Below, one piece after another: positions 1 through 64,000 of a DNA stretch of 64,000 nt. The stretch covers positions 1,016 through 65,015 of the forward strand of contig MGJK01000020.1 in assembly GCA_001794215.1 (NCBI GenBank), read 5' to 3'. The notes below the pieces were generated by a model that was not told the origin of the DNA, made no database searches, and saw only the letters and a list, made by a program, of their open reading frames with translations. The position numbers were made by a program, and so were the translations under genes. Every line of letters starts with the position of its first letter. Positions within the stretch are counted from its first letter, which is position 1. This DNA comes from Candidatus Yanofskybacteria bacterium RIFCSPHIGHO2_01_FULL_44_24. GTDB taxonomy: Bacteria > Patescibacteriota > Minisyncoccia > 2-02-FULL-40-12 > GWA2-44-9.

Positions 1-1161
1 CCGAGCAATAGATGACCCTATCGAATTGACCACCCCCAGAGTCAGGAGCCCCTTTCTTTTGATCTCCTTAAGCGCGCCGAGAGTATCGGCCGTCTCGCCA
101 GACTGGCTGACTGCCAATAAAGCGGTTTTTAAATCAAGGTTATGCTTTTTATACCTCAACTCCGAGGCATACTCTGTTTCCACGGGAATACCCGAATACT
201 CTTCGAGCATATATTCTCCGACTAAAGCAGCTAAATAGGCCGTTCCGCAAGCCGTCAAAATCAGCCGATTTATTTTTCTCAAATCATTCTGAACCAATTC
301 TAATCCCCCAAGCTTAGCCAGTCCGTCTTTCAAAACCAGACGCCCCCGAATCGCATTCGATACGGCTTCAGGCTCTTCAAAAATTTCCTTGAGCATAAAA
401 TGAGGAAAGTTGTTCTTGCGAACCATATCCTCGGACCACTCTATCCTTTCTTCGTTTCTCAAAACCGCCTTCCGATCAAGGGTAGCAATTCTAAAATCAT
501 TATGAGTCAGGATAGCGAACTCGCCGTCCTGCAGATACACAACCTTGCGCGTATATGGCAAAACGGCCGAGGCATCGGAAGCGACGTATTTTTCATTGTC
601 GGTGAAACCGACAAGAAGCGGACTGGAATTTCGAGCTACTATTATTTTGCCGGGATGATCAGCATGGATAAAGACAAAAGCATATGTTCCGACTATAGAC
701 TTGAGAGCAAGTCTTACCGCCTCTTCAAAGCTCACTCCCTCGTTTTTAGCAAAATCCTCAACCAGGTGGGCCACAACTTCCGTATCGGTATCGGACTGAA
801 ACTTATGCCCCCGCTTCAAGAGCCGGTCCTTTAATTCTCTGAAATTTTCGATTATACCGTTGTGGACCAAATAAATCTTCTTGCTACAGTCAAAATGAGG
901 GTGGGCATTCCTGTCTGTCGGCGCTCCATGGGTGGCCCAACGAGTATGGCCGATAGCGGCTTGGCTGTCCCATGTGTTATTCAGGATCTTTTCGACTTCA
1001 TGGATACGGCCCGACTTTTTCTTGCACAAAATTCTGCCGGAAACCACGGCTGCTATTCCGGACGAATCGTAGCCGCGGTACTCAAGACGCTTTAAGCCGT
1101 CCAGTATGACTGGTATTGCCCTTGTCTTATTCTTAGATACATACCCGAATATTCCGCACAT
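1..1161 (-). CDS. glmS: Glutamine--fructose-6-phosphate aminotransferase GlmS, N-terminal 387 codons; 3' end runs off the window
   Basis: Manual minus-strand translation from the ATG at 1161-1159 gives MCGIFGYVSKN...HTRWATHG...LVHNGIIENF (class II glutaminase domain), then a SIS domain. There is no stop before position 1. The gene is missing from the ORF track because it is incomplete. Confidence 0.9.
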   Translation of the reverse strand, partial: MCGIFGYVSKNKTRAIPVILDGLKRLEYRGYDSSGIAAVVSGRILCKKKSGRIHEVEKILNNTWDSQAAIGHTRWATHGAPTDRNAHPHFDCSKKIYLVHNGIIENFRELKDRLLKRGHKFQSDTDTEVVAHLVEDFAKNEGVSFEEAVRLALKSIVGTYAFVFIHADHPGKIIVARNSSPLLVGFTDNEKYVASDASAVLPYTRKVVYLQDGEFAILTHNDFRIATLDRKAVLRNEERIEWSEDMVRKNNFPHFMLKEIFEEPEAVSNAIRGRLVLKDGLAKLGGLELVQNDLRKINRLILTACGTAYLAALVGEYMLEEYSGIPVETEYASELRYKKHNLDLKTALLAVSQSGETADTLGALKEIKRKGLLTLGVVNSIGSSIAR

Positions 1162-1384
1162 GACGATTTTATCTGCGAGGAGTTGTGCTCTGCACAGACG
1201 AGCAGTTATAAAACTCGTCACCCCGCACTATCTGGGCTCAAAGTGCATGCTACCACACCATCAGAGCCGTAAGGCGGCTTCGCCTTATACTCTTCTGAAA
1301 TAAATGGCCTTGATTCCAGATAGTGCGGGGTTAAGTAACTGTTCCTGTGCTCGCTACGCTGCGCGCAGACATTTACATTCATTA

Positions 1385-1413
1385 TATCAATAAAAGCGCT
1401 GTTAGGCGCTTTT
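1385..1413 (-). promoter_or_regulatory. rpsP terminator hairpin (AAAAGCGCctaacaGCGCTTTT) followed by an extended -10 TTGATATAAT, the likely glmS promoter
   Basis: Inverted repeat 1392-1413. On the minus strand the -10 box TATAAT is preceded by TTGA. The same TTGATATAAT word precedes miaA, ssrA and the AbiEii cassette. Confidence 0.5.
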
Positions 1414-1439
1414 ATATCTTAGTTACCATTAGCTGACTA

Positions 1440-1760
1440 CTATACTGACGGAGCCGGAGCTGATTCTGTCTTTGGCGAATCTGTTTGAGCTTTTCTTTTG
1501 GGCTTCCAGCTCTGCATCTTGGGCTTATTCCATACCTTGTAGTTCACCATCAAATTATTGACTGTCGGGGATACTTGAGCGCCTTTTGAAATCCAATATT
1601 CAATCCGGTCTTTTTTAGCCTGAAATTGCTTCTGATGAGGATTATACGTACCCAAAAGCTCAAGGAATTCTCCCTTGGGTCTTGAGGTGTGCTCGGTAAC
1701 TATGATCCTAAAATGAGCCTGGCCTCTCTTTCCTATCCTTTGCAGTCTTACCATTAACAT
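1440..1760 (-). CDS. rpsP: 30S ribosomal protein S16
   Basis: MVRLQRIGKRGQAHFRIIV... is a typical bS16 N-terminus. The true start is probably the second M. Confidence 0.9.
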   Translation of the reverse strand: MLMVRLQRIGKRGQAHFRIIVTEHTSRPKGEFLELLGTYNPHQKQFQAKKDRIEYWISKGAQVSPTVNNLMVNYKVWNKPKMQSWKPKRKAQTDSPKTESAPAPSV

Positions 1761-1799
1761 GGGGTATATAATAACAAAAATTCTATACTATGCAACATG

Positions 1800-2165
1800 C
1801 TACACGCGGCTGACAATTTCCTTCATTTTTCGGACTTTTTCTTCTTCCAATCCTTGACTCATGAAATCGACATAGTTAGAAACAATTTTTTTGAAAACAA
1901 TACGGCTTCGGTCATACAAATCGTTCTCCGAGAATAATTCTGCGATCTTGTTTTTAATCTCGGCCACCTTGGGATTGGTCGGATCGGTTGATTTAATGTT
2001 TTCTGCAAGCCATTTCTGCTCATCTTCAGGAAGTTCTCCTTGAAGAGACTTAATAAGCTCTGCGGCAAGATATTTTTTGAAAATATCAAAAGCCCTATCC
2101 TTCTCGGGGGACGAAAGGCCCAAAACATTAAATAACTCAATTAAAACCGGCCTAAAGTTTTCCAT
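1800..2165 (-). CDS. hypothetical protein (121 aa)
   Basis: Complete ORF with no recognisable motif. Confidence 0.35.
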   Translation of the reverse strand: MENFRPVLIELFNVLGLSSPEKDRAFDIFKKYLAAELIKSLQGELPEDEQKWLAENIKSTDPTNPKVAEIKNKIAELFSENDLYDRSRIVFKKIVSNYVDFMSQGLEEEKVRKMKEIVSRV

Positions 2166-2344
2166 GACATCAAATAACTTATTTCTGCTCTAATAGCTTA
2201 TCGATAAAATCCCCTATCAAAAATATAGGTAATATTGGTAGCCATAACAAAAGCTCTGACTCCCAGGCGGACTGCCTTCCTCTTGATTCCTTTGATGGTG
2301 ATTTCTCTGACATATATCAATATTATATTGCTTTTATAAAATCC

Positions 2345-3037
2345 TTACCAGCCCTTTTTCTTTAGGGCATCCTCGGCGGCCATTTGCTGGGCTTCCTGCT
2401 TAGACGGCCCCCTGCCGGTTCCGATCAGATCCTTCTCAAGGAATACACCGACTTTAAAATTACGGGCATGATCGGGGCCCCATTCCTCTAAAACTTCGTA
2501 TGTGGGAGTAATCCCTACTTTATCCTGAGCTTGTTCCTGAAAAAGACTCTTCGAGTCGCGATAGAGGCGCTTTTCTATGATTACCGGGAGTTCCTTTAAT
2601 ATAAATTTATCTATAAATTTGGCCGCCGCCTCATAACCCCGGTCAAGATATGCGGCTCCGATAATCGCCTCGACGGCGTTGGCAAGGATATACTGTCGTG
2701 CCCGGCCGGTATCCCGGGCTTCGCCTCGGGATAAGAGCACAAAATCGTTGAGATCAAAATCGCTCGATATCTTCGATAACATATTGGCATTAACCAAGGC
2801 GGCGCGCCAATTGGTCATTTCCCCTTCCGGGTTAGGGTAGTTTTTATAAAGGTGGTCGGTCACGACTAACTCTAATACCGCATCGCCTAAAAACTCCAAG
2901 CGTTCGTTGTGATCAAGGTGCCAATTATGATTTTCGTTCAAGTAAGAACGGTGAGTAAGGGCCTGGAGCAAGAGGTTCTTGTCTATGAATTTAAGACCCG
3001 TTTTCTGTTCAAGCTGAGAAATTTTATCTTCGAACAT
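2345..3037 (-). CDS. rnc: Ribonuclease III
   Basis: ERLEFLGDAVL RNase III signature, followed by a C-terminal dsRBD. Confidence 0.9.
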   Translation of the reverse strand: MFEDKISQLEQKTGLKFIDKNLLLQALTHRSYLNENHNWHLDHNERLEFLGDAVLELVVTDHLYKNYPNPEGEMTNWRAALVNANMLSKISSDFDLNDFVLLSRGEARDTGRARQYILANAVEAIIGAAYLDRGYEAAAKFIDKFILKELPVIIEKRLYRDSKSLFQEQAQDKVGITPTYEVLEEWGPDHARNFKVGVFLEKDLIGTGRGPSKQEAQQMAAEDALKKKGW

Positions 3038-3147
3038 TTCTTCAATTTACAATTTACAATTTACAATTTACAATTAATTTTCAATAACTCAGTAATTGAG
3101 AAATTGAATTATTTAATGAAAATTGAAAACTGAAAACTGAAAATTAG
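3038..3147. repeat. AT-rich heptamer tandem repeats: (CAATTTA)x4.6 at 3043-3075 and (GAAAACT)x3 at 3125-3146
   Basis: Direct reading of the sequence; the repeats fill the spacer between rnc and nusB. Confidence 0.8.
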
Positions 3148-3651
3148 TTATTCTTTGCTTTCTTTATCTTTATCCTTTGGTTCTTCATTCCCTTCTTTAT
3201 CTTTTGCCGGGGGCGCATCATCTTTTCCGGGTTCTCCGATTTCTCGATAAACCGTACCTAAAACTCCGTTAACAAATTTCCCGGAAGACTCGCCGCCGAA
3301 AGACTTGGCTAATTCAATCGACTCGTTAATGGCGACCTTCGGAGGCACCTCTTCCCTGTTTCCGAAAAGCAATTCATAAAGCCCGACCCGCAAGACATTC
3401 CTATCCACCACCGCAATCTGTTCAAGGGGCCACTGAGGAGCGGCTTTTTCAATAATTAGATCGAGTTCTTTAATATGGCCCATTACGCCGTCAATGAGCT
3501 GGTGAACAAAGGTGCTGTCTTCAAGGCCGGCCGCAAATTCCTCCAAGTTTCTTTTGACTATCTCTGCCAACTCGTCATTTTTCCTGCCTCGAAAATCCCA
3601 CTCATAGAGTGATTGCATAGCTACGCTTCTTGAAAGGTGCCGTGATGCCAA
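3148..3651 (-). CDS. nusB: Transcription antitermination factor NusB (TTG start)
   Basis: [17 protein letters not shown] aligns to the NusB N-terminal RRRARExAxQALY motif. The start codon is TTG. Confidence 0.85.
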
Positions 3652-3759
3652 AATTCAATTTACAATTTACATTTTACAATTTACAATCGATGTCTCAATG
3701 ATCTAATTCTCAAAAATTGAAAATTCGATGAAAATTGGTACTTGAAAATTGAAAATTAT
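3652..3759. repeat. AT-rich heptamer tandem repeats: (CAATTTA)-like at 3656-3687 and (GAAAATT)-like at 3713-3759
   Basis: Direct reading of the spacer between rpmF and nusB. Confidence 0.8.
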
Positions 3760-3977
3760 TTCTGCCTGTGCTTCTGCTTCTCCTTCTTTTTCAGTTCCTT
3801 AGCCAAAACATTAATGATCTCTTTCCCCTTATAGTGGCCGCAATTTTTGCACACCAAATGAGGTAAAATCATTTTTTTACAGTGAGAACAGGCTGTCAAT
3901 TGTTTGGGCTTAAGGGCAAGGTGGCTTCGTCTTCGAAGCTGCTTGCCCTTGGCCATGTGGTGTCTTGGAACTGCCAT
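3756..3977 (-). CDS. rpmF: 50S ribosomal protein L32
   Basis: MAVPRHH...RRSH...CxxC...CxxC zinc-ribbon pattern of bL32. Confidence 0.9.
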   Translation of the reverse strand: MAVPRHHMAKGKQLRRRSHLALKPKQLTACSHCKKMILPHLVCKNCGHYKGKEIINVLAKELKKKEKQKHRQK

Positions 3978-4085
3978 AAGAAGTGGCCCAAAGCTTAAGG
4001 CCCCAGATCTAAAGATTTAAACGTTAAGCTTTAAGTGCAATACTAACACGAAATAATAATTTTTGCAATTGCCTAATCGGCCGAT

Positions 4086-4107
4086 CAAAAAGACCCGAAA
4101 AGGGTCT
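4086..4107 (-). terminator. Rho-independent terminator AAAGACCCgaaaaGGGTCTTT + T-run
   Basis: Perfect 8-bp stem. On the minus strand it is followed by TTTTTGAT, directly after the stop of the metalloprotease gene. Confidence 0.6.
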
Positions 4108-4719
4108 TTAGTCCGGTACGGCATTGATATGGGCAATCCGATCGTCGTATTCGGCATTATGATTGACCAGCCGAATAGCCAAAAAAAACAAATAGGGGTG
4201 CTTTCTCAAGAAATTCGTCTTCCGATCGCTTTCTTTTTTTAACTTTTTAACCACAGAGAGAATCCCCGATTTCCCGGCTATTTCCGCGGCACGAACATCA
4301 ACCATCCAATGAGGCCGAAAGTCATCGCCAAATCTCTCCGCCTCTTCCGCATGAGCAAATTCATGAGCCAATAAGCCCGCTAACTCATCAGGGGTAAACT
4401 CAATCAACGCTTTCTCGGTTATGTAAATGCATTTATAAACCCAGAAGTAATAAGCGTTGAGATAATCTGCTTTGAAAACAATGACATAGCACGGATCATG
4501 GATAGACAGCGAGACTTTAAATCTTTTTCTTGCCTCATTAATCTGCTCATAGTATCGGACGACCTGGTCATTATACAACGAAGCGGCCGGGAAATCGGTT
4601 TTATGCTCTTCTGTCTCAAGAAATCCAAGAGCATAAATATTTATAAGAAGAAAACAGCCAAGCAGACCCGCAAAAAAACGAAAAATCATCCGCCCAAGCC
4701 AGTTTTTATCAAAGAACAT
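4108..4719 (-). CDS. Membrane-anchored HExxH zinc metallopeptidase-like protein
   Basis: N-terminal TM helix; LAHEFAH motif followed by EEAERFGDD. Confidence 0.45.
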   Translation of the reverse strand: MFFDKNWLGRMIFRFFAGLLGCFLLINIYALGFLETEEHKTDFPAASLYNDQVVRYYEQINEARKRFKVSLSIHDPCYVIVFKADYLNAYYFWVYKCIYITEKALIEFTPDELAGLLAHEFAHAEEAERFGDDFRPHWMVDVRAAEIAGKSGILSVVKKLKKESDRKTNFLRKHPYLFFLAIRLVNHNAEYDDRIAHINAVPD

Positions 4720-4884
4720 GCCCTACCTCTGCCTCTAAGCGGACCCGGAAAGCTTAAAACAACAGCAAGATTTGTCTATTTTACTTGTCCACACCTTTTT
4801 CTCATTGCCGGCCTCGCCACTAATGCTAAAATAGAGTTATAGATCCTAAGTTCTAAATCCGAAATCCTAAACAATCTATGTTTA

Positions 4885-4914
4885 GAAATTAGAAATTAGA
4901 AATTAGAAATTATT
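4885..4914. repeat. (GAAATTA)x4 tandem repeat directly abutting the dnaE TTG start
   Basis: gaaattagaaattagaaattagaaattatttTTG. Confidence 0.8.
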
Positions 4915-7900
4915 TTGAGATTTACTCACCTCCACACCCATTCCCACTATTCACTCTTGGACGGACTCTCGAAAATAGATGAATTAGTGGCTAAAGCCAA
5001 AGAACTGGGAATGGAAGCGCTCGCTCTCACCGATCATGGCGTCATGTATGGCGCCATTGAGTTTTATAAGAAAGCCTCCGCGGCCGGGATCAAACCGATC
5101 ATAGGCTGTGAAATGTATATTTCCGAAAACGGAATGCACGAAAAAAGAACGGGCATAGATGATAAGAGATATCACCTAGTGATATTGGCGGAAAATAATA
5201 CCGGATACAGAAATTTAATCAAACTCGTAACCGCCGCCCACCTTGAGGGCTTCTACTATAAGCCGCGCATTGATAAAGAACTACTGCGCAGCCACTCTGA
5301 GGGCCTCATCGGTCTTTCCGCCTGCCTCGGAGGAGAAATTTCCAGAGCGGTTCTCGCAAAAAACAACGAGAAGGCCAAAAGAGTTGCATTAGAATATCAG
5401 GAGATTTTCGGAAAGGGAAACTTTTATCTTGAGGTTCAACAGCATCACCATATCGAAGAGCAGAATTTTGTCACACCCGAATTAATTAAGATATCAAAGG
5501 AAACCGGAATTCCTTTAGTCGCCACCCAAGACTCGCACTACACCCATACTGAAGACGCTCATGCCCACGATGTTCTGCTTGCGGTTCAAACCGGGAATAA
5601 ATTAGATGACAGCGACCGACTGACAATGAGAGATGATGACTTTTCATTGCTTAACGGAGAAATGATGCACGAAAAATTCAAGAATCTCGATCAGGAGTCA
5701 ATCAGTGAGGCATTTGAAAATACCAACAAGATCGCCGAACGATGCAACGTAAAAATAGACCTTGGCAAAACCCAGCTTCCTAACTTCGAATTGCCTAAAG
5801 GCTATCAATCAAGCGATGAGTATCTTCGAGAATTAAGCTCTGCCGGACTAAAGACGCGGTATGGAGATCAGATTGCCCCAGAAATACTGGACCGGCTGAA
5901 CTACGAGCTGAAAGTCATCAAACAAACGGGATTTGCTTCATATTTCTTAATCGTTCAGGACTTTGTAAACTGGGCGAAGAAAGGGGGTATCGTTGTCGGC
6001 CCGGGACGAGGATCAGCTGCCGGAAGCTTGGTTTCTTACCTACTCAATATAACCAATGTCGACCCGCTGAAATACGGACTGCTGTTTGAAAGGTTTCTAA
6101 ACCCTGAAAGGATTTCAATGCCCGACATAGACCTCGACTTTGATGACGCCAGAAGAAACGAGGTCCTGGAATATGTCGCCGAAAAGTACGGACACGATCA
6201 TTTCGCCCAGATCATAACTTTCGGTACTATGGCTGCCCGCGGCGGAATAAGGGACGCTGGAAGAGCTCTGGGATATTCCTACGATTTCTGCGATCAGATC
6301 GCTAAGATGATCCCCTTCAATCCTAACCAGGGAGAAAAGACCGGCCATCTTAAAAGATGCCTTGAGACCGTTGACGACCTAAGAAACATCTATAACACCA
6401 ACCTTGACGCCAAAAACCTGATAGATTCGGCCATGAAGCTTGAAGGAGTAGCCCGCCATGCCTCCACTCATGCCTGTGCTGTTATCATCACTCCTCAACC
6501 CCTGACCAACTACTTACCCCTTCAGCGCGGCACAAACGAGAGTGACATCATCACCCAATACGAAATGCACGCCGTTGAAGATTTGGGACTTTTAAAAATG
6601 GACTTCCTTGGATTGGCAAACCTGACTATTATCGAAAATACCCTGAAAGAAATAAAAAGAAACCACGGATTAGACCTGAATATCGATTCCATACCCCTTG
6701 ATGACAAAAAAACATATCAGCTTCTCCAAAAAGCCCAAACAACCGGAGTATTCCAATTAGAAAGCTCGGGAATGAAAAAATACCTGAAAGATTTAAAACC
6801 CAGCCAGTTTGAAGATATCGCTCTGATGATCGCTTTATACCGTCCCGGGCCGATGGATCTTATCCCCGAATTCATAGCCCGCAAGCATGGTCAGAGCAAA
6901 GTTACATATCTTCATCCAAGCCTTGAGCCCGTGCTAAACAGCACTTACGGCATTATGGTTTATCAAGAACAGCTTATGGCCGCCGCTCAGGCCTTAGCCG
7001 GCCTTTCACTGGCCCAAGCAGATATCCTTCGAAAGGCGGTAGGTAAAAAAATAAAAACCTTAGTCCAGGAGCAAAAAGACAAGGTTATAAACGGCTGTCT
7101 GAAAAATAACGTAAGGAAAGAGGTAGCTGAGAAATTTTGGCAGCTAATAGAGCCGTTCGATCGATACGGATTCAATAAAAGCCATGCCATCAGCTACGCC
7201 GCCATAGCTTATCAAACCGCCTATCTTAAAGCGCATTACCCCGTGGAATTCATGGCTGCGTTCATGAACAGTGAAACCGGAGACGTAGAGCGGGTGGCCT
7301 TCCTCATTGAGGAATGCAAAGAAATGGGCATCGAAGTCCTTCCCCCGTCTATCAACCACAGTTATGAAAAATTCGCGGTAGTTCCTTCAAACAGTTCCGG
7401 ACAGATGAAGCCGTCAATCAGATTCGGGCTGACGGCCGTTAAAAACGTAGGTGAGAATGTCGTTTCCGCAATTATTCAGGAAAGGGGAGAAAACGGTCCG
7501 TTCAAAGTAATCGATGATTTTATTTCAAGGATAAATAACAAAGACTTGAATAAGAAATCCCTTGAGAGTTTGATCAGATGCGGAGCCCTCGACATATTTG
7601 GAGAGCGCAATACGCTCCTGGCCAACATAGAACAATTGTTATACTACTCCAGGGAAAAACAGAAAAAATCTTCGATGGGCCAAGCCAGCCTCTTTGGAGA
7701 AGTGACGGATACGGAATTACCGCCCCTTCGTCTTGCCATAGCCGAACCGGCTCATAAATGGGAAAAATTATTGTGGGAGAAAGAGTTGTTGGGATTGTTT
7801 GTTTCCGATCACCCTCTCAACAGCTACCAAACTCAGCTTAGACTGGAAAAGGTTACGCCCATAAAGAGTATTTCAATCAATACTCCGGGGCCGATAAAAA

Positions 7901-8142
7901 TCGGGGGGGTTGTTACCAAAACTCAAAAAATAGTTACAAAAACCGGCAAACCGATGATATTCTCCTGGCTCGAAGACTTAACTTCAAAAATAGAGGTCGT
8001 GGTCTTTCCTAATGTTCTTGAGAAATACCCGGATGCCTGGAAAGAAAACACCGTAGTTATAGCTCAAGGAAAGGTTAACGACCGCGACGGCGTATTAAAG
8101 CTGTTATGCGATAAAGTAACTCCTCTTACGGTAAGGGCGTAG
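4915..8142 (+). CDS. dnaE: DNA polymerase III alpha subunit (TTG start)
   Basis: PHP domain HLHTHSHYSLLDG, a polymerase core, and a C-terminal OB fold. The start is TTG, bounded by an in-frame TAG 18 nt upstream. Confidence 0.95.
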   Translation: MRFTHLHTHSHYSLLDGLSKIDELVAKAKELGMEALALTDHGVMYGAIEFYKKASAAGIKPIIGCEMYISENGMHEKRTGIDDKRYHLVILAENNTGYRNLIKLVTAAHLEGFYYKPRIDKELLRSHSEGLIGLSACLGGEISRAVLAKNNEKAKRVALEYQEIFGKGNFYLEVQQHHHIEEQNFVTPELIKISKETGIPLVATQDSHYTHTEDAHAHDVLLAVQTGNKLDDSDRLTMRDDDFSLLNGEMMHEKFKNLDQESISEAFENTNKIAERCNVKIDLGKTQLPNFELPKGYQSSDEYLRELSSAGLKTRYGDQIAPEILDRLNYELKVIKQTGFASYFLIVQDFVNWAKKGGIVVGPGRGSAAGSLVSYLLNITNVDPLKYGLLFERFLNPERISMPDIDLDFDDARRNEVLEYVAEKYGHDHFAQIITFGTMAARGGIRDAGRALGYSYDFCDQIAKMIPFNPNQGEKTGHLKRCLETVDDLRNIYNTNLDAKNLIDSAMKLEGVARHASTHACAVIITPQPLTNYLPLQRGTNESDIITQYEMHAVEDLGLLKMDFLGLANLTIIENTLKEIKRNHGLDLNIDSIPLDDKKTYQLLQKAQTTGVFQLESSGMKKYLKDLKPSQFEDIALMIALYRPGPMDLIPEFIARKHGQSKVTYLHPSLEPVLNSTYGIMVYQEQLMAAAQALAGLSLAQADILRKAVGKKIKTLVQEQKDKVINGCLKNNVRKEVAEKFWQLIEPFDRYGFNKSHAISYAAIAYQTAYLKAHYPVEFMAAFMNSETGDVERVAFLIEECKEMGIEVLPPSINHSYEKFAVVPSNSSGQMKPSIRFGLTAVKNVGENVVSAIIQERGENGPFKVIDDFISRINNKDLNKKSLESLIRCGALDIFGERNTLLANIEQLLYYSREKQKKSSMGQASLFGEVTDTELPPLRLAIAEPAHKWEKLLWEKELLGLFVSDHPLNSYQTQLRLEKVTPIKSISINTPGPIKIGGVVTKTQKIVTKTGKPMIFSWLEDLTSKIEVVVFPNVLEKYPDAWKENTVVIAQGKVNDRDGVLKLLCDKVTPLTVRA

Positions 8143-8173
8143 GGGGAAGATGGAATTAGGCATTAGGAAAATC

Positions 8174-8206
8174 AAAAACCACCCATAGGGTGGTTAAAAC
8201 TTTTTA
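8174..8206. terminator. Bidirectional terminator AACCACCCataGGGTGGTT flanked by A/T runs
   Basis: Perfect 8-bp GC-rich stem between convergent dnaE (+) and the 8258-8623 ORF (-). Confidence 0.6.
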
Positions 8207-8257
8207 GAAACATCGAGTTAAAATGAGCCATACGCTTGAAATTGGTACCTACCAGCC

Positions 8258-8623
8258 TTAGACAGACGCCAACGACTCCGATATTCTTCCGACAGCATAG
8301 ACATATAAATCAGCAAGCGCCTGCAAGCCATGGCTAAAGCTTCTTCGAGCTACCATGGTTACTACTATAAAAACCCAGGCTACGGAGGTTATCAGCAAAG
8401 ATAAGGCCACCCAAGAAAAAACTAACTTATTTAAAAATTGATTATAGATTGGACTTTTTGAAATATCGATTTTATTACGCCACGTTTTAATAAGTACGAT
8501 CGATACTCCCAAAAGATAGACCACTATTGCTTCCACCGGCCAATTGGACATATCCGGTTTTCCCCTCTTTTCAATGAACTGAAATAGCTTCAAGATAATA
8601 CCAAGAATAATCACCCCGGTCAA
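8258..8623 (-). CDS. hypothetical small membrane protein
   Basis: Three predicted hydrophobic helices and no known motif. Confidence 0.35.
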   Translation of the reverse strand: MTGVIILGIILKLFQFIEKRGKPDMSNWPVEAIVVYLLGVSIVLIKTWRNKIDISKSPIYNQFLNKLVFSWVALSLLITSVAWVFIVVTMVARRSFSHGLQALADLYVYAVGRISESLASV

Positions 8624-8753
8624 GTCTTTTGGGTTACTGGAATTTTTGTTATCCTGATGAGATAGTTATAAAGTTGATCGGGTTCATAAAGCTAAAAGGT
8701 AATTAACGAAACTAAAACTTTAAGAACTTTACAAACTTTATAAACCTTAAACT

Positions 8754-10493
8754 ATGCCGAGAAATTCTATTGACGCAGTCCGCCACTCTCTTGCCCATCT
8801 TTTGGGTGCGGCTGTTTTAGAATTGTATCCCGGTTCTAAATTAGCCATCGGCCCGTCAATCGATGATGGTTTTTACTATGACATAGATGTACGAGGTAAG
8901 ATTTCTGATACCGACCTGCCCCGAATAGAAACAGAGATGAGGAAAATCCTGAAAACCTGGGACAAATTCGAAGAAATAAAGGAAACGGCTCAGTCTGCTA
9001 AAAAACGCTATGTCGGCAACGCCTTCAAGCTCGAACTGATTGAAGAATTAGCACAGAAGAAAGAGAAAATAACCTCCTACCAATCCGGAAAATTTATAGA
9101 TCTTTGCCGGGGAGGCCACGTAGAAAAAGCCTCGGACATAAAGCCTGATTCATTTAAGCTTTCGCGTGTCGCCGGCGCCTATTGGCGGGGAGATGAAAAA
9201 AATCCTCAGCTCACCCGTATTTACGGTTATGCTTTCGGAACTAAAAAGGAACTTGATGACTATGTAAAAATACTCGAAGAAGCCAAAAAGAGAGATCATA
9301 AAAAACTCGGTCCCGAATTAGATCTGTTCACCTTCTCTGACTTAGTCGGTCCGGGGCTTCCCTTATGGACGCCAAAGGGCACTCTGCTGAGAAATATTCT
9401 TGATGACTTCGTATGGAGTCTTAGAAAACAACATGACTATCAGCAAGTCGACATTCCTCACATCACCAAGAAGGAGCTCTACGAAAAAAGCGGCCACTGG
9501 GATAAGTTTCAGGATGAACTATTCAAAATAACTACCCGCGAGGGACATCTTTTCGCCATGAAACCGATGAATTGCCCTCACCATACCCAGATATACGCCC
9601 GCAAGCCCCACAGCTATCGTGAACTGCCCCAACGCTACGCCAATACCACCAAAGACTACCGAGACGAACAAACCGGGGAATTGTCCGGCCTATCGAGAGT
9701 TAGAGCCTTTACCCAGGATGATGCTCACGTTTTCTGCCGAATGAATCAGGTCAAAGAAGAATTCCTGAAGGTTTGGGATATCGTCCATGAATTCTATAAA
9801 TCTTTCGGTTTTGAACTTAAGGTACGTCTTTCCCGCCACGATCCCGAGCATATGGAAAAGTATCTGGGCGAGGAGAAAAAATGGCAGTCGGCCGAAAAAA
9901 TACTTAATGAAATAATAAAAGAAAAGAAGGTTAGAGCAATTGATGGACTCGGCGAAGCGGCTTTTTACGGACCCAAGCTGGATTTTCTGGCAAAAGATTC
10001 GATCGGACGAGAATGGCAGGTGGCAACCATACAGCTGGATATGAACATGCCGGAAAGGTTTGACCTGTCCTGTATTAATGAAAAGGGAGAAAAAGAGAGA
10101 ATTGTAATGATCCATGCGGCTATAATGGGTTCGATAGAGAGATTCATCTCGATAGCGATCGAGCACTACGCCGGAGCTTTTCCGTTATGGCTCTCCCCCG
10201 TTCAGGTCGCGATACTGCCGATATCAGAAAACCAGAATAAGTGGTCAGAGTCCATCGCCGAAGAATTAAGATCAGAGGGTATACGGGTCGAAATTAATTT
10301 CGACAACGAGACTCTCGGCAAGAAGATCCGTCAAGCCGAATTGCAGAAAATCCCCTATCTCCTGATAATCGGCGAAAAAGAGGTCGGCGCAAAAACGGTA
10401 TCCGTTCGCCAGAGGAGTAACGGCGACCTCGGCCAGATGACGATTGATAAACTAAAGGACCGGTTAAAGAGCGAGGTGATCAGTAAAAAGTAA
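8754..10493 (+). CDS. thrS: Threonyl-tRNA synthetase lacking the N-terminal TGS domain
   Basis: Begins in the N2 editing domain (HSLAHLL). Has class II motifs, MNCPHH and an anticodon-binding C-terminus. At 579 aa it is shorter than the usual ~640 aa. Confidence 0.9.
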   Translation: MPRNSIDAVRHSLAHLLGAAVLELYPGSKLAIGPSIDDGFYYDIDVRGKISDTDLPRIETEMRKILKTWDKFEEIKETAQSAKKRYVGNAFKLELIEELAQKKEKITSYQSGKFIDLCRGGHVEKASDIKPDSFKLSRVAGAYWRGDEKNPQLTRIYGYAFGTKKELDDYVKILEEAKKRDHKKLGPELDLFTFSDLVGPGLPLWTPKGTLLRNILDDFVWSLRKQHDYQQVDIPHITKKELYEKSGHWDKFQDELFKITTREGHLFAMKPMNCPHHTQIYARKPHSYRELPQRYANTTKDYRDEQTGELSGLSRVRAFTQDDAHVFCRMNQVKEEFLKVWDIVHEFYKSFGFELKVRLSRHDPEHMEKYLGEEKKWQSAEKILNEIIKEKKVRAIDGLGEAAFYGPKLDFLAKDSIGREWQVATIQLDMNMPERFDLSCINEKGEKERIVMIHAAIMGSIERFISIAIEHYAGAFPLWLSPVQVAILPISENQNKWSESIAEELRSEGIRVEINFDNETLGKKIRQAELQKIPYLLIIGEKEVGAKTVSVRQRSNGDLGQMTIDKLKDRLKSEVISKK

Positions 10494-10519
10494 AAGAGAC
10501 CCGGTTAGGTCTCTTTTGA
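10493..10519. terminator. Bidirectional terminator AAAGAGACCcggttaGGTCTCTTT
   Basis: Perfect 9-bp stem with flanking A/T runs between thrS (+) and the 10505-11191 ORF (-). Confidence 0.6.
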
Positions 10520-11191
10520 TTTCTTGAGAATGACTATGAGCAGCGCCAGAAATACGACGGAAAGAAGAATGAGCTGATGGATCGGCTGCATCCTGGAAAC
10601 TAACCCCCAAGCAAATACCATCATCGAGTTTTTCACCAAGTTTCCGGCAAGGACACAAAGCATGCCCTTTTTTGACTTCGACATACTGCAAATGAAAATA
10701 GCCGCTACCCTTGTTCCTGTTTCCGGAATCGAAGAGAACGAGAACAAGCCCCAATAGCCCAAACGCTTTAGTTTCGCGACGACCGGATTAGTATCTGAGA
10801 TAGACCAATGAAGCCATCGGTGCGAAATCTCTAAGATTCGGTCCTTAAGACCCGTTTCTTCGAGAACTGGCGCAGCTACCGTCTTGATCTCCTTACCAAG
10901 CTCGATAGTTTCCTTAACTAACGGCTTTTTATAGAAGGTTCGAAGCACCAAATCTCGAAACCAGACCAAAAAGTAAAACCAAAAAATCAGCTCAAGAGTA
11001 GAAACGATACAGATAATTACAAATATCTGCTTAAGGGTAAGGGCTGGTATAAGCCAAGAAAGATCGTATAGGCTGACCCCCCAAATACATAGGGCTCGCT
11101 TATGAAGACTCGGGATAACAACCCAATCGGTATTTAGGAACCAGACTACAAAAGCCAGTAGGAACGGCCAGACCTTCTGCCATTTTTTCAA
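10505..11191 (-). CDS. polytopic membrane protein, possibly VTT/DedA-like
   Basis: Multiple TM segments. Weak resemblance to the DedA G..R..P...AG motif region. Confidence 0.3.
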   Translation of the reverse strand: MKKWQKVWPFLLAFVVWFLNTDWVVIPSLHKRALCIWGVSLYDLSWLIPALTLKQIFVIICIVSTLELIFWFYFLVWFRDLVLRTFYKKPLVKETIELGKEIKTVAAPVLEETGLKDRILEISHRWLHWSISDTNPVVAKLKRLGYWGLFSFSSIPETGTRVAAIFICSMSKSKKGMLCVLAGNLVKNSMMVFAWGLVSRMQPIHQLILLSVVFLALLIVILKKSKET

Positions 11192-11202
11192 GGATCGCCC
11201 CC

Positions 11203-11232
11203 TTGTTAACTATACGGTGCTTGATATATAAT
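11203..11232 (+). promoter_or_regulatory. sigma70-like promoter TTGTTA-N18-TATAAT upstream of miaA
   Basis: Hexamers at 11203-11208 and 11227-11232. The site also contains the TTGATATATAAT word. Confidence 0.4.
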
Positions 11233-11241
11233 ACACCAAAA

Positions 11242-12264
11242 ATGAATAAAATCAACCGACCGGCTGGCAGAAAGAAAATTATCGTAATCGTAGGGCCCAC
11301 AGCTTCAGGAAAATCCGATTTAGGCGTTGAATTGGCCCGAAAATTTAATGGAGAAATAATATCGGCCGACTCAAGGCAGGTGTACAAAGGAATGGATATC
11401 GGCACCGGCAAAGTCCGAAGAGATCGGACTTTGCCGAAGTTAAAAGTTTTCTTAAAGAAGAATTTTTATTCAGAAGGAGTAAGGCATTATTTATTGGATA
11501 TGGTTTCGCCGAAAAAACAATTCACCGCTGATGATTTTAAAAAACTGGGAGAAAAAACCATTAAAAAAATCCTGGGAGAAAATAAAATTCCGATTATAGT
11601 CGGCGGAACCGGATTTTATATAGATATCCTCCTGGGCCGGATGAAAACGGCTTCGGTGCCGCCAAATTTAAAACTGAGAAAAACTCTCGATAATAAACCG
11701 GCTAAACGATTGTTCGAGATGCTGTTAAAGCTTGACCCCCAACGAGCTAAAACTATCGACCGCCATAATAAGCGCCGACTGATAAGAGCATTAGAGATTA
11801 TCCTCACCACAAAAAGACCTTCTCTGACTACCTACCACTTACTACCTACTACTAACTACAAGGTTTTATGGCTCGGTATAAACCCCGGAAAAGAAGTCCT
11901 GGCTAAGAAAATAAAAAAACGCCTCGACCAAAGATTGGATCAAGGAATGATTAAAGAAGTATTTAAGCTCCGTAAACAAGGAATGAGCTGGAAGAGGCTC
12001 GATAACTTCGGTCTCGAATACCGGTGGCTCTCGCGCTACCTAAAACAATTTTCAATTTTCAATTTTCAATTTTCAACAAAACCAAACGCCGAGAATTTTA
12101 AGAAATCAGAATATTATCAGAATCTTTTAAGGGATATTATCAAATACTCGAAACGCCAGATGACCTGGTTTAAGAGAAATAAAGAGATCCATTGGCTGAG
12201 CTCTAATGAGGCGAGTGAGCTCAGAAAGGCAGAGGGGCTGACGAGAAAATTTATTTATTCCTGA
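11242..12264 (+). CDS. miaA: tRNA dimethylallyltransferase
   Basis: P-loop IIVIVGPTASGKS and ...SADSRQVYKGMDIGTGK. The ORF in the track starts earlier; the ATG at 11242 is preferred. The coding (CAATTTT)x4 repeat at 12048-12078 lies in the C-terminal part. Confidence 0.85.
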   Translation: MNKINRPAGRKKIIVIVGPTASGKSDLGVELARKFNGEIISADSRQVYKGMDIGTGKVRRDRTLPKLKVFLKKNFYSEGVRHYLLDMVSPKKQFTADDFKKLGEKTIKKILGENKIPIIVGGTGFYIDILLGRMKTASVPPNLKLRKTLDNKPAKRLFEMLLKLDPQRAKTIDRHNKRRLIRALEIILTTKRPSLTTYHLLPTTNYKVLWLGINPGKEVLAKKIKKRLDQRLDQGMIKEVFKLRKQGMSWKRLDNFGLEYRWLSRYLKQFSIFNFQFSTKPNAENFKKSEYYQNLLRDIIKYSKRQMTWFKRNKEIHWLSSNEASELRKAEGLTRKFIYS

Positions 12265-12485
12265 GGCTCTTTTTCTGAAGGTCCGCGTATTTCTCCTTCG
12301 GTTGGAGTAGTGCGCTCGGATACGAATTTTGACCCCCTCTGTTCTACTCTTCTTTCCATAGTCGCATCGTATCTTTCTTTTTCAGTTAACGACTCCATGG
12401 CTGATTTCTCGTGGAACCTCTTTTCGCCCAGGTTCATTCTGGGTTGAAAATTAGTTACCAATCTTACTATAAGTTTTTTGATCAT
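12255..12485 (-). CDS. small charged hypothetical protein (76 aa)
   Basis: ORF only; it fills the miaA-gatB gap. Confidence 0.2.
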   Translation of the reverse strand: MIKKLIVRLVTNFQPRMNLGEKRFHEKSAMESLTEKERYDATMERRVEQRGSKFVSERTTPTEGEIRGPSEKEPQE

Positions 12486-12489
12486 AGTT

Positions 12490-14016
12490 TTATTTTAACA
12501 TACCTTTTAGAATCCCCTCGACCACCTGGGGATTAGCTTTGCCCTTGGTTTCTCTCATTGCCATACCGACAAGAAACCTGATTGAAGCTTCTTTCCCAGC
12601 CTTAAAATCCTCGACGGCTTTTGGATTATCCGTGATAACCTTCGCAACTGCCGAATTAAGATCCTCTACGTTAGAGACCTGCTCTAGATTTTTTTCTTTG
12701 ATTATCTGTCCAGGCGAAAAGCCCGTTGCAAACATTTCTTTTAGAACAGTCTGGGCGCCGGACGAGGAAACCTCTGAATGAAACACTCTGACCACTAAAT
12801 CAGCGAACATTTCCGGACTGATCTTAGTATCGGCCGGATCGGCGCCAACGCTGTCGGCCATTCTCTTCAGTTCGGTAATGACGTAGTTAGAAGCAAGCTT
12901 TAAAAGCCGGCCTTGGTGTTCCGGATCCGGTTTTTTAAGGTGATCAAGCCTATCAAAAGATAACAATTCGCTGGCAACATGCTCAAAGTAATCTCCTAAC
13001 GGCTTATTAACCGTAAACATCTCTACGTCATGGCCCGGCAATCCGTACTGTCTCACGAATCTTTCTCTCCTTTGCTGAGGCAATTCCGGCATTTCCGACC
13101 TGATCTTTTCGGCAGAAAACAGGGTTGGCGGCCCGCCCGTTGCGGGCGAGGCTCGCCCATTCGCAATGCGAATGGGCGGCAGATCAGGCTCCGGAAAATA
13201 GCGGTAATCATGGGCCTCTTCTTTGGAACGCTGGCTGAAGCTTTGTTTTTTAAACTCATCCCAGCCTCGGGTTTCCTGTTTTATCTTTTCTCCGGATTCC
13301 AACAACTCTCTCTGCCTTTTTATTTCATAGTCAACCGCGTCGGCCGCAAATTTAACCGAATTAATATTCTTAATCTCTACTTTGGTGCCCCAGCTTCCAT
13401 CAGGATTGGTTAAAGAAATATTGACCTCAATGCGCATCTGGCCCTTTTCCATATTTGCATCGGATACCTCAAGATACCGCCATATAAGTTGCAACTCTTC
13501 GGCGAATCTTTTAACTTGGTCGCCATTCTCAAAATCAGGCTCGGTTACTAATTCCATCAAGGGCACGCCAGCCCGATTGTAATCAACCAAAGAGTAATTT
13601 TTGTCCGGCAGATGATATAAACGTCCGGCATCTTCTTCTAAGTGAATCCGCGTTATACGAATTTTCTTTGATTGTGAGTTATTGGTCGTAGGTTGTAGGT
13701 TAAGGTATCCTTCATAGCACAAAGGTTTCTGATATTGGGATATCTGATAACCCTTAGGAAGATCCGGATAAAAATAATTTTTGCGTTCAAAAAACGTATC
13801 CTCGGCAATTTTACAGTTAAGAGCGAGGCCGGCGGTTATCACCTTTTCAATGGCCGCCATATTAATTACCGGAAGAGTTCCCGGATGACCCATGCAAATC
13901 GGACAAACGTTAATATTGGGATGCTTTTCATCCGGATCATTTAAAGAATCGCAGAACATCTTGGTCTTCGTTTTTAACTCTGCGTGTACCTCCAGTCCTA
14001 TAACAGGTTTGTACAT
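12490..14016 (-). CDS. gatB: Asp-tRNA(Asn)/Glu-tRNA(Gln) amidotransferase subunit B
   Basis: MYKPVIGLEVHAELKTKTKMFC... and the conserved ...YRYFPEPDLPP...PELP region. Confidence 0.9.
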   Translation of the reverse strand: MYKPVIGLEVHAELKTKTKMFCDSLNDPDEKHPNINVCPICMGHPGTLPVINMAAIEKVITAGLALNCKIAEDTFFERKNYFYPDLPKGYQISQYQKPLCYEGYLNLQPTTNNSQSKKIRITRIHLEEDAGRLYHLPDKNYSLVDYNRAGVPLMELVTEPDFENGDQVKRFAEELQLIWRYLEVSDANMEKGQMRIEVNISLTNPDGSWGTKVEIKNINSVKFAADAVDYEIKRQRELLESGEKIKQETRGWDEFKKQSFSQRSKEEAHDYRYFPEPDLPPIRIANGRASPATGGPPTLFSAEKIRSEMPELPQQRRERFVRQYGLPGHDVEMFTVNKPLGDYFEHVASELLSFDRLDHLKKPDPEHQGRLLKLASNYVITELKRMADSVGADPADTKISPEMFADLVVRVFHSEVSSSGAQTVLKEMFATGFSPGQIIKEKNLEQVSNVEDLNSAVAKVITDNPKAVEDFKAGKEASIRFLVGMAMRETKGKANPQVVEGILKGMLK

Positions 14017-14110
14017 TAAATTAATTTAAAATTTAAAAATTAAAATTAAAAATGACAATGTAAAATTCAAAGTTTTAAGATTTTAAACTATCATTTTCCA
14101 TTTTGATATT
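14017..14110. repeat. AT-rich low-complexity repeats (TTAAAAT-like), including the AAAATGACAATGTAAAATT word shared in inverted orientation with 44238-44257
   Basis: Direct reading. The same 19-mer occurs as its reverse complement upstream of htrA. Confidence 0.6.
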
Positions 14111-14157
14111 TGAACTTTACATTTTGTCTAGTTTATCACTATTTTTACAACAAAAAA

Positions 14158-14180
14158 AGCCCCGATTTGGGGCTAAGCTT
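14158..14180 (-). terminator. Terminator GCCCCaaatcGGGGC + T-run (minus strand, after thyX)
   Basis: Inverted repeat followed by TTTTTTTGTTG on the minus strand. Confidence 0.6.
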
Positions 14181-14181
14181 A

Positions 14182-15099
14182 CTATGCGACAAAGTTTAAT
14201 CTTTTCAATTTATCCAGAAATTCGCTTCTTTCGCGCTTATTTACTATCCCTCTTTCCAGTATGGCAGATAATCTTGGCATATCCATGGGCCATTGATTCT
14301 GGCTGAGTATATCCAGCTCAAGCCTTGAAAAGGACAAAGCGTAAAGCTGATAATCTTCAAAGGCTCCGTAAGATATGGGCATGGCATCTTTAATGATGCG
14401 AGCCATAGCCTCGCCGAACACCCTGATCTCATACTGGGCATGGGTATCGAGGCGCAATCTTAAGAAATGGAGAAGATTGTGCAGATCAATTTTCCAGTAC
14501 CATTGAGTGTAGTTAGCCACAGATAAGCCGATGCGGGAAAGCTCTTTTGCCAAACCGACATCATCAATAAACCGTTTGTAGGTTCGGTACTGACTGTTGT
14601 ATTCAGCCTTGAGTAAACCCAGAACAAAGCGCTGATCTTCTTCGCTTAAATTTTCGCTCCTGCCCTGGCGGTTATCGGCTGACTGCTTTTTCAGAACGGC
14701 CGGCTCAGGAAGATAAAATTCGTCCAACATTTTCGAATATCGTCCGGAGTATTCATTCACATTGGCGGTCCGGTGGCGGATCCATTGGCGGGCTACAAAA
14801 ATAGGCATCTTGCAATGGAACTTGAATTCCACCATCTCTGAAGGGGTAGTATGCAGGTGTCTCCGCAAATATCGGATAAGCCCCCTGTCTTCGTTTACTT
14901 TTTTAGTCCCCTTTCCGTATGAAACGCGAGCCGCCTGAGCGATCGACTCATCACAGCCCATATAGTCGACAAGATAAACAAAACCATGATCAAGACACTG
15001 AATCGGCCTATGCAACCACTTTTCCGCGCCTTCGCTAATTGGGCGGAAAGTTGAATGAGTTTCCTCAAATATTCGAGCCGGAAGATTTTCTTCGCTCAT
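14182..15099 (-). CDS. thyX: Flavin-dependent thymidylate synthase ThyX
   Basis: ThyX motif ARQWIRHRTANVNEYSGRY (RHR...S). The track ORF extends to 15156; the preferred start is MSEENLP at 15099. Confidence 0.85.
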   Translation of the reverse strand: MSEENLPARIFEETHSTFRPISEGAEKWLHRPIQCLDHGFVYLVDYMGCDESIAQAARVSYGKGTKKVNEDRGLIRYLRRHLHTTPSEMVEFKFHCKMPIFVARQWIRHRTANVNEYSGRYSKMLDEFYLPEPAVLKKQSADNRQGRSENLSEEDQRFVLGLLKAEYNSQYRTYKRFIDDVGLAKELSRIGLSVANYTQWYWKIDLHNLLHFLRLRLDTHAQYEIRVFGEAMARIIKDAMPISYGAFEDYQLYALSFSRLELDILSQNQWPMDMPRLSAILERGIVNKRERSEFLDKLKRLNFVA

Positions 15100-15159
15100 A
15101 TCGCTCCTCAATGTTAATGTACTGCTAAAGAATGTTATCAAAAAAGATATCAACAAAAA

Positions 15160-15182
15160 AGCCCCGCTGCAGCGGGGCAGAA
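15160..15182 (-). terminator. Terminator GCCCCGCTGCAGCGGGGC + TTTTTTGTT (minus strand, after tmk)
   Basis: Perfect GC hairpin followed by a T-run on the minus strand. Confidence 0.65.
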
Positions 15183-15184
15183 AA

Positions 15185-15862
15185 TCACAAGTCTGTACTA
15201 TCGGTCAGGCCCAAGATAAAGTAAAGAACATTCTTGGTCATCTCGAAGACTTCTTGAGGACTCTTACTGCCGTCGATAACATAGCAGTTATCGTAATCCT
15301 GGGCGAAAGCAAGATAATTATTCCTTACCCGCCTTAGATTCTCGATCTCTTCGAACTGATCAAGAACCTTGCCGGATTTGAGCATTCTATCCATCGCAAC
15401 CTCAACCGGAACATCGTAGATTATATTTCCGTCCGGCCAGATAAAATCAGTGCCTGAATACTTAAAAACCTGTTCCTGAATATTCATTAAATCATCGAAG
15501 TTGGCATAGGAATCGGCGCCGAAAACTACAGAAACCGGTCCGCGATCAGCTAAGACGTGAATCCCCGAAGAAATCCAAGGAATAACCCTGTTCCTGTAAT
15601 TCCAGACCCTGTCCCTGAAGTACATCTCCTGGAACTGATAGGAATGCATCTCCGATAACTTCAGGGTCGGGTGCTGCTTTCTCAAAATAGAATAGATCTC
15701 CCGACCGGAAGGTTGATCAGTCGGTTCCTTGGTAAGAGCGAGTTTTAGATCTTTAAAATAAGCCTTTAAAAAGTTGACTGCCCGGGCATACTGTTCGCTT
15801 TTACCGGAACCGTCGATCCCCTCAAAGGTTATAAATTTTCCGGGATACGGATTTGATATCAT
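15185..15862 (-). CDS. tmk: Thymidylate kinase
   Basis: P-loop FITFEGIDGSGKSEQ. Confidence 0.9.
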   Translation of the reverse strand: MISNPYPGKFITFEGIDGSGKSEQYARAVNFLKAYFKDLKLALTKEPTDQPSGREIYSILRKQHPTLKLSEMHSYQFQEMYFRDRVWNYRNRVIPWISSGIHVLADRGPVSVVFGADSYANFDDLMNIQEQVFKYSGTDFIWPDGNIIYDVPVEVAMDRMLKSGKVLDQFEEIENLRRVRNNYLAFAQDYDNCYVIDGSKSPQEVFEMTKNVLYFILGLTDSTDL

Positions 15863-15949
15863 ATCGATCTCCTTAAAAAGAACTGAACTAAAAGATTATA
15901 GAACTTTATAAATCAGGATGCAAGGAGCAATTCCGTCGGCTTCATAAAA

Positions 15950-16430
15950 ACCGCTCAACCTTAAGCTCCGCCGTAACCCATTCAGGGAGGGCACGACATA
16001 ACAGATCTTACTCGCCCCTTGTCCATCTTCAGCACGCCTCCGGCTTTTCCTGCGAAAACCTCGGCTATGTTCGCCCCGCCCTTTCAGATCCAAGCAAAGG
16101 GCGGGGTCTCAAATGCTTCAGATGGACAAGGGGCTTCGTCTTAGTTTTTCGTAGATCACTTAGTCGGATTAAATCTCTATAGACACTGAGCGAGGCCTTG
16201 ACCGTGAAGGGATCTACAGAAAATCATAACGAAGCCTTGGCTTATGAGAGGATTTGCGCAGGCTGACCGAGCCGAGTAAAAGACAAAATTTCAGCTCGCC
16301 TCGCCGAAGCCTACGGCGGAGCGCGGGCAGAAATTTATGGCGTGCCTCGAATAAGCCAAGGCTGAGTGGACTCTATGCCGTACCCTGAATGGGTTGAAGC
16401 AGAGCTTCTTTATGGTGTGTCCTTTATAGA
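15950..16430. repeat. GC-rich noncoding region built from ~34-nt repeat units (consensus roughly CTATGCCGTRCCCTGAATRGGTTRAGGCGRAGC) in both orientations, forming nested perfect inverted repeats
   Basis: Perfect pairings: 15975-15987/16383-16395 (13 bp); 16015-16028/16120-16133 (14 bp); 16074-16084/16096-16106 (11 bp); 16233-16245/16351-16363 (13 bp). Tandem units lie at 16335-16369 and 16373-16405. A homologous copy lies at 37330-37500. Confidence 0.7.
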
Positions 16431-16437
16431 TTGGGGG

Positions 16438-16474
16438 CTAAGCAAGTAAAAATCCCCTCTGGGGATTTTTACTT
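16438..16474 (-). terminator. Hairpin AGCAAGTAAAAATCCCCtctGGGGATTTTTACTTGCT overlapping the rplK stop
   Basis: 17-bp perfect palindrome. The inner GGGG/CCCC stem is followed by ATTTTTACTT on the minus strand. Confidence 0.5.
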
Positions 16475-16891
16475 GCTGACTTCTATGCCCATGGAGCGTG
16501 CCGTGCCTTCGACTATCTTCATCGCGGCATCGACATCATTTGCGTTGAGATCTCCTATTTTTTTCTCGGCTATTTTCCTGACCTGATCTTTGGTTACCTT
16601 TCCGATTTTTTCTTTATTTGGAGTCCCGGAGCCCTTTTCGATTCCGGCCGCAACTCTTAACAGATAGGCCGCTGGAGGAGTTTTTAATTTAAATTCAAAA
16701 GTCCGGTCTTCGTAGATCGTAATCTCAACGGGGATAACTTCGCCCTGCTGAGCCTTGGTTGCCTCGTTGACCTGCTGCATGAACTGTTGGAGATTGATCC
16801 CCTGAGGACCCAAAGCCTGACCGATCTTGGCCGGCTCCAGCGCTCCGCCGGTTACCTGAATTTTTACTATTGTTTTTATTTTCTTCGCCAT
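16469..16891 (-). CDS. rplK: 50S ribosomal protein L11
   Basis: [16 protein letters not shown]...[14 protein letters not shown] is the L11 family signature. The track ORF starts 21 nt further upstream at 16912. Confidence 0.9.
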
Positions 16892-17062
16892 AACTTGTTC
16901 GCCCTCCGCCAACTTTCGTTAGGCGGTACGGACCCTTCGGGTTCTCTCAACTTCTTTGTTAAAACCTGCGGTCCTCCCTCGCCATAGTTCACTATGGCTC
17001 GATCCGGTCCTCGGTTTTACCTCGAATTTGAGCAAACGACCTGCGTTATCAGTGCCACATAT

Positions 17063-17608
17063 TTATAATTTCTTAATCTGCAGAAAATCAAGCTCGACAG
17101 GTGTCTCTCTTCCGAAGATAGTCACCAACACTTTAACTCTTCCTCGCTCCATGTCAATCTCCGATATCTTCCCGTCAAAATCCTTGAACGGCCCGTCGGT
17201 AATCTTGACCCGGTCGCCCACCGCCACGTCAATTTTGTATTTAGGCTCCTCGACGCCCATCCTCTTCATAAGTATGTCGATTTCGGCAGCTGATAAAGGC
17301 GTAGGAATGGTCCCCGCTCCGATAAATCCGGTAACATTTGGGGTATTCCTGACCACGTACCAGGAATCATCATCGACAACCATTTCCACTAAAACGTACC
17401 CGGGATAGATCTTCTCTTCAATGACCTCTCTCTTTCCGCCCTTTATCTTGATCTTTTTTTCCTTGGGAACAAGAACGCTAAAAATCTTGTCCTCAAAACC
17501 GAGGGATTCTACTCTTTGTTTAAGATTACGGGCGACATTATCTTCATAGCCGGAATAGGTGTGAATGGCATACCAATGACGCTCTCCTGTTGTTACCTGT
17601 TTTGGCAT
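17063..17608 (-). CDS. nusG: Transcription termination/antitermination factor NusG
   Basis: NGN domain (WYAIHTYSGYE) plus C-terminal KOW (GDRVKITDGPFKDFDGKI). Confidence 0.9.
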   Translation of the reverse strand: MPKQVTTGERHWYAIHTYSGYEDNVARNLKQRVESLGFEDKIFSVLVPKEKKIKIKGGKREVIEEKIYPGYVLVEMVVDDDSWYVVRNTPNVTGFIGAGTIPTPLSAAEIDILMKRMGVEEPKYKIDVAVGDRVKITDGPFKDFDGKISEIDMERGRVKVLVTIFGRETPVELDFLQIKKL

Positions 17609-17609
17609 T

Positions 17610-17795
17610 TTATTTAAGTATGAGCTCCTTTAACAATGTTCCAAGGCCCAAATCGACTAATCCCAAAAAGACAGCCAAAAAGAGGCTGATACCGACCACT
17701 ATCAAGGTATACTGGGTTGTCTGCTTTCGAGTTGGCCAGTTGACCTTTGAGAGCTCCGTTTTAACGTCTTTTAAGAAATTGACTACTTTGTCCAT
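17610..17795 (-). CDS. secE: Preprotein translocase subunit SecE
   Basis: 61 aa with a single C-terminal TM helix, in the conserved position upstream of nusG. Confidence 0.8.
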   Translation of the reverse strand: MDKVVNFLKDVKTELSKVNWPTRKQTTQYTLIVVGISLFLAVFLGLVDLGLGTLLKELILK

Positions 17796-17823
17796 AGGTG
17801 AAATAAATAGTTAGAAAACCTTA

Positions 17824-17882
17824 CCCCGCACCAATTTCGTCCGCTGACCGCCATTAAGAAAAGAGGCGGAATTGGTGCGGGG
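17824..17882. promoter_or_regulatory. 59-nt near-perfect palindromic structure immediately upstream of secE
   Basis: 13-bp perfect outer stem CCCCGCACCAATT/AATTGGTGCGGGG enclosing an inner CCGCC/GGCGG stem. It is not a tRNA. Confidence 0.4.
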
Positions 17883-17925
17883 TTAAATGGCTGTAACCAA
17901 TCGCAAAAGCTCTTGGACATCCATT

Positions 17926-17950
17926 TAAAAACGCCCCGGGGCGTATTAAA
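17926..17950 (-). terminator. Terminator ACGCCccggGGCGT + TTTTTAAAT (minus strand)
   Basis: Perfect 5-bp GC stem with a CCGG loop, flanked by A5 and T5 runs; downstream of pyrH. Confidence 0.5.
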
Positions 17951-18136
17951 TTCATATTACTCCCTACCAAATAAAAAGTCAACGCCCTCACTTGAGGAGG
18001 ATTGGCTCTGCAACGGCAAAGATTTATAGACAAGGATTAATAAATTAACTGATGAATAATTTATAGACTCGGCTATTATACAGAGCAGCTGCTTTGCAGA
18101 TCCTCTTCAAGTGCAGGGGTCAACCACAGTACCGTC

Positions 18137-18856
18137 TCAAGAAGAGCTTATAATCGAGCCTATCTTGTCTCCGGCTATGGCCTTTTTTAAGTTTCCTTTT
18201 TCGAAAATATTAAAAACCTTTATATCCCAGTTAAGATTGCGGGCCAAAGCTACGGCGGCTGAATCAATAATTCTTAAATCCCTGGAAAGATAGTCTGTAT
18301 GGGTAATGACCTTTATCTTTTTGGCGGCGCTATCCTCTTTTGGATCACGATCATAAATCCCGTCCACCTTGGTTCCTTTGAGGGTCAGGTCTGCATTTAA
18401 CTCATGGGCTCTTAGAACCATGGCTGTATCGGTAGAAAAATTGGGGTTACCGGTTCCCCCGGCCAGAATAACCACCCGGCCCTTCTCAAGATGACGCATC
18501 GCTCTTCTCCGGATAAAGAGCTCCCCAAAAGATCTCATTTCGGTAGCGGTCATAACCCTTGTATGGATACCGAACTTTTGCTCCAGAACACCCTGAAAAA
18601 CAAGCGCGTTCATGGTGGTGGCCAGCATTCCTACGTGATCGCAGATCGTTGAGTCCTTAAGATCTAAGCCTTTCTGGATTTCTGATCCGCGCAGAAGATT
18701 ACCTCCGCCGACTACAATAGCAATTTCGGCCATATCGATCACGGAAAATATCTCATTGGCTATAAAATCTATGGCTTTTGCAGAAAAATGGGTCTTGGAG
18801 GATCTATCTCCCAAAACCTCCCCCGACATTTTTAGAAGTATCCGTTTCTTTGTCAT
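18137..18856 (-). CDS. pyrH: UMP kinase
   Basis: LLKMSGEVLG...IAIVVGGGNLLRG amino-acid kinase fold motifs. Confidence 0.9.
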   Translation of the reverse strand: MTKKRILLKMSGEVLGDRSSKTHFSAKAIDFIANEIFSVIDMAEIAIVVGGGNLLRGSEIQKGLDLKDSTICDHVGMLATTMNALVFQGVLEQKFGIHTRVMTATEMRSFGELFIRRRAMRHLEKGRVVILAGGTGNPNFSTDTAMVLRAHELNADLTLKGTKVDGIYDRDPKEDSAAKKIKVITHTDYLSRDLRIIDSAAVALARNLNWDIKVFNIFEKGNLKKAIAGDKIGSIISSS

Positions 18857-20986
<2,130 letters not shown>

Positions 20987-21122
20987 TCAAGAGTGAAGCG
21001 ATTGACCACAAAATTGAGCACCTCGCCGAAGCCCGAAGGGCAAAGGCGGGTAACCGCTAATTCACTCCTCTTTTAACTAATAAATCATAGCATTTCAGCT
21101 TATCTGAATCAAGCTTATTTTA

Positions 21123-21159
21123 GCATCAAAAAGGGGCTCAAATAGCCCTTTTTTGATGC
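21123..21159. terminator. Bidirectional terminator GCATCAAAAAGGGGctcaaataGCCCTTTTTTGATGC
   Basis: Near-perfect 14-bp hairpin between pheS (stop 21178) and the gyrB start. Confidence 0.6.
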
Positions 21160-21177
21160 TATCCACAAATCAATATT

Positions 21178-22308
21178 TCACCTCAGCTCCGCTCCAAATT
21201 GTTTGACGGTTTCTTTGTAAATCTTTCCTTGGATAGGATCGATCTCCTCGGTCGTAAGAGTCCTCTCATTAGAACGATAAACGATTCGATAAGTATAGCT
21301 CAGTTTCTCTTTTCCGAATTTTTCGGCATTTTCATATTTATCCAGAAGTTCGACTTGCTCCACTAAGTCCCCTCCTATATGGCGGATCAGATCAAAATAG
21401 TTATTCGGCACGAACGTTTTCTCAACCACAAAAGAAATATCCCGAGTAATGGGCGGAAATTTGGAAACTTCTTTAAATTTATTTCCGAGCTTAAGCTGTT
21501 TCTTCACCCGAGGATCATCGGACCATAATAACCGTATGTCGGGCAGTTCCATGGAAGCCATCGCCAAACGCTCTAATCCAAACCCGAAAGCCCAGCCGTT
21601 ATATCCGGTTACTCCGAAATTTGATAAAACGCTCTTTCTTGGTAAGCCTGATCCGACCATCTCCACCCATTTCCCGTTAATCTCCGCCTCCATCTCGTAG
21701 CTCGGATCGGTATAAGGGAAAGTATGCTCGTAAAAACGGAATTTAATATTTTCTCCAAAAATGCTTTTTCCAATCTTAGAAAGAGTATCTTTCAAATCAT
21801 CCGCCGCAACAGTTTGCTTACTGTCGGGAGCAAGGTAGAGTCCGCCGATCTGGTGAAAAACATTCATGTGGCTACGGTCGATTTCATCCTTTCTGTAGAC
21901 CTTGCCATAACAAACTGCCCCGAAGGATTCGTTTTTATTAATACGCCCTTGAATTTCTGGATGATTCAAATAATAGTACCAGAATGCGGTGTCATGGGTT
22001 CTTAAAACATTTTTCTCGTCAACATAATAAGTGTCCGACTTACTGCGGGCCGGATGACCTTCGGGCATATTAAAAAGATCGAATAGAATTTTTGTCGGAA
22101 TTATTTCCGGTATTTCAACGACATCGAACCCCCTCAGGACGCTTAGGGTCCGGTCGACTATTTCTTTCAAAGGGCTGTCTGAAGTCCGCGACAAGTCGGG
22201 CATATCTAAATACCTCTTTATCCTTCCACTTTCAAAATCACTTCTTTGATTAAGCTTGTCTCTTAGAATATGGGCTTCCTTGGAAACAATTTTGATATAT
22301 TTACCCAT
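21178..22308 (-). CDS. pheS: Monomeric phenylalanyl-tRNA synthetase: PheS catalytic core fused to a C-terminal FDX-ACB-like anticodon-binding domain
   Basis: Class II motifs (FNMPEGHPARSKSDTYY; GFGLERLAMA). The C-terminal ~95 aa (KFPPITRDISFVVEK...YTYRIVYRS) resemble the PheT/mitochondrial FDX-ACB domain. No pheT is adjacent. Confidence 0.8.
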   Translation of the reverse strand: MGKYIKIVSKEAHILRDKLNQRSDFESGRIKRYLDMPDLSRTSDSPLKEIVDRTLSVLRGFDVVEIPEIIPTKILFDLFNMPEGHPARSKSDTYYVDEKNVLRTHDTAFWYYYLNHPEIQGRINKNESFGAVCYGKVYRKDEIDRSHMNVFHQIGGLYLAPDSKQTVAADDLKDTLSKIGKSIFGENIKFRFYEHTFPYTDPSYEMEAEINGKWVEMVGSGLPRKSVLSNFGVTGYNGWAFGFGLERLAMASMELPDIRLLWSDDPRVKKQLKLGNKFKEVSKFPPITRDISFVVEKTFVPNNYFDLIRHIGGDLVEQVELLDKYENAEKFGKEKLSYTYRIVYRSNERTLTTEEIDPIQGKIYKETVKQFGAELR

Positions 22309-22510
22309 TATTATTTCTTCTGCTGATTATCCTCAAAGCCATAAAAGCGGTCAAAACCATACCGAGCATAGACATCAAAAACGAAGCGAAAAATAAGGCT
22401 TTTATTAAAAGCCCGACACGATAAGGATCGAAGTTGACCGCTATCATAGCAAGTCCGCCCAGTGAAAGGACGGTGATTAAAAAGACAATAAAAAACTGCC
22501 AATTAATCAT
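22301..22510 (-). CDS. hypothetical small membrane protein
   Basis: 69 aa with two hydrophobic helices. Confidence 0.3.
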   Translation of the reverse strand: MINWQFFIVFLITVLSLGGLAMIAVNFDPYRVGLLIKALFFASFLMSMLGMVLTAFMALRIISRRNNNG

Positions 22511-22532
22511 AGATAGTGGTAGAAATTTACTG

Positions 22533-22812
22533 CGCGGGCGACGGGGCTCGAACCCGCAACCTCATCCGTGCACTTATCTAATATTTTCATATTAGGGTGG
22601 ACTATATCTTGCTCGTGTCTCAATAGAATTAAGATTTAGAGTCTCTGGTATCTAGTCTCTACGGCGCCCCCGCCATAGCGGGGTTCCCACGGTATTACCC
22701 GAGCTTTCGCTGTAGGGCTTCACCGTTATCCCAAAGTTATTCATCTTATAGTTTCCTATAAGAGCTGCGTGACTCCACAGGGATGCGATCTAACCAATTG
22801 ATCTACGCCCGC
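22533..22812 (-). tRNA. tRNA-Asp(GUC) interrupted by a group I intron between positions 35 and 36 (exon 1 22812-22777, exon 2 22570-22533)
   Basis: Spliced sequence: GCGGGCGTAGATCAATTGGTTAGATCGCATCCCTGT|CACGGATGAGGTTGCGGGTTCGAGCCCCGTCGCCCGCG. The cloverleaf is perfect. T-arm GCGGGTTCGAGYCCCGT matches E. coli tRNA-Asp. The discriminator is G73. The anticodon loop is CUGUCAC. CCA is not encoded. Confidence 0.85.
22571..22776 (-). mobile_element. Group I self-splicing intron (IC3 / Azoarcus-like), ~206 nt, with no internal ORF
   Basis: P1 by exon CUGU|G pairing with IGS CGCAG, placing a U.G wobble at the splice site. P2 hairpin CTTATAG-GAAA-CTATAAG. A GCGAAAGC GNRA tetraloop. The conserved GUAGAGACUAGA (J8/7-P7) word. 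The S element AAGATATAGTCC. Terminal G before the 3' splice site. Confidence 0.8.
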
Positions 22813-23564
22813 AATAAATTTTTAAAATAATGCTCAAATATAACCTTTTTTCTGCTTAAATACAACTTCCCGGCATCCTTATACATAAAGTTATATAGAC
22901 CAAAGCTGTCGTTAGAAGAGAAACATAATCGATGACCTTGGGCATAGAATAGAGTCCCTCCCTTAACAACCGCGTACTTTTTTAATACGCCCCAAAGTCC
23001 TTTTAAAAATTTCTTACTTCCTGAGGTAAGGCCGGTTATAATAATTTTGCTTTTATGCTTGCGGTCTTTTTTCTGATATTCCGACGCAGATACATGTCCA
23101 TCACCATCAAAATAGCCTCTTAAAAAATGTGGGGCAAGCGCTCGAGGTATCTTTGGCATTTTTAGAATTAGGCTTTTATTCGGCATAAAGCCCAGACGTA
23201 GAAGATCCTTGAATATCTCCTTGCTTCCAATCTGTATTTGATATGCCTTTTTCCAGTTTTTATTTTGTAAGTTTTTCTTTCTGATATAAATTTTATGATC
23301 AGAGCCTAAACAAAACTTGATCTTCTCAAGAATATCTCGGTCGGTACTATAGAATGCGATAAAATGAGCGCCTCGCTTGTTTTTGATCATATTCCCATCA
23401 GCCGCAAAAAACCCTAAAACATAAGTCATTTCTGGCGACCAATTCTTGAAAAAATCCTCATTCTTAGCTTTAAATACGGGCATTTTACCAATAAATTCTA
23501 CCGCATTTCCGGCAAAATTAAAAGCCCGCATAAAGCGGGCTTTTGAAAATTTTATCTGTCCCAA
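22803..23564 (-). CDS. LAGLIDADG homing endonuclease (double-motif), free-standing, 3' end overlapping the tRNA-Asp 5' end by 10 nt
   Basis: Two LAGLIDADG motifs: LGFFAADGNM and LRGYFDGDGHV. The likely true start is MPVFKAKNEDF at about 23483. The stop TAG lies inside the tRNA acceptor stem. Confidence 0.8.
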   Translation of the reverse strand: MGQIKFSKARFMRAFNFAGNAVEFIGKMPVFKAKNEDFFKNWSPEMTYVLGFFAADGNMIKNKRGAHFIAFYSTDRDILEKIKFCLGSDHKIYIRKKNLQNKNWKKAYQIQIGSKEIFKDLLRLGFMPNKSLILKMPKIPRALAPHFLRGYFDGDGHVSASEYQKKDRKHKSKIIITGLTSGSKKFLKGLWGVLKKYAVVKGGTLFYAQGHRLCFSSNDSFGLYNFMYKDAGKLYLSRKKVIFEHYFKNLLRA

Positions 23565-25009
23565 GACTCTTTCTGGGCGGCCAAAGAAAGCTTAACCAAA
23601 TGCTTCCTTGGGTTCTTCATGAAAATCTCTCGAGCTTCCTGAAGAGACATCCCGCCCAAATAACTGACAGTGGATGCAAGGTGGCCGGCTATCTCTCTGA
23701 TGATCGGGATCACAGATCCTTTGTACTCTATCTTTTTCTCAAGTCCCTCTGGACTTAGTTTGGAAGAGGTTTCATAAGGATCGTCTACCTCTTCGGCTCG
23801 AAGCCTTTCATACATAGCCTCACGGGAAGCCATACCCCGGAATATCTTGGCCTTTCTGCCGGTTGAATCTCTGAAAACGAGACCGGGAGTTTCATCGGTT
23901 CCGGCAATAAGTCCTCCAACCATAACCGATTCTGCTCCCAAAAGAAGAGCCGAGGCGATGTGTCCGTCTCTCTTTATTCCCCCATCAGCTATGATTGGAA
24001 CATCAGAAACTCTGGCACAATCATAGATAGCCTGAGCCTGAGGAACGCCTATATTGGTATTAAATCTGGTCGTGCAAGCCGATCCCGGTCCAAGTCCGAT
24101 CTTCAGACCGTTTACGCCCAAATCCTGATAGACTTTCACTGCGTCCGGGTCAACAATATTGCCGACAACCAATTCTGCTTCTGGAAATTTACTCCTGAGA
24201 TTCTTAACCGCTTCAAGGCCAACATCCGATTGGAAGTTAGCGATATCCATAATTAGGACATCCGCTCCGATCTTGATCAGTTCAGCCGTACGCTCTATAT
24301 AATCTCCGGTGGCGCCGACAGCCGCACCGACCACGAGTCGTCCGTTGGTATCTTTGTTGGCTAATGGATAGAGTCCGAGATTTTCGATATCTTTAGAAGT
24401 TATCAGACCGACAAGTTTCCTATCTTTGTCGACCAAAGGAAGCTTCTCAAGTCGGTTTCTATCCAAAATCTGGCGAGCCTTTGAAAAAGAAACGTCCGGC
24501 GAGGCCGTAATCAAATCTTTTTCCGATTTCATCCTTTCAGCCACGAGCTGATCATCGGAAGCAAATCTGACATCCCTCGAGCTAAGCAGTCCGAGCAACT
24601 TGCCGCTGTCGTTTATGACGACCAAACAGCCGATTTTTTCTCTTTCCATTATTTTACGGGCTTCGCCGATAGTGCTCCCCTTGGAAATACTCCGGGGATT
24701 TTCAATTACTGAGCTCTCTTTACGCTTGACCTCTTCGACTTTTTTACATTGATCCCCTATGCCGAGGTACCGATGGATAATACCGATTCCGCCTTCTCTG
24801 GCGAAGGCAATAGCCATACGGGCACCCGTTATCGTGTCCATATTGGCGGAAACGACGGGCACATTAAGAGAAACATGCTCTGAAAACCGCGAAATCAGGG
24901 ATATTCCCTTTCTGCTTTTAGCCTTTCCCCAACCGGGAGGAACCAAAAAATCATCAAAAGTACAGCCTCTGAGCTGATTTAAAAGCCACTGATCCTGCCG
25001 GCTCTTCAC
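23552..25009 (-). CDS. guaB: IMP dehydrogenase
   Basis: CBS pair plus catalytic loop IGLGPGSACTTR and GGLIAGTDETPG. Confidence 0.9.
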   Translation of the reverse strand: MKSRQDQWLLNQLRGCTFDDFLVPPGWGKAKSRKGISLISRFSEHVSLNVPVVSANMDTITGARMAIAFAREGGIGIIHRYLGIGDQCKKVEEVKRKESSVIENPRSISKGSTIGEARKIMEREKIGCLVVINDSGKLLGLLSSRDVRFASDDQLVAERMKSEKDLITASPDVSFSKARQILDRNRLEKLPLVDKDRKLVGLITSKDIENLGLYPLANKDTNGRLVVGAAVGATGDYIERTAELIKIGADVLIMDIANFQSDVGLEAVKNLRSKFPEAELVVGNIVDPDAVKVYQDLGVNGLKIGLGPGSACTTRFNTNIGVPQAQAIYDCARVSDVPIIADGGIKRDGHIASALLLGAESVMVGGLIAGTDETPGLVFRDSTGRKAKIFRGMASREAMYERLRAEEVDDPYETSSKLSPEGLEKKIEYKGSVIPIIREIAGHLASTVSYLGGMSLQEAREIFMKNPRKHLVKLSLAAQKESWDR

Positions 25010-25050
25010 GAAATGACTCCTTCTGATTTAAAAGATCACCCCGTACTAAT

Positions 25051-25100
25051 ACCACAACAAAGGGCATCTTTGCAATTGCAAAGATGCCCTTTGTTGTGGT
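25051..25100. repeat. 50-bp perfect palindrome ACCACAACAAAGGGCATCTTTGCAA|TTGCAAAGATGCCCTTTGTTGTGGT
   Basis: 25-bp arms with no mismatch. It shares the core CAACAAAGGGCATCTTTGCAA with 25684-25719. Confidence 0.85.
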
Positions 25101-25145
25101 ATCCAAGATAGTTTTAAACTTTCGTATTTAAAATTTAGATATTGT

Positions 25146-25610
25146 TTAGGATTTTTCTTCGAGAGAGGGATGCCAATAAATTTTTTCTATTTTACGGGTG
25201 CCGTTATAGGTATAATGGTGCTTTGCAATAAATCCTGTATCGCGAGAGCTATTGCTAACGGCCATATCGTTGCCCATATAAAACCCGATGTGATAATGCT
25301 CTTGGCCGTCACCGGAAGAGACTTTTTTCTCCCAAACCAAAACAGCCCCCGGCCTCGGTTCCTTCGCCTCTTTCCAGCCGAACTTAATCATATCTTTTTC
25401 GGTACTCTTCACATTCGCATGCAGATCTGTGATCATTTTTGATAAATATAAAATCGAGGAAACAAAAAAGGCACAGCTCAAGCCTCCGTCTTTTAGAATA
25501 TCAATTTCTTTTCCGTCAATTTCCGCGTATAAATTCCTGAACATCCAGTTTTCACCCTTAACTGCGTTCTCTATCAGGGTTAAGTAGTTTTTTGTCAATG
25601 AAAGTTTCAT
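25146..25610 (-). CDS. hypothetical protein with a Cys...His pattern (possible NlpC/P60- or CHAP-like hydrolase)
   Basis: GLSCAFFVSSIL ... HIGFYMGND. The assignment is tentative. Confidence 0.3.
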   Translation of the reverse strand: MKLSLTKNYLTLIENAVKGENWMFRNLYAEIDGKEIDILKDGGLSCAFFVSSILYLSKMITDLHANVKSTEKDMIKFGWKEAKEPRPGAVLVWEKKVSSGDGQEHYHIGFYMGNDMAVSNSSRDTGFIAKHHYTYNGTRKIEKIYWHPSLEEKS

Positions 25611-25630
25611 ATGAGATTATTTAATCATAT

Positions 25631-25719
25631 AACCAGAAACTCCGCAAAAAGCGGAGTTTCTGGTTGTTCATTTTCTTATCCTCAACAAAGGGCATCTTTG
25701 CAAAGATGCCCTTTGTTGA
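25631..25719. repeat. Two adjacent perfect palindromes: AACCAGAAACTCCGCaaaaaGCGGAGTTTCTGGTT (25631-25665) and CAACAAAGGGCATCTTTG|CAAAGATGCCCTTTGTTG (25684-25719)
   Basis: Direct reading. The second is a copy of the core of the 25051-25100 palindrome. Confidence 0.85.
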
Positions 25720-25752
25720 TTTTGTTGATTGTTGAAGGCTGTTCCCTATTCC

Positions 25753-28245
25753 TTACTTTGGCCTGATTTCTTTCCAAATAGGAATCGCCTTGCCGACAGA
25801 AACCTGCCTTTGACTGCTCGTACAAGAGTAACCATTTACATCAGTAGACCTTACGGTAACTTGATAAATACCCTCTAACGTATACGTGTGAGTGGGGTTC
25901 TGAAGCGTGCTGGTCTGGGCATCGCCGAAATTCCAGAGCCAGGCCGAGGGAGCGGCGGAGAAATTAGTTCTATCGGTAAAAGTAGCCGGGAAACTCACTG
26001 GAGGAGCGGAAGGAAAAACGTTCGGATGATAATTCGGAGCACGATTATCCGGCCAGGCATTGACTGGCGTTCTCCAGCTCGTATTTCCAGCCTGACAACC
26101 TCCCGGACTTACAGGATAACCGTTACAAATTGTCATGTTAGCCCAAGTCGATGGCAAGCCTGCGTTATTCCAAGCCATGACACGGGCATAATAAATCGTG
26201 TTAAAGGCTAATACTCCTTGCGGAATAGTATAATTTCTGGAGGCTCCTCCTCCGCAATTAGAACCGGAAGGACAGGAATCGACTAAAGGACTGCTAAAAT
26301 TAGAGTCGTTATCTACCTGCACCCGACGGCCGCGCTGAGGATTTGATCCCGGATCCGAGTATGACCAGCTTACATCGCCTCCCGGCCCTCCTCCGCAATA
26401 AGTCGGCTCGGCAAGAGTTACATTGCTGACGGTCGGAGGTACGCTGAGGTTGAAATTAGTTTCAAAATTGACCCAACCAGATCCTTCCCATCCAGCGCTA
26501 TAAGCATAACCCGAAATATCGTTATTCGTTAACGGACCATCGACTCCAAAATTTGGATTGAAAGCCACCGTATAGACCACGGTGCGGCTGTTCCCGCTGA
26601 TTGAGCTTGAGCATGAAACAAGTTCTAAGTAATCATGACCATAGCCAGTGGATGACCCCGTATTTTGAATAGAAGCCCAGCCACCACTTCCTAAAGGTGA
26701 ACATGCTTGATTGTCTTTAGTGCCCGACCAACCGCCCCCATCAGTACTATCCCAGGCAATAAATCCTCGATAGGCACCGGAATTTGTACCCTGATAATTT
26801 ATAATGATGTACTGATGACGTATATTTGCCCCTCCGGTAGAAATCATGCTGGTTTCTGTAATGTTGTATGTGGTGACACCGTCGGGTATAACCGTCGGAG
26901 AACTAATAGTTATACTATTAACGGTCGGAGGGGGGAGATACATACCAAAGTCATGGCGTAAGGGAGGATTGCACTCAGCCTCACAGCCGGCTAAAGTCTG
27001 ATAACAAAATCCTGTCGTCTGACCAGGAAGGTATATAGCTAAATTAGCCTCGCAAGAAGCCCTATCCGCGTAATAACTCGAGGTCTGGTTGCAAGTATAA
27101 TTAAGATCTGTCCTGCAGGCATACATTTTTTGTTTAACCCTTATGCTACCGGTACACGTTTCGCCGAACCACTCAACACCATCCTGAACCATCGCCCAAT
27201 CAAACGGATAGACGCCCCCAAGAGTCGGAAAATCGGGAGCGATAAAATTATAGGTAAAAATAGTCGAAACTCCGGGACCTATCGGCTCCGAAGAAAGAGA
27301 CACTCTGCTGGTCCCCCACCTTGTATTGTCTCGGGAGTTTTGGGAACCAAGCCTGTAATCTGCCCCACTGGTCCAGCTGGTAGTGCCGTTATTCATCATG
27401 GTTATCGATGCGGAAAATGTCTGACCGGCATTAACCTCTGCGGGTGCGCTGATTCCTATACACTGAGCGCTATTAACCGAAAATACATTAACAGTGACTG
27501 AATCCTGGGGACTAGTTCCCCCGGGTCCGGTACAATCTATCGTAAATGTCGTCGGCGAGTTAATGGGTCCGGAAGATTCGCTGTTGTTGGGATTGGCTGT
27601 TTTTCCACCCGACCATCCCCCGGAAGCCGTACAAGAAGTAGCGTTACCGGAAACAGTCCAAGAGAGGTTACCGCTATAACCGGGATTAACAGTAACCGGA
27701 CCGTCAGATCCGTCAAAGAAAATATTTACTGAGGGCGGAGGGGGGGGGATGATAGTAAAGGGAATAAACTGATCGCTTGAATCGTCATTACTGTTGGCGG
27801 CACTCAGATGAATGGTATAGTCTCCGGGACCGAGACCCGATATATCAATATACTCTTGGAATGAGTAATTCCATTCCTGCAAATCGCTGCATTGGTTGGC
27901 GTAACCGTTCGTATTGTTTGTTGCGCTAACCGGCCCGGCCAAACCGGTGCCAAGGATATCGTAATATAATGACCCCAACTCAAATGCATAAGAATCATAG
28001 AACCCTGATCCGCACATGCACTCAACCGTACCGGCATCATAATCTCCATAAACAGAGATCGTTTGTGGCCCAACAAAATCAACAGCAGCAAAAGTTATCT
28101 CCGGTAAATTATCAATGCCTCCCTCAGGACAATTCCCGCCGGAATCTATGGCGTAAGCGATCGGAGCTTCGTAAATACCGTTAAGGAACATAAAAACAGC
28201 CAAGATCGAAAATATAATAAGGCTTAAAATTAAAGAAATACGCAT
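25753..28245 (-). CDS. Large secreted Gly/Ser/Thr/Asn-rich surface protein with a C-terminal PKD domain
   Basis: Signal peptide MRISLILSLIIFSILAVFMF. PKD motif near the C-terminus (NPTHTYTLEGIYQVTVRSTDVNGYS). Confidence 0.6.
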   Translation of the reverse strand: MRISLILSLIIFSILAVFMFLNGIYEAPIAYAIDSGGNCPEGGIDNLPEITFAAVDFVGPQTISVYGDYDAGTVECMCGSGFYDSYAFELGSLYYDILGTGLAGPVSATNNTNGYANQCSDLQEWNYSFQEYIDISGLGPGDYTIHLSAANSNDDSSDQFIPFTIIPPPPPSVNIFFDGSDGPVTVNPGYSGNLSWTVSGNATSCTASGGWSGGKTANPNNSESSGPINSPTTFTIDCTGPGGTSPQDSVTVNVFSVNSAQCIGISAPAEVNAGQTFSASITMMNNGTTSWTSGADYRLGSQNSRDNTRWGTSRVSLSSEPIGPGVSTIFTYNFIAPDFPTLGGVYPFDWAMVQDGVEWFGETCTGSIRVKQKMYACRTDLNYTCNQTSSYYADRASCEANLAIYLPGQTTGFCYQTLAGCEAECNPPLRHDFGMYLPPPTVNSITISSPTVIPDGVTTYNITETSMISTGGANIRHQYIIINYQGTNSGAYRGFIAWDSTDGGGWSGTKDNQACSPLGSGGWASIQNTGSSTGYGHDYLELVSCSSSISGNSRTVVYTVAFNPNFGVDGPLTNNDISGYAYSAGWEGSGWVNFETNFNLSVPPTVSNVTLAEPTYCGGGPGGDVSWSYSDPGSNPQRGRRVQVDNDSNFSSPLVDSCPSGSNCGGGASRNYTIPQGVLAFNTIYYARVMAWNNAGLPSTWANMTICNGYPVSPGGCQAGNTSWRTPVNAWPDNRAPNYHPNVFPSAPPVSFPATFTDRTNFSAAPSAWLWNFGDAQTSTLQNPTHTYTLEGIYQVTVRSTDVNGYSCTSSQRQVSVGKAIPIWKEIRPK

Positions 28246-28257
28246 AGCAAAAAAGGC

Positions 28258-29754
28258 CTATGGAACATTTATAAGAATCGAGTCATCGGTTGTTCTAACA
28301 TATCCGCTTAATACGGTATGCGAAAGAAGATATTGTCCGGACTGTACTCCGGTAAATACATAATAGCCGCTCGCATCCGTAATCGCAGTCAAAACGGCGC
28401 CGGAAGACTGATTAGTCAAAGTTACGGTTTCTCCGGCAAAGACGGGCTCGGTACCCTGATTATAAACTCCGCCGCAACAAGTGGTTGTATCTAAATCATG
28501 ATAAACATAACCCGAAACAACCGATCCGATTGACGAGCTTACGTTCACCGTAACCGAAGCATTGGCGCTTCCGCCTGGGCCAGAACAACTAAGGGTATAT
28601 GTGGTGGTCTGATTCAATGGCCCAGTATTTTGCGGTCCGGAAGTACCGCTCCATGGACCTATCGTACAGGAAGTCGCATTAGCGGTACTCCAATTGATAG
28701 TCGCGCTCTGACCGGAGGTTATATTGCATGAAGAAATCTGGCCGTTACAGTTAAGCGAAAGGCTCGGAGGAGGCGATCCGCACGAACCGTCGGAAGTATA
28801 GACGATATTAAAGGTTATTGTTTCTCCGGGATTAACGGTTTGGGTTGCCGGCCCGGACAAGCTGAATGAATTGCAAGATTGCGGATCGGGATGAATCGTA
28901 TATGCGCCGGGAGGAACGTCAAAATAAGAATTATTCTGACCCGAAAGCCACGATGGACCGGATATCAGTGAAGCTCCGTCGATATAACCGGAAGTATCAA
29001 GGTTTGTCGTAATATTTATATTTGCCGGCTGAGAAGATGTTACCTCGAAAACCAAACCCGGCGAGTGAACATAGATTAACTCATAATAATTACACGGCGG
29101 ATCCGGATTTTCCGGACTGTCCCAGTAGGCTGTATCGCAATTACCAAATTCTTCTCCCGGACTTTCCGTTGAGTTAAATGCGACTTCGTATATTCCTGGC
29201 GATAACCCGCCAATCGGAATGGGAATATTGTTGAATCTGAATATATTTGGTTTCCAGGGACCGGGAGGAGGGCCAGACCCGCTCGGACCGTCAGGATCAT
29301 CGGGATTGCCCGAAGAAAAGTTCGTAGGACAAGCTATCAGAATATCTCCGCCTTCAGCCCTGTTGAACTTTCCAGACGATTGCACATAATCAGGGCCTCT
29401 TTGGAAATTTGATCCTGTAATGACAACTGCGCTACTACTGTCAATGATGTCATAGCCGAGCTGAGGAAGACCAAACCCCCCTAAAGGACTTCGCGGAAAG
29501 TAACCGTATGTATTGGAGCCCTGGTTGCCGCAATCCGGTATCCAGGGTTCGGTATAAAACTTATCGTTTAAGTAGAGAGTTGATGTGCCCACCGGAACCA
29601 CATAAGAATTGAGTGTGACTCCAGTACCGTACTTACCTCCGCCATACATGCCTTGAATTGCAAAGGATTGAGGTGTAACCAAAAAATAGACTCCGACTAG
29701 TATAGTTAAAATAAGGATGGATTTCTTTATGGCCATACAAGATAATTGTACCAT
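28258..29754 (-). CDS. Secreted Gly/Ser-rich protein with a C-terminal SdrD-B/Cna-B-like domain
   Basis: Signal peptide, then VSGYVYHDLD...DASGYYVFTGVQSGQY at the C-terminus. Confidence 0.55.
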   Translation of the reverse strand: MVQLSCMAIKKSILILTILVGVYFLVTPQSFAIQGMYGGGKYGTGVTLNSYVVPVGTSTLYLNDKFYTEPWIPDCGNQGSNTYGYFPRSPLGGFGLPQLGYDIIDSSSAVVITGSNFQRGPDYVQSSGKFNRAEGGDILIACPTNFSSGNPDDPDGPSGSGPPPGPWKPNIFRFNNIPIPIGGLSPGIYEVAFNSTESPGEEFGNCDTAYWDSPENPDPPCNYYELIYVHSPGLVFEVTSSQPANINITTNLDTSGYIDGASLISGPSWLSGQNNSYFDVPPGAYTIHPDPQSCNSFSLSGPATQTVNPGETITFNIVYTSDGSCGSPPPSLSLNCNGQISSCNITSGQSATINWSTANATSCTIGPWSGTSGPQNTGPLNQTTTYTLSCSGPGGSANASVTVNVSSSIGSVVSGYVYHDLDTTTCCGGVYNQGTEPVFAGETVTLTNQSSGAVLTAITDASGYYVFTGVQSGQYLLSHTVLSGYVRTTDDSILINVP

Positions 29755-29827
29755 AACTCCTTTATCTGATGCTAATAAAAAACTAAAAGGGACAGGTCAT
29801 AGACCTGTCCCTCCTTTGTTGAAAATA

Positions 29828-30346
29828 CTATCCCCCTCCTTTTGTCACCCTGATCCTCAGGAACCGGAAGTCCCCACCGGTTCCTGAACCCTGTCCGGTA
29901 ACCTGAAAGTTAGCCCCCGAGATGTTGTCGATATAGGGCGAGGGTGGATTGCCTCCGTCGGCTTCGTACCTTCCTCCATCCAAGACCCTGAGGAGGTACT
30001 CTTTGCCTACTTCGAGAGAAGGAAATACGCACATCCAACTATTACCGGACCCCTTCCACTCAAGAGGATACCTGGATGGACCTGCTGTCGGATAGTAGGG
30101 CCAGGTACACTCCTTGATCCCACTGAATTTGCCCGTGAAAGACATCTCGCCCAGCTCAACAATCGGTCCAAGCGACGGCAGGGCTTCGTAGTTCGGCCTT
30201 GGCCAACTGTACAGAACCGACACATCCACGAACTCTACCGGAGGTGGGGGCGGGGGCGGAGGTGGGGGCGGAGTGGGAGCAACCTTATCGCAGGCTGCCA
30301 CCAATAGAATAGAAAAAATAGCTATTAGAACCCTCTTCTTGGTCAT
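29828..30346 (-). CDS. Lipoprotein with a poly-proline linker
   Basis: Lipobox LVAAC followed by a P13 tract. Confidence 0.5.
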   Translation of the reverse strand: MTKKRVLIAIFSILLVAACDKVAPTPPPPPPPPPPPVEFVDVSVLYSWPRPNYEALPSLGPIVELGEMSFTGKFSGIKECTWPYYPTAGPSRYPLEWKGSGNSWMCVFPSLEVGKEYLLRVLDGGRYEADGGNPPSPYIDNISGANFQVTGQGSGTGGDFRFLRIRVTKGGG

Positions 30347-30497
30347 ACAACACCTCTTTTGAAAGAAACTGTCTTAACTATATCACTGTTTTATAAGAAA
30401 ATCAAGAGGTCGGGAGGTTCACTACGGGGGTTGTAAAACCGGCCTTTTTCTGGCCTGTTTTTTAAAAAAAAATTAAAACTTAAAAATTCTATCTACC

Positions 30498-30932
30498 CTA
30501 CCTCCCATTGATAACAATTTTCCTTACCCTAACCGGCTCGTCCTCATACGGATTACTTATATTAGTATAGGCGGTGACCTTGTCGCCCACTCTGAAATAG
30601 TCGGGGCCTACTCCAACCGTTCTCCCGGCCGTAACGCTCAGTATCAAGACATGGGAATCAACTATTATCTTCTTCTCTTTTTTTACGAATTGAGTACCCT
30701 GAGTGGTTCTCTCCACCCAGCCTGTATCTATGACGATATACCCGTCGCCAGCTTCGTTGACGGTCCCGCTCAGAGAACTATTAACGTTCTCAAGGTTTTT
30801 AATTTTCTCAGAGGCTATTTCCGGCCTCGTAAACACATGCCATAGCCTAAATCCTACGAAGATCAAGACCGCTAAAACCAAAGCTATGATAGTGGTCACA
30901 ATATGCACTTTCTGAAGTTTTATGGTATTCAT
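30498..30932 (-). CDS. membrane-anchored hypothetical protein
   Basis: N-terminal TM helix; no motif. Confidence 0.35.
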   Translation of the reverse strand: MNTIKLQKVHIVTTIIALVLAVLIFVGFRLWHVFTRPEIASEKIKNLENVNSSLSGTVNEAGDGYIVIDTGWVERTTQGTQFVKKEKKIIVDSHVLILSVTAGRTVGVGPDYFRVGDKVTAYTNISNPYEDEPVRVRKIVINGR

Positions 30933-30950
30933 ATTTGATTTATACAGACA

Positions 30951-31054
30951 TTAACTTATTATACCAGAAATATCACCCGCCTTCACCCTCTCTTGTTTCG
31001 CCGAATCCCTGTCCCGCACGGTAACCGTATCATCCTCGAGGGTTTGGAAGTCAA
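30951..31054 (-). pseudogene. Displaced duplicate of the glyQS 3' end (82-bp repeat copy A at 30973-31054 plus an alternative tail ...VKAGDISGIIS*)
   Basis: 82 bp is identical to 32032-32113 except for one A/G difference. It is in frame with a TAA at 30951-30953. Confidence 0.6.
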
Positions 31055-31065
31055 TGGCTGGATAT

Positions 31066-31722
31066 TTAATCCAGTATTTCTGTCTTGAATTTCTTAGCCT
31101 CCTCCATGAAAAAATTCTGCCAATCTTGGATCGGTAGATTCTTAATCATTCTCGGATAATCTTCAGCCTCTGTCGCTTTAACGAACTGGGTCCCAAGCTG
31201 GATAAGGTCGAGGTGCCAATCAAATTTGATTCTGGCCTTCTTTATTAGGTCGCTGACTAAATACCCTTTATGCCGACAAATGGAATATAGATCTATAAAA
31301 TCTCGGGCTTTCGTTCTTTGGTATATCGTAAATAATTTATTTACTCCGATATCTAAAATACTGTCTATCGCTAGGTCTTTCTGTTTCTCTCCTCGATCAA
31401 GTCTGGGAAATGGGAAAAAAGTGAATTCTGCCTTCAAGATCTCATTGTCGAAGTGCAGAAAAAATAGGTTTCTGTTATAGCTCTGCTGAAAATCGATTTT
31501 TTTTATCCGCAAATTTTTCTTTATTTGACTGAAAAAAACATTCAAGTTAAAGATATCGAATTCTTTTTCAGAAAAAAAATCCAGATCTTCCGAGTAACGA
31601 TGGTTGAGATAAAAAGCCGCCAGAGCCGTACCTCCGGTAAGATAAAAATTCTCTGTAATGAACCTGTCGCTCCCAATCTTATCAAGAACAGTAATCTGGT
31701 TTTTAGTAAGTATTTCTTTCAC
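31066..31722 (-). CDS. AbiEii-type nucleotidyltransferase (DUF1814 / type IV toxin-antitoxin toxin family)
   Basis: YLTGGTALAAFYLNHRYSEDLDFF matches the AbiEii NTase signature (GGTAL...HRxSxDLDF). Confidence 0.75.
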   Translation of the reverse strand: MKEILTKNQITVLDKIGSDRFITENFYLTGGTALAAFYLNHRYSEDLDFFSEKEFDIFNLNVFFSQIKKNLRIKKIDFQQSYNRNLFFLHFDNEILKAEFTFFPFPRLDRGEKQKDLAIDSILDIGVNKLFTIYQRTKARDFIDLYSICRHKGYLVSDLIKKARIKFDWHLDLIQLGTQFVKATEAEDYPRMIKNLPIQDWQNFFMEEAKKFKTEILD

Positions 31723-31909
31723 CTAAAAGTAGCTTGAGAAATTTCCTGCGATAAGGATCAATGCTGATTCTATCCCAATGTAACTTGAGTTCCGATATTT
31801 TTATTTTCTCGCCACCGGCTCCATAATCAATCATCTGTTCCAGCTTCCAAATACCATATTTCCCCGGATTTTTTGCTAACTCTTTTTCGTTAGTTGACCA
31901 ATTATACAT
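31703..31909 (-). CDS. Small partner ORF of the NTase (candidate antitoxin/regulator), 68 aa, overlapping the NTase start by 20 nt
   Basis: Operonic overlap with the NTase gene and its own promoter. No HTH was recognised, so it may be a minimal or truncated AbiEi-like partner. Confidence 0.4.
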   Translation of the reverse strand: MYNWSTNEKELAKNPGKYGIWKLEQMIDYGAGGEKIKISELKLHWDRISIDPYRRKFLKLLLGERNTY

Positions 31910-31945
31910 GCGTATATTATATCAAAAATCCTTTATTTTGCATAG
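31910..31945 (-). promoter_or_regulatory. Extended -10 promoter TTTTTGATATAATAT ending 6 nt before the ATG of the small ORF (likely leaderless)
   Basis: The minus strand reads ...GGATTTTTGATATAATATACGCATG. The same 15-mer precedes ssrA. Confidence 0.5.
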
Positions 31946-31981
31946 TGCGTTGTTGAGATTGGTCGATCTAAAATTAGCTGC

Positions 31982-33301
31982 TTAGACTTGCTTGATACTG
32001 CGGCTAATAATTTCTTGAAGCTCACCCGCCTTCACCCTCTCTTGTTTCGCCGAATCCCTGTCCCGCACGGTAACCGTATCGTCCTCGAGGGTTTGGAAGT
32101 CAACGGTAAAACACATCGGGGTTCCGATTTCGTCTTGGCTATAATATCGCTTACCAATATTCCCCCTATCGTCCCAAGCGATCGGAAGTAGTGAGTGGTT
32201 AGTAGTAAGTAGTTTGTAGACGGAACGGGCCTTTTCAATTAACTGAGGCTTATTAGCTAATAGTGGAAATACCGCGGCTTTATAGGGAGCGAGCTTGGGA
32301 TGCAATTTGAGAACAACCCTGTCTCCATCTTCATGATAGGCATCACACAAAACAGCAAGAAGTGTCCGATTCAATCCAAATGTGGGTTCGACCACATGCG
32401 GCAGAAATTTTTCTCCCGTGTCTGGATCGGTATAATTCAAGTCTTGGCCGCTTTTTTCCATGTGATTTTTTAAGTCAAAATCGGTTCGATAGGCAAGGCC
32501 GTAAAGTTCTTCCTGGCCAAATGGAAAATCATATTCCAAATCAACAGTACGCTTTGAGTAATGGGCCAGGTCTTTTTTCTCAAACTCGTGAACATTGTTC
32601 TTATTAATACCGAGCATTTCAATCCAGCGATGCATTTCTTTCTTCCACATCTCAAATACATCTTCCCAGTCTGATTCTTTGATAAAATATTCAAACTCCA
32701 TTAGATCAAATTCGCGAGTGCGGAAAATGAAATTTCCCGGCGTGATTTCATTGCGAAAAGCTTTGCCTTGCGACGCAATGCCGAATGGAAGTTTTACACG
32801 GGTAGAATCAAGTATGTTTTTAAAATTTACAAACATCGCCTGAGCAATCTCGCCGCGCAAATATGACTGTGTCGAACTGTCTTCTGATGCCCCCAGACGA
32901 ACCGGGAACATAAGGTTGAATTGTTTGGCTTTAGTGAATTCTTTGTTGCCGCAATTTGGACACTGATCACCGATCTGATCAGCCCGATATCGCTGATGGC
33001 ATTTCTTGCATTCTACAAGCGGATCAGTAAAACCAGAAACATGACCAGAAGCTTCCCAGACCTTAGGATTCATGATAATGGCGGCATCAATGCCGACCAT
33101 GTCGTCCCGACTTTGAACAAAATGCTTCCACCAGAGTTGTTGAATATTATTCTTTAGTTCAACGCCCAACGGCCCGTAATCCCAAGAATTGGCCAACCCG
33201 CCGTAAATTTCCGACCCGGGAAATATAAATCCCCTCCTCTTACAGAGACTGACGATCTTCTCGAGCAGGTTATCCTGATTGTTGTTCTTAATATTCTGCA
33301 T
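31982..33301 (-). CDS. glyQS: Glycyl-tRNA synthetase (alpha2, GlyQS type)
   Basis: N-terminus MQNIKNN...KRRGFIFPGSEIYGGLANSWDYGPLGVELKNN, class II motifs and an anticodon-binding C-terminus. The 3' end contains repeat copy B (32032-32113). Confidence 0.9.
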   Translation of the reverse strand: MQNIKNNNQDNLLEKIVSLCKRRGFIFPGSEIYGGLANSWDYGPLGVELKNNIQQLWWKHFVQSRDDMVGIDAAIIMNPKVWEASGHVSGFTDPLVECKKCHQRYRADQIGDQCPNCGNKEFTKAKQFNLMFPVRLGASEDSSTQSYLRGEIAQAMFVNFKNILDSTRVKLPFGIASQGKAFRNEITPGNFIFRTREFDLMEFEYFIKESDWEDVFEMWKKEMHRWIEMLGINKNNVHEFEKKDLAHYSKRTVDLEYDFPFGQEELYGLAYRTDFDLKNHMEKSGQDLNYTDPDTGEKFLPHVVEPTFGLNRTLLAVLCDAYHEDGDRVVLKLHPKLAPYKAAVFPLLANKPQLIEKARSVYKLLTTNHSLLPIAWDDRGNIGKRYYSQDEIGTPMCFTVDFQTLEDDTVTVRDRDSAKQERVKAGELQEIISRSIKQV

Positions 33302-33309
33302 AATATGCG

Positions 33310-33465
33310 CTATTTAAATTCCAAATCCCAAGCACCAAATCACAAACAATGTCTAAATCTCAAATTCTGAATCTTAAACTTTTTATAGATGGGCCATTGG
33401 AAGTTGGGACTTATTTGGAATTTGTCATTTGGTATTTGGTATTTTCCAATAAAAACCTCTGGTTT
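33310..33465. repeat. Imperfect palindromic element of CCAAAT/ATTTGG repeats plus a terminator hairpin CCAATAAAAACCtctGGTTTTTATTGG
   Basis: Direct reading between the surface-protein gene and the glyQS start. No T-box motif is present. Confidence 0.5.
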
Positions 33466-35190
33466 TTATTGGACGGTTCCTTCTTTGGGCCTATCGGTAA
33501 GCTCCTCGGTATTTAAATCCTTCTTTCGTATTATAACATTAAGCTTCGTAAAATTATCAGTCCCCAAGAACTGAAACTCTTCCAAGATATTCACAAAGCT
33601 TCCTCTTTGAATGCTCGATGGTTTAATTTTTACCCTGAAAACGCCCTCGTATTTAGGGGTAAAGACCCCTATCCCAAACGGTACCACAGGCAAAGACCAC
33701 GAAACTTCTTGCGTATTGGGGTTAAAAGACGGCCGCATATCATCGGGCACGGCGCTCGTTTGATCCATCCAGGAGACACCGGAAGATAGTTTGGCCTTGA
33801 CGACTGCATTGCCGATATCATTCCCGGGATTTGTGATCTGCCAATGAATTGTAAAAATCGTTTCTTCTCCGGCTCTTGGAGGCAAAGGCCCCGAAGAACC
33901 AAAAACAGGATCATTGTAATAAGCCAATTGATTTACCGTCGGCTGGGTGCCTATTTTCGTAATCGAACTTATTGAAACAGCAATCTCTTCGACATTCGAA
34001 TCGGGAAGGACATTGGGCGTATTCAGGAGCGCAATCACTTTGACAAAACGGTCGCGGGAAGAACCGCCGGAGGCAAAAGCCTGCTTAAGAGCAATTCTGA
34101 AATTAACCTGTCCCCTTGCTCCCGGACTAAGATTTATAAAATCAGGCAGAGTGCTGGCATTCCATAAAATAGTCTTAGTGGAATCGTCGAAAAACCCTCC
34201 GCCGGCATTGAGCGATGCGAAATCAAACATTTCTCCCTCAAGCTTTACACTTAAATTCAGCCCGGAGATATTGAAATTGGAATTGTTGGCATATTGGACT
34301 ACGTACCTTAAACTATCGCCCGGATAAGCTGAATATTCGCTCGATTCATTAACCGATATACCCACTCCGAGAATCGGACTGGAAATCATGGTCACCGAAG
34401 ACGCTCTTTCATAATCTACGTAAATATCTCCGATTTTTCTTTTTAGCTTCAGAGTGATCGATTTAGCCTCTCCTTCTTTTCCTTCTAAAATTCCCTGAAT
34501 CGAAATCCTCTCTCCTGAACCGCGGTCAAGCATCGGAACAATCCATGCATTATTCCCCTGATCCGGCTGAGGATCATAACTTCTGACCGAAAATCCTTCG
34601 GGATAAGCAACCTCAAAAAACAAATCGGAAATGTCCTCTCCTGAAATATTGCGATAATCGAGAATATAGGTAATCGGCTGGCCCGATGTAATATTCGGCG
34701 GAGCGACGAGAGTAAGCTCCACCGGCATAGAAACAATCGTGGTTGAAGTATTGGCCGCTTTCTCAAATGAAGACTGGAGATTGCCGGCCCTGAAAGAAAG
34801 AGTTACCTTGGCGGTCTTGATATTACCCCGATCCCCGACGATAAAAACCTTTATTTCCTTCTCGCCCTTCTGCCCGGGAGCCAATTCTTCCACTTCAAAA
34901 CCTTCAGTATCTCCTTCAACGGTTAGGCCGTCTTTGATGAACGTCGCTCCTTCGGGATAGAAGAACAGAAAGTTAAGACCATGAAGAGTAGTCTTAGTCG
35001 CATTGGCATATTTTATCTTATAGACAACCTCGTCTCCGGCCGAAGCCTGAAGAGGGCTTTCAAGCTCAAGCTTAACGTCTTTCTCGCTAAAAGAACTTTT
35101 GCCACCGAACCAAAAAGAAGATATGGCAACAACCAGCAGAAGAGCGGCGAATAAAATAAGGTATTTTAGGGCTTTGTTGGCGAAAATCAT
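33466..35190 (-). CDS. Large membrane-anchored extracellular protein
   Basis: N-terminal TM/signal sequence (LILFAALLLVVAISSF). Repetitive beta-rich sequence with no catalytic motif. Confidence 0.45.
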   Translation of the reverse strand: MIFANKALKYLILFAALLLVVAISSFWFGGKSSFSEKDVKLELESPLQASAGDEVVYKIKYANATKTTLHGLNFLFFYPEGATFIKDGLTVEGDTEGFEVEELAPGQKGEKEIKVFIVGDRGNIKTAKVTLSFRAGNLQSSFEKAANTSTTIVSMPVELTLVAPPNITSGQPITYILDYRNISGEDISDLFFEVAYPEGFSVRSYDPQPDQGNNAWIVPMLDRGSGERISIQGILEGKEGEAKSITLKLKRKIGDIYVDYERASSVTMISSPILGVGISVNESSEYSAYPGDSLRYVVQYANNSNFNISGLNLSVKLEGEMFDFASLNAGGGFFDDSTKTILWNASTLPDFINLSPGARGQVNFRIALKQAFASGGSSRDRFVKVIALLNTPNVLPDSNVEEIAVSISSITKIGTQPTVNQLAYYNDPVFGSSGPLPPRAGEETIFTIHWQITNPGNDIGNAVVKAKLSSGVSWMDQTSAVPDDMRPSFNPNTQEVSWSLPVVPFGIGVFTPKYEGVFRVKIKPSSIQRGSFVNILEEFQFLGTDNFTKLNVIIRKKDLNTEELTDRPKEGTVQ

Positions 35191-35194
35191 ATTT

Positions 35195-35863
35195 TTATAT
35201 CGTCACTGCTTTTATCAGATTTAAAGAATCAAATTTCTTTTCAGCTATACCTTGGAAGATAATTTCAGATACGGAAGAGTCGTTCATTTTAATAAATATT
35301 CCCTTCTGGCCCGATAAAAAGCAGTCGGAACATAGAGCTCCGCCCAAATCCTGGCTGTAGGCTCTGTGGTTTCCGCTTGTCGGACTAAGGCACAGGCAGC
35401 ATTCGCTAAGATTAGGCGCATAGCCCATAATCTTCAAAAGTTCGGCTTGTTTTTCATGAATAAATTCAGAAAAGTCATTCTCTCCCTCTTTGACCTTTTT
35501 ATCAAGCAGTCTGAATACATTCTCGATGAACCTCCACAGCAAGGGGTCCTTTTCGTTATCAAAAACGATTTTATCGATAGCCTCAAGAAAAAAATAAGCT
35601 GCCGCTAAAGCGTTTAGGTTGGATTTAATGAATCCGTGGCCATTCTCTAATTGGGCTCCGGCTATGATAGGGGTTGCTCTTCCGCTGACAAGGTCGAAGT
35701 CAACCAAGTTGAAAAGATCGACATGCATGGCCTGAATGGATTCTTTCTTAAGACTGCCCTTGGCCATCGCCGTTAGTTTGCCGAATTCTTCGGTGTAACA
35801 GCTGATGAGCTGATCATGTTCTTTGACCGGCTGTTTTTTTATAATTATCGCCCTCGTCCTCAT
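35195..35863 (-). CDS. recO: DNA repair protein RecO
   Basis: N-terminal OB fold (RTRAIIIKKQPVKEHDQLISCYTEEFGKLTAMAKG). C-terminal zinc motif CxxC...CxxC. Confidence 0.8.
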   Translation of the reverse strand: MRTRAIIIKKQPVKEHDQLISCYTEEFGKLTAMAKGSLKKESIQAMHVDLFNLVDFDLVSGRATPIIAGAQLENGHGFIKSNLNALAAAYFFLEAIDKIVFDNEKDPLLWRFIENVFRLLDKKVKEGENDFSEFIHEKQAELLKIMGYAPNLSECCLCLSPTSGNHRAYSQDLGGALCSDCFLSGQKGIFIKMNDSSVSEIIFQGIAEKKFDSLNLIKAVTI

Positions 35864-36435
35864 TTGATCATTTTTAGTAATTCCCTCAAAACAACGGGCA
35901 ACTCTATTATCCCGTCGTCTTTATCAAAATGCCCCTTATGGCCGTCCAAAATGGTTTTGGCCCCGAGATTTTCTTCAAAAAGAGTTTTATTTTCTAAATC
36001 GACATAGGGGTCGTTTTCAGAAAAAACCGCAACCAAACTATGAGCATGCCGTTTAACTTTTTCAAAATTAATAATTCTTTCCATCCATGGCTTGGCTATA
36101 TCCCAGTCTTCTTCGGTAGTAAGATTTTTCAGCTTAAACCACCCGGCCACAAACACGCATCCGCCTACCTTGATATCCTCCGGCAACTTCTCAAGATATC
36201 TCATTATCGCCTGACTACCGCTTGAATGTCCGACAAAGTAAGTGTTCTTATCCGGAGAATCAATCAGATTTTCGAGAAACTGAACCCAGACTTCTATCTT
36301 CGGGTAGTCAGGATCCGGCATAGCCGGGGCAAAAACTTCGAAGTCTTTTTCCTCAAGCTGCTTCCGGATCCAAGGGAACCAAGCCTCGTCAGGTCTCCCC
36401 GCCCAACCATGAATTATATAGACTCTCTTAGCCAT
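35860..36435 (-). CDS. Alpha/beta serine hydrolase of the YdeN/RBBP9 family
   Basis: VYIIHGWAG...FVGHSSGSQA nucleophile elbow and a C-terminal GHF motif. Confidence 0.7.
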   Translation of the reverse strand: MAKRVYIIHGWAGRPDEAWFPWIRKQLEEKDFEVFAPAMPDPDYPKIEVWVQFLENLIDSPDKNTYFVGHSSGSQAIMRYLEKLPEDIKVGGCVFVAGWFKLKNLTTEEDWDIAKPWMERIINFEKVKRHAHSLVAVFSENDPYVDLENKTLFEENLGAKTILDGHKGHFDKDDGIIELPVVLRELLKMIK

Positions 36436-36439
36436 GTGT

Positions 36440-36637
36440 CTATTTTGCCATATTTAACAGCTCTTCCAAAGCAACAGGTAAGTCCAAAACTCCATCGCTT
36501 CCGCTAAAATGACCACCGCCTTTTACAATTATAAGCTTCGCGCTCAGTCTATTCCTCAACTCTTCAGCTCTTTCCATCGGAACCCATTCATCATTATCTC
36601 CATGAATTACAAAAACTCGTTTAGGCATTGGGGTCAA
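36440..36637 (-). pseudogene. C-terminal fragment of a second YdeN-family hydrolase (tandem paralog remnant)
   Basis: 65-aa ORF VFVIHGDNDEWVP...GGGHFSGSDGVLDLPVALEELL is parallel to the C-terminus of the 35860-36435 protein but lacks the nucleophile region. Confidence 0.5.
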
Positions 36638-37205
36638 ATAAAAGTTTGAGTTCCTTCATTTTTTTACCATCCATTTTTGCCTCAAAAAGCTTATAAACAA
36701 TCTCTTTTTCCGCAAAGCGTTGATAGATTCCTAATTCCAAAAATTCATCGAAAGTCACCATCTTCAAAGTAATCTTTTCTCCGGCATCAAGACTAGGGTC
36801 GGAAACCCTTTTAAGATCTTTGGCTATGAACGAATATACGGCCCAATCAATTTTACTAGTTGGCTGCTGGGCATCCCAAAGAATAAACCGACCGGCAGCA
36901 TATCCGCTCTCCTCTAATAACTCTCTTTTAGCTGCCGATAGTACATCTTCGCCATCCTCAATTCGTCCGCCAGTTGCTCCTATAAACGACTCCCTCCCCG
37001 GTTGTTGCTGTTGCGTCAGAACAATTCTACCATCGGAGAGAACCGGAAAAACTACCACCGTATCCGGTCTTTTTAATTTTTCGAAAATGGTCTTAGTCCC
37101 ATCAAAAAGCTCTTGTTCCCATTGATAAACATCAAATATTTTACCGCTAAAAACCTTTGTGGCCGATTCTGGAATAGGTTGTTTTGATTCTGGTCGCTTG
37201 ATCAT
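36621..37205 (-). CDS. NUDIX hydrolase
   Basis: Nudix box GGRIEDGEDVLSAAKRELLEESGY. Confidence 0.8.
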   Translation of the reverse strand: MIKRPESKQPIPESATKVFSGKIFDVYQWEQELFDGTKTIFEKLKRPDTVVVFPVLSDGRIVLTQQQQPGRESFIGATGGRIEDGEDVLSAAKRELLEESGYAAGRFILWDAQQPTSKIDWAVYSFIAKDLKRVSDPSLDAGEKITLKMVTFDEFLELGIYQRFAEKEIVYKLFEAKMDGKKMKELKLLFDPNA

Positions 37206-37329
37206 TATTAAGATTAATAAACTCTTTCAAATAATTAGGTGACCTATTTGAAGCATTCGGGACCCCATCTCTTGATCATAAGGGTATTCGCACGGGTTTT
37301 TATCTAAAACACCAAGCGAAGCTTTAACC

Positions 37330-37500
37330 TATGAAGGGATTTACGGACCGCGACTGGCGGGAGTAAAAGGCAAGATTTTATCAAAAATCTATGCCGTGCC
37401 CTGAATAGGTTAAGGCGAAGCGTCTTTATATCATGCCCTTCATTGGCTAAATCCGAGTAAGATTTTATGACGCGCGCCCAATAACCCAAGACTGAGCGCC
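37330..37500. repeat. Second copy of the ~34-nt GC-rich repeat family (units at 37389-37422 and 37465-37500)
   Basis: ctatgccgtgccctgaataggttaaggcgaagcg matches ctatgccgtaccctgaatgggttgaagcagagc at 16373-16405. The flanking gaagggatttac and gagtaaaaggcaag words are also shared with 16208-16290. Confidence 0.7.
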
Positions 37501-40500
37501 TATTTTCTGACTCCCACCCAAATCTTTTTCTGCGGAGCCAATTCTAATTCTTTTTCTACATCGTATGCCTTAGTTCCGGTCTGACCGGCGATAAACTCTT
37601 TTAATAAAACCTCTTTCTTAATCTCCTCGGCCCATTGATTAACCGCCGCCGCCACGTCTTGGTCGTCTGAATGCCATCGGCTGAAAACTTTTTCATCCAG
37701 TCTGTATTTGGCTTCCTTTCGCATATCTTGCATCTGCCTGATCAACTCCCTCACATAACCTTCATGGATAAGCGCCGGATCAAGATCAAAATCAAGCGCA
37801 ATCTCCGCTTCTTGTTTTCTATTGTAGGCTAATTTCTTCACATTTAACTCGTCCTCAATCAAAACCTCGATGTCCTTCTGAAACTTGCCGCTTCTTTTGA
37901 TACTCGCCGAACGAATAGGCTGACGAACTTTCACCTGTTTTTCTTTTCTCAGAGCCAACCCCGCAGCCACAACATTTCGAGCTTCATCCATCTCAGCCTC
38001 CAATTTGAGGTTTATGGATTTCTTATCGGCCGATAGCCAATCGTGGAGGTGTACGCTTAAGGTTCCTGCTTTATAGCCACGATGCATTCTCCTATGGATA
38101 TCTTCGGCAAGAAAAGGAGCAAAAGGGGCTAAGATCTTGGATAAATCCAAAAGTAAAGACCTCAAAAGAACGAGGGCTTCTTTTCTTTTTCGGGAGCGTC
38201 TCAACCACCAATTAGACAGATCTTCGACGACAAATTTCTCCAGACTCCTTGAGGCCGAAGTCGGATCATACTTATCTAAATCAGACGTAACTTGGTCAAC
38301 CAAACCATTGAATTTAGAGAGCATCCATTTGTCTAATAGGTTAGAACTTGAGGCGAACGATTTGTAACTGGAGACTTCTTGCGAGTAAAGTTCGTAAAAT
38401 CTTACACAATTTTGCAAAGTAAATATAAACCCTTTAAGGCGGTCTTGGGCGCTCTTTTTACTTACGACTATGGATTCGCCTAAGGTGCTGGCGGTGTAGA
38501 AATACCAGCGAGTTGCGTCCACTCCGACTAAATCCATTATCTCATCAGGCCTGACCACATTGCCCAAAGATTTGGACATCTTCTTGCCATGCTCATCGAG
38601 GGCATGGCCGTTAACCATAACATTTCTGTAAGGAATCCCTTTGCCAAGCAATGTTGATATGGCCAATAAAGTGTAAAACCAGCCCCGAGTTTGATCGATG
38701 CCTTCTATGATGTAATCTGCCGGAAACTGATCTTTGAATGTTTTTGTATTTTCAAAAGGCCAGTGCCATTGGGCGTAAGGCATCGCTCCGGAATCAAACC
38801 AGACATCGATAAGGTCAGGAACTTTTTTCATAACTGCTCCGCATTTCTGACACTTGATGGAAATTTTATCGATAAATGGCCGATGAAGATCTAATTCTCC
38901 ATATTCATTTCGAGGAAGTGATTTCCATTCTAACGGTTCGAGCGAAGCCAAAGGAGGATACCAGCCTTTTTGCCTGTTTTCCAAAATTTCTTTTTGATCT
39001 TTTCCGGAGGCCATATTGTACAGGAGCCAAAGAGGATCTCCGTGTCCGACGATAAGTATCCGCTTTCCCGAATATTTAGATTCCAGATCGTTAATGAAAT
39101 CCTCCGTCCTCTTTCTGACATCGTTCCAGCTTTCTCCGTCGGGATGAGTTTTAAAATTAAAATCTGGTCTTAGGTCTTTAACCGGACAAAGCCTGTGGGC
39201 TTTGTCCTCGCAGCTTACGCCGTGAACTATTTCTGCAAGCCTTTGATCTTCTTCTACTTTCACATGGATTAGTCTGCCGATAATTTCTGCCGTTTCTTTG
39301 GTACGCATGAAAGGAGAGGTGAAAATGATATCCGCCCCGCCCTTTCGGTCAAGTTCTTTGGCGGCCTTTTCAACCTGCTTTTTCCCAATCGAAGTAAGCA
39401 GGTACTTGTCTGATTTCAACACGGAACTGATTATCATTTTCCCCGATTCATCCCGAGTAGTACTGCCGTGCCGAATAATATAGTATGTATTTTTCCGGCC
39501 TATCGCCCTGCTTTCAATTTCCTTAACCGAACCCAAAACTTCATGGCTCTGGCACTTTACACATTCCCAAACCGGCAACGGAGTACCCCAGTACCGTTCC
39601 CGGGAAAAAGCCCAATCCTTTCCTTCTTTGAGCCACTGGCCGAATCTCCCCTCTTTTATATGCTCGGGAATCCAATTAACCTTGGAGTTATCCTTGATCA
39701 GCTGATCCCGGACTGCCGATATTTTTATAAACCAGGAGCTCTTGGCGTAATAAAGGAGCGGGGAATGGCATCGCCAGCAGAACGGATAATCATGCTCGTA
39801 CTCCTCTTCTTTCAAAAGAGCGTTTTTTGCCTTGAGACTGTCCATTATTTTCTGGGTGGTTTTTTCTTCGGTCGGCTTGTCTTTGTGTTTTACGATCATC
39901 CCGTCAAAGTCCTTCCCCACGCCGGTGAATCTCCCCTGCTCATCAACAGTATGAAATTTGGGCAGGCCTAATTTTGTTCCAAGGACATAATCGTCTTCTC
40001 CGTACATCACGGCCGTATGGACCACGCCCGTACCGTCATCGGTAGAAACAAAATCAGCTTCATAAACTTTATAGGAAGTTTTTGATTTCAGCTCTTTGAT
40101 ATCGAAAAGGGGCTCGTACTCTAAACCAACCAGGTCGCTGCCCTTGAATTTGGAGTCGTGAATTTTCAATCCAGGATCGGCCCTGAAAACTTTCTCAACT
40201 AAATCCGAGGCGAGAATATATCTCTCCCCCTCTTTCTCGACAACTGCATATTCGATGTCCTTGCCCACCGCTAAAGCAACGTTACCCGGAAGCGTCCAGG
40301 GCGTGGTTGTCCAAGCCAGAATATAAGTCATTGCCGGAGACAACTCCTTAATTTTTAGTTTTAAATTTTTAATTTTAAACTTAATAATAACCGACCTGTC
40401 TTTTACTTTTTCATATCCCTGAGCAACCTCATGCGAAGAAAGCGGAGTTCCGCATCTGACGCAAAAAGGCAGAACCTTATGGGCGCGGTACAGTAGCTTT

Positions 40501-40985
40501 TTTTTCCAAATTTGCTGAATGATATACCAGAGAGTTTCTATATAATTATTCTCATAAGTTATATAGGGGTCTTTCATGTCAAGCCAAAAACCCATTTTCC
40601 GGGTCATGGCCTCCCATTCTTCTTTGTATTTCCATACGCTTTCTCTGGCTTTCTTGTTGAATTTCTCGATTCCATAGTTCTCGATGTCTTTTTTGCTTTT
40701 GAACCCAAGTTCTTTCTCGATTTCGATTTCAACCGGCAAACCATGAGTATCCCAGCCCGCCTTTCTTAAAACAAAAAATCCCCGCATAGTTTTATAGCGG
40801 CAATACAGGTCCTTATAAACCCGAGTCAAAAAGTGTCCGATATGAGCCCTCCCGTTAGCAGTCGGCGGTCCTTCAAAAAAAACGAACCTCTTGCCCTTCC
40901 GGCGCAGATCTAAAGACTTTTTAAAAATATCGTTTTTATGCCAAAAATCGAGTGTTTCCGACTCAACTCTCTTGAAATCATACAT
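37500..40985 (-). CDS. ileS: Isoleucyl-tRNA synthetase carrying an inserted histidine-phosphatase (PGAM-like) domain
   Basis: HIGH (PPTANGRAHIGH), the editing-domain TTTPWTLP motif, WFDSG and KMSKS. Residues ~500-695 (nt ~38901-39488) read YYIIRHGSTTRDESGKM ... SPFMRTKETAEII ... ILIVGHGDPLWLL, the RHG / second-His pattern of the His_Phos_1 superfamily. They sit between the CxxC zinc motifs. Confidence 0.9.
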   Translation of the reverse strand: MYDFKRVESETLDFWHKNDIFKKSLDLRRKGKRFVFFEGPPTANGRAHIGHFLTRVYKDLYCRYKTMRGFFVLRKAGWDTHGLPVEIEIEKELGFKSKKDIENYGIEKFNKKARESVWKYKEEWEAMTRKMGFWLDMKDPYITYENNYIETLWYIIQQIWKKKLLYRAHKVLPFCVRCGTPLSSHEVAQGYEKVKDRSVIIKFKIKNLKLKIKELSPAMTYILAWTTTPWTLPGNVALAVGKDIEYAVVEKEGERYILASDLVEKVFRADPGLKIHDSKFKGSDLVGLEYEPLFDIKELKSKTSYKVYEADFVSTDDGTGVVHTAVMYGEDDYVLGTKLGLPKFHTVDEQGRFTGVGKDFDGMIVKHKDKPTEEKTTQKIMDSLKAKNALLKEEEYEHDYPFCWRCHSPLLYYAKSSWFIKISAVRDQLIKDNSKVNWIPEHIKEGRFGQWLKEGKDWAFSRERYWGTPLPVWECVKCQSHEVLGSVKEIESRAIGRKNTYYIIRHGSTTRDESGKMIISSVLKSDKYLLTSIGKKQVEKAAKELDRKGGADIIFTSPFMRTKETAEIIGRLIHVKVEEDQRLAEIVHGVSCEDKAHRLCPVKDLRPDFNFKTHPDGESWNDVRKRTEDFINDLESKYSGKRILIVGHGDPLWLLYNMASGKDQKEILENRQKGWYPPLASLEPLEWKSLPRNEYGELDLHRPFIDKISIKCQKCGAVMKKVPDLIDVWFDSGAMPYAQWHWPFENTKTFKDQFPADYIIEGIDQTRGWFYTLLAISTLLGKGIPYRNVMVNGHALDEHGKKMSKSLGNVVRPDEIMDLVGVDATRWYFYTASTLGESIVVSKKSAQDRLKGFIFTLQNCVRFYELYSQEVSSYKSFASSSNLLDKWMLSKFNGLVDQVTSDLDKYDPTSASRSLEKFVVEDLSNWWLRRSRKRKEALVLLRSLLLDLSKILAPFAPFLAEDIHRRMHRGYKAGTLSVHLHDWLSADKKSINLKLEAEMDEARNVVAAGLALRKEKQVKVRQPIRSASIKRSGKFQKDIEVLIEDELNVKKLAYNRKQEAEIALDFDLDPALIHEGYVRELIRQMQDMRKEAKYRLDEKVFSRWHSDDQDVAAAVNQWAEEIKKEVLLKEFIAGQTGTKAYDVEKELELAPQKKIWVGVRK

Positions 40986-41056
40986 TCCGCCATTATAGCT
41001 GAACTTGAGCCAAAATTCAATTTGAAAAAAGAGCCTTTTTGTGTTAAATTATTTGA

Positions 41057-41509
41057 ATGAAGAGAGCGTTATTGTATCTATCTCTCCTTTTCGCCTCAAA
41101 TGTGGTCAGCATGTACTATAGCCTCTACATCAAGTGGTGGTGGTTTGACGCGGTACAGCATTTTTTAGGAGGATTTTTCATAGCCATGCTGATAGCCTCT
41201 TACTTAAAGGACCATATGGTTTCCGGCAAAACATTTAAGAATATGCTGGTTGTCACAGGCGCTACAGCCCTCATAGGAGTATTCTGGGAATTCACCGAGT
41301 ATACGGCCAACCAAACATTGCCCGGCTGGATTTATGAGCAATTTCAAATAAAAACCTACTTCATCGGCGATCTAAAAGACACCCTGTCTGACTTATTTCT
41401 CGATATAGCAGGGGCCGCGTGCTTTTACGGCCTACATCTTCTCAACCGCAGAAATTCCCATGAGTCCAAGGCAGTTTTTGAGAACAAGATCAACGGCCCA
41501 ACAAAGTAA
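41057..41509 (+). CDS. small membrane protein, possibly VanZ-like
   Basis: Four hydrophobic segments; IGDLKDTLSDLFLDIAGA resembles the VanZ family. It overlaps the argS 3' end by 78 nt in a convergent arrangement. Confidence 0.3.
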   Translation: MKRALLYLSLLFASNVVSMYYSLYIKWWWFDAVQHFLGGFFIAMLIASYLKDHMVSGKTFKNMLVVTGATALIGVFWEFTEYTANQTLPGWIYEQFQIKTYFIGDLKDTLSDLFLDIAGAACFYGLHLLNRRNSHESKAVFENKINGPTK

Positions 41510-43051
41510 AAGCCGCGCCTCTTCGAGTTTTTTGTTATCATGCATAACTCGGTGTTTTTCGTAAAAATTGTGGAAATCCCCCGCCAGCTCGAATGCGTAC
41601 TGGGCTAATTGGTGAATCTGATAAGTCTCGGAGACTTCCTCGATCAACTCCGGAAATTTGGACATCTTTCTCATCAACCCCAGCTCTTCTTTCTCTTTGA
41701 GCAAACCCGCATCTGCCCTTTTTATGACTCCGGACTCCCGGCTCTCCTGAGATTTATTGAATATGCTGTTCAGTCTGGCAGAGGCGTATTGAATATAGAA
41801 TACGGGGTTTTTCTTGGACTGCTCCTCGGCCAAATCGATATCAAAATCCATATGCGTACTCAAGTCCTTGGCCATAAAAAAGAACCTGATTGCATCCCGG
41901 CCGACTTCTTTCAGCAAGTCAGAGAGCAAAACGAACTCTCCTTTTCTTTTGGACATTCTCTGGAATTCATCTTGTTTTTTTATCAAAACCAACTGATGAA
42001 GAAGAACTTTGAGCTTATCGGGACTGAAGCCCAACGCCTCCGATCCGGCTAAGAGCCTCGGCACATCGCCATGATGATCGGCTCCCCAGATATTGATAGC
42101 CCGATCAAAGCCTCTTTTGAATTTATTTTTAGTATAAGCGATGTCGTTCATCAGATAGGACGTGGATCGGTCGCTTTTGACCAAGACGGCTTCTTTATCG
42201 CCGCCGAACACCAGCCAAATCGCCCCGTCTTTTTCTTTGGTATGGCCCGCCTTTTTCAGATCACTAAGAACTGCCGCCACCTCTCCTGATTCATGCAGTT
42301 TACTTTCCGAAAACCAAACATCAAATTTTACACCTAAATCACCCAAAGAGCTCCGAGCCGAATCTATGAATTTTTGAGTTGCATACTTACGGCATTTATC
42401 CGCCACCTCATCGAAGTTTTCATCGGGACCGATCAGATTACTTTCTTTTATCTCTTTAGCTGCCTGAATAATATATTCCCCTTGATAAAGATTTTCTTCG
42501 AAATCAATATCCTTGCCCTTTAATTGAAGGTAGCGCTTGGCAACCGATTCCCCCAAAGTTCGGATCTGAACACCGACATCATTGATGTAGTACTCTTTTG
42601 TAACTTGGTAGCCGGCCTTTTTCAGAACATTCCCAAGCGCATCACCGAAAGATGCCGCCCTTATATTGGCGACGGTCAAAGGGCCGGTCGGATTAGCCGA
42701 TACGAATTCGAGGTTGATCTTAAAATTCTTTTCCTTGGCCGAACCGAAGCCATCTTTTTCTTGAACTATTTTTAAAAGTTCTCTATGCAAAAAGCTCTCC
42801 GATAAAAAGAAGTTGATAAAACCTCCGGCCGGCTCTATCTTCTCGAAATATTTATTGAGTTCGGTATCTCGCGAAAACTGATCCGCCATTTGGCGGGCCA
42901 TATCTTCGGGGTTCTTCTTCTCTTTTTTGGCCACAATAAAAGCCAGGTTGACCGAATAGTCTCCCATATTCGGGTCGGGAGGGATAAGAATGCCGAAATC
43001 TGCTCCAGGATATTCCCGAGAAATTATCTGTCTGATTAGATGTTTAACCAT
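41432..43051 (-). CDS. argS: Arginyl-tRNA synthetase
   Basis: N-terminal Add-1 domain, class I ANPTGPLTVANIRAASFGD, and a DALR anticodon-binding C-terminus. Confidence 0.9.
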   Translation of the reverse strand: MVKHLIRQIISREYPGADFGILIPPDPNMGDYSVNLAFIVAKKEKKNPEDMARQMADQFSRDTELNKYFEKIEPAGGFINFFLSESFLHRELLKIVQEKDGFGSAKEKNFKINLEFVSANPTGPLTVANIRAASFGDALGNVLKKAGYQVTKEYYINDVGVQIRTLGESVAKRYLQLKGKDIDFEENLYQGEYIIQAAKEIKESNLIGPDENFDEVADKCRKYATQKFIDSARSSLGDLGVKFDVWFSESKLHESGEVAAVLSDLKKAGHTKEKDGAIWLVFGGDKEAVLVKSDRSTSYLMNDIAYTKNKFKRGFDRAINIWGADHHGDVPRLLAGSEALGFSPDKLKVLLHQLVLIKKQDEFQRMSKRKGEFVLLSDLLKEVGRDAIRFFFMAKDLSTHMDFDIDLAEEQSKKNPVFYIQYASARLNSIFNKSQESRESGVIKRADAGLLKEKEELGLMRKMSKFPELIEEVSETYQIHQLAQYAFELAGDFHNFYEKHRVMHDNKKLEEARLLLCWAVDLVLKNCLGLMGISAVEKM

Positions 43052-43093
43052 TATAAATACTATACATGAAAAACGGCAAAATAAAAAAGGCGG

Positions 43094-43522
43094 TTAACGC
43101 CTTTCCCCCCTCGGGGCATTGTCAATAAACGACTGAAGCATTTTCTTCTGCCGCCCCGAAAGACTGTTATAAAAGCAGGCTTCCCATTCCAAAATTCTTA
43201 ATTCACCGTATCTAAAAAATTTATCGGGGTTTTTAATCTTAGCTAAATCTTTTTTGGGTCTTGATCTTGCTTCGTCGTCTAATAATTCGTCCAAAAGAAC
43301 ATGGCCAATCTCGTGTACCAAAATCTTCGCGTGGGCATGCCTTCTGTCCAAATATATAACCTCGTCTTCAAGGTCAACGCAGCCCCAATAACTCCTTTCG
43401 TCTTTATTTTTAGACTTCCTGAAATCAGTCACAACAACCTTCCAGGCACTGTTGCTCAGAAATAACATAGCCCTTTGAAACCACCAGTCCCTAAACGGTG
43501 CATGACTTTTGGATCTGGCCAC
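43094..43522 (-). CDS. Small HExxH zinc metallopeptidase-like protein
   Basis: ILVHEIGHVLLDEL motif. Confidence 0.4.
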   Translation of the reverse strand: MARSKSHAPFRDWWFQRAMLFLSNSAWKVVVTDFRKSKNKDERSYWGCVDLEDEVIYLDRRHAHAKILVHEIGHVLLDELLDDEARSRPKKDLAKIKNPDKFFRYGELRILEWEACFYNSLSGRQKKMLQSFIDNAPRGERR

Positions 43523-43574
43523 CGTACAGCCTCTTTAAATATCAAGAGTCTGCCCCTATATTAACTGAATAATC

Positions 43575-44183
43575 CTAAATGTAAAACCGCCACAATTTAT
43601 GTCGCCACGCTCCGGCGTAGTCAACTCCTATGCGCTTTCCCTTTTTGATCTGGCCCGGTTTCACTTCCTCTCCGCCTTCCTCGATCCATAACTCTTTAAC
43701 TTTACAGATGTCGACTCCATTCAAATGCTTGTCGATTTTTAATTCCCGACAAATAATCCCCGGACCTTTTAATTGCAAGTTCAAATCTGTTTTAAATTTA
43801 GAATTTCTAATTTTCGGTCTTTGTTTAGTATTTAGTGCTTCGAATTTCGGATTTATTATTTCTGCCTTGCGGATTAGAACCGCGGCTGGGTATCCTTCTT
43901 TCTCGGTTACGACATTAAGGCAGTGATACATACCGTAAATCATATAAACATAGGCATGGCCCGGCGGTCCAAACATAATTTTTGTCCTTGAGGTCAATCC
44001 CCGGGAAGCGTGGCTGGCTTTATCCTTAAACCCGCAATAAGCTTCGGTTTCAGTAATCTTCGCTCTAATCAGATTTCCTCCTATGCGCCTAACCAAGTAT
44101 TTACCCAATAATTGGCGGGCGACGACAACGGTGGACCTATTGAAGAACGAGGTTTTTAATCGTATACTGTATTTATAATTCAA
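43575..44183 (-). CDS. mpg: DNA-3-methyladenine glycosylase (AAG/Mpg family)
   Basis: ARQLLGKYLVRR...ITETEAYCGFKDKASHASRGLTSRTKIMFGPPGHAYVYMIYGMYHCLNVV. Contains an AT-rich in-frame insert of about 30 aa, encoded at 43786-43870. Confidence 0.8.
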   Translation of the reverse strand: MNYKYSIRLKTSFFNRSTVVVARQLLGKYLVRRIGGNLIRAKITETEAYCGFKDKASHASRGLTSRTKIMFGPPGHAYVYMIYGMYHCLNVVTEKEGYPAAVLIRKAEIINPKFEALNTKQRPKIRNSKFKTDLNLQLKGPGIICRELKIDKHLNGVDICKVKELWIEEGGEEVKPGQIKKGKRIGVDYAGAWRHKLWRFYI

Positions 44184-44277
44184 AAGGTAAATTTCAAAAT
44201 GGAAAATGACGGAGTAAAATCATTAAATTTAAATTTTACATTGTCATTTTGATTTTTGAATTTTAAATTTTTCACTC

Positions 44278-45318
44278 ATGATGAATAGCGTTGAATACGA
44301 TAAATTAGCAATCGATGCGGTCAAAAAAGTCGCTCCTTCGGTCGTCAGTATTGTTATATCAAAATATATGCCTAAGATTAAGGGCATATATCCCGCTCCG
44401 TTCTTTAATCCTTTTATGTACGGGGAGGTTGAGGGCGGAGAAAAGGAAAAGGTCAAAGTCGGAGGCGGATCAGGCTTTATCGTCCACCCCGACGGATTAG
44501 TTCTTACGAACAAGCATGTCGTTTTCGATCCCGACTCCGAATACACGGTCTTGACCATGGATGGAAGCGAATATCAGGGCAAGGTCATTTCCCGCGATCC
44601 CATCAATGATATTGCCGTTTTGAAAATAAATGCCAAGGGTCTACCGGCGGTAAGGTTGGGAAATTCGGTAAAACTTGAACTCGGCCAAACCGTGATAGCC
44701 ATAGGCAATGCTTTGGGGCTTTTTTCAAATACCGTTTCCAAGGGCATCATTTCGGGACTTTCAAGAAAAATTTCCGCTTCACTGGGAACAGGCGGACAGA
44801 TGGAGCATCTCCGAGGAGTTCTCCAGACTGATGTTGCGATTAATCAGGGAAATTCGGGCGGTCCGCTCATAAACCTCGATGGCGAAGTAATCGGAATCAA
44901 TACTGCCATAATTTTCGGCGCTCAGAATATAGGCTTTTCCATTCCGATCAACTGGGCTAAGCAGGATTTGGAAGATATCATCAAGCACGGCCGAATCATC
45001 AAGCCGTTTATCGGTCTGCAATATGTGATGCTCAGCAAAGAACTGCAGAAAAAATACTCTTTGCCGGTTGAGTACGGAGCTTTGGTCGTCAGGGATCATA
45101 TCCCCAATTCAGTGGCAGTCGTTCCTGGTTCTCCGGCCGACAAAGCGGGCGTACAAGAAAATGACATAATTCTTGCGTTAAACGGGGAGAAGCTGACCGA
45201 AGACAAGGACTTGAGCGACAAGCTTCAGGGTTTCAAGGTGGGCGAAGAGATCGATATGTCTGTTTTGAGAAAAAGTGAAAATCTTTCGTTGAAAGCTCGT
45301 CTCGAGGAAAGAAAGTAG
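44278..45318 (+). CDS. htrA: HtrA/DegP-family serine protease with a PDZ domain
   Basis: Catalytic triad context TNKHVV / DIAVLKI / GNSGGPL, plus a C-terminal PDZ domain. Confidence 0.85.
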   Translation: MMNSVEYDKLAIDAVKKVAPSVVSIVISKYMPKIKGIYPAPFFNPFMYGEVEGGEKEKVKVGGGSGFIVHPDGLVLTNKHVVFDPDSEYTVLTMDGSEYQGKVISRDPINDIAVLKINAKGLPAVRLGNSVKLELGQTVIAIGNALGLFSNTVSKGIISGLSRKISASLGTGGQMEHLRGVLQTDVAINQGNSGGPLINLDGEVIGINTAIIFGAQNIGFSIPINWAKQDLEDIIKHGRIIKPFIGLQYVMLSKELQKKYSLPVEYGALVVRDHIPNSVAVVPGSPADKAGVQENDIILALNGEKLTEDKDLSDKLQGFKVGEEIDMSVLRKSENLSLKARLEERK

Positions 45319-45370
45319 ATCTCTCTACCTAATCTATTATCAAGACCATAATTGACATCACGTATTAAAG

Positions 45371-45568
45371 ATGCTACCGTATAAAAACGGCTGGAGCCGG
45401 GAGGGGAAAATGAGCGAACACTATAAGGAAATCTGTCGAGATTGCGAAACAGTCATCAGTCAGTGCCGCTGTGCCGGACCCAAAACCATCCGCCTAGGTC
45501 TATGCCAAAACCGCAAGACTTGCCGAAAGAGAAAGAACGCTCTCAAATTTGTCGCACTGCAAAAATAA
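45371..45568 (+). CDS. small Cys-rich (zinc-ribbon-like) protein
   Basis: CRDCETVISQCRCAGPKTIRLGLCQNRKTC. The start may be MSEHYKE at 45410. Followed by the terminator AGCCTGCtttttGCGGGCT + T7 at 45583-45610. Confidence 0.3.
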   Translation: MLPYKNGWSREGKMSEHYKEICRDCETVISQCRCAGPKTIRLGLCQNRKTCRKRKNALKFVALQK

Positions 45569-45639
45569 CCCGGACTACACGCTACCAGCCTGCTTTTTGC
45601 GGGCTTTTTTATTGCTACAAAACAGGATAGTATTGACCT

Positions 45640-46083
45640 ATGAGCGAATACGCTAATAACCCGAAAGCTAACTTTGATTATGAGATCCTCGAAACAATCG
45701 AGGCCGGCATTGTATTGACCGGACAGGAGGTAAAATCGATTAAAAATGGAATGGCGTCGATCAGGGGTTCCTACGTCAAAATAATCAACGAGGAGCCTTT
45801 TCTGATAGGATCTGCGATCCCTCCCTATCAAGCCGCCAACGCCCCGCCCGATTACGAACCGCAAAGATCAAGGAAACTATTAATGTCGAAGAGGCAGATA
45901 GCCTCGCTTATCGGGACATCGAAAGCTCACGGCCTCACCCTCGTACCCCTAAAACTCTACGGTAAAAAAGGCTTCGTAAAACTTCTTGTCGGAGTTGCCA
46001 GAGGTAAGAAAAAATACGATAAGCGCGAAACAATAAAAAAGAAGGACATAGCCCGCGCTAAACAGAGAGGACTCGGGGTTTAG
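45640..46083 (+). CDS. smpB: SsrA-binding protein SmpB
   Basis: NFDYEILETIEAGIVLTGQEVKSIK...YVKIINEEPFL is the SmpB family pattern. The C-terminal tail is basic. Confidence 0.9.
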   Translation: MSEYANNPKANFDYEILETIEAGIVLTGQEVKSIKNGMASIRGSYVKIINEEPFLIGSAIPPYQAANAPPDYEPQRSRKLLMSKRQIASLIGTSKAHGLTLVPLKLYGKKGFVKLLVGVARGKKKYDKRETIKKKDIARAKQRGLGV

Positions 46084-46211
46084 CGCGGCAGAAAGGGATC
46101 GGGAAAACACAATTGTTTTCCCGGAGCGGAAGAATTGAAACCGAGGGGTTTCAAGGAGGGAAGCTCCGTCGCGGCGGAGCGAACGACGATCAATACAAAG
46201 AAGTGTAGAAA

Positions 46212-46232
46212 TTTAAAATCCCGCTTAGCGGG
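46212..46232 (-). terminator. Terminator AAATCCCGCttaGCGGGATTT + T-run (minus strand)
   Basis: Perfect 9-bp stem, followed by TTTTAAATTT on the minus strand after the 46235 stop. Confidence 0.55.
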
Positions 46233-46234
46233 AT

Positions 46235-46681
46235 TTAGTTTAAATCAAGCGTGAGCTCTTTCGGGCCGTCGAAGGTATCGAGAGTCATTTTCACTCCGGT
46301 CGGTTTTCCAGTCGAGTCGTAAACAGCCATAAAAACCGGCGACTTATTTTTATCCTTGGCAACATGCCATTTTCCATTAACCTTGATGGCAAAGCGACGG
46401 TCTGCGTCACTGGCGCCGAAAACCATAGCTACTTCCGACCCCCTCCATAGGAGAGTGTTGGCATACATCTTCTCCGTATCGTTGTAGTAAAACTTGGCAC
46501 TGGTCTGGAGATCCGCCTGCTGGTTGTTGGTCTGGACAGAAACTAACACACCGCTCTCACCCTCAAACTTCCAATTCTTACTCGTCAAATCAGGGACTGT
46601 GGGATTGACTGGCGTCTGACCAAAGCAACTCGTCACAAATACAAGCGACAGGACCAAGGAAAGGGTTGCGATTCTGCGCAT
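46235..46681 (-). CDS. Lipoprotein, hypothetical
   Basis: MRRIATLSLVLSLVFVTSC lipobox. The track ORF extends to 46750. Confidence 0.45.
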   Translation of the reverse strand: MRRIATLSLVLSLVFVTSCFGQTPVNPTVPDLTSKNWKFEGESGVLVSVQTNNQQADLQTSAKFYYNDTEKMYANTLLWRGSEVAMVFGASDADRRFAIKVNGKWHVAKDKNKSPVFMAVYDSTGKPTGVKMTLDTFDGPKELTLDLN

Positions 46682-46826
46682 CTTTTTATTCTCTCTTTTT
46701 CTGATTTCAATGAGCTCCTTAAGTGTCGCAAATATGATTATTGAAGTCAATATATCGTATAGGCCTCTCTATATACAGCTAATGAGGGATTTTGACTGAA
46801 GTAGGGCCATTTAGTACATTTACCCT

Positions 46827-47930
46827 ATGCCTAAAGTACTAATCACCGTTGGTCCGATTCCTGCCCGCTTAGATTCTGTTAAATACATCACCAACAGATT
46901 CCAAGGCGGACTTGCCCTGAAAACTTCAGAAAAGTTAAGCAACCTCAAACATCAAGTTACCTTAGTGGCTTGGGAATACCTAAAAATAGAAACCAACCTA
47001 CCCATTATCCGGGTTAAAGATGTCTATGATTACTTTCAAAAAGTCACTTCTTTCAAGGCTGATGCCTACATACTTGCCGCAGCTGTAGCCAATCTCGCAC
47101 CCTTCAGTCCCTTTGTTGGGAAATTTCCATCTCATAAGTATAAAGTTGGCGACAAATTTTCGATAGACTTTACCATCGCTCCCAGAACCATTGATGAAAT
47201 TAAGAAAAGATATCCCGTCACAACTCTTATAGGATACAAGCTTTTTGACGGAACTCGAGATGAACTTATCAGGGCCGGACAAAAAACTCTTTTCGAAAGT
47301 CGGGCGAATATAATCTTCGCCAACCACCCCGACTGGGCTAAGGAGAAAAAAATTGCAATCACGGCCGACGGAGCATGCTTTGATATTACCTTCGATGAGC
47401 ACATCAAACTCATAGATAGCCTCTTAAAGTCGAGATTCTATAAAACCAAGATGGCAGCATTCCCAAGCCCGACCTTGGATGAAGAGACCGAGTTTGTTAT
47501 TGAGAACTACCCAAGGGATAGAAAGGCTGACCTGGTATTCGGTACTTTCGCGGTCAGAATAGGGGCGGGATTCATCACAACCACCAGAGGAAAGAGGGCG
47601 GGAGAGAAATCCTTATCTTTCGTTAAAAAGGTCGATCATCGAAAAAGGATCGTTTATACGAACCGAAAGGCCACCCTTAACGCTCCCCTGCTCGATATGC
47701 TGTTTCAAAGGAATCCCCACATAAAATTTCTGATTCACGGCCATGAACTAATCGGAAAAAAAATACAAAAAGAATACCAATTCCCGGGTACTGACGGTGA
47801 TCTTAAAAACTCTTTCCAAACCAAGAAAAAATCTTTTATCATCCGCTTGCCTTACCACGGATATATAGCCGGTTTTGCCGATTTCTCTGATTGCAAGCAA
47901 TTTGTTAACAAGCACCGCAATGTGGACTAA
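46827..47930 (+). CDS. Phosphopantothenate--cysteine ligase (CoaB)-like N-terminal domain fused to a class II aldolase/adducin-like C-terminal domain
   Basis: N-terminus VLITVGPIPARLDSVKYITNRFQGG...ADAYILAAAVANLAP matches the DFP/CoaB pattern ITxGPTxEPIDPVRxISNxSSG...AAVADY. The C-terminus FGTFAVRI...NPHIKFLIHGH...YHGY resembles aldolase-II GNxSxR...AVxHTHS. Confidence 0.6.
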   Translation: MPKVLITVGPIPARLDSVKYITNRFQGGLALKTSEKLSNLKHQVTLVAWEYLKIETNLPIIRVKDVYDYFQKVTSFKADAYILAAAVANLAPFSPFVGKFPSHKYKVGDKFSIDFTIAPRTIDEIKKRYPVTTLIGYKLFDGTRDELIRAGQKTLFESRANIIFANHPDWAKEKKIAITADGACFDITFDEHIKLIDSLLKSRFYKTKMAAFPSPTLDEETEFVIENYPRDRKADLVFGTFAVRIGAGFITTTRGKRAGEKSLSFVKKVDHRKRIVYTNRKATLNAPLLDMLFQRNPHIKFLIHGHELIGKKIQKEYQFPGTDGDLKNSFQTKKKSFIIRLPYHGYIAGFADFSDCKQFVNKHRNVD

Positions 47931-48513
47931 CTATCGAAAAACGTTTCCCGCAAGGTACATTAAGTCTGGATACTTTGATCAGTATATCCAAAGGGTTATT
48001 TCCGAAAAAAAGCCGAAAACCATTCTTGATATTGGAGGGGGCCCTCAAGGAACCGAGACTCTTAAAGGATCTGGGGGCAGAGTTTACTTACTCGACCCAT
48101 TCATCCCCCATAAACCAAGATGGATATATAAAAAGGTTGGCTGGGATGCTAAAGAAAAATTTGATGCCATCGTTTGCAGAGGGAGTATCAACTACCTGAC
48201 AAAGGGTGAATTATTAAAAATAAAAGGCTTTCTAAAAATTAGGGGCTTCTTTATCGCTAATTCTTTTTTAAATCCTCCCCCTGAAACTTGGACAGAGAGA
48301 CAGTACCAGACCATCTCCGATCGGATCGGAATCGAGCGTTTTCGATATAACCGCAAGAAAATAGTTATTGAACATGAACTAATTCCGGACAGAGGAGGGA
48401 TTATCAAGCATTCATTCTTCTATTATTCTCTCTCAGATTACAAGAAGATATTTCCCGGACTAAAACTAATGAATTATAAAAATAACTCGATAATTTTATA
48501 TTTCGAAAAATAG
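47920..48513 (+). CDS. SAM-dependent methyltransferase
   Basis: Motif I ILDIGGGPQG. The preferred start is MWTNYRK; the track ORF starts at 47875. Confidence 0.55.
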   Translation: MWTNYRKTFPARYIKSGYFDQYIQRVISEKKPKTILDIGGGPQGTETLKGSGGRVYLLDPFIPHKPRWIYKKVGWDAKEKFDAIVCRGSINYLTKGELLKIKGFLKIRGFFIANSFLNPPPETWTERQYQTISDRIGIERFRYNRKKIVIEHELIPDRGGIIKHSFFYYSLSDYKKIFPGLKLMNYKNNSIILYFEK

Positions 48514-48567
48514 CGTAGTGGCTCTATGCCCTGACACCACCGAGGTACTGAGATAGAACGGTACCCC

Positions 48568-48595
48568 TTGAAATTATCCTGTTTTTTGATATAAT
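48568..48595 (+). promoter_or_regulatory. ssrA promoter TTGAAA-N16-TGaTATAAT
   Basis: -35 at 48568-48573 and extended -10 at 48587-48595. The RNA 5' GGGG starts 9 nt downstream. Confidence 0.6.
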
Positions 48596-48604
48596 ATGGC
48601 TATT

Positions 48605-48970
48605 GGGGATGTCGGGCTTCGACGAAGCTTACGACCGATAAATGCTGGGGGTGGCATGATCGTTCAGCCACGGAAATCACATCCGATCAATTGAATAGGT
48701 GCCAAAAATTCACCTAATTACGCTTTCGCCTAACATCGTTTAGGTAAGCCATTCCACCGCGGTGTCTACTGGCGGATCATGGAGTGTCATATTGTAGACT
48801 GGACAGTTTTCGTTTTTTTTCTTCCGGAGGCTGTTGAATAAATTAAAAGAAATAGCCGTAGATTATTTTGTCGGTTTTCTACTTTACGGCGAAAGACTAA
48901 ATCGTCTATCTCGGTACACATTTATCGGTATAACTTTCGGACGTGGATTCAACTTCCACCATCTCCACCA
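48605..48970 (+). ncRNA. ssrA: tmRNA (SsrA), one-piece, ~366 nt; tag peptide AKNSPNYAFA
   Basis: 5' GGGGAUGUCGGGCUUCGACG fits the tmRNA 5' consensus. 3' GGACGUGGAUUCAACUUCCACCAUCUCCACCA matches the E. coli 3' end GGACGCGGGUUCAACUCCCGCCAGCUCCACCA. Resume codon GCC at 48701; reading frame GCC AAA AAT TCA CCT AAT TAC GCT TTC GCC TAA with the stop in a hairpin. Confidence 0.9.
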
Positions 48971-48987
48971 AGCTAAGCTCGGTTCAT

Positions 48988-49030
48988 CTGAGCTCAGCAA
49001 AAAGCAACTTTTAGTTGCTTTTTGCTTTTT
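48988..49030 (+). terminator. Terminator hairpins after ssrA (AGCTCggttcatctGAGCT; GCAACttttaGTTGC + T-runs)
   Basis: Direct reading. Confidence 0.5.
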
Positions 49031-49113
49031 ACCAAGCAACTATCTGAGGCTATTGATAAGAATTATAAATATCTTAATATTACCGCAGTATATTGAAATA
49101 AGGGGTATATTCG

Positions 49114-49917
49114 ATGCCAAGGACCGCCCTCCTGCTCATGACTGCTCTGTTACTGCCTACTGCTTTGGCCACTGCTCAAGAATTGCCTGATAGCCCGATA
49201 GTTACGAAGAGGGTCATAGAGAAAAGAAATTTTTACCCGGAAAATCTTTTTGAAAATACATCGGCGGACAGACCTCGCTTCAAGATCAGATTTCCCGATC
49301 CATTCATAGCGACCAAGCCTAAGACGACAAATTACCGTAACATCGTCATACAAAGCGGAGTTTTCTTGGGAATCCAAACTTCCATCAGACTAACCGAAGA
49401 AAAAACTATCAGAGAACTTAAAGGACCCTTCCTTAAAGACTGGTTCGAGTCTGTCCGGTCTATCAGAGGATGGAACGACGGCAATACGTCTCTGACAAAC
49501 TGGGTCGGCCATCCTTTAATGGGCTCGACGGCCGCCTTTATTTTCGCCCAAAACCATGAACCTTCAAAAAGAGCCAAGCCCGGGTGGAACAAGGCCTACT
49601 GGAACTCCAAGAAGAAGCAGTTGATTTTCTCATTTATATACAGTGAAAACTTCGAGTTCGGACCCGTATCGGAAAGCTCTATCGGAAACGTCGGTCTCCG
49701 CCGCAAAGGCGAACAGTCGTACATGGATCATGTTGTCACTCCGCTGGCCGGCACGCTCCTTTCCATCGGAGAGGATCTGATAGACTACAAGCTTATACGG
49801 CCGGTAATGAAAACACATAAGGCCTGGGGTGCCATACTTGCATTCTTTTTGAATCCGACCAGGTCCGCCGCCAACATGCTCGCATTTAAGTGGCCGTGGC
49901 ATAGAAGTTACAACTAA
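49114..49917 (+). CDS. secreted hypothetical protein
   Basis: Signal peptide MPRTALLLMTALLLPTALATAQE. Local GC is higher than in the surrounding sequence. Confidence 0.45.
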   Translation: MPRTALLLMTALLLPTALATAQELPDSPIVTKRVIEKRNFYPENLFENTSADRPRFKIRFPDPFIATKPKTTNYRNIVIQSGVFLGIQTSIRLTEEKTIRELKGPFLKDWFESVRSIRGWNDGNTSLTNWVGHPLMGSTAAFIFAQNHEPSKRAKPGWNKAYWNSKKKQLIFSFIYSENFEFGPVSESSIGNVGLRRKGEQSYMDHVVTPLAGTLLSIGEDLIDYKLIRPVMKTHKAWGAILAFFLNPTRSAANMLAFKWPWHRSYN

Positions 49918-50076
49918 GTCAAACACCTCCTATATGGGAGGTGTTTTAAAATCACGCCACCCTTTATGATATATCATAAAGGGTGGCTGTTCACTATATC
50001 ATTGCCAAATTCGATTTGAAATTAAAATCCATAGTAAAGGCGGGTTTTTAATTAACAAAACCGCCTTAAGCGGCGG

Positions 50077-50691
50077 TTAAAAAACAACTCCAAAAGTTCC
50101 GGCAAGGTGATTCTTTCGATTAGTAAAGCGCAAGTAACTGATGCCCATATAAATAGGGTGATTAGCGCTGGGGAAATAATTTAAGCCTAATCCGTAATTG
50201 CCCAAGAGGTCCCAATCGGTCTGGCAAGAATTATAAAAATAGTAGTAACGACAAACATTTTGCCATTGGTTGTAGTAACCCCGCAAGGAAATGGTCTGAA
50301 CCTGGCCGTAAAGAGTAAACCCTCCGTTCAAATACAAATTCACCCTACGATTCTTGATAACATCAAGCCCCATGCTCGGACTGAAATATAAGCCGTGCTT
50401 GTTCACTCTTGCAACGCCGATATAATCGATGAAAACCTCCTCCTTAGACACGGAGACGTAGTCAAAGGCGAAGTCCAAGCTTAGCTTCTTAGTAACGGAC
50501 CCCCGGCCTAAATGATCCCCGACTTTAAATCCTACTGAAAAATTACCTTCGTTGCCGGAAACAGCGGCGTTGGAATTAAAGATCCCTCCAACCCTTGCTT
50601 CGGCTTTCCCGCTTCTATCGCCTTGATCCTGAGCCCAGGCCGGAACAGCAAAAGATGTAAGCAAAATTGCGAAACCAATCACTCTCTTCAT
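50077..50691 (-). CDS. Outer-membrane beta-barrel-like protein (OmpW/OmpA-beta-barrel type)
   Basis: Signal peptide ...AVPAWAQ, alternating hydrophobic beta-strand pattern, and a C-terminal aromatic residue (..GVVF). Confidence 0.4.
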   Translation of the reverse strand: MKRVIGFAILLTSFAVPAWAQDQGDRSGKAEARVGGIFNSNAAVSGNEGNFSVGFKVGDHLGRGSVTKKLSLDFAFDYVSVSKEEVFIDYIGVARVNKHGLYFSPSMGLDVIKNRRVNLYLNGGFTLYGQVQTISLRGYYNQWQNVCRYYYFYNSCQTDWDLLGNYGLGLNYFPSANHPIYMGISYLRFTNRKNHLAGTFGVVF

Positions 50692-50806
50692 TCGAATCTC
50701 CTTATTTAAGTATCAAAGAGCCTATACTTTTTATAAAAAATATCAAGTTGTGTCAACTAACCGCCGAACAAGAACACAAAAGTCCCGCATTGGCGGGACG
50801 TATAAG

Positions 50807-51667
50807 TTACTTTTTCACCTTGAGCATTTTCTTGGCTTGCTCCCATTCCTGACGCTGTTCTCTTGAAATTGAGGGATAGTCTAAGTCTAAAGCTTTAAGT
50901 CTTTTAACGATAACATCCGCAATCACCGCCCGAGTGAACCATTTGCGATCTGCTGGAATAACATACCACGGCGCCCAAGGAGTGCTGGTATTGGAAATCG
51001 CACTTTCGTAAGCTCTCATATACTTAGGCCAAAACCTTCTTTCTTTAATATCAGACAGAGAGAACTTCCATCTTTTAGAGGGCCGGTGCCGGCGCTCTAA
51101 AAATCTTTTCCTCTGCTCCTCTTTGGAAACATGGAGAAAGAATTTCAAGACAATGATTCCATTTTCTGTTAAGAATTTCTCAAAATTACTTATCTGCTCA
51201 AATCTCCTTTTCCAGATATTCCTCTTTCTTAGCCCAGATGGAATCTTTTGCTTCTCTAAAAATTCAGGGTGCACCCTTACGACAACAACTTCTTCATAGT
51301 GGGAGCGGTTGAATACCCCGATCTTTCCCCGCCTTGGCAGTGCCTTAACATGCCTCCATAAAAAGTCATGATCCAACTCTTCACTCGTGGGAGATTTGAA
51401 ACTATTAACATCAAAGCCGGCGGGATTAACTTCCCATAAAACATGCTTAACTGCACTATCCTTACCGGAAGCATCCATACCCTGAAGAATAATAAGTACG
51501 GCATGAGTGCCTCGAGAAAACAAACGATTCTGAAGTTTTCTTATTTTTGCGACATCTGTCGAGAGCTGCTTTTCGGCATCTCTCTTAGTTAAGCGTCCGG
51601 TAAAATCTGGGTTACAATCCTTAAGCCTGAATTTCTTAGCAGAAACGAGAAAACGATTTGAGTTCAA
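50807..51667 (-). CDS. ppk2: Polyphosphate kinase 2 family protein
   Basis: Walker A ILQGMDASGKDS and PPK2 lid motifs. Confidence 0.85.
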   Translation of the reverse strand: MNSNRFLVSAKKFRLKDCNPDFTGRLTKRDAEKQLSTDVAKIRKLQNRLFSRGTHAVLIILQGMDASGKDSAVKHVLWEVNPAGFDVNSFKSPTSEELDHDFLWRHVKALPRRGKIGVFNRSHYEEVVVVRVHPEFLEKQKIPSGLRKRNIWKRRFEQISNFEKFLTENGIIVLKFFLHVSKEEQRKRFLERRHRPSKRWKFSLSDIKERRFWPKYMRAYESAISNTSTPWAPWYVIPADRKWFTRAVIADVIVKRLKALDLDYPSISREQRQEWEQAKKMLKVKK

Positions 51668-51839
51668 ATCTAACTCCTTCTTGAAAGGTATTTAAAGGAA
51701 CCTTCTGATTATATAAAAAATTCGTAAAAAGTCAACCCCCGTGTAACTGCCCCTCTCCGGGAGGAATCGGTGATCTCTCTCCCGGACATCCTCAACTAAC
51801 CGGTACTCGCCGAAGGCCTCGCTAAACCGAAGCCATTTC

Positions 51840-52604
51840 TCATCTAAAAAATTCCTTCCACTCTGCGGGATAATCTATTTTTATGGTCTTAAACTCTTCC
51901 GTCGTAGCCGTTCTGAACGTAACCTCGGTAGCACATAAGGCTATATCTCTGCCATTCTTAAATCGTAAATCTTCATTCTTAAATCCATATTTAGTATCCC
52001 CCGCTATCGGGTGGCCCGATTCGGAAAGCTGAACCCTTATCTGATGAAACCGACCTGTCTTCGGTTCTATTTTTAGAAGGGAAAATTTATCATTCGCCCT
52101 TACTGTTTCATAATAAAGTTCCGACTCTTTGCCCTCATCGGAAACCTCAGCGATTCTTTCGTCCTCTTTTTTTACCAAAGAATGACGCAATATGCCATTG
52201 GCCGGATCCATTCGTCCGACTACCACTGCATGATATATTTTGCTTACATCCCGGCTCCTGAACTGTTCAGATAACCTTGAAGCGCCCTTGGAGGTCTTGG
52301 CAAATAAAACAATGCCCGCAACTGGCCGGTCTAAACGATGCACGATCCCCAAGAATACATTGCCTGGCTTATTATATTTTTTCTTTAAATATTCCTTAAC
52401 CTCCCCGAAAAGACTGTGGTCGCCGATACTTTTCGAAGAAGCGGGTTGGAACCCGTTAGAAGTCCGACTTGCCAAAGGCATGTCGGCAGACATCCTAAAG
52501 GATGTCTTACTTCTAACGGGTTGAACTAAAACGCCCGCAGGCTTATAAACCGCAATCAGATGATTGTCTTCGTATAATATTTCGAGATTCTTGGCGGAAA
52601 GCAT
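51840..52604 (-). CDS. rluA: RluA-family pseudouridine synthase with an in-frame palindromic-element insertion
   Basis: Catalytic GIVHRLDRPVAG. About 100 nt of nested palindromes (52436-52540) is inserted in frame upstream of the catalytic motif. Confidence 0.8.
   Translation of the reverse strand: MLSAKNLEILYEDNHLIAVYKPAGVLVQPVRSKTSFRMSADMPLASRTSNGFQPASSKSIGDHSLFGEVKEYLKKKYNKPGNVFLGIVHRLDRPVAGIVLFAKTSKGASRLSEQFRSRDVSKIYHAVVVGRMDPANGILRHSLVKKEDERIAEVSDEGKESELYYETVRANDKFSLLKIEPKTGRFHQIRVQLSESGHPIAGDTKYGFKNEDLRFKNGRDIALCATEVTFRTATTEEFKTIKIDYPAEWKEFFR
52436..52540. repeat. RPE-like palindromic element inside the rluA coding sequence
   Basis: Perfect inverted repeat AACCCGTTAGAAGT (52450-52463) / ACTTCTAACGGGTT (52509-52522). 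Inner palindromes GACATCCtaaaGGATGTC, TGCCaaaGGCA and CGGGTTggAACCCG. Confidence 0.75.
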
Positions 52605-54302
52605 CTATTTAATCGGCGGCTGCGCCGGTTTCCTGATCAATTTGAGAAGTCTATCCCTAAACACAAAGAGGATCAAGGCCGCTATGACAACCGTCAAATA
52701 CGGCCATAGGGCCAGCAATCTGCCCGTAAAATCTTCATCGCCGATTTTTAAACTGGTCGGAGGACCGACTTTCTCCATCACCCTTCCCTCGTCGGCATAA
52801 ACCACGGCATAGTATTCGCCATCCGGAATGCCGGTAATCGTCGCTTCCGAAACCCCCCTGGGCAGGGTGATCTGCTTTATTAGGTTTTTATTATTATCAA
52901 AAATATCAACCCGATAGCCTTCTTCCGGTTCTCCTCCCGAAGATGTGCTCCACTGAACCGTATAAAACCCGTTCCCGCTTTGGATATAAAGAACATTATT
53001 TTCCGGCAAAGGAGTAGGCGCGGGGGTCGGACTGCCGTCCGGAGGCGGAATCGGAGACGGCGGGATGGGTGATGGCGGAGGAGGCGGGGTCGGAGTCAGT
53101 AAGGGAGTCGGAGTCAGCGAAGGAACCTTCAGGGTAGTAAAAGCTATGGTCTGACTGGCCACACTACCAAAGGCATCATAAGAAGTGACTCTGGCAAAAT
53201 ATGTCTTGTTCGGATCAAGAACGTCACCGGTTTTTAATAAGTGCTCTAATTCAAAAGTATTATCGGATACGGCCGTAACAGTTATAAAATCAGAACTGAA
53301 ACTTATAAGAAGGTATGAATTAGCCGCTCGATCAGTATGCCAAGAAACCTCCACCGACCTGTCTGTAGCTTCGTTAATGAAAAAATCTGAGATAACTAAG
53401 GGTGAACTATCCGGAGTTCCCGAAGGAATCGGGGTTGGGGTCGGTGAAACGGTTTGAGCAGGACTGACTTCTCCCGAATCAAATGAACCGGCAGCCTGAA
53501 CCTGATTTCCCCAGATATCCCGCACCGTCAAAATATAATTATAGGTCTGATCCGGAATCGTGGACATGGCTATGCTGCAGAAATCTATTCCCGGGCCACA
53601 ATATTGATAGGCTCCGCTGAAATTTATGTTTTGATTGTATCCCTGCCCCGCCAAACCGTAAGCCATGCTATAATCAACCGGCTCGGTTGAATTGAAATCA
53701 AGACGAGTTTGATTCGTGGAAACAGGAGTTGTTGAAATATTAGACAACACCGGCGGAACAGTTTCGAATGTTTCATAAAGAGCGAATTTAAAGCTGAACT
53801 CTCTCTCTTCTGAATCTATGTTGGCGACGCCGTTTATGTATTGTGAAGAATAAGGAGCGTTGTGGCCGATAAACTGAATCCGACTGGAGTAATGAATCCT
53901 CAGATTAGGCATGCCGGTTATTATCCTGAGAGTATAATTGCTGTTATTGGTTACGGCTATCTGGTTAAAGTCTATATGGAACCTCTGGCCTCCGGCAATC
54001 GGACTGATGGTTGGAATTGTCGCCGTCTTTGAGGCCACAAGAGTACCGGCCTGATTTCTCAATTCAAAAGTGGCGGTTCCGCTTGAACCGCTATTATCAA
54101 GCCAGAGATCCAATCCGCCCAAGAAATCGTTCTGGGGCATAAATATTTCCGACGGAGAATCGACGCTAACCGGGTATAAAAACGATGAGTTATCGGGATT
54201 AAATTCGAAAAAAGGACTTCCGTGGCCGAAAGATACGAGGGGCGTAAAAACAAAAATAAGTACTAAAAAGCTTATTTTTTTCACATACTTATTATAACAC
54301 AA
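52605..54302 (-). CDS. Cell-surface protein with a Pro-rich linker and a C-terminal TM anchor
   Basis: Signal peptide; PTPLLTPTPPPPPSPIPPSPIPPPDGSPTPAPTPLP; C-terminal hydrophobic helix plus a basic tail. Confidence 0.5.
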   Translation of the reverse strand: MCYNKYVKKISFLVLIFVFTPLVSFGHGSPFFEFNPDNSSFLYPVSVDSPSEIFMPQNDFLGGLDLWLDNSGSSGTATFELRNQAGTLVASKTATIPTISPIAGGQRFHIDFNQIAVTNNSNYTLRIITGMPNLRIHYSSRIQFIGHNAPYSSQYINGVANIDSEEREFSFKFALYETFETVPPVLSNISTTPVSTNQTRLDFNSTEPVDYSMAYGLAGQGYNQNINFSGAYQYCGPGIDFCSIAMSTIPDQTYNYILTVRDIWGNQVQAAGSFDSGEVSPAQTVSPTPTPIPSGTPDSSPLVISDFFINEATDRSVEVSWHTDRAANSYLLISFSSDFITVTAVSDNTFELEHLLKTGDVLDPNKTYFARVTSYDAFGSVASQTIAFTTLKVPSLTPTPLLTPTPPPPPSPIPPSPIPPPDGSPTPAPTPLPENNVLYIQSGNGFYTVQWSTSSGGEPEEGYRVDIFDNNKNLIKQITLPRGVSEATITGIPDGEYYAVVYADEGRVMEKVGPPTSLKIGDEDFTGRLLALWPYLTVVIAALILFVFRDRLLKLIRKPAQPPIK

Positions 54303-54345
54303 AACGCGCCCTCGGGCGCGTTTTGTTCGGAATCATAATAATTCC

Positions 54346-54813
54346 TTATCGAGTGACCGAGATGGCCTCGTTTAATTCTGCGAGAGGAGCGGTAACGGTA
54401 ATTCTACCTGCGGCACCAGCCTGCATGATAGTGTAGCCGGTATTGGCCGCTGTTCCGCTTGACGGATCCATTACCATCGTCGAAACATAGGTCGGAACAA
54501 TACAGGGGTCAAGATCAATATTTCCTGACGCAGTATCATCTCCGATATTTGTTGCCGTAGCCGGCAATGTTACCGTATCCGTACCGCAAGCGGAGAGCCA
54601 GACCCCTCTTGCGTCAGCCATTCTCTGGGTAACGGCATTCAAGATAGTATTGACATTTGACCATCGCTGGGTGTTTCGAGCCTGGGCAAATTGCCTGGCC
54701 GGATTCAAGGCAACGATGACGACCGCCGCCAAAATAGCGATGATGCCGATAACGACTAAGATTTCGATAAGAGTGAATCCTTTTTGATTTCTCATAAATT
54801 TCATAAAATTCAA
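54346..54813 (-). CDS. Type IV pilin (prepilin-type N-terminal cleavage/methylation domain)
   Basis: MNFMKFMRNQKG|FTLIEILVVIGIIAILAAV class III signal peptide. Confidence 0.75.
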   Translation of the reverse strand: MNFMKFMRNQKGFTLIEILVVIGIIAILAAVVIVALNPARQFAQARNTQRWSNVNTILNAVTQRMADARGVWLSACGTDTVTLPATATNIGDDTASGNIDLDPCIVPTYVSTMVMDPSSGTAANTGYTIMQAGAAGRITVTAPLAELNEAISVTR

Positions 54814-54945
54814 TATTTATTTATATATTAGGTTTTAATTATACCTTTATCCGCCCAAGCGCTTTGGAGCAGATAAATCGACCATTAGTACTAATTTTAC
54901 CATCCCGAGGCTCACTTTAGGATAAGCACTTATCAACATATCCCC

Positions 54946-56397
54946 CTAAAGCTCCTCCCATGATATCTGCTCGTACTGGCTTCCAGTCGGAAAACTCGGC
55001 GGAGGGGAGAAGAGAAGATTGGGATCATAGATGATATTCCTCTGCTGATAGCCGGTGCCGTCGGTATAGGAGAACCCATATTCATCAAAAGTGGCAAGAA
55101 TACCGTAAGTGGTGATAACGGCCCGAGTATGATACGGAGAGCATCTTGGCTGATTACCTTCCGGACCACGGTAATAATTCCTACCGATGCGCCTGTTCTG
55201 CGAAACAATAGCGGCATCAATCCGAAGATCGTCCTCGCTTACCCATCCAACGGTAAAATCTCCCTGAGCAATCAGCCCAATGACATCAGTCCCGTCATAA
55301 TTCGTGTACAGAAGATCTTTATTAACCATAATATCCTTCAGCTTGGAGGGATTCTCGGGCAGAAGACCGGCAGAAATTGTCAGGCGAGCGCCATCAATCT
55401 GGCCGTCGATCCAAAGATGATCCTCCACGAAAATAACCCGATTGGCCGGAAAGGCATAATTTTGAACGAAAACTTCCTGATCGATGCTCCAGCTCCCCCA
55501 ATCCTGCTGACCCTGAACATTTATACAGCCGTTCGGCGTATTAACGGTTTTTTTAACTTTATACAAATCGAAGGTGTCGTCAGTCTTTAAAACTATATGA
55601 TATCCTTCGAATCCCTGTCCGGAAGGACCGAAATAATGTCCGCCTGACTGGGCGTCGCCCTTGATTGCCGCGATACTTGAAGTAATCCCGGCAAAATCTA
55701 CAGCCGGAACGGGAAACTGCCTGCCGGCCATGAAAACATCGGGCCTGTCCGGCACGGCAGCCGGCGGCATCGGATCTGCCGGAGCAACATGCGTATGGAC
55801 GCCGAACTCTTCATTTCCGGAATGTTCGGGATCGTTATAGTCGGTTCTGGCGCTGGTAACTATGTTATGGGCAAGGCCGTCAAAATGAACTCCCCCGTTC
55901 GAATGAACCGGCCCGAAAACTTCCGTACCCGGCGGAAAATATATATCTGAATTAGATACAGCCGCATATTTCACGAACGATGAGCGTCCCATTTTTACCC
56001 TGACCGATCTCTCAATATCGGGGTTAGTTGTAATCTTACCGGTTGACTTTATTGTGACCACTGTTGATCCTTGAACCGGAGAAGTAATGTCGAGAATGAA
56101 TTGACCGATTACATTGCCGTCCTTGTCTTTATAGTCATGCACATACGGTCCGGTCTGGCCGGTGCCATCCTGAAAATCAGCCGGATCATGGGCAAGATGC
56201 CAGCGATAATATTCGGCGCCGGCTTCAGCGATCATAAGCGCCAAAGCCCCGTCATTGCTTCGATGGGAATTTTTTAGCTGAGCATCCACCCAGATAACCA
56301 ATCCGCCTAAAATGACTATGGCAATCGAGCTGAACAATAAAACCATCAGCGCAAGCTGACCTTTCTGTCCTTCTTTGCTTAAAAATTTATTCATCAT
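54946..56397 (-). CDS. Pilus-associated protein with a non-canonical pilin-like N-terminus
   Basis: KGQLALMVLLFSSIAIVILGG hydrophobic N-terminus lacking Glu5; its position is inside the pilin gene cluster. Confidence 0.4.
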   Translation of the reverse strand: MMNKFLSKEGQKGQLALMVLLFSSIAIVILGGLVIWVDAQLKNSHRSNDGALALMIAEAGAEYYRWHLAHDPADFQDGTGQTGPYVHDYKDKDGNVIGQFILDITSPVQGSTVVTIKSTGKITTNPDIERSVRVKMGRSSFVKYAAVSNSDIYFPPGTEVFGPVHSNGGVHFDGLAHNIVTSARTDYNDPEHSGNEEFGVHTHVAPADPMPPAAVPDRPDVFMAGRQFPVPAVDFAGITSSIAAIKGDAQSGGHYFGPSGQGFEGYHIVLKTDDTFDLYKVKKTVNTPNGCINVQGQQDWGSWSIDQEVFVQNYAFPANRVIFVEDHLWIDGQIDGARLTISAGLLPENPSKLKDIMVNKDLLYTNYDGTDVIGLIAQGDFTVGWVSEDDLRIDAAIVSQNRRIGRNYYRGPEGNQPRCSPYHTRAVITTYGILATFDEYGFSYTDGTGYQQRNIIYDPNLLFSPPPSFPTGSQYEQISWEEL

Positions 56398-56978
56398 AGA
56401 TTTCTTATATTAACCGAGGCTGATAAATTGATCTGGGATATCGTATCGGCCGGATTCTGATCAACGGTGATGTTTATTTTTATAAGCCGGACGAGAGGGA
56501 TATTAACGGGGAAATTCAGAGCCGCCTGGCTGCCCGTGTAGCTTGAGTCGTAGTAACTGAAAATATTGCCGGCCGAAGCTAAAACATTATGGACCGTCTC
56601 GTCTATGTCTTCATCGCCGGCAGGATATGCAAGCGGAGATCCGCTGGCCTTGGTCAATCCCCTTTTCAGGATATTGCCGTCTAAAAAGTACCTGATCTTT
56701 TCGGTTAAGCCGTCCCCGTCGATATCGCTGTAAAATGTGATTGAGTTCTGAGAAACAGATTCGATCGCATAAGCTCCGCTTACCGATTGGTTCATTGATT
56801 TCATCTCAGAAACCATTCCCCTCAAAGTAAGCTGTATTTCATACTGGCCGGTGACGCTTTCCCCGAGAAATATTCCAAAATCAGAAATATCCAGGCCGAA
56901 AGAACTTATCGTTAAAGCAAGCCCGGTAAAAATGGTGATGGCGATGATTATTTCTATTAATGTGAAGCCCTTGCTCAA
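56394..56978 (-). CDS. Pseudopilin/minor pilin (TTG start)
   Basis: MSKG|FTLIEIIIAITIFTG. Confidence 0.7.
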   Translation of the reverse strand: MSKGFTLIEIIIAITIFTGLALTISSFGLDISDFGIFLGESVTGQYEIQLTLRGMVSEMKSMNQSVSGAYAIESVSQNSITFYSDIDGDGLTEKIRYFLDGNILKRGLTKASGSPLAYPAGDEDIDETVHNVLASAGNIFSYYDSSYTGSQAALNFPVNIPLVRLIKINITVDQNPADTISQINLSASVNIRNL

Positions 56979-56979
56979 A

Positions 56980-57012
56980 GAATTATGAATTATGAATTAT
57001 GAATTATGAATT
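56980..57012. repeat. (GAATTAT)x4 heptamer tandem repeat upstream of the pseudopilin gene; a degenerate copy at 58803-58845
   Basis: gaattatgaattatgaattatgaattatgaatt. Confidence 0.8.
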
Positions 57013-57043
57013 TAAAATCCATAATTCATAAGCCCATAAATCG

Positions 57044-58813
57044 CTATGGCTGCAATACCGCCCTGTAATCTTCCCAGTTGGAATTAACTATCGCGTCCGT
57101 ATCGGTAAAAGTCTGATAGCCTCCCTTTTCAATGGTTACCGTGTAGGTGTCCTGGGTCAATCCGTCAAAATAAACCTGGCCATCCGGAATGCAGGATGAA
57201 TGAAAATCAACGGTCAGATCATCGAGGCTTGGCGTAACGGAGTCGTCAACGGTTTTTAAGAAAACTTTATAACGCAGATATCTGTTGCCGTCATGGCCGG
57301 AATATATATCCGTTCCGCTGACCGTATAAAAAGAACCGGGCGTTCCGTCAGGACCTATAAAATTCCAAGTACTGTTGTCGTTGTTGGCGGCTATCTGAAA
57401 AGAGAGGCTGTCAGGACCGGCCTGAGGCGGTTGAGAAACCGGATTCCAGCTTAAGCCGTAAAAGACCGTAACCGATGTTCCGAAATCAACAGTTGAAGAG
57501 ATCAATTCCTGGCTTGAAGTCGCATACTTTCCGTTTATCTGGCCTAAGACGAGCTGGCCGGCCGGATTATCGGTTTCAACGAGTCCGGTCTTGGAGGAAT
57601 ACTGGCCGCCCGACCAATCACTCTTGTTCAAAAATTTCTGGCCGGAATATTTAATCTGACTGAGGCCCGGCCTGGAAAGAGTCACCTTGGCGTCATTTAT
57701 CATCTGGCCGTTCTGATTCTTTACGGATATTAAAATCCCCGAAGGGTTCTTGGGAGCGGTTAACCAGGTAAACCCATAGCTGCCGTTAGGATCGACAACT
57801 ACCGGGGGCATCGGCGAAGATCCAGAAATTTCAAAATTCAAATCCTGATTTCGAAAATCATATGTATCGAACTCCAAATTATAGACGGCTCTGTTACCGC
57901 TAATGTCGGTGGCGTGGGCAACGGAATATTTTAAAATATCGGGATTGGTTCCGATAAGTTTGAATCCGTCCTGGATAAAATCCATGCCCGGAATCCCCGC
58001 ACAAAATTCATCCTGAGCCCTGAAATTAAGAGTACTGACCCGATCGATAACAAAACTTATCTGAGTAACCTGCTGGCTGACGACGGTGGCATGGGGCTTA
58101 AGGGGGTTGGGATTGGCTAAGTCTCCGGGATTATATGTCCTGTCGATAGAATATCCTGACTTAGAGACGGTGATCGCATATCCGACATTGCTGACCGGAA
58201 CATCAATTAACTTAAGCGTTCCGCTTATATCGGTAACGTCGCTTATATTAACGGCCGGACTGACATTATTATTAACAACCGAAACGCCGGCCCCTGCAAC
58301 GGGTTGGCCCGAGGCGTTTATTACCTGAATAAGAAGCGTTCCCCTGTTGGTGACGCTTTCAAGGCCCTGGGGAGCGACCGTGGTGGTTATTTTTGCCGGA
58401 ATATATCTTAAACAGGCCGGACAGCTTACCTCCACCTCAATCAATTTATAATCGGCCGGCGTGCTGTCGTTGGGGCTCCCGCCCTGAAGTCCGTCAAAAG
58501 GGTCGTCCACATTCCTTACCAAAGTTTTTACGACAAAATCCACTTCCCCTAAAACAATGTTCTTTTCGGCCACTAAAACTCCAGCCGGCAATCCGCCCTG
58601 GATGCCAACATCGCCATAGGACATGTTACGGATAATCTCCAATTCATTTTCAATGGCCGATAGAGCCGTCAAATTCAAATACGACGCCGAAAAAATATCC
58701 AGTATATTCGAGTAGGCAAGGTATATGGATACTGAGACAACGGCAAAAATGGCAACGGCTATCAAGGATTCGATCAGGGTAAACCCCCCGTTCTTCTTTG
58801 AATTATGAAGCAT
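57044..58813 (-). CDS. Large prepilin-type protein (589 aa; pilin N-terminus plus a large extracellular domain)
   Basis: NGG|FTLIESLIAVAIFAVVSV. Confidence 0.65.
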   Translation of the reverse strand: MLHNSKKNGGFTLIESLIAVAIFAVVSVSIYLAYSNILDIFSASYLNLTALSAIENELEIIRNMSYGDVGIQGGLPAGVLVAEKNIVLGEVDFVVKTLVRNVDDPFDGLQGGSPNDSTPADYKLIEVEVSCPACLRYIPAKITTTVAPQGLESVTNRGTLLIQVINASGQPVAGAGVSVVNNNVSPAVNISDVTDISGTLKLIDVPVSNVGYAITVSKSGYSIDRTYNPGDLANPNPLKPHATVVSQQVTQISFVIDRVSTLNFRAQDEFCAGIPGMDFIQDGFKLIGTNPDILKYSVAHATDISGNRAVYNLEFDTYDFRNQDLNFEISGSSPMPPVVVDPNGSYGFTWLTAPKNPSGILISVKNQNGQMINDAKVTLSRPGLSQIKYSGQKFLNKSDWSGGQYSSKTGLVETDNPAGQLVLGQINGKYATSSQELISSTVDFGTSVTVFYGLSWNPVSQPPQAGPDSLSFQIAANNDNSTWNFIGPDGTPGSFYTVSGTDIYSGHDGNRYLRYKVFLKTVDDSVTPSLDDLTVDFHSSCIPDGQVYFDGLTQDTYTVTIEKGGYQTFTDTDAIVNSNWEDYRAVLQP

Positions 58814-58874
58814 GAATCATGAATTATGAGAATTCATAATTATCCTGATTCCCGCCTCCTAACCCGCGGCCCTC

Positions 58875-59936
58875 CTACCGCCCCAATGTCTGAGTGATTT
58901 TATATATCGGAGTTATAATGGCTAAAGCCACGAAACTGACTATCAGGCCCATTATCAAAAGCATGATCGGCTCCAAAATATTGGACATGGCTTTAGTGGC
59001 CTCGTCGAGTTCTGATTCGTAAAAATCAGCCAAAAACAAGATTGACTCGTCTAACTTACCCGTATTCTCTCCGACAACAATCATCTGGGAGAAGATAGAC
59101 GGAAAAATTTTGGGATTATCAATAAAATACTTAGACATCTGATCTCCCTTGCGGACACCTTCGGCAACGCTTCTAACCTCTTTTCTGTAAACAAGGTTGG
59201 TCATGGTTGAACTTGTTATTTCAAGCGCCTCGACTATCTTGATGCCGGCCCGCAGAAGAAGGCCGACCGTCCTTGCTAAGCTTATAATATTGACTGTTTG
59301 TACCATATTCCCGACATAAGGAGTGGCCAAGAGAAGTTTGTGCCATTGAAAACGAACGACCGGAATTCTTAGAATAAGAAACAGAGCAATAAACAACGCG
59401 GCTATGCCGGCAAAAACCAAAGCGCCGTAGCTTATCATAAAGGTCGAAACGGCGACGAAAACAACCGTTACCATGGGAAGTTCGACGTTAATACTTTTAA
59501 GAATCGGGAGGATCTTCGGAAAAATTACAAAAGTCATCAAAGACGTGATGCCGATAGTCGCTACGAAAATCACGATCGGATAGATCATCGCTCCGCGCAC
59601 CTTCTTCTTGAGCTCATCCTTTTTCTTTAATTCTTCGGTCAGGTACTGAAGGTTTTCGGCCAATGTTCCACTGGTTTCGCCGACTCTTACAAGATTTATA
59701 AAAAAGTCGCCGAAAACGTTGCGGTATCGTTCCAGTCCCGAAGACAAAAAATGGCCGTTCTTAACGTCGCCGATAATCTGTTCCAATATTTTTTTAAAAG
59801 CCGCGGACTTGGTTTGCTTTTTTAGAATTTCGAGACTCTGAAGAATCTGCATGCCCGACTTAACCATGACCTCCATATGGCGGGAAAAGAGCATCTTTTC
59901 TTTAAGCGACAATCTAAAGAAAATATTTTCTAACAT
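58875..59936 (-). CDS. pilC: Type IV pilus / T2SS platform protein (PilC/GspF family)
   Basis: Two T2SSF repeats, three TM segments, and the conserved ...FPxLxxxMIxVGExTGxL motif (FPSIFSQMIVVGENTGKL). Confidence 0.85.
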   Translation of the reverse strand: MLENIFFRLSLKEKMLFSRHMEVMVKSGMQILQSLEILKKQTKSAAFKKILEQIIGDVKNGHFLSSGLERYRNVFGDFFINLVRVGETSGTLAENLQYLTEELKKKDELKKKVRGAMIYPIVIFVATIGITSLMTFVIFPKILPILKSINVELPMVTVVFVAVSTFMISYGALVFAGIAALFIALFLILRIPVVRFQWHKLLLATPYVGNMVQTVNIISLARTVGLLLRAGIKIVEALEITSSTMTNLVYRKEVRSVAEGVRKGDQMSKYFIDNPKIFPSIFSQMIVVGENTGKLDESILFLADFYESELDEATKAMSNILEPIMLLIMGLIVSFVALAIITPIYKITQTLGR

Positions 59937-59942
59937 GTGATT

Positions 59943-61691
59943 TTACTCTCGAACCACCCTCAGAATTTCTTCAATGGTCGTAAATCCGGCCAATGCTTTT
60001 TTAAAACCGTCTTCAAGCAACGGAACCATGCCGTTCTTTATGGCAATCTTCTTCACCTCGCCGGCATCGGCTCTGCGCATAATAGCTTCTCTGATAAAAT
60101 CGTTCATCTCTAAGACTTCGTATATACCCATACGGCTGAAATATCCGCTTTGATTGCAAACCGAACATCCTTTGCCGTAATAAAAATCTTTGTGATTATC
60201 CAGAACTTCCTTGGGAATGTACTCGGCTAAATTATTAAACTCGGCCTCGGTGATCCTCTTCTTTGTTTTGCACTTCTGGCAAATCATACGGACCAAACGC
60301 TGGCCGATGGCAACATTAATCGTGGAGGCAACCAAAAATGGTTCGACGCCCATATCCAACAATCTCGGTAAGGTAGTGGCGGCGTCGTTCGTATGAATAG
60401 TGGACAGGAGTTTATGTCCGGTTAAGGCGGCGTTAACGGCTATGCCCGCCGTTTCTTCGTCTCTAATTTCTCCGACCATGATCACGTTGGGATCCTGTCT
60501 GAGTATCGAACGAAGTCCGTTGGCAAAAGTAAGGCCGGTTCTTTGGTTGACTTGAATCTGATCAATGCCTTCAAGAGAATACTCGATCGGATCTTCAATG
60601 GTAATGATCGAAACTTCCCGAGTATTTATTTCCTTAAGGATGGTGTACAGGGTTGTCGTCTTGCCGGAACCGGTCGGTCCGGTGGCAAGGATCATGCCAT
60701 GGGGTTTGCTCGTCGCTTTCTTTATTTTTAGCTTATCGCTATCGGTAAGAGCCATATCGTCAAGCTTTGATATCTTGGTCTGCTCGGCCAATAAACGCAG
60801 CACGGCATTTTCACCATAAAAAGTAGGGATAATGGAAACACGAACGTCGAACTCAACGCGAGGCTCTTTGGTAGTCATCTTAAAACGTCCGTCTAAGGCA
60901 GCCTGGTGCTCATCGGTTCGTATTCCGCCGAGAACTTTTATCCTGGTGATAATTCCCGAATGTAATCCTTTGCTGAACTTAAATGAATCCTGGAGTATTC
61001 CATCAATTCTCAAGCGGGCAAGAAGACTTTCTCCGAAGGGTTCCAAGTGAATATCGGAAGCACGAGCCCAGAAAGCATACTCCATCATATCATCAACCAA
61101 ATTGATGATCGATATTTCGGTCTCGGGAGATTTAAGGGCCGCTTCAACCTTAGACTTGAATTTGTTGGCCAGCTCTATAGTAAGTTCAGCCCCAACCTCC
61201 GGCGCCTTGGATGTCGTCTTGGGTTGAACTATCTTCGGCGCCTCAACGCCGGATTCGTCGGGAACCTTGGATTTTCCAACAATGAGTTTATCTTTATTCT
61301 TTAGGGCATCTTTAACGCTCGCTATTATCTCCTCCGTGCTGGTAAAAGCTTTGATAAGGTAACCGTTAGCCCCAAGCTTCATAACCTGATCTATAACCTT
61401 GGGATCGTTTACACTGAACAGGGCAATGACCGGAAGAGATTTTTTATCATGCAACTTCCTGAGCCGACGAAGCAATTCGGTGCCGTCGATATCGCCCGAC
61501 AAAGAAATATCGAGCAGCACTAAACCTGGTTTTTCCTTTCCGATTATGCTGATCGCCCCTTCTGCGTCGTATATGCTTAGAGCGTTTAACCCTTCATTGC
61601 TCATCTTTTCTACCAACAACTCGGCCATGAAAAGATTGTCCTCGATGATGAGAATGCTTTCTTTGGGCTTAAGTGCTTTTTTTGCATCCAT
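59943..61691 (-). CDS. pilB: Response-regulator receiver domain fused to a PilB/GspE-type secretion ATPase
   Basis: N-terminal REC (ILIIEDN...VLLDISLSGDIDG...K). C-terminal Walker A ILATGPTGSGKTTTLY, Asp box, Walker B and tetracysteine motif. Confidence 0.85.
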   Translation of the reverse strand: MDAKKALKPKESILIIEDNLFMAELLVEKMSNEGLNALSIYDAEGAISIIGKEKPGLVLLDISLSGDIDGTELLRRLRKLHDKKSLPVIALFSVNDPKVIDQVMKLGANGYLIKAFTSTEEIIASVKDALKNKDKLIVGKSKVPDESGVEAPKIVQPKTTSKAPEVGAELTIELANKFKSKVEAALKSPETEISIINLVDDMMEYAFWARASDIHLEPFGESLLARLRIDGILQDSFKFSKGLHSGIITRIKVLGGIRTDEHQAALDGRFKMTTKEPRVEFDVRVSIIPTFYGENAVLRLLAEQTKISKLDDMALTDSDKLKIKKATSKPHGMILATGPTGSGKTTTLYTILKEINTREVSIITIEDPIEYSLEGIDQIQVNQRTGLTFANGLRSILRQDPNVIMVGEIRDEETAGIAVNAALTGHKLLSTIHTNDAATTLPRLLDMGVEPFLVASTINVAIGQRLVRMICQKCKTKKRITEAEFNNLAEYIPKEVLDNHKDFYYGKGCSVCNQSGYFSRMGIYEVLEMNDFIREAIMRRADAGEVKKIAIKNGMVPLLEDGFKKALAGFTTIEEILRVVRE

Positions 61692-61787
61692 TAACTGATA
61701 TTATACCACACAATAAGGGGCGCATAAAAACATTGATACCCACCCCTTTCCCTTTCCGATGAATTCTGATAAAATAACCCTTAACCG

Positions 61788-62315
61788 ATGCAAAAGCCCT
61801 TCCGCGTAAACAACCAGATAAGAATTCTCGAAGTAACCGTCATAGACGATCAGGGGAAACAGCTTGGAAAGATGCGGACTTTTGACGCCCTGCAGATGGC
61901 TAAAGAAAGAGGTCTTGATCTGGTAGAGGTCGGCCCCAATGTTCAGCCGCCTATTGCGAAAATCATGGATTATGGTAAATATATCTACCAGAAGGAACGC
62001 CAGGAGAAGAAGGCCAAGAACAAGCAAAAGGATCAAGAACTTAAGACCGTGAGGGTGGGATTCAAGACCGGGAATCATGACTTGAACTTTAAGGCCAGCC
62101 ATGTGAATGAGTTTTTGAAAGAAGGTCATATGGTAAAAATTGAGCTTACCCTGAGGGGACGCGAAAAGGCTCTGAGCCACATTGGACGAGAAAAACTTGA
62201 TAAATTCCTAAAAACTATCACCGAACCGCATATCATGGGCGACCCGCCCAAAAGATCCCCTTTTGGATGGATAGTAGTGATAAGAAAAGATGCTAAACTA
62301 AAAAATCAGAACTAA
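61788..62315 (+). CDS. infC: Translation initiation factor IF-3
   Basis: NNQIRILEVTVIDDQGKQLG...DLVEVGPNVQPPIAKIMDYGKY. Confidence 0.85.
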   Translation: MQKPFRVNNQIRILEVTVIDDQGKQLGKMRTFDALQMAKERGLDLVEVGPNVQPPIAKIMDYGKYIYQKERQEKKAKNKQKDQELKTVRVGFKTGNHDLNFKASHVNEFLKEGHMVKIELTLRGREKALSHIGREKLDKFLKTITEPHIMGDPPKRSPFGWIVVIRKDAKLKNQN

Positions 62316-62319
62316 AATC

Positions 62320-62514
62320 ATGGTTAAAACAAACAAATCACTGCACAAAAGAATCAAGATCACCGGAAGAAGCAAAATACTAAAACGACCGCCGGGCCAG
62401 AATCATTTTAACGCAAAAGATTCCGGAAATGCCACCCGCCAGAAAAAGGGCGATAAAACCGCACCCGGAGATCTTAATCGGACAGTGAAAGCATTGGTTA
62501 ACTTCCACTACTAA
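62320..62514 (+). CDS. rpmI: 50S ribosomal protein L35
   Basis: MVKTNKSLHKRIKITGRSKILKR. Confidence 0.9.
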   Translation: MVKTNKSLHKRIKITGRSKILKRPPGQNHFNAKDSGNATRQKKGDKTAPGDLNRTVKALVNFHY

Positions 62515-62515
62515 A

Positions 62516-62860
62516 ATGACCCGAGTCAAAAGAGGCGTACAAGCTAATCGAAGGAGAAAGAGGCTGCTGAAACATGCAAAGGGTTTTATGTGGACCCGCG
62601 ATTCCAAGTACCGCCAAGCCAAAGAAGCCCTTCTCCATGCCTGGTCATTCCAATTCGTAGGAAGAAAGAACAAGAAAAGAGACTTTCGAAGATTATGGCA
62701 GGTCAAGATAGGAGCCGCGGCCAAAGAAAACGGAATAAGCTACAGCAGACTGATCGACCGGCTTCATAAGGCCAAGATAGAGCTCGATAGGAAGATACTC
62801 GCCGATCTGGCGGAAAACCATCCGGAGACGTTTAAGAAAATAATCTCCCAGTCACAATAA
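62516..62860 (+). CDS. rplT: 50S ribosomal protein L20
   Basis: MTRVKRGVQANRRRKRLLKHAKGF. Confidence 0.9.
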   Translation: MTRVKRGVQANRRRKRLLKHAKGFMWTRDSKYRQAKEALLHAWSFQFVGRKNKKRDFRRLWQVKIGAAAKENGISYSRLIDRLHKAKIELDRKILADLAENHPETFKKIISQSQ

Positions 62861-62899
62861 ATCCCCGATCGGGGATTTATTGTGACTGGGAGAGTTCTT
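62856..62899. repeat. 44-bp perfect palindrome CCCAGTCACAATAAATCCCC|GATC|GGGGATTTATTGTGACTGGG that supplies the last codons and stops of both convergent ORFs
   Basis: Each arm encodes ...SQSQ* for rplT (+) and for the 62877-63131 ORF (-). It acts as a bidirectional terminator. Confidence 0.85.
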
Positions 62900-63131
62900 G
62901 CTCTAACTTTGTAATTTGATTCTGAAGATTTTCAGCTAAGTTCCGGTCTTCAATCGTCCAGTGGTTGCTCCATTGTTTCAACTCCTCAAGTCTATCTCTG
63001 TAGCCTTGAAGCATCTCGGCTTTTGAAACCTCTTTTTGGGATTCCTCAGCTGGTTGCCTCTGGCCAAGCATACGCTCAAATATATTCTTCCTCATATACT
63101 CCATTGTATCAAAATATTCACAAAAAGTCAA
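62877..63131 (-). CDS. small coiled-coil hypothetical protein
   Basis: ORF only, with charged heptad-like sequence. Confidence 0.3.
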   Translation of the reverse strand: MTFCEYFDTMEYMRKNIFERMLGQRQPAEESQKEVSKAEMLQGYRDRLEELKQWSNHWTIEDRNLAENLQNQITKLEQELSQSQ

Positions 63132-63216
63132 ATTTTAGCGAAAAAGTATTTTAAAAAATCCTCGATAATATAATTAGATAGATACTTCCTTGCTTTGCCC
63201 TCCATAGGCGGGCGGG

Positions 63217-63263
63217 CATTCTCCTTGGGTAGGGCCAATAGAGAACATTGGAAAACTTTAATG
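63217..63263. repeat. Direct repeat (~47 bp) copy 1: CATTCTCCTTGGGTAGGGCCAATAGAGAACATTGGAAAACTTT
   Basis: Matches 63869-63915 with 2 mismatches. Confidence 0.8.
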
Positions 63264-63344
63264 TCGAATATTTATAGATATTTTATCAAAAACCCAGATA
63301 TCTTGTCACTGGACTTTTAGATAAAATTATATATGATATGAGGG

Positions 63345-63758
63345 TTGTTCTCGTCTCGGGAGGCAAATGTGAGTAGATTTAGTCAGACATTGCAAAAGTT
63401 ATTTGATAATACAGAATTATTTACGAGATCTGAATGGGCTAGATTTCTGGGTATTCCAGAATCATCCATCTCCGAATGGCTGGAAGATAAATCGTTACCT
63501 CGTCCCGATCTAATTCGAATGACAATCGATCTTGTTGAAAATAGTGCCGAGGCCAAGAAAGAGTACCTAAATGAGTTCGAGGGCATGACTAATCTTCCAT
63601 CGGCAGAAATATCTCCATTATTTCATTTAATGGGCAATACCTTGAATGATTATATGAATGAGACTTTTATGGATCTCGGGCGGAGACTCAGAAATCTTTC
63701 GGTATCTCAGCAAATAAAAGTTTTAGAGAAAGGCTGTATAGGCCCGGTAACGTCTTAA
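63345..63758 (+). CDS. HTH (XRE-like) DNA-binding protein, hypothetical
   Basis: RSEWARFLGIPESSISEWLEDKSLP is helix-turn-helix-like. It is bracketed by 47-bp direct repeats. Confidence 0.4.
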   Translation: MFSSREANVSRFSQTLQKLFDNTELFTRSEWARFLGIPESSISEWLEDKSLPRPDLIRMTIDLVENSAEAKKEYLNEFEGMTNLPSAEISPLFHLMGNTLNDYMNETFMDLGRRLRNLSVSQQIKVLEKGCIGPVTS

Positions 63759-63868
63759 ATTCTAAGACGTTTTTTATTCTAGAGTTTTCCATTCCCCTTG
63801 GGGGTAAAACAAAGTCCATTTTTGGAAAACCAGAATAATCGAAGTAAAGGCTTACTTCCCTGGTCATT

Positions 63869-63915
63869 TCATGCTGACCATTCTCCTTGGGCAGGGCCAG
63901 TAGAGAACATTGGAA
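63869..63915. repeat. Direct repeat copy 2
   Basis: CATTCTCCTTGGGCAGGGCCAGTAGAGAACATTGGAAAACTTT. Confidence 0.8.
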
Positions 63916-64000
63916 AACTTTGTTACAGAATATCTACCAAAGCTTTATCAGTGAACCCTTGTTAATTCCCGATTCCTACGCATTCAGTCAATAATGATGG

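Follow-up and report, generated by a model that had tools for sequence, protein, structure and literature searches.

A histidine phosphatase domain nested in the type-2 isoleucyl-tRNA synthetase of Candidatus Yanofskybacteria and related CPR bacteria

The DNA analysed is a stretch of 64,000 nucleotides (the window) from Candidatus Yanofskybacteria, tiny bacteria that dwell in groundwater. The gene ileS occupies positions 37500..40985 of the minus strand as a single open reading frame (1161 residues and a stop) and encodes a type-2 isoleucyl-tRNA synthetase (IleRS) with a nested phosphatase domain. Its upstream neighbour is the open reading frame of argS (41432..43051, minus strand). Directly downstream lies a gene for a NUDIX hydrolase (36621..37205, minus strand; PF00293, E = 2.2e-12) with a weak NudE-like match, possibly a second accessory enzyme linked to IleRS. 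Further downstream, recO (35195..35863, minus strand), with matches to RecO_N and RecO_C, serves as a synteny anchor.

The protein scores 880.7 bits with the equivalog profile TIGR00392 (ileS), for a cut-off of 621.4. Its best matches in the PDB are the IleRS2 structures 8c8u (Priestia megaterium; E = 2e-234 with phmmer) and 1ile (Thermus thermophilus), those to IleRS1 being much weaker. With these two enzymes it shares the HIGH and KMSKS motifs, the CP1 editing domain, two Cys4 zinc sites, the anticodon-binding domain and the type-2 C-terminal domain. The N-terminal part (residues 1-494; 39504..40985, minus strand) aligns to residues 18-478 of 8c8u and holds the first half of the Rossmann (HUP) fold, CP1 with the editing domain, and CP2 up to the first CxxC (HUP-core boundaries of IleRS as in PMC10485003). 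It includes the HIGH motif (residues 48-51; 40833-40844) and the first half of the CP2 zinc knuckle, C475-V-K-C478 (39552..39563). [quoted passage not shown] HIGH, KMSKS and both halves of the knuckle, all on the minus strand, were positioned by translation, and the cysteines of the knuckle are invariant in alignment A1. Among 112 orthologues, C175, C178, C403 and C406 are invariant, as are TTTPWT, H323 and D332 of the editing site; HIGH, KMSKS, the editing motifs and all eight zinc cysteines are invariant or nearly so. Judged by its sequence, the gene encodes an intact type-2 IleRS, for which aminoacylation activity is predicted by orthology.

Between the two parts lies a segment of residues 495-696 (38898..39503, minus strand) that corresponds to a gap in the alignment with 8c8u. 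As residues 12-494 align to positions 18-478 of the chain and residues 697-1066 to positions 485-859, about 202 residues of the window protein stand for about six. In 8c8u, this site is the linker 478-485 of the CP2 zinc knuckle; in the window protein, it carries an independent enzyme domain. This domain is inserted at the tip of the surface loop that joins the two CxxC halves of the knuckle; about 30 residues further on, the catalytic Rossmann fold resumes with its second half. The segment consists of a histidine-phosphatase domain, a C-terminal return strand and a linker. The original prediction had placed a phosphatase domain at 38901-39488, within the ileS reading frame; every string that it quoted is present in this one frame, the ends agree within five residues, and the alignment delimits a true insertion between positions 478 and 485 of 8c8u rather than a variable region of IleRS.

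With the whole protein, the Pfam profile His_Phos_1 (PF00300) gives 95.1 bits (E = 5.6e-27, cut-off 21.7) over residues 502-671 (38973..39482, minus strand), splitting the tRNA-synt_1 match in two. With the segment alone, it gives 99.6 bits (E = 2.3e-28). Translation locates the residues of the catalytic site on the minus strand: the RHG motif with R505, the nucleophile H506 and G507 (39465..39473); the phosphate-binding R561 of the SPFxRTxETA motif (39303..39305); the putative proton donor E585 (39231..39233); and H648, the second catalytic histidine, in ILIVGHGDP (39042..39044). The AlphaFold model of the full-length protein is confident (pLDDT 87.5, pTM 0.81), the blocks of ten residues between 501 and 700 having pLDDT values mostly above 90, and an AF2 model of the insert alone reaches 88.1. 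Foldseek superimposes the insert model onto 9mmh, 4ij5, 1h2e and 6e4b (HFP, PspA, PhoE and CobC) with a probability of 1.00 and TM scores of 0.66-0.73. Profile, catalytic residues and a dPGM/PhoE-like α/β fold confirm that the insert belongs to branch 1 of the histidine phosphatase superfamily. The earlier expectation of a complete, PGAM-like domain with all its catalytic residues, in frame in an otherwise intact IleRS, is borne out by Pfam, translation and TIGR00392.

The insert resembles the phosphoserine phosphatase PspA (4IJ5), PhoE/YhfR (1H2E), the α-ribazole-phosphate phosphatase CobC (6E4B) and the riboflavin-pathway HFP (9MMH) in size (about 190 residues), fold and R-H...R...E...H set, with only 20-26% identity. 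Candidate functions were tried with curated models. Scores were 66-70 bits for dPGM_arch (NF038349, cut-off 225) and 25 for pgm_1 (TIGR01258, cut-off 81.7), 58-63 for CobC (TIGR03162, cut-off 162.9), 51-56 for PspA (NF045917, cut-off 350) and 25-30 for SixA (TIGR00249, cut-off 74.5), and all four assignments were rejected. The label PGAM does not imply a phosphoglycerate mutase, since every dPGM equivalog model scores far below its cut-off. The stand-alone relatives described below are likewise under the cut-off of every curated functional-family model tried. A role as a defence-system component was also rejected, the PADLOC models giving no match to the insert. Among the best NCBIfam matches is NF005567 (67 bits, cut-off 326), the model of the Rv2228c-type RNase H/CobC-like acid phosphatase. 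In these proteins, and in PFK-2/FBPase-2, a branch-1 phosphatase is joined to an enzyme that handles nucleic acids or nucleotides; these are, however, end-to-end fusions with other partners, whereas the insert of the window protein is nested. IleRS also contains an accessory enzyme domain in the curated family ileS_w_GNAT (NF040702), with which the window protein scores 315 bits for a cut-off of 1999; according to Pfam, the window protein has no GNAT domain.

The fusion is widespread in related genomes, where the original prediction had proposed to search for it. PF00300 is found at the same site in each of the 120 best IleRS homologues, and R505, H506, R561, R626 and H648 are present in 120/120 of these fusions, E585 in 119/120. 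Mean identity in the fusion alignments is 47% for the insert versus 56-76% for the IleRS parts. This conservation demonstrates purifying selection on the catalytic residues of the insert. Among the best 150 representatives of clusters at 50% identity, most match the flank, the insert and the other flank as one stretch. A single peptide pattern, built from alignment A3, which is narrower than the diverse alignment A2, retrieved relatives at 333 stretches of GTDB species genomes; no conserved stretch suitable for a search pattern was found in A2. The 80 loci that were kept represent many lineages of Patescibacteria (CPR); 71 have the nested form and nine a separate gene of about 190 codons. Four loci resembling half-fusions proved to be disrupted nested genes, the break lying at a frameshift, a contig end or a run of masked Ns. 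At the level of sequence, the nested architecture is conserved across hundreds of CPR species, with a wide vertical distribution and a single insertion site.

The separate form is informative about the partnership. A word-index search with the insert alone had nine stand-alone relatives among its matches. In total, 19 separate genes were examined, ten of them looked-up stand-alone genes and nine from the GTDB loci. All 19 lie directly upstream of an adjacent gene, which was confirmed as IleRS by BLAST or Pfam in 17 cases; in L005 and L072, the contig ends too soon to allow a firm identification. Measurable distances to the downstream gene range from -4 to +73 nucleotides, and three pairs have an ATGA stop/start overlap between phosphatase and ileS. 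In the IleRS partners that are long enough, the insert is absent, with a linker of 3-12 residues at the insertion site or no PF00300 match. The pairs sit in the same argS-ileS-recO block as in the window, and the order argS-(phosphatase)-ileS-recO recurs in L001, L003, L006 and L090-L093. In the L003/L083 pair, the phosphatases share 66% identity versus 47% for the IleRSs; in L054/L089, the values are 61 and 37%. By these comparisons, the adjacency of phosphatase and ileS outlasts the divergence of ileS, even with a very different IleRS subtype. The split-gene form adjoining ileS provides independent, "Rosetta-stone" evidence that phosphatase and IleRS belong together. Unlike other small branch-1 histidine phosphatases, the subfamily is nested in ileS or adjoins it in all cases examined, and its Yanofskybacteria clade has an insertion of its own after the RHG motif and two conserved flap cysteines.

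In a phosphatase tree rooted with an outgroup, the separate forms fall within the diversity of the nested forms, as they do in midpoint-rooted neighbour-joining trees. The direction of change is tentatively from nested to separate. The caution reflects a poorly supported root: only 7 of 60 bootstraps recover a basal clade of five or more members, all of them nested. At least part of the change may have occurred by displacement of a nested ileS by a foreign ileS devoid of insert, the phosphatase being retained.

The reading that we favour, and consider fairly probable, is that the nested phosphatase is an active phosphomonoesterase and a dedicated accessory of IleRS, both activity and coupling being deduced. 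Occurring either nested in ileS or as a separate gene right before it, the phosphatase looks like a dedicated partner of IleRS, and the strict linkage of the separate form favours such a role over unrelated moonlighting. The identity of the domain, its intact catalytic residues, the single site and the strict association of the separate phosphatase genes with ileS are established by the comparisons above. Catalysis would follow the phospho-histidine mechanism, with H506 as the nucleophile, R505, R561 and H648 forming the phosphate pocket, and E585 donating the proton. In most Paceibacteria-type CPR bacteria, the phosphatase would be tethered in cis to IleRS; in some related lineages, it would be a separate enzyme of about 190 residues, encoded directly upstream of ileS, often with translational coupling, and probably binding IleRS as a subunit. 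The preferred class of substrate can be guessed to be a monoester of the ribose-phosphate type met by IleRS, either the 3' end of tRNA-Ile, blocked by a phosphate, or a small nucleotide-like molecule in the synthetic site.

It is possible, if unlikely, that the domain is an independent housekeeping phosphatase, mechanistically unconnected to IleRS, that was captured in a permissive loop from the argS-ileS operon of a CPR ancestor. It could act on phosphoserine, phosphoglycerate or a substrate of the ribityl- or ribazole-phosphate type, the fusion only securing co-expression in a minimal genome. Two observations count against a dedicated accessory role and fit this alternative: the nearest solved, curated or otherwise characterised relatives are ordinary metabolic phosphatases, and the insert evolves faster than the body of its host. 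Related IleRSs also host unrelated nested domains, namely GNAT, NUDIX, P-loop kinase-like (AAA_18) and IS200-type (Y1) transposase domains; NUDIX is nested within the IleRS of relative P0229, and those of P0250 and P0183 have both GNAT and His_Phos domains. IleRS could therefore be a tolerant scaffold that hosts such domains without being their functional partner. Such an origin does not account well for the separate genes, invariably upstream of their neighbour and often overlapping it at the stop/start, nor for a linkage that holds with a very different IleRS subtype. The single invariant insertion site across several CPR classes and the failure of every curated metabolic equivalog model to reach its cut-off also argue against it.

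Returning to the dedicated accessory, a more specific version, drawn by analogy with the CP1 editing domain, seems doubtful at present: the phosphatase, nested in CP2 or coupled to ileS, would be a second "service" site that strips a reaction-blocking phosphate. Few enzymes are as conserved as aminoacyl-tRNA synthetases, and their cores rarely contain new catalytic domains; CP1 editing is the classic case and provides the precedent of a class Ia synthetase serviced by a second catalytic site. One target might be the CCA end of tRNA-Ile when it bears a 3'-phosphate or 3'-pyrophosphate, of the kind left by RNases or added by toxSAS-type toxins; another might be IleRS itself in a phosphorylated form, or an adenylate-mimic inhibitor that carries a phosphate. 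The NUDIX, GNAT and P-loop kinase-like domains that occur sporadically in sister IleRSs would then be further plug-in modules for countermeasure or repair. The CP1 editing domain of IleRS, ValRS and LeuRS is likewise hydrolytic and lies within a connective peptide of the Rossmann fold (PMC11685878 and PMC10485003 give the domain scheme). The insert differs from it in fold, in insertion point (the CP2 zinc knuckle), in predicted chemistry (phosphomonoester instead of aminoacyl-ester) and in its restriction to CPR lineages. In the present case, the IleRS core bears a further hydrolase, unrelated to CP1, that is fixed across a very large uncultivated radiation. If it services IleRS or tRNA-Ile, this would be a new layer of translation quality control, repair or immunity, and would be informative on the constraints of ultra-small symbiotic bacteria.

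That the domain is instead a non-catalytic module appears quite improbable. It would be a sensor of phosphate or another ligand, or a structural or tRNA-binding element of CP2 that regulates or stabilises IleRS. Histidine-phosphatase pockets are good binders of phosphate groups, and the domain sits in a connective-peptide element beside the catalytic core. Pseudo-enzymes, however, have usually lost at least one catalytic residue, and the nearly complete joint conservation of the nucleophile histidine and the proton-donor glutamate, along with the phosphate-binding residues, is the pattern of active enzymes; the separate form, moreover, has the size of a normal free-standing enzyme. An artefact, be it a chimeric assembly, a frameshifted gene pair taken for one gene or the recent arrival of a mobile or intein-like element, has a negligible probability. 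Frame breaks do occur in a few GTDB loci, but all coincide with a contig end, a plain frameshift or runs of masked Ns. Four NCBI records have the identical 1161-residue protein, which is present on 11 contigs that derive from different samples; the in-frame architecture is shared by more than 100 diverged orthologues, drawn from assemblies of NCBI, JGI, ENA and Logan. These many independent assemblies exclude the chimera against which the original prediction had cautioned. Its suggestion of a mobile, "intein-less" insertion was also abandoned: all nested forms share one and the same site, no repeats were found at the flanks of the insert, the protein has no Hint, intein or endonuclease match in Pfam, no second copy of the insert was found within the window, and the GC content of the insert (0.43-0.45) matches that of the flanks.

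The architecture had been proposed as new. Full-text searches of the literature found no description of a phosphatase-bearing IleRS, and the words "phosphatase", "CPR" and "Patescibacteria" are all absent from the main text of the broadest survey of IleRS architecture. It is nevertheless not unique to this genome, as shown by the hundreds of CPR species that possess it, and it has been public since 2015 in KKT82768.1, one of the records identical to the window protein, which also include OGN04033.1. These are named "Isoleucine-tRNA ligase" or "hypothetical protein". The nested architecture misleads automatic annotation: many nested-form proteins are called "hypothetical protein" or "class I tRNA ligase family protein" by NCBI, and some stand-alone phosphatases are tagged "isoleucyl-tRNA synthetase" by JGI.

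The ileS gene of the window is a single open reading frame (37500..40985, minus strand) encoding an 1161-residue type-2 isoleucyl-tRNA synthetase (IleRS) with a nested phosphatase. By its sequence, the host protein is unambiguously an IleRS; it scores 880.7 bits with TIGR00392 (cut-off 621.4), contains the type-2 C-terminal domain DUF5915, and is closest to MupA/MupB-like and IleRS2 sequences. In Pfam, the class-I synthetase catalytic domain (tRNA-synt_1) is split around His_Phos_1 (PF00300), which matches residues 502–671 of the whole protein (E = 5.6e-27, 95 bits, gathering score 21.7). The original prediction had placed a histidine phosphatase at 38901–39488; the peptides that it quoted are all present in the translation, and this segment alone matches His_Phos_1 with E = 2.3e-28. 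Alignment with the solved Priestia megaterium IleRS2 (8c8u) pairs residues 12–494 with chain residues 18–478, and 697–1066 with 485–859. The gap in this alignment, about 202 residues versus about six in 8c8u at the same place, defines the insert as residues 495–696 (38898–39503, minus strand), each predicted end lying within five residues of these limits. The coordinates of all motifs were checked by translation.

The insert sits between WEC475VKC478 and IKC712QKC715, the halves of one Cys4 zinc knuckle. In PmIleRS2, the HUP core consists of residues 40–168 and 513–632, with CP1, the editing domain and CP2 in between (PMC10485003). In this nomenclature the insertion point is the end of CP2, and the Rossmann fold resumes about 30 residues later at DVWFDSG. 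All eight zinc cysteines and the HIGH, KMSKS and editing-site motifs vary little or not at all among the IleRS relatives. The host is an intact IleRS2 carrying the phosphatase in CP2.

Within the insert, R505, H506, R561, R626 and H648 are invariant in 120 fusion proteins and E585 is present in 119, a conservation that was confirmed on 112 sequences. H506 is the RHG nucleophile and E585 the putative proton donor. The RHG and second-His motifs claimed earlier are thus borne out by H506 and H648, and the domain does appear catalytically competent. Its mean identity to the query is 47%, versus 56–76% for the IleRS parts. AlphaFold2 folded the insert confidently, both alone (pLDDT 88.1) and in the full-length model (pLDDT 87.5, pTM 0.81), where the 10-residue blocks over residues 501–700 are mostly above 90. 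Foldseek placed it among small branch-1 phosphatases (probability 1.00, TM 0.66–0.73, 20–26% identity), next to the riboflavin-pathway HFP 9MMH, PspA 4IJ5/6, PhoE 1H2E and CobC 6E4B, and a PDB sequence search agreed. All testable defining features of branch 1 of the histidine-phosphatase superfamily were found in the insert, as were those of IleRS type 2 in the host. Conservation and modelling together describe a confidently folded phosphatase domain with a complete catalytic residue set. The models of the dPGM, CobC, PspA, SixA and RNase H/acid-phosphatase families remained far below their cut-offs with the insert and its stand-alone relatives. As no curated functional family was reached, "PGAM-like" describes the fold and not the activity. 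Tests for membership of ileS_w_GNAT (whole protein), the inteins and the PADLOC defence families (insert) were all negative.

In an alignment of the closest relatives of the window protein, largely Yanofskybacteria, two flap cysteines are conserved, C592 and C601 (consensus HGxxCEGKxxxxC; 39198–39227, residues 587–601), and an extra segment follows RHG (TTRDESGKMIISS...). Nested and stand-alone forms that are more distant have neither feature. Confidence in the structure models is lowest at the flap.

The identical 1161-residue protein occurs in four NCBI deposits from GW2011 and RIFCSP genomes of Candidatus Yanofskybacteria (KKT82768.1, OGN04033.1, OGN15364.1 and OGN25990.1), and was seen on 11 contigs. 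PF00300 was found in each of the 120 best IleRS homologues (55–69% identity; NCBI, JGI, ENA and Logan assemblies), which are 1108–1249 residues long except for one of 1051. In an exhaustive HMMER search with the insert and both flanks (266 residues) against 1.84 billion cluster representatives, 98 proteins had E ≤ 1e-30; the majority of the 150 best matches cover the whole query in one stretch, and therefore share the insertion site. A scan of GTDB species-representative genomes with a single peptide motif of the domain, [IVL]V[SG]HGDP[LI]W, gave relatives at 333 stretches, of which 80 were kept. Among these, the phosphatase is nested in ileS at 71 loci, four of them interrupted (masked N-runs, a frameshift or the end of a contig), and separate at nine. 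The names on the 80 loci are Yanofsky-, Nealson-, Harrison-, Doudna-, Wolfe-, Colwell-, Wildermuth-, Azam- and Uhrbacteria, Paceibacterota or Patescibacteria. The same fusion is thus present in related genomes, and a chimeric assembly is ruled out by the four deposits, the 11 contigs, the 120 homologues and the 333 stretches. The suggested mobile insertion did not hold up either: one site is shared, no flanking repeats were found, no second copy was found within the 64-kb window, and intein tests were negative. The base composition of the insert is that of its flanks. The record titles of L054 ('candidate division WOR-3'), L073 ('Pacearchaeota archaeon') and many 'uncultured Candidatus Saccharibacteria' are odd given the Paceibacteria-type arrangement; imprecise or mistaken taxonomy, or mis-binning of the contigs, is the likely cause.

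The closest free-standing relatives of the insert have about 190 residues and 35–43% identity. They belong to a large family, with 1239 of the scored candidates reaching E ≤ 1e-8; the best 120 clusters are all of about 190 residues. A word-indexed search with the insert alone returned only 9 stand-alone proteins and missed every nested copy, even the parent protein at 100% identity; negatives from sub-domain queries in that search are therefore unreliable. All ten stand-alone genes looked up lie directly upstream of the next gene (gaps −4 to +99 nt), confirmed as IleRS by BLAST or Pfam in nine; at L005, the contig ends after 56 codons of the downstream gene, which matches IleRS weakly. The complete downstream IleRS (n = 7) have 929–966 residues, and all those extending far enough are without the insert. 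At eight of the nine separate GTDB loci, the match to the IleRS N-terminus starts −1 to +54 nt past the phosphatase stop; at the ninth (L072), the contig stops before the downstream gene can be identified. In all, 19 of 19 separate genes are directly upstream of the adjacent gene, 17 of these being confirmed as IleRS. Three phosphatase–ileS pairs have an ATGA stop/start overlap, the usual sign of translational coupling. Separate-type IleRS keep the zinc knuckle and have an ordinary linker of 3–12 residues exactly at the insertion site. The block is a genuine insertion and not a variable part of IleRS. Across the genomes compared, the phosphatase appears strictly linked to ileS in both arrangements. 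Combined gene-fusion and gene-neighbourhood signals, such as the nested and ileS-adjacent forms provide, normally mark subunits or tightly coupled activities.

The usual order at split loci is infC-rpmI-rplT / smpB / argS / phosphatase / ileS / recO / DUF7619-CLIPPER, with smpB just upstream of argS. On the minus strand of the window it is argS, ileS (nested), NUDIX, Ser_hydrolase, recO, DUF11/CLIPPER-like and a class-II aaRS. The window locus is orthologous to the split-form loci, the sole difference being the position of the phosphatase. The argS–ileS spacer, where split lineages have the phosphatase gene, is occupied by a membrane-like ORF of 150 residues (41057–41509, plus strand; weak DUF2238 match below cut-off) that overlaps the argS 3′ end by about 78 nt; tblastn detected no remains of a phosphatase there. 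The ORF at the smpB position (43094–43522) has no Pfam match. Between ileS and recO lie a weakly NudE-like NUDIX hydrolase gene (36621–37205, minus strand) and a Ser_hydrolase gene (PF06821; 35860–36435, minus strand). Where seen at split-form loci, recO comes immediately after ileS or is separated from it by one small ORF. The NUDIX gene is possibly a second IleRS-linked accessory, a NUDIX domain being nested inside the IleRS of the homologue P0229. The window also contains a tmRNA gene (48605–48970, plus strand; Rfam 132 bits, ARAGORN tag peptide AKNSPNYAFA*) and a match to a group I catalytic intron (22578–22788, minus strand; Rfam 57.8 bits, gathering score 50).

In neighbour-joining (NJ) trees, IleRS bodies of the separate type do not form one group but turn up in at least four places. 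The separate phosphatases group together with the nested ones of L047, L053, L055, L060, L063 and L082 (L060 and L082 being labelled Nealsonbacteria), and, with distant stand-alone phosphatases as outgroup, fall within the diversity of the nested forms. Identity is higher for the phosphatase than for the IleRS in several separate pairs (66 vs 47% for L003/L083, 61 vs 37% for L054/L089), the opposite of the nested forms (40 vs 51% on average). The IleRS of L003, L054 and L065 are very divergent, with SPHRPW...GNPW (SPHRPW...DVGNPW) replacing DLHRPF...D(V/C)W near the zinc knuckle and 34–41% identity to the other separate-type bodies compared; the phosphatases upstream reach 66% identity with counterparts in other lineages, suggesting replacement of ileS at these loci with retention of the phosphatase gene. 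Nesting is probably the ancestral state in this clade, from one insertion event at one site, and in at least some separate forms a foreign insert-less ileS may have displaced the nested gene, the phosphatase portion being kept just upstream. This polarity is tentative because root support is weak (7/60 bootstraps). Whichever way the change went, the phosphatase stayed next to ileS when its IleRS partner changed, which speaks for selection on their association.

It is proposed that the phosphatase would be a dedicated accessory of IleRS, hydrolysing a phosphomonoester via phospho-H506, and acting in cis in the window protein and as a bound subunit in split lineages. The enzymes nearest to the insert in structure have ribose-, ribityl- or serine-phosphates as substrates. 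CP2 lies next to the catalytic core, and the passage of the tRNA CCA end is gated by the CP region as a whole (PMC11685878). The favoured putative substrate is therefore either a nucleotide-like monoester located at the synthetic site or a tRNA-Ile whose 3′ end is blocked by phosphate. The domain may instead serve as a protein phosphatase. A housekeeping role unrelated to the synthetase is unlikely, if worth keeping in mind, for a gene found either inside ileS or next to it. A non-catalytic sensor is quite improbable, given the catalytic residues retained in the fusions.

Conceptually, the closest precedent is the CP1 editing domain, which is likewise a hydrolase that sits within a connective peptide and serves the same synthetase. 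Other precedents are fusions with accessory enzymes, for example IleRS+GNAT (NF040702) and the Rv2228c type, an RNase H with a CobC-like phosphatase. Full-text literature searches found no description of an IleRS-nested phosphatase, and the main text of a 2026 preprint on the domain architectures of 96,219 IleRS sequences nowhere contains 'phosphatase', 'CPR' or 'Patescibacteria'. The identity of the domain and its apparent competence thus stand (PF00300, catalytic residues), but the architecture is not unique, being widespread in the Patescibacteria radiation (CPR) and public since 2015 under generic names. The feature, apparently undescribed so far, is an IleRS–phosphatase partnership that is widespread and conserved among CPR bacteria, the phosphatase being either nested or split off. 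A specialist would find it surprising that a class Ia core has a second conserved catalytic insertion, and that nested and split arrangements coexist; the system is directly testable.

Further enzyme domains besides the phosphatase are nested in the IleRS of the CPR relatives P0222, P0168, P0250, P0229, P0259 and P0183: a second His_Phos (in tandem or just before the anticodon-binding domain), GNAT acetyltransferases, NUDIX, an AAA_18 P-loop kinase-like domain and, in the CP1 region, an IS200-type Y1 transposase domain. Domain nesting thus seems to be concentrated in IleRS within the CPR radiation. The nested architecture has also muddled annotation (for example P0010, P0022, P0280, P0306 and P0331), nested IleRS being annotated at NCBI as 'hypothetical protein' or 'class I tRNA ligase family protein', and some 190-residue stand-alone phosphatases being named 'isoleucyl-tRNA synthetase' by JGI.

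Follow-up and report, generated by a model that had tools for sequence, protein, structure and literature searches.

A palindromic element lying in frame in rluA of a Candidatus Yanofskybacteria genome, and the family to which it belongs

The described systems closest to the element reported here are the Rickettsia palindromic elements (RPEs), bacterial MITEs, and REP/REPIN sequences. RPEs, in the passages of PMC10969869 and PMC3733652 that summarize Ogata et al. (2000), are about 100-150 bp long and confined to Rickettsia. Bacterial MITEs, such as Correia/NEMIS, RUP, ERIC, Nezha, and QMITE, are reviewed in PMC10969869; a known MITE family usually occurs in one genus or species and has its whole sequence in common with a parent IS (PMC10969869). 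REPs and REPINs are mobilized by a RAYT tyrosine transposase, carry a GTAG or CGTC tag, and make no target duplication (PMC3733652).

We analyzed a palindromic segment in the rluA gene of a Candidatus Yanofskybacteria genome, within a contiguous stretch of 64 kb (the window). This palindrome is very probably a copy of a non-autonomous, cut-and-paste-type MITE that landed in rluA and is read through as a tolerated loop. Members of the family have 13-bp terminal inverted repeats (YCCCGTTAGAAGT / ACTTCTAACGGGR), a 4-bp TNNA duplication, and a short interchangeable inner part.

As RPEs are described in those passages, the element resembles them in being a short palindromic repeat that lies in frame in unrelated housekeeping genes and adds a tolerated peptide, here presumably translated, and no transposase is known for either. 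Its length of 71 bp, in a family spanning about 60-150 bp, its sharp 13-bp terminal repeats, 4-bp duplication, swappable inner part, and presence in other phyla set it apart from those descriptions. The preliminary description of the window had likened the palindrome to RPEs, which is apt insofar as a selfish palindrome colonizes ORFs in frame; it does not extend to membership in the RPE family, given a 71-nt element in Yanofskybacteria with terminal inverted repeats and a target duplication. MITE is the better description, since the element is half the size of an RPE, occurs in unrelated phyla, and has terminal inverted repeats with a 4-bp duplication. Like MITEs, it is small and non-coding, recurs in many copies in other genomes, shows nesting, and is occasionally fused in frame to an ORF (PMC10969869). 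Unlike them, it shares only the 13-bp ends across phyla, carries several unrelated classes of cargo, and had no parent IS in the approximately 1 Mb searched. Hairpin repeats with compensatory stem changes are also found in REPs, which sometimes lie inside coding genes, including pseudouridine synthase genes (PMC3733652), but the rluA element family has a duplication, lacks the tag, and has no recurrent neighbor gene, so no link to a RAYT is seen. We classify it as a new family within a known class, namely an RPE-like in-frame selfish element with the anatomy of a MITE. No description of the arm sequences, or of MITEs or palindromic in-frame elements in CPR, was found in the literature. In-frame selfish palindromes have hitherto been treated largely as a Rickettsia curiosity; they now appear in CPR and several phyla as one family.

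The insertion in rluA and the predicted protein

The preliminary description had placed a nested perfect palindrome with 14-bp arms in frame inside rluA, adding about 30 residues just upstream of the HRLD motif. The features of this locus, in window coordinates, are as follows.

51840-52604, minus strand: gene for an rluA-family pseudouridine synthase of 254 aa, in which the element is inserted (Pfam PF00849, E 1e-31)
Residues 89-92 of the product: HRLD catalytic motif of RluA, with catalytic Asp92
Insert-region peptide of the predicted RluA product: PVRSKTSFRMSADMPLASRTSNGFQP
52451-52521, no strand: the 71-nt mobile element itself, with two hairpins between its 13-bp terminal inverted repeats
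52451-52463, no strand: left terminal inverted repeat ACCCGTTAGAAGT (family consensus YCCCGTTAGAAGT)
52509-52521, no strand: right terminal inverted repeat ACTTCTAACGGGT
52447-52450, no strand: target-site duplication, copy 1, TGGA on the plus strand and TCCA on the coding strand
52522-52525, no strand: target-site duplication, copy 2, TGAA on the plus strand and TTCA on the coding strand
52464-52486, no strand: variable inner hairpin CCGAC.TGCC-AAA-GGCA.GTCGG (covariation over 24 copies, helix 3)
52488-52507, no strand: semi-conserved inner hairpin AGACATCC-TAAA-GGATGTCT (family AAGACGCC-loop-GGCGTCT; covariation, helix 2)

The minus-strand ORF 51840-52604 encodes the PseudoU_synth_2 protein, and its frame remains open through the palindromic segment. 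Both the RluA and the GatB protein of the window are 100% identical to Candidatus Yanofskybacteria database entries. The palindrome is nested and perfect as described, with 14-bp arms (AACCCGTTAGAAGT / ACTTCTAACGGGTT) at 52450-52463 and 52509-52522 and two inner hairpins. The element (71 nt) and one copy of the 4-bp duplication amount to an in-frame insertion of 75 nt, or 25 codons, rather than about 30 residues. This 25-residue insert (PVRSKTSFRMSADMPLASRTSNGFQ) is indeed upstream of HRLD, but hardly just upstream, as it ends 36 residues before Asp92.

The target duplication of the window's copy is imperfect (TTCA/TCCA, one mismatch), and an exact TTCA duplication is present at the same site in two other loci, L001 and L002. 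Deleting the element and one flanking TTCA copy regenerates GTT TTA GTT CAA CCC GCT, that is, VLVQPA, and the reconstructed empty site is GTTTTAGTTCAACCCGCTTCTTCG. The landing site would have been a TTCA spanning codons Val27 and Gln28 of rluA. Aligning RluA orthologs, which the preliminary description had named as a check on the insertion, bears it out: in the majority of the 32 aligned homologs (alignment A1; about 220 aa), the segment is absent and VLVQP runs directly into the helix preceding HRLD, while joining the flanks gives VLVQP(A/D). The signature PVRS...TSNG(F/L)Q occurs only in P0001 (the window), P0003, P0004, and P0005 among these 32, at an identical site, and the equally close homologs P0002 and P0006 lack the element. 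In several other homologs, this position holds a shorter hairpin-like insert; in L008, L011, and L012, the rluA site contains short hairpins of the GCCTCGCC type, of the same flavor as the gatB family treated below.

On either strand, the element folds into a three-way junction (ΔG of -52.6 and -55.3 kcal/mol; z of -7.6 and -7.7), and none of 200 shuffles is as stable. In the window's subfamily, the inner part comprises two hairpins that form this junction with the arms.

Since the insert measures 75 nt and has no in-frame stop, the ribosome would read through it. An AF2 model of the window's RluA (mean pLDDT 84.8, pTM 0.82) has low confidence only at about residues 31-63, and its top structural match is RluA 2i82 (TM 0.83, target-normalized). 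Because low confidence is limited to this region and the model superposes on 2i82, the prediction is that the insert forms a disordered surface loop on an intact RluA fold, and the insertion would be tolerated because the predicted enzyme fold is untouched. RluA with its insert is presumably made and active.

Other patchy short inserts recur at defined positions in RluA homologs of alignment A1 (YLPAGRQAEH, GFVSPKQNAKADASK, PSASSGQATE) and are also present in GatB homologs of alignment A2 (PSHKASE, PEATKGS), which points to additional families of in-frame hairpins among the genes of CPR.

Dispersal of the family and its reading frames

We searched one genome per species for the exact pattern CCGTTAGAAGT-N30-60-ACTTCTAACGG. 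At least 120 loci carry these exact arms, against approximately one chance match expected, as estimated from the pattern length. Recurrence of the arms, for which the preliminary description had proposed looking, thus holds for other genomes but not within the window, where neither a search allowing up to 3 mismatches nor a relaxed search with 9-mer arms recovered a further arm copy in the 64 kb. Hosts among the matches listed include many Patescibacteria classes, Planctomycetota, Nitrospirae, Deltaproteobacteria, Elusimicrobia, Omnitrophota, Ratteibacteria, and Gammaproteobacteria, as well as one Nanoarchaeota MAG. At least 14 MAGs have matches on two or more contigs. A window-specific 22-mer had no match in a metagenome collection that evidently lacks the source genome. 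The spread does not appear to be phage-borne, since 2.9 million viral contigs yielded a single arm match.

The copies among the matches listed share the flank logo R-T-N-N-A / Y-C-CCGTTAGAAGT on both sides. Outside the 13-bp repeat, an exact 4-bp direct repeat is present in 79 of the 124 copies listed, with the consensus TNNA; atypical duplications (CTCA, TGAG, CGAG) are likewise exact repeats. Because these non-TNNA cases stay exact, the target duplication is more likely to be genuinely 4 bp long than to be 2 bp long beside a 14-bp repeat. The target is weakly palindromic (RTNNAY), and the rluA site and a prepilin site both conform to it. Readings based on attC, dif/Xer, and serine recombinases were dropped on anatomical grounds: the order of the arms is opposite to that of attC, and the duplication is 4 bp long and variable in sequence, with non-TNNA duplications still exact. 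The 11-nt core of the arms is invariant, which the exact search pattern partly builds in. When one mismatch was allowed, distal arm variants were found to change on both sides together (AAAT/ATTT, AGGT/ACCT, AAGC/GCTT, AATT/AATT, and likewise AAGT/ACTT).

Between the arms, the family is diverse. Members among the matches listed range from 52 to about 196 nt, nested ones included, and their inner parts fall into several classes: two hairpins, as in the window; GC-rich two hairpins (CGCGCCCGCGC...); AT-rich and unstructured; and longer, of 100-140 nt. The inner part folds significantly better than shuffles in 56 of the 126 copies listed, 44 of which form two hairpins. Host genes with full-length domain matches encode SecA, DnaE, UvrC, Mfd, RibD, HypD, leucyl aminopeptidase, and a sulfatase; in L011, a copy is found at the 5′ end of a gene for IleRS, and copies are common in intergenic DNA too. 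The GFT motif of prepilin (GGTTTTACC) is occupied by different subfamilies in Planctomycetota and in one Patescibacteria locus. In-frame insertion of such palindromes can give essential proteins (RluA, GatB, SecA, DnaE, UvrC, Mfd) new loops and make their lengths vary, and it confounds gene calling, ortholog alignment, and structure prediction in metagenome-assembled genomes.

A start codon is abutted by 32 of the 125 copies listed (among loci L011-L126, e.g., L013 3114, L059 5714, L113 4308, L124 1378, and L126 3021). In these, the last base of the element and a TGNA duplication rebuild ATG (24 copies) or GTG (8 copies), opening an ORF of at least 80 codons. Sixteen of the 27 copies with AT-rich cargo are at start codons, with uniform polarity, and sequence resembling a promoter or an SD occurs in several; the start-codon copies of L124 and L126 are flanked upstream by the 3′ end of a tRNA gene. 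Through such copies, the family may rewire translation starts or promoters.

Whether the element is translated bears on a further explanation, in which it is an untranslated intervening sequence, removed by intron-like excision or skipped by programmed ribosome bypass to leave a protein of normal length. Its structure is compact and very stable, and the short direct repeats CAACCCG (coding strand) that flank the rluA insert superficially resemble take-off and landing sites or splice boundaries. Yet removal would free the element from any constraint on length or stops, whereas the length of the insert (element and duplication) modulo 3 is 0, 1, and 2 in 78, 22, and 27 of the 127 copies listed, and copies embedded in ORFs have no in-frame stop. 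The arms can be read in two frames, as PVRS...TSNG or as PLEV...LLTG, the third frame having TAG/TAA, and both orientations relative to the host genes occur inside ORFs. Among the 34 copies that lie at least 40 codons inside an ORF, 32 have a length divisible by three. There is some circularity in this figure, since any copy that broke the frame would divide its ORF and so leave the class; the overall 78/22/27 skew is free of it. Moreover, no ribozyme or intron model matches the element, and the same element is common between genes. An intervening sequence is therefore exceedingly improbable, and the skew toward multiples of three, together with the stop-free frames, speaks for translation of the element over splicing or bypass.

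Covariation, mobility, and the mobilizing enzyme

From the window's subfamily, 24 copies were aligned (alignment A3). Changes on both sides are seen in 11 of the 14 inner-hairpin pairs, and 95.6% of cells are paired. The covariation score of 0.365 compares with 0.10 in shuffles, none of 500 of which reaches it, and with 0.04-0.08 in slid controls; for the outer helix, invariance largely reflects the arms required by the search pattern. Such strong covariation, along with the very stable fold, is what a functional structured RNA in the mRNA would show, be it a cis-regulatory hairpin, an antisense sRNA, or a processing signal; structure, not mobility, would then explain the conservation. It would also fit the quarter of the family copies listed that lie against a start codon, since a hairpin there could influence initiation. 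We nevertheless give this explanation very little probability. Mismatches are balanced (11 G-T versus 13 A-C) and both orientations occur in genes, so that there is no sign of one selected RNA strand. In Rfam 15, nothing matches at the element at the gathering threshold, and only two chance miRNA-precursor matches appear up to an E value of 10; a scan for promoters and terminators found no such site near the rluA element. Furthermore, the inner part is replaced wholesale between copies, and target duplications and nesting indicate transposition. The inner hairpins are more plausibly maintained through a single-stranded DNA structure adopted during mobilization, or through palindrome-correcting template switching. 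Covariation of this strength in internal hairpins is not expected of a classical DDE-mobilized MITE and counts against the MITE reading.

Several observations speak to movement. Copies are nested in L018 (4622-4787), L038 (94-255), and L112 (713-908). In one MAG, copies at the starts of two different genes (L060/L080) are identical at 74 of 77 positions; in another, two copies in opposite orientation (L052/L061) are identical at 59 of 60. At the same codon of rluA, the elements of the window and of L001 are identical at 68 of 69 positions, while the remainder of the gene is 63% identical, from which it follows that the window's element was acquired recently. The L002 element agrees with that of the window at 59 of 69 positions and has four compensatory pair changes, and the rluA of L005 has the same arms around an unrelated inner part. 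Taken with the absence of the element from P0002 and P0006, these comparisons indicate that insertion or conversion at the rluA site was recent and occurred on more than one occasion. In L001, a small stand-alone GIY-YIG gene (1291-1548, 85 aa) lies immediately downstream of the rluA that carries the element; it has no counterpart beside the rluA of the window and no association with the element across loci.

The same comparisons allow an old, vertically inherited, lineage-specific loop of RluA to be assessed, whose DNA became palindromic by chance or selection and whose shared site reflects common descent. Occupancy of one site in four RluA lineages could reflect vertical inheritance rather than repeated insertion: four homologs have the segment at exactly one codon, the compensatory changes of L002 relative to the window fit divergence in situ, and shorter hairpin-like inserts are found at the site in several homologs. 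Against such a loop, the near-identity of the window and L001 elements includes their loops, L005 combines the same arms with an unrelated inner part, equally close homologs are empty, and, across many phyla, the arms recur with target duplications in intergenic DNA as well as in unrelated genes. We thus consider the inherited loop very unlikely and retain insertion of a MITE copy as the preferred explanation.

If so, we infer that the element is mobilized in trans by a transposase. Across the loci that carry the element, approximately 1 Mb in total, arm pairs separated by 150-4000 nt were nested or adjacent small copies, none with a gene between them, and the search yielded neither an autonomous element nor a transposase having these ends; this is the chief weakness of the MITE reading. 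Nor does any recurrent protein lie beside the copies: all-against-all clustering of ORFs from 120 loci returned housekeeping genes only, and one further cluster was an artifact arising from the translated element itself. The 4-bp duplication and CC-type end presumably recall IS of the IS1380, IS701, or ISH3 type, an analogy that we take as a lead only. The reviews gave no indication of an IS family from the 4-bp duplication. The CPR genomes in which a mobilizer would act are tiny and gene-dense and encode very few transposases.

A broader reading, which we offer tentatively and think rather doubtful, is that the CCCGTTAGA-armed elements form an undescribed pan-phylum superfamily with fixed 13-bp ends, modular cargo, site-selective insertion, rebuilding of start codons, and an unrecognized shared enzyme. 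The cargo would be either a GC-rich hairpin pair adapted for translation in two frames and either orientation or an AT-rich, promoter-like leader; site selectivity would be reflected in the repeated use of one codon (in rluA, and at the prepilin GFT in two phyla); and the mobilizer would be a widely shared enzyme instead of a classical linked transposase.

The gatB insertion and other features of the window

A second palindrome had been noted inside gatB. The features concerned are as follows.

12490-14016, minus strand: gatB gene, host of the second palindromic insertion (Pfam GatB_N, GatB_Yqey)
13127-13174, no strand: in-frame insertion of 48 nt (16 codons), of a different hairpin family, with two hairpins
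13154-13178 (partly native codons) and 13132-13153: the gatB hairpins

The perfect palindrome stands, with 12-bp arms at 13154-13165 and 13167-13178, and a second hairpin lies beside it. The preliminary description had also held that protein length was unchanged there; instead, 16 codons are inserted. A direct repeat, CCGCC, flanks the insertion (13175-13179 and 13127-13131), and solved GatB structures show a 13-residue gap exactly at the palindrome. The insert is absent from P0128 (84% identical; alignment A2) and from many other close CPR homologs; other close CPR GatB homologs carry IRIANGRASPA..GGPP or further inserts at the site, e.g., NSKSE...QN and DKRQ...RDQG. The hairpins show compensatory changes in L134 and L135, and L136 lacks the insertion. 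When the conserved gatB motif was scanned for, 46 loci were recovered, three of them gatB and many just upstream of FAD-oxidoreductase genes; some matches in high-GC DNA look like chance. One locus, L174, has the full two-hairpin architecture with a GCCGCC repeat in another gene. Because the motif recurs at other genes, we regard the gatB palindromes as a second, different family of dispersed hairpins.

The gatB site is also where a local origin by template switching, that is, inverted duplication of neighboring sequence in place of insertion of a pre-existing element, finds an argument, in that the stem of the first hairpin includes the native codons CCGCCC; correction of quasi-palindromes could, in addition, yield compensatory changes. 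This origin is nonetheless highly improbable. The arms and inner hairpins of rluA match elements at more than 120 unrelated loci, and the gatB motif recurs in other genes, including the full copy in L174. Insertion of mobile copies remains the preferred reading of the rluA palindrome.

The window contains 30 perfect hairpins whose stems measure 9 bp or more, compared with 2-6 in shuffles. Those with stems of 10-13 bp include 11406-11436 (in a miaA-like IPPT ORF), 39184-39207 (in the IleRS ORF), and 29857-29887 (in an unannotated 172-aa ORF). Loop-less perfect palindromes at 62844-62893 (50 nt) and 49956-49987 (32 nt) lie outside all ORFs of at least 120 aa. Two more perfect palindromes, at 25049-25102 (54 nt) and 25682-25719 (38 nt), have the arm CAACAAAGGGCATCTTTGCAA in common and flank a 154-aa ORF (25146-25610, minus strand); these may act as bidirectional terminators or represent a further repeat family. 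A RAYT/IS200 transposase was considered for this ORF and rejected, its only matches being weak ones to NlpC/P60 and CHAP.

The IleRS-like gene at 37500-40985 (minus strand, 1161 aa) has a His_Phos_1 domain (residues 502-671) between the tRNA-synt_1 halves, and the same IleRS/histidine phosphatase architecture is present in L011 (16538-20059). At 22540-22830 (minus strand), a tRNA gene appears to be split in the anticodon loop by a group I intron (RF00028, 22578-22788, 57.8 bits), with both exon halves visible (GCGGGCGTAGATCAATTGGTTAGATCGCATCCCTGT... and ...GGATGAGGTTGCGGGTTCGAGCCCCGTC) and a LAGLIDADG_3 ORF (22803-23564, minus strand) immediately upstream; ARAGORN called no tRNA anywhere in the window. 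Finally, a tmRNA gene is found at 48605-48970 (plus strand; Rfam, 132 bits), and its tag peptide is AKNSPNYAFA.
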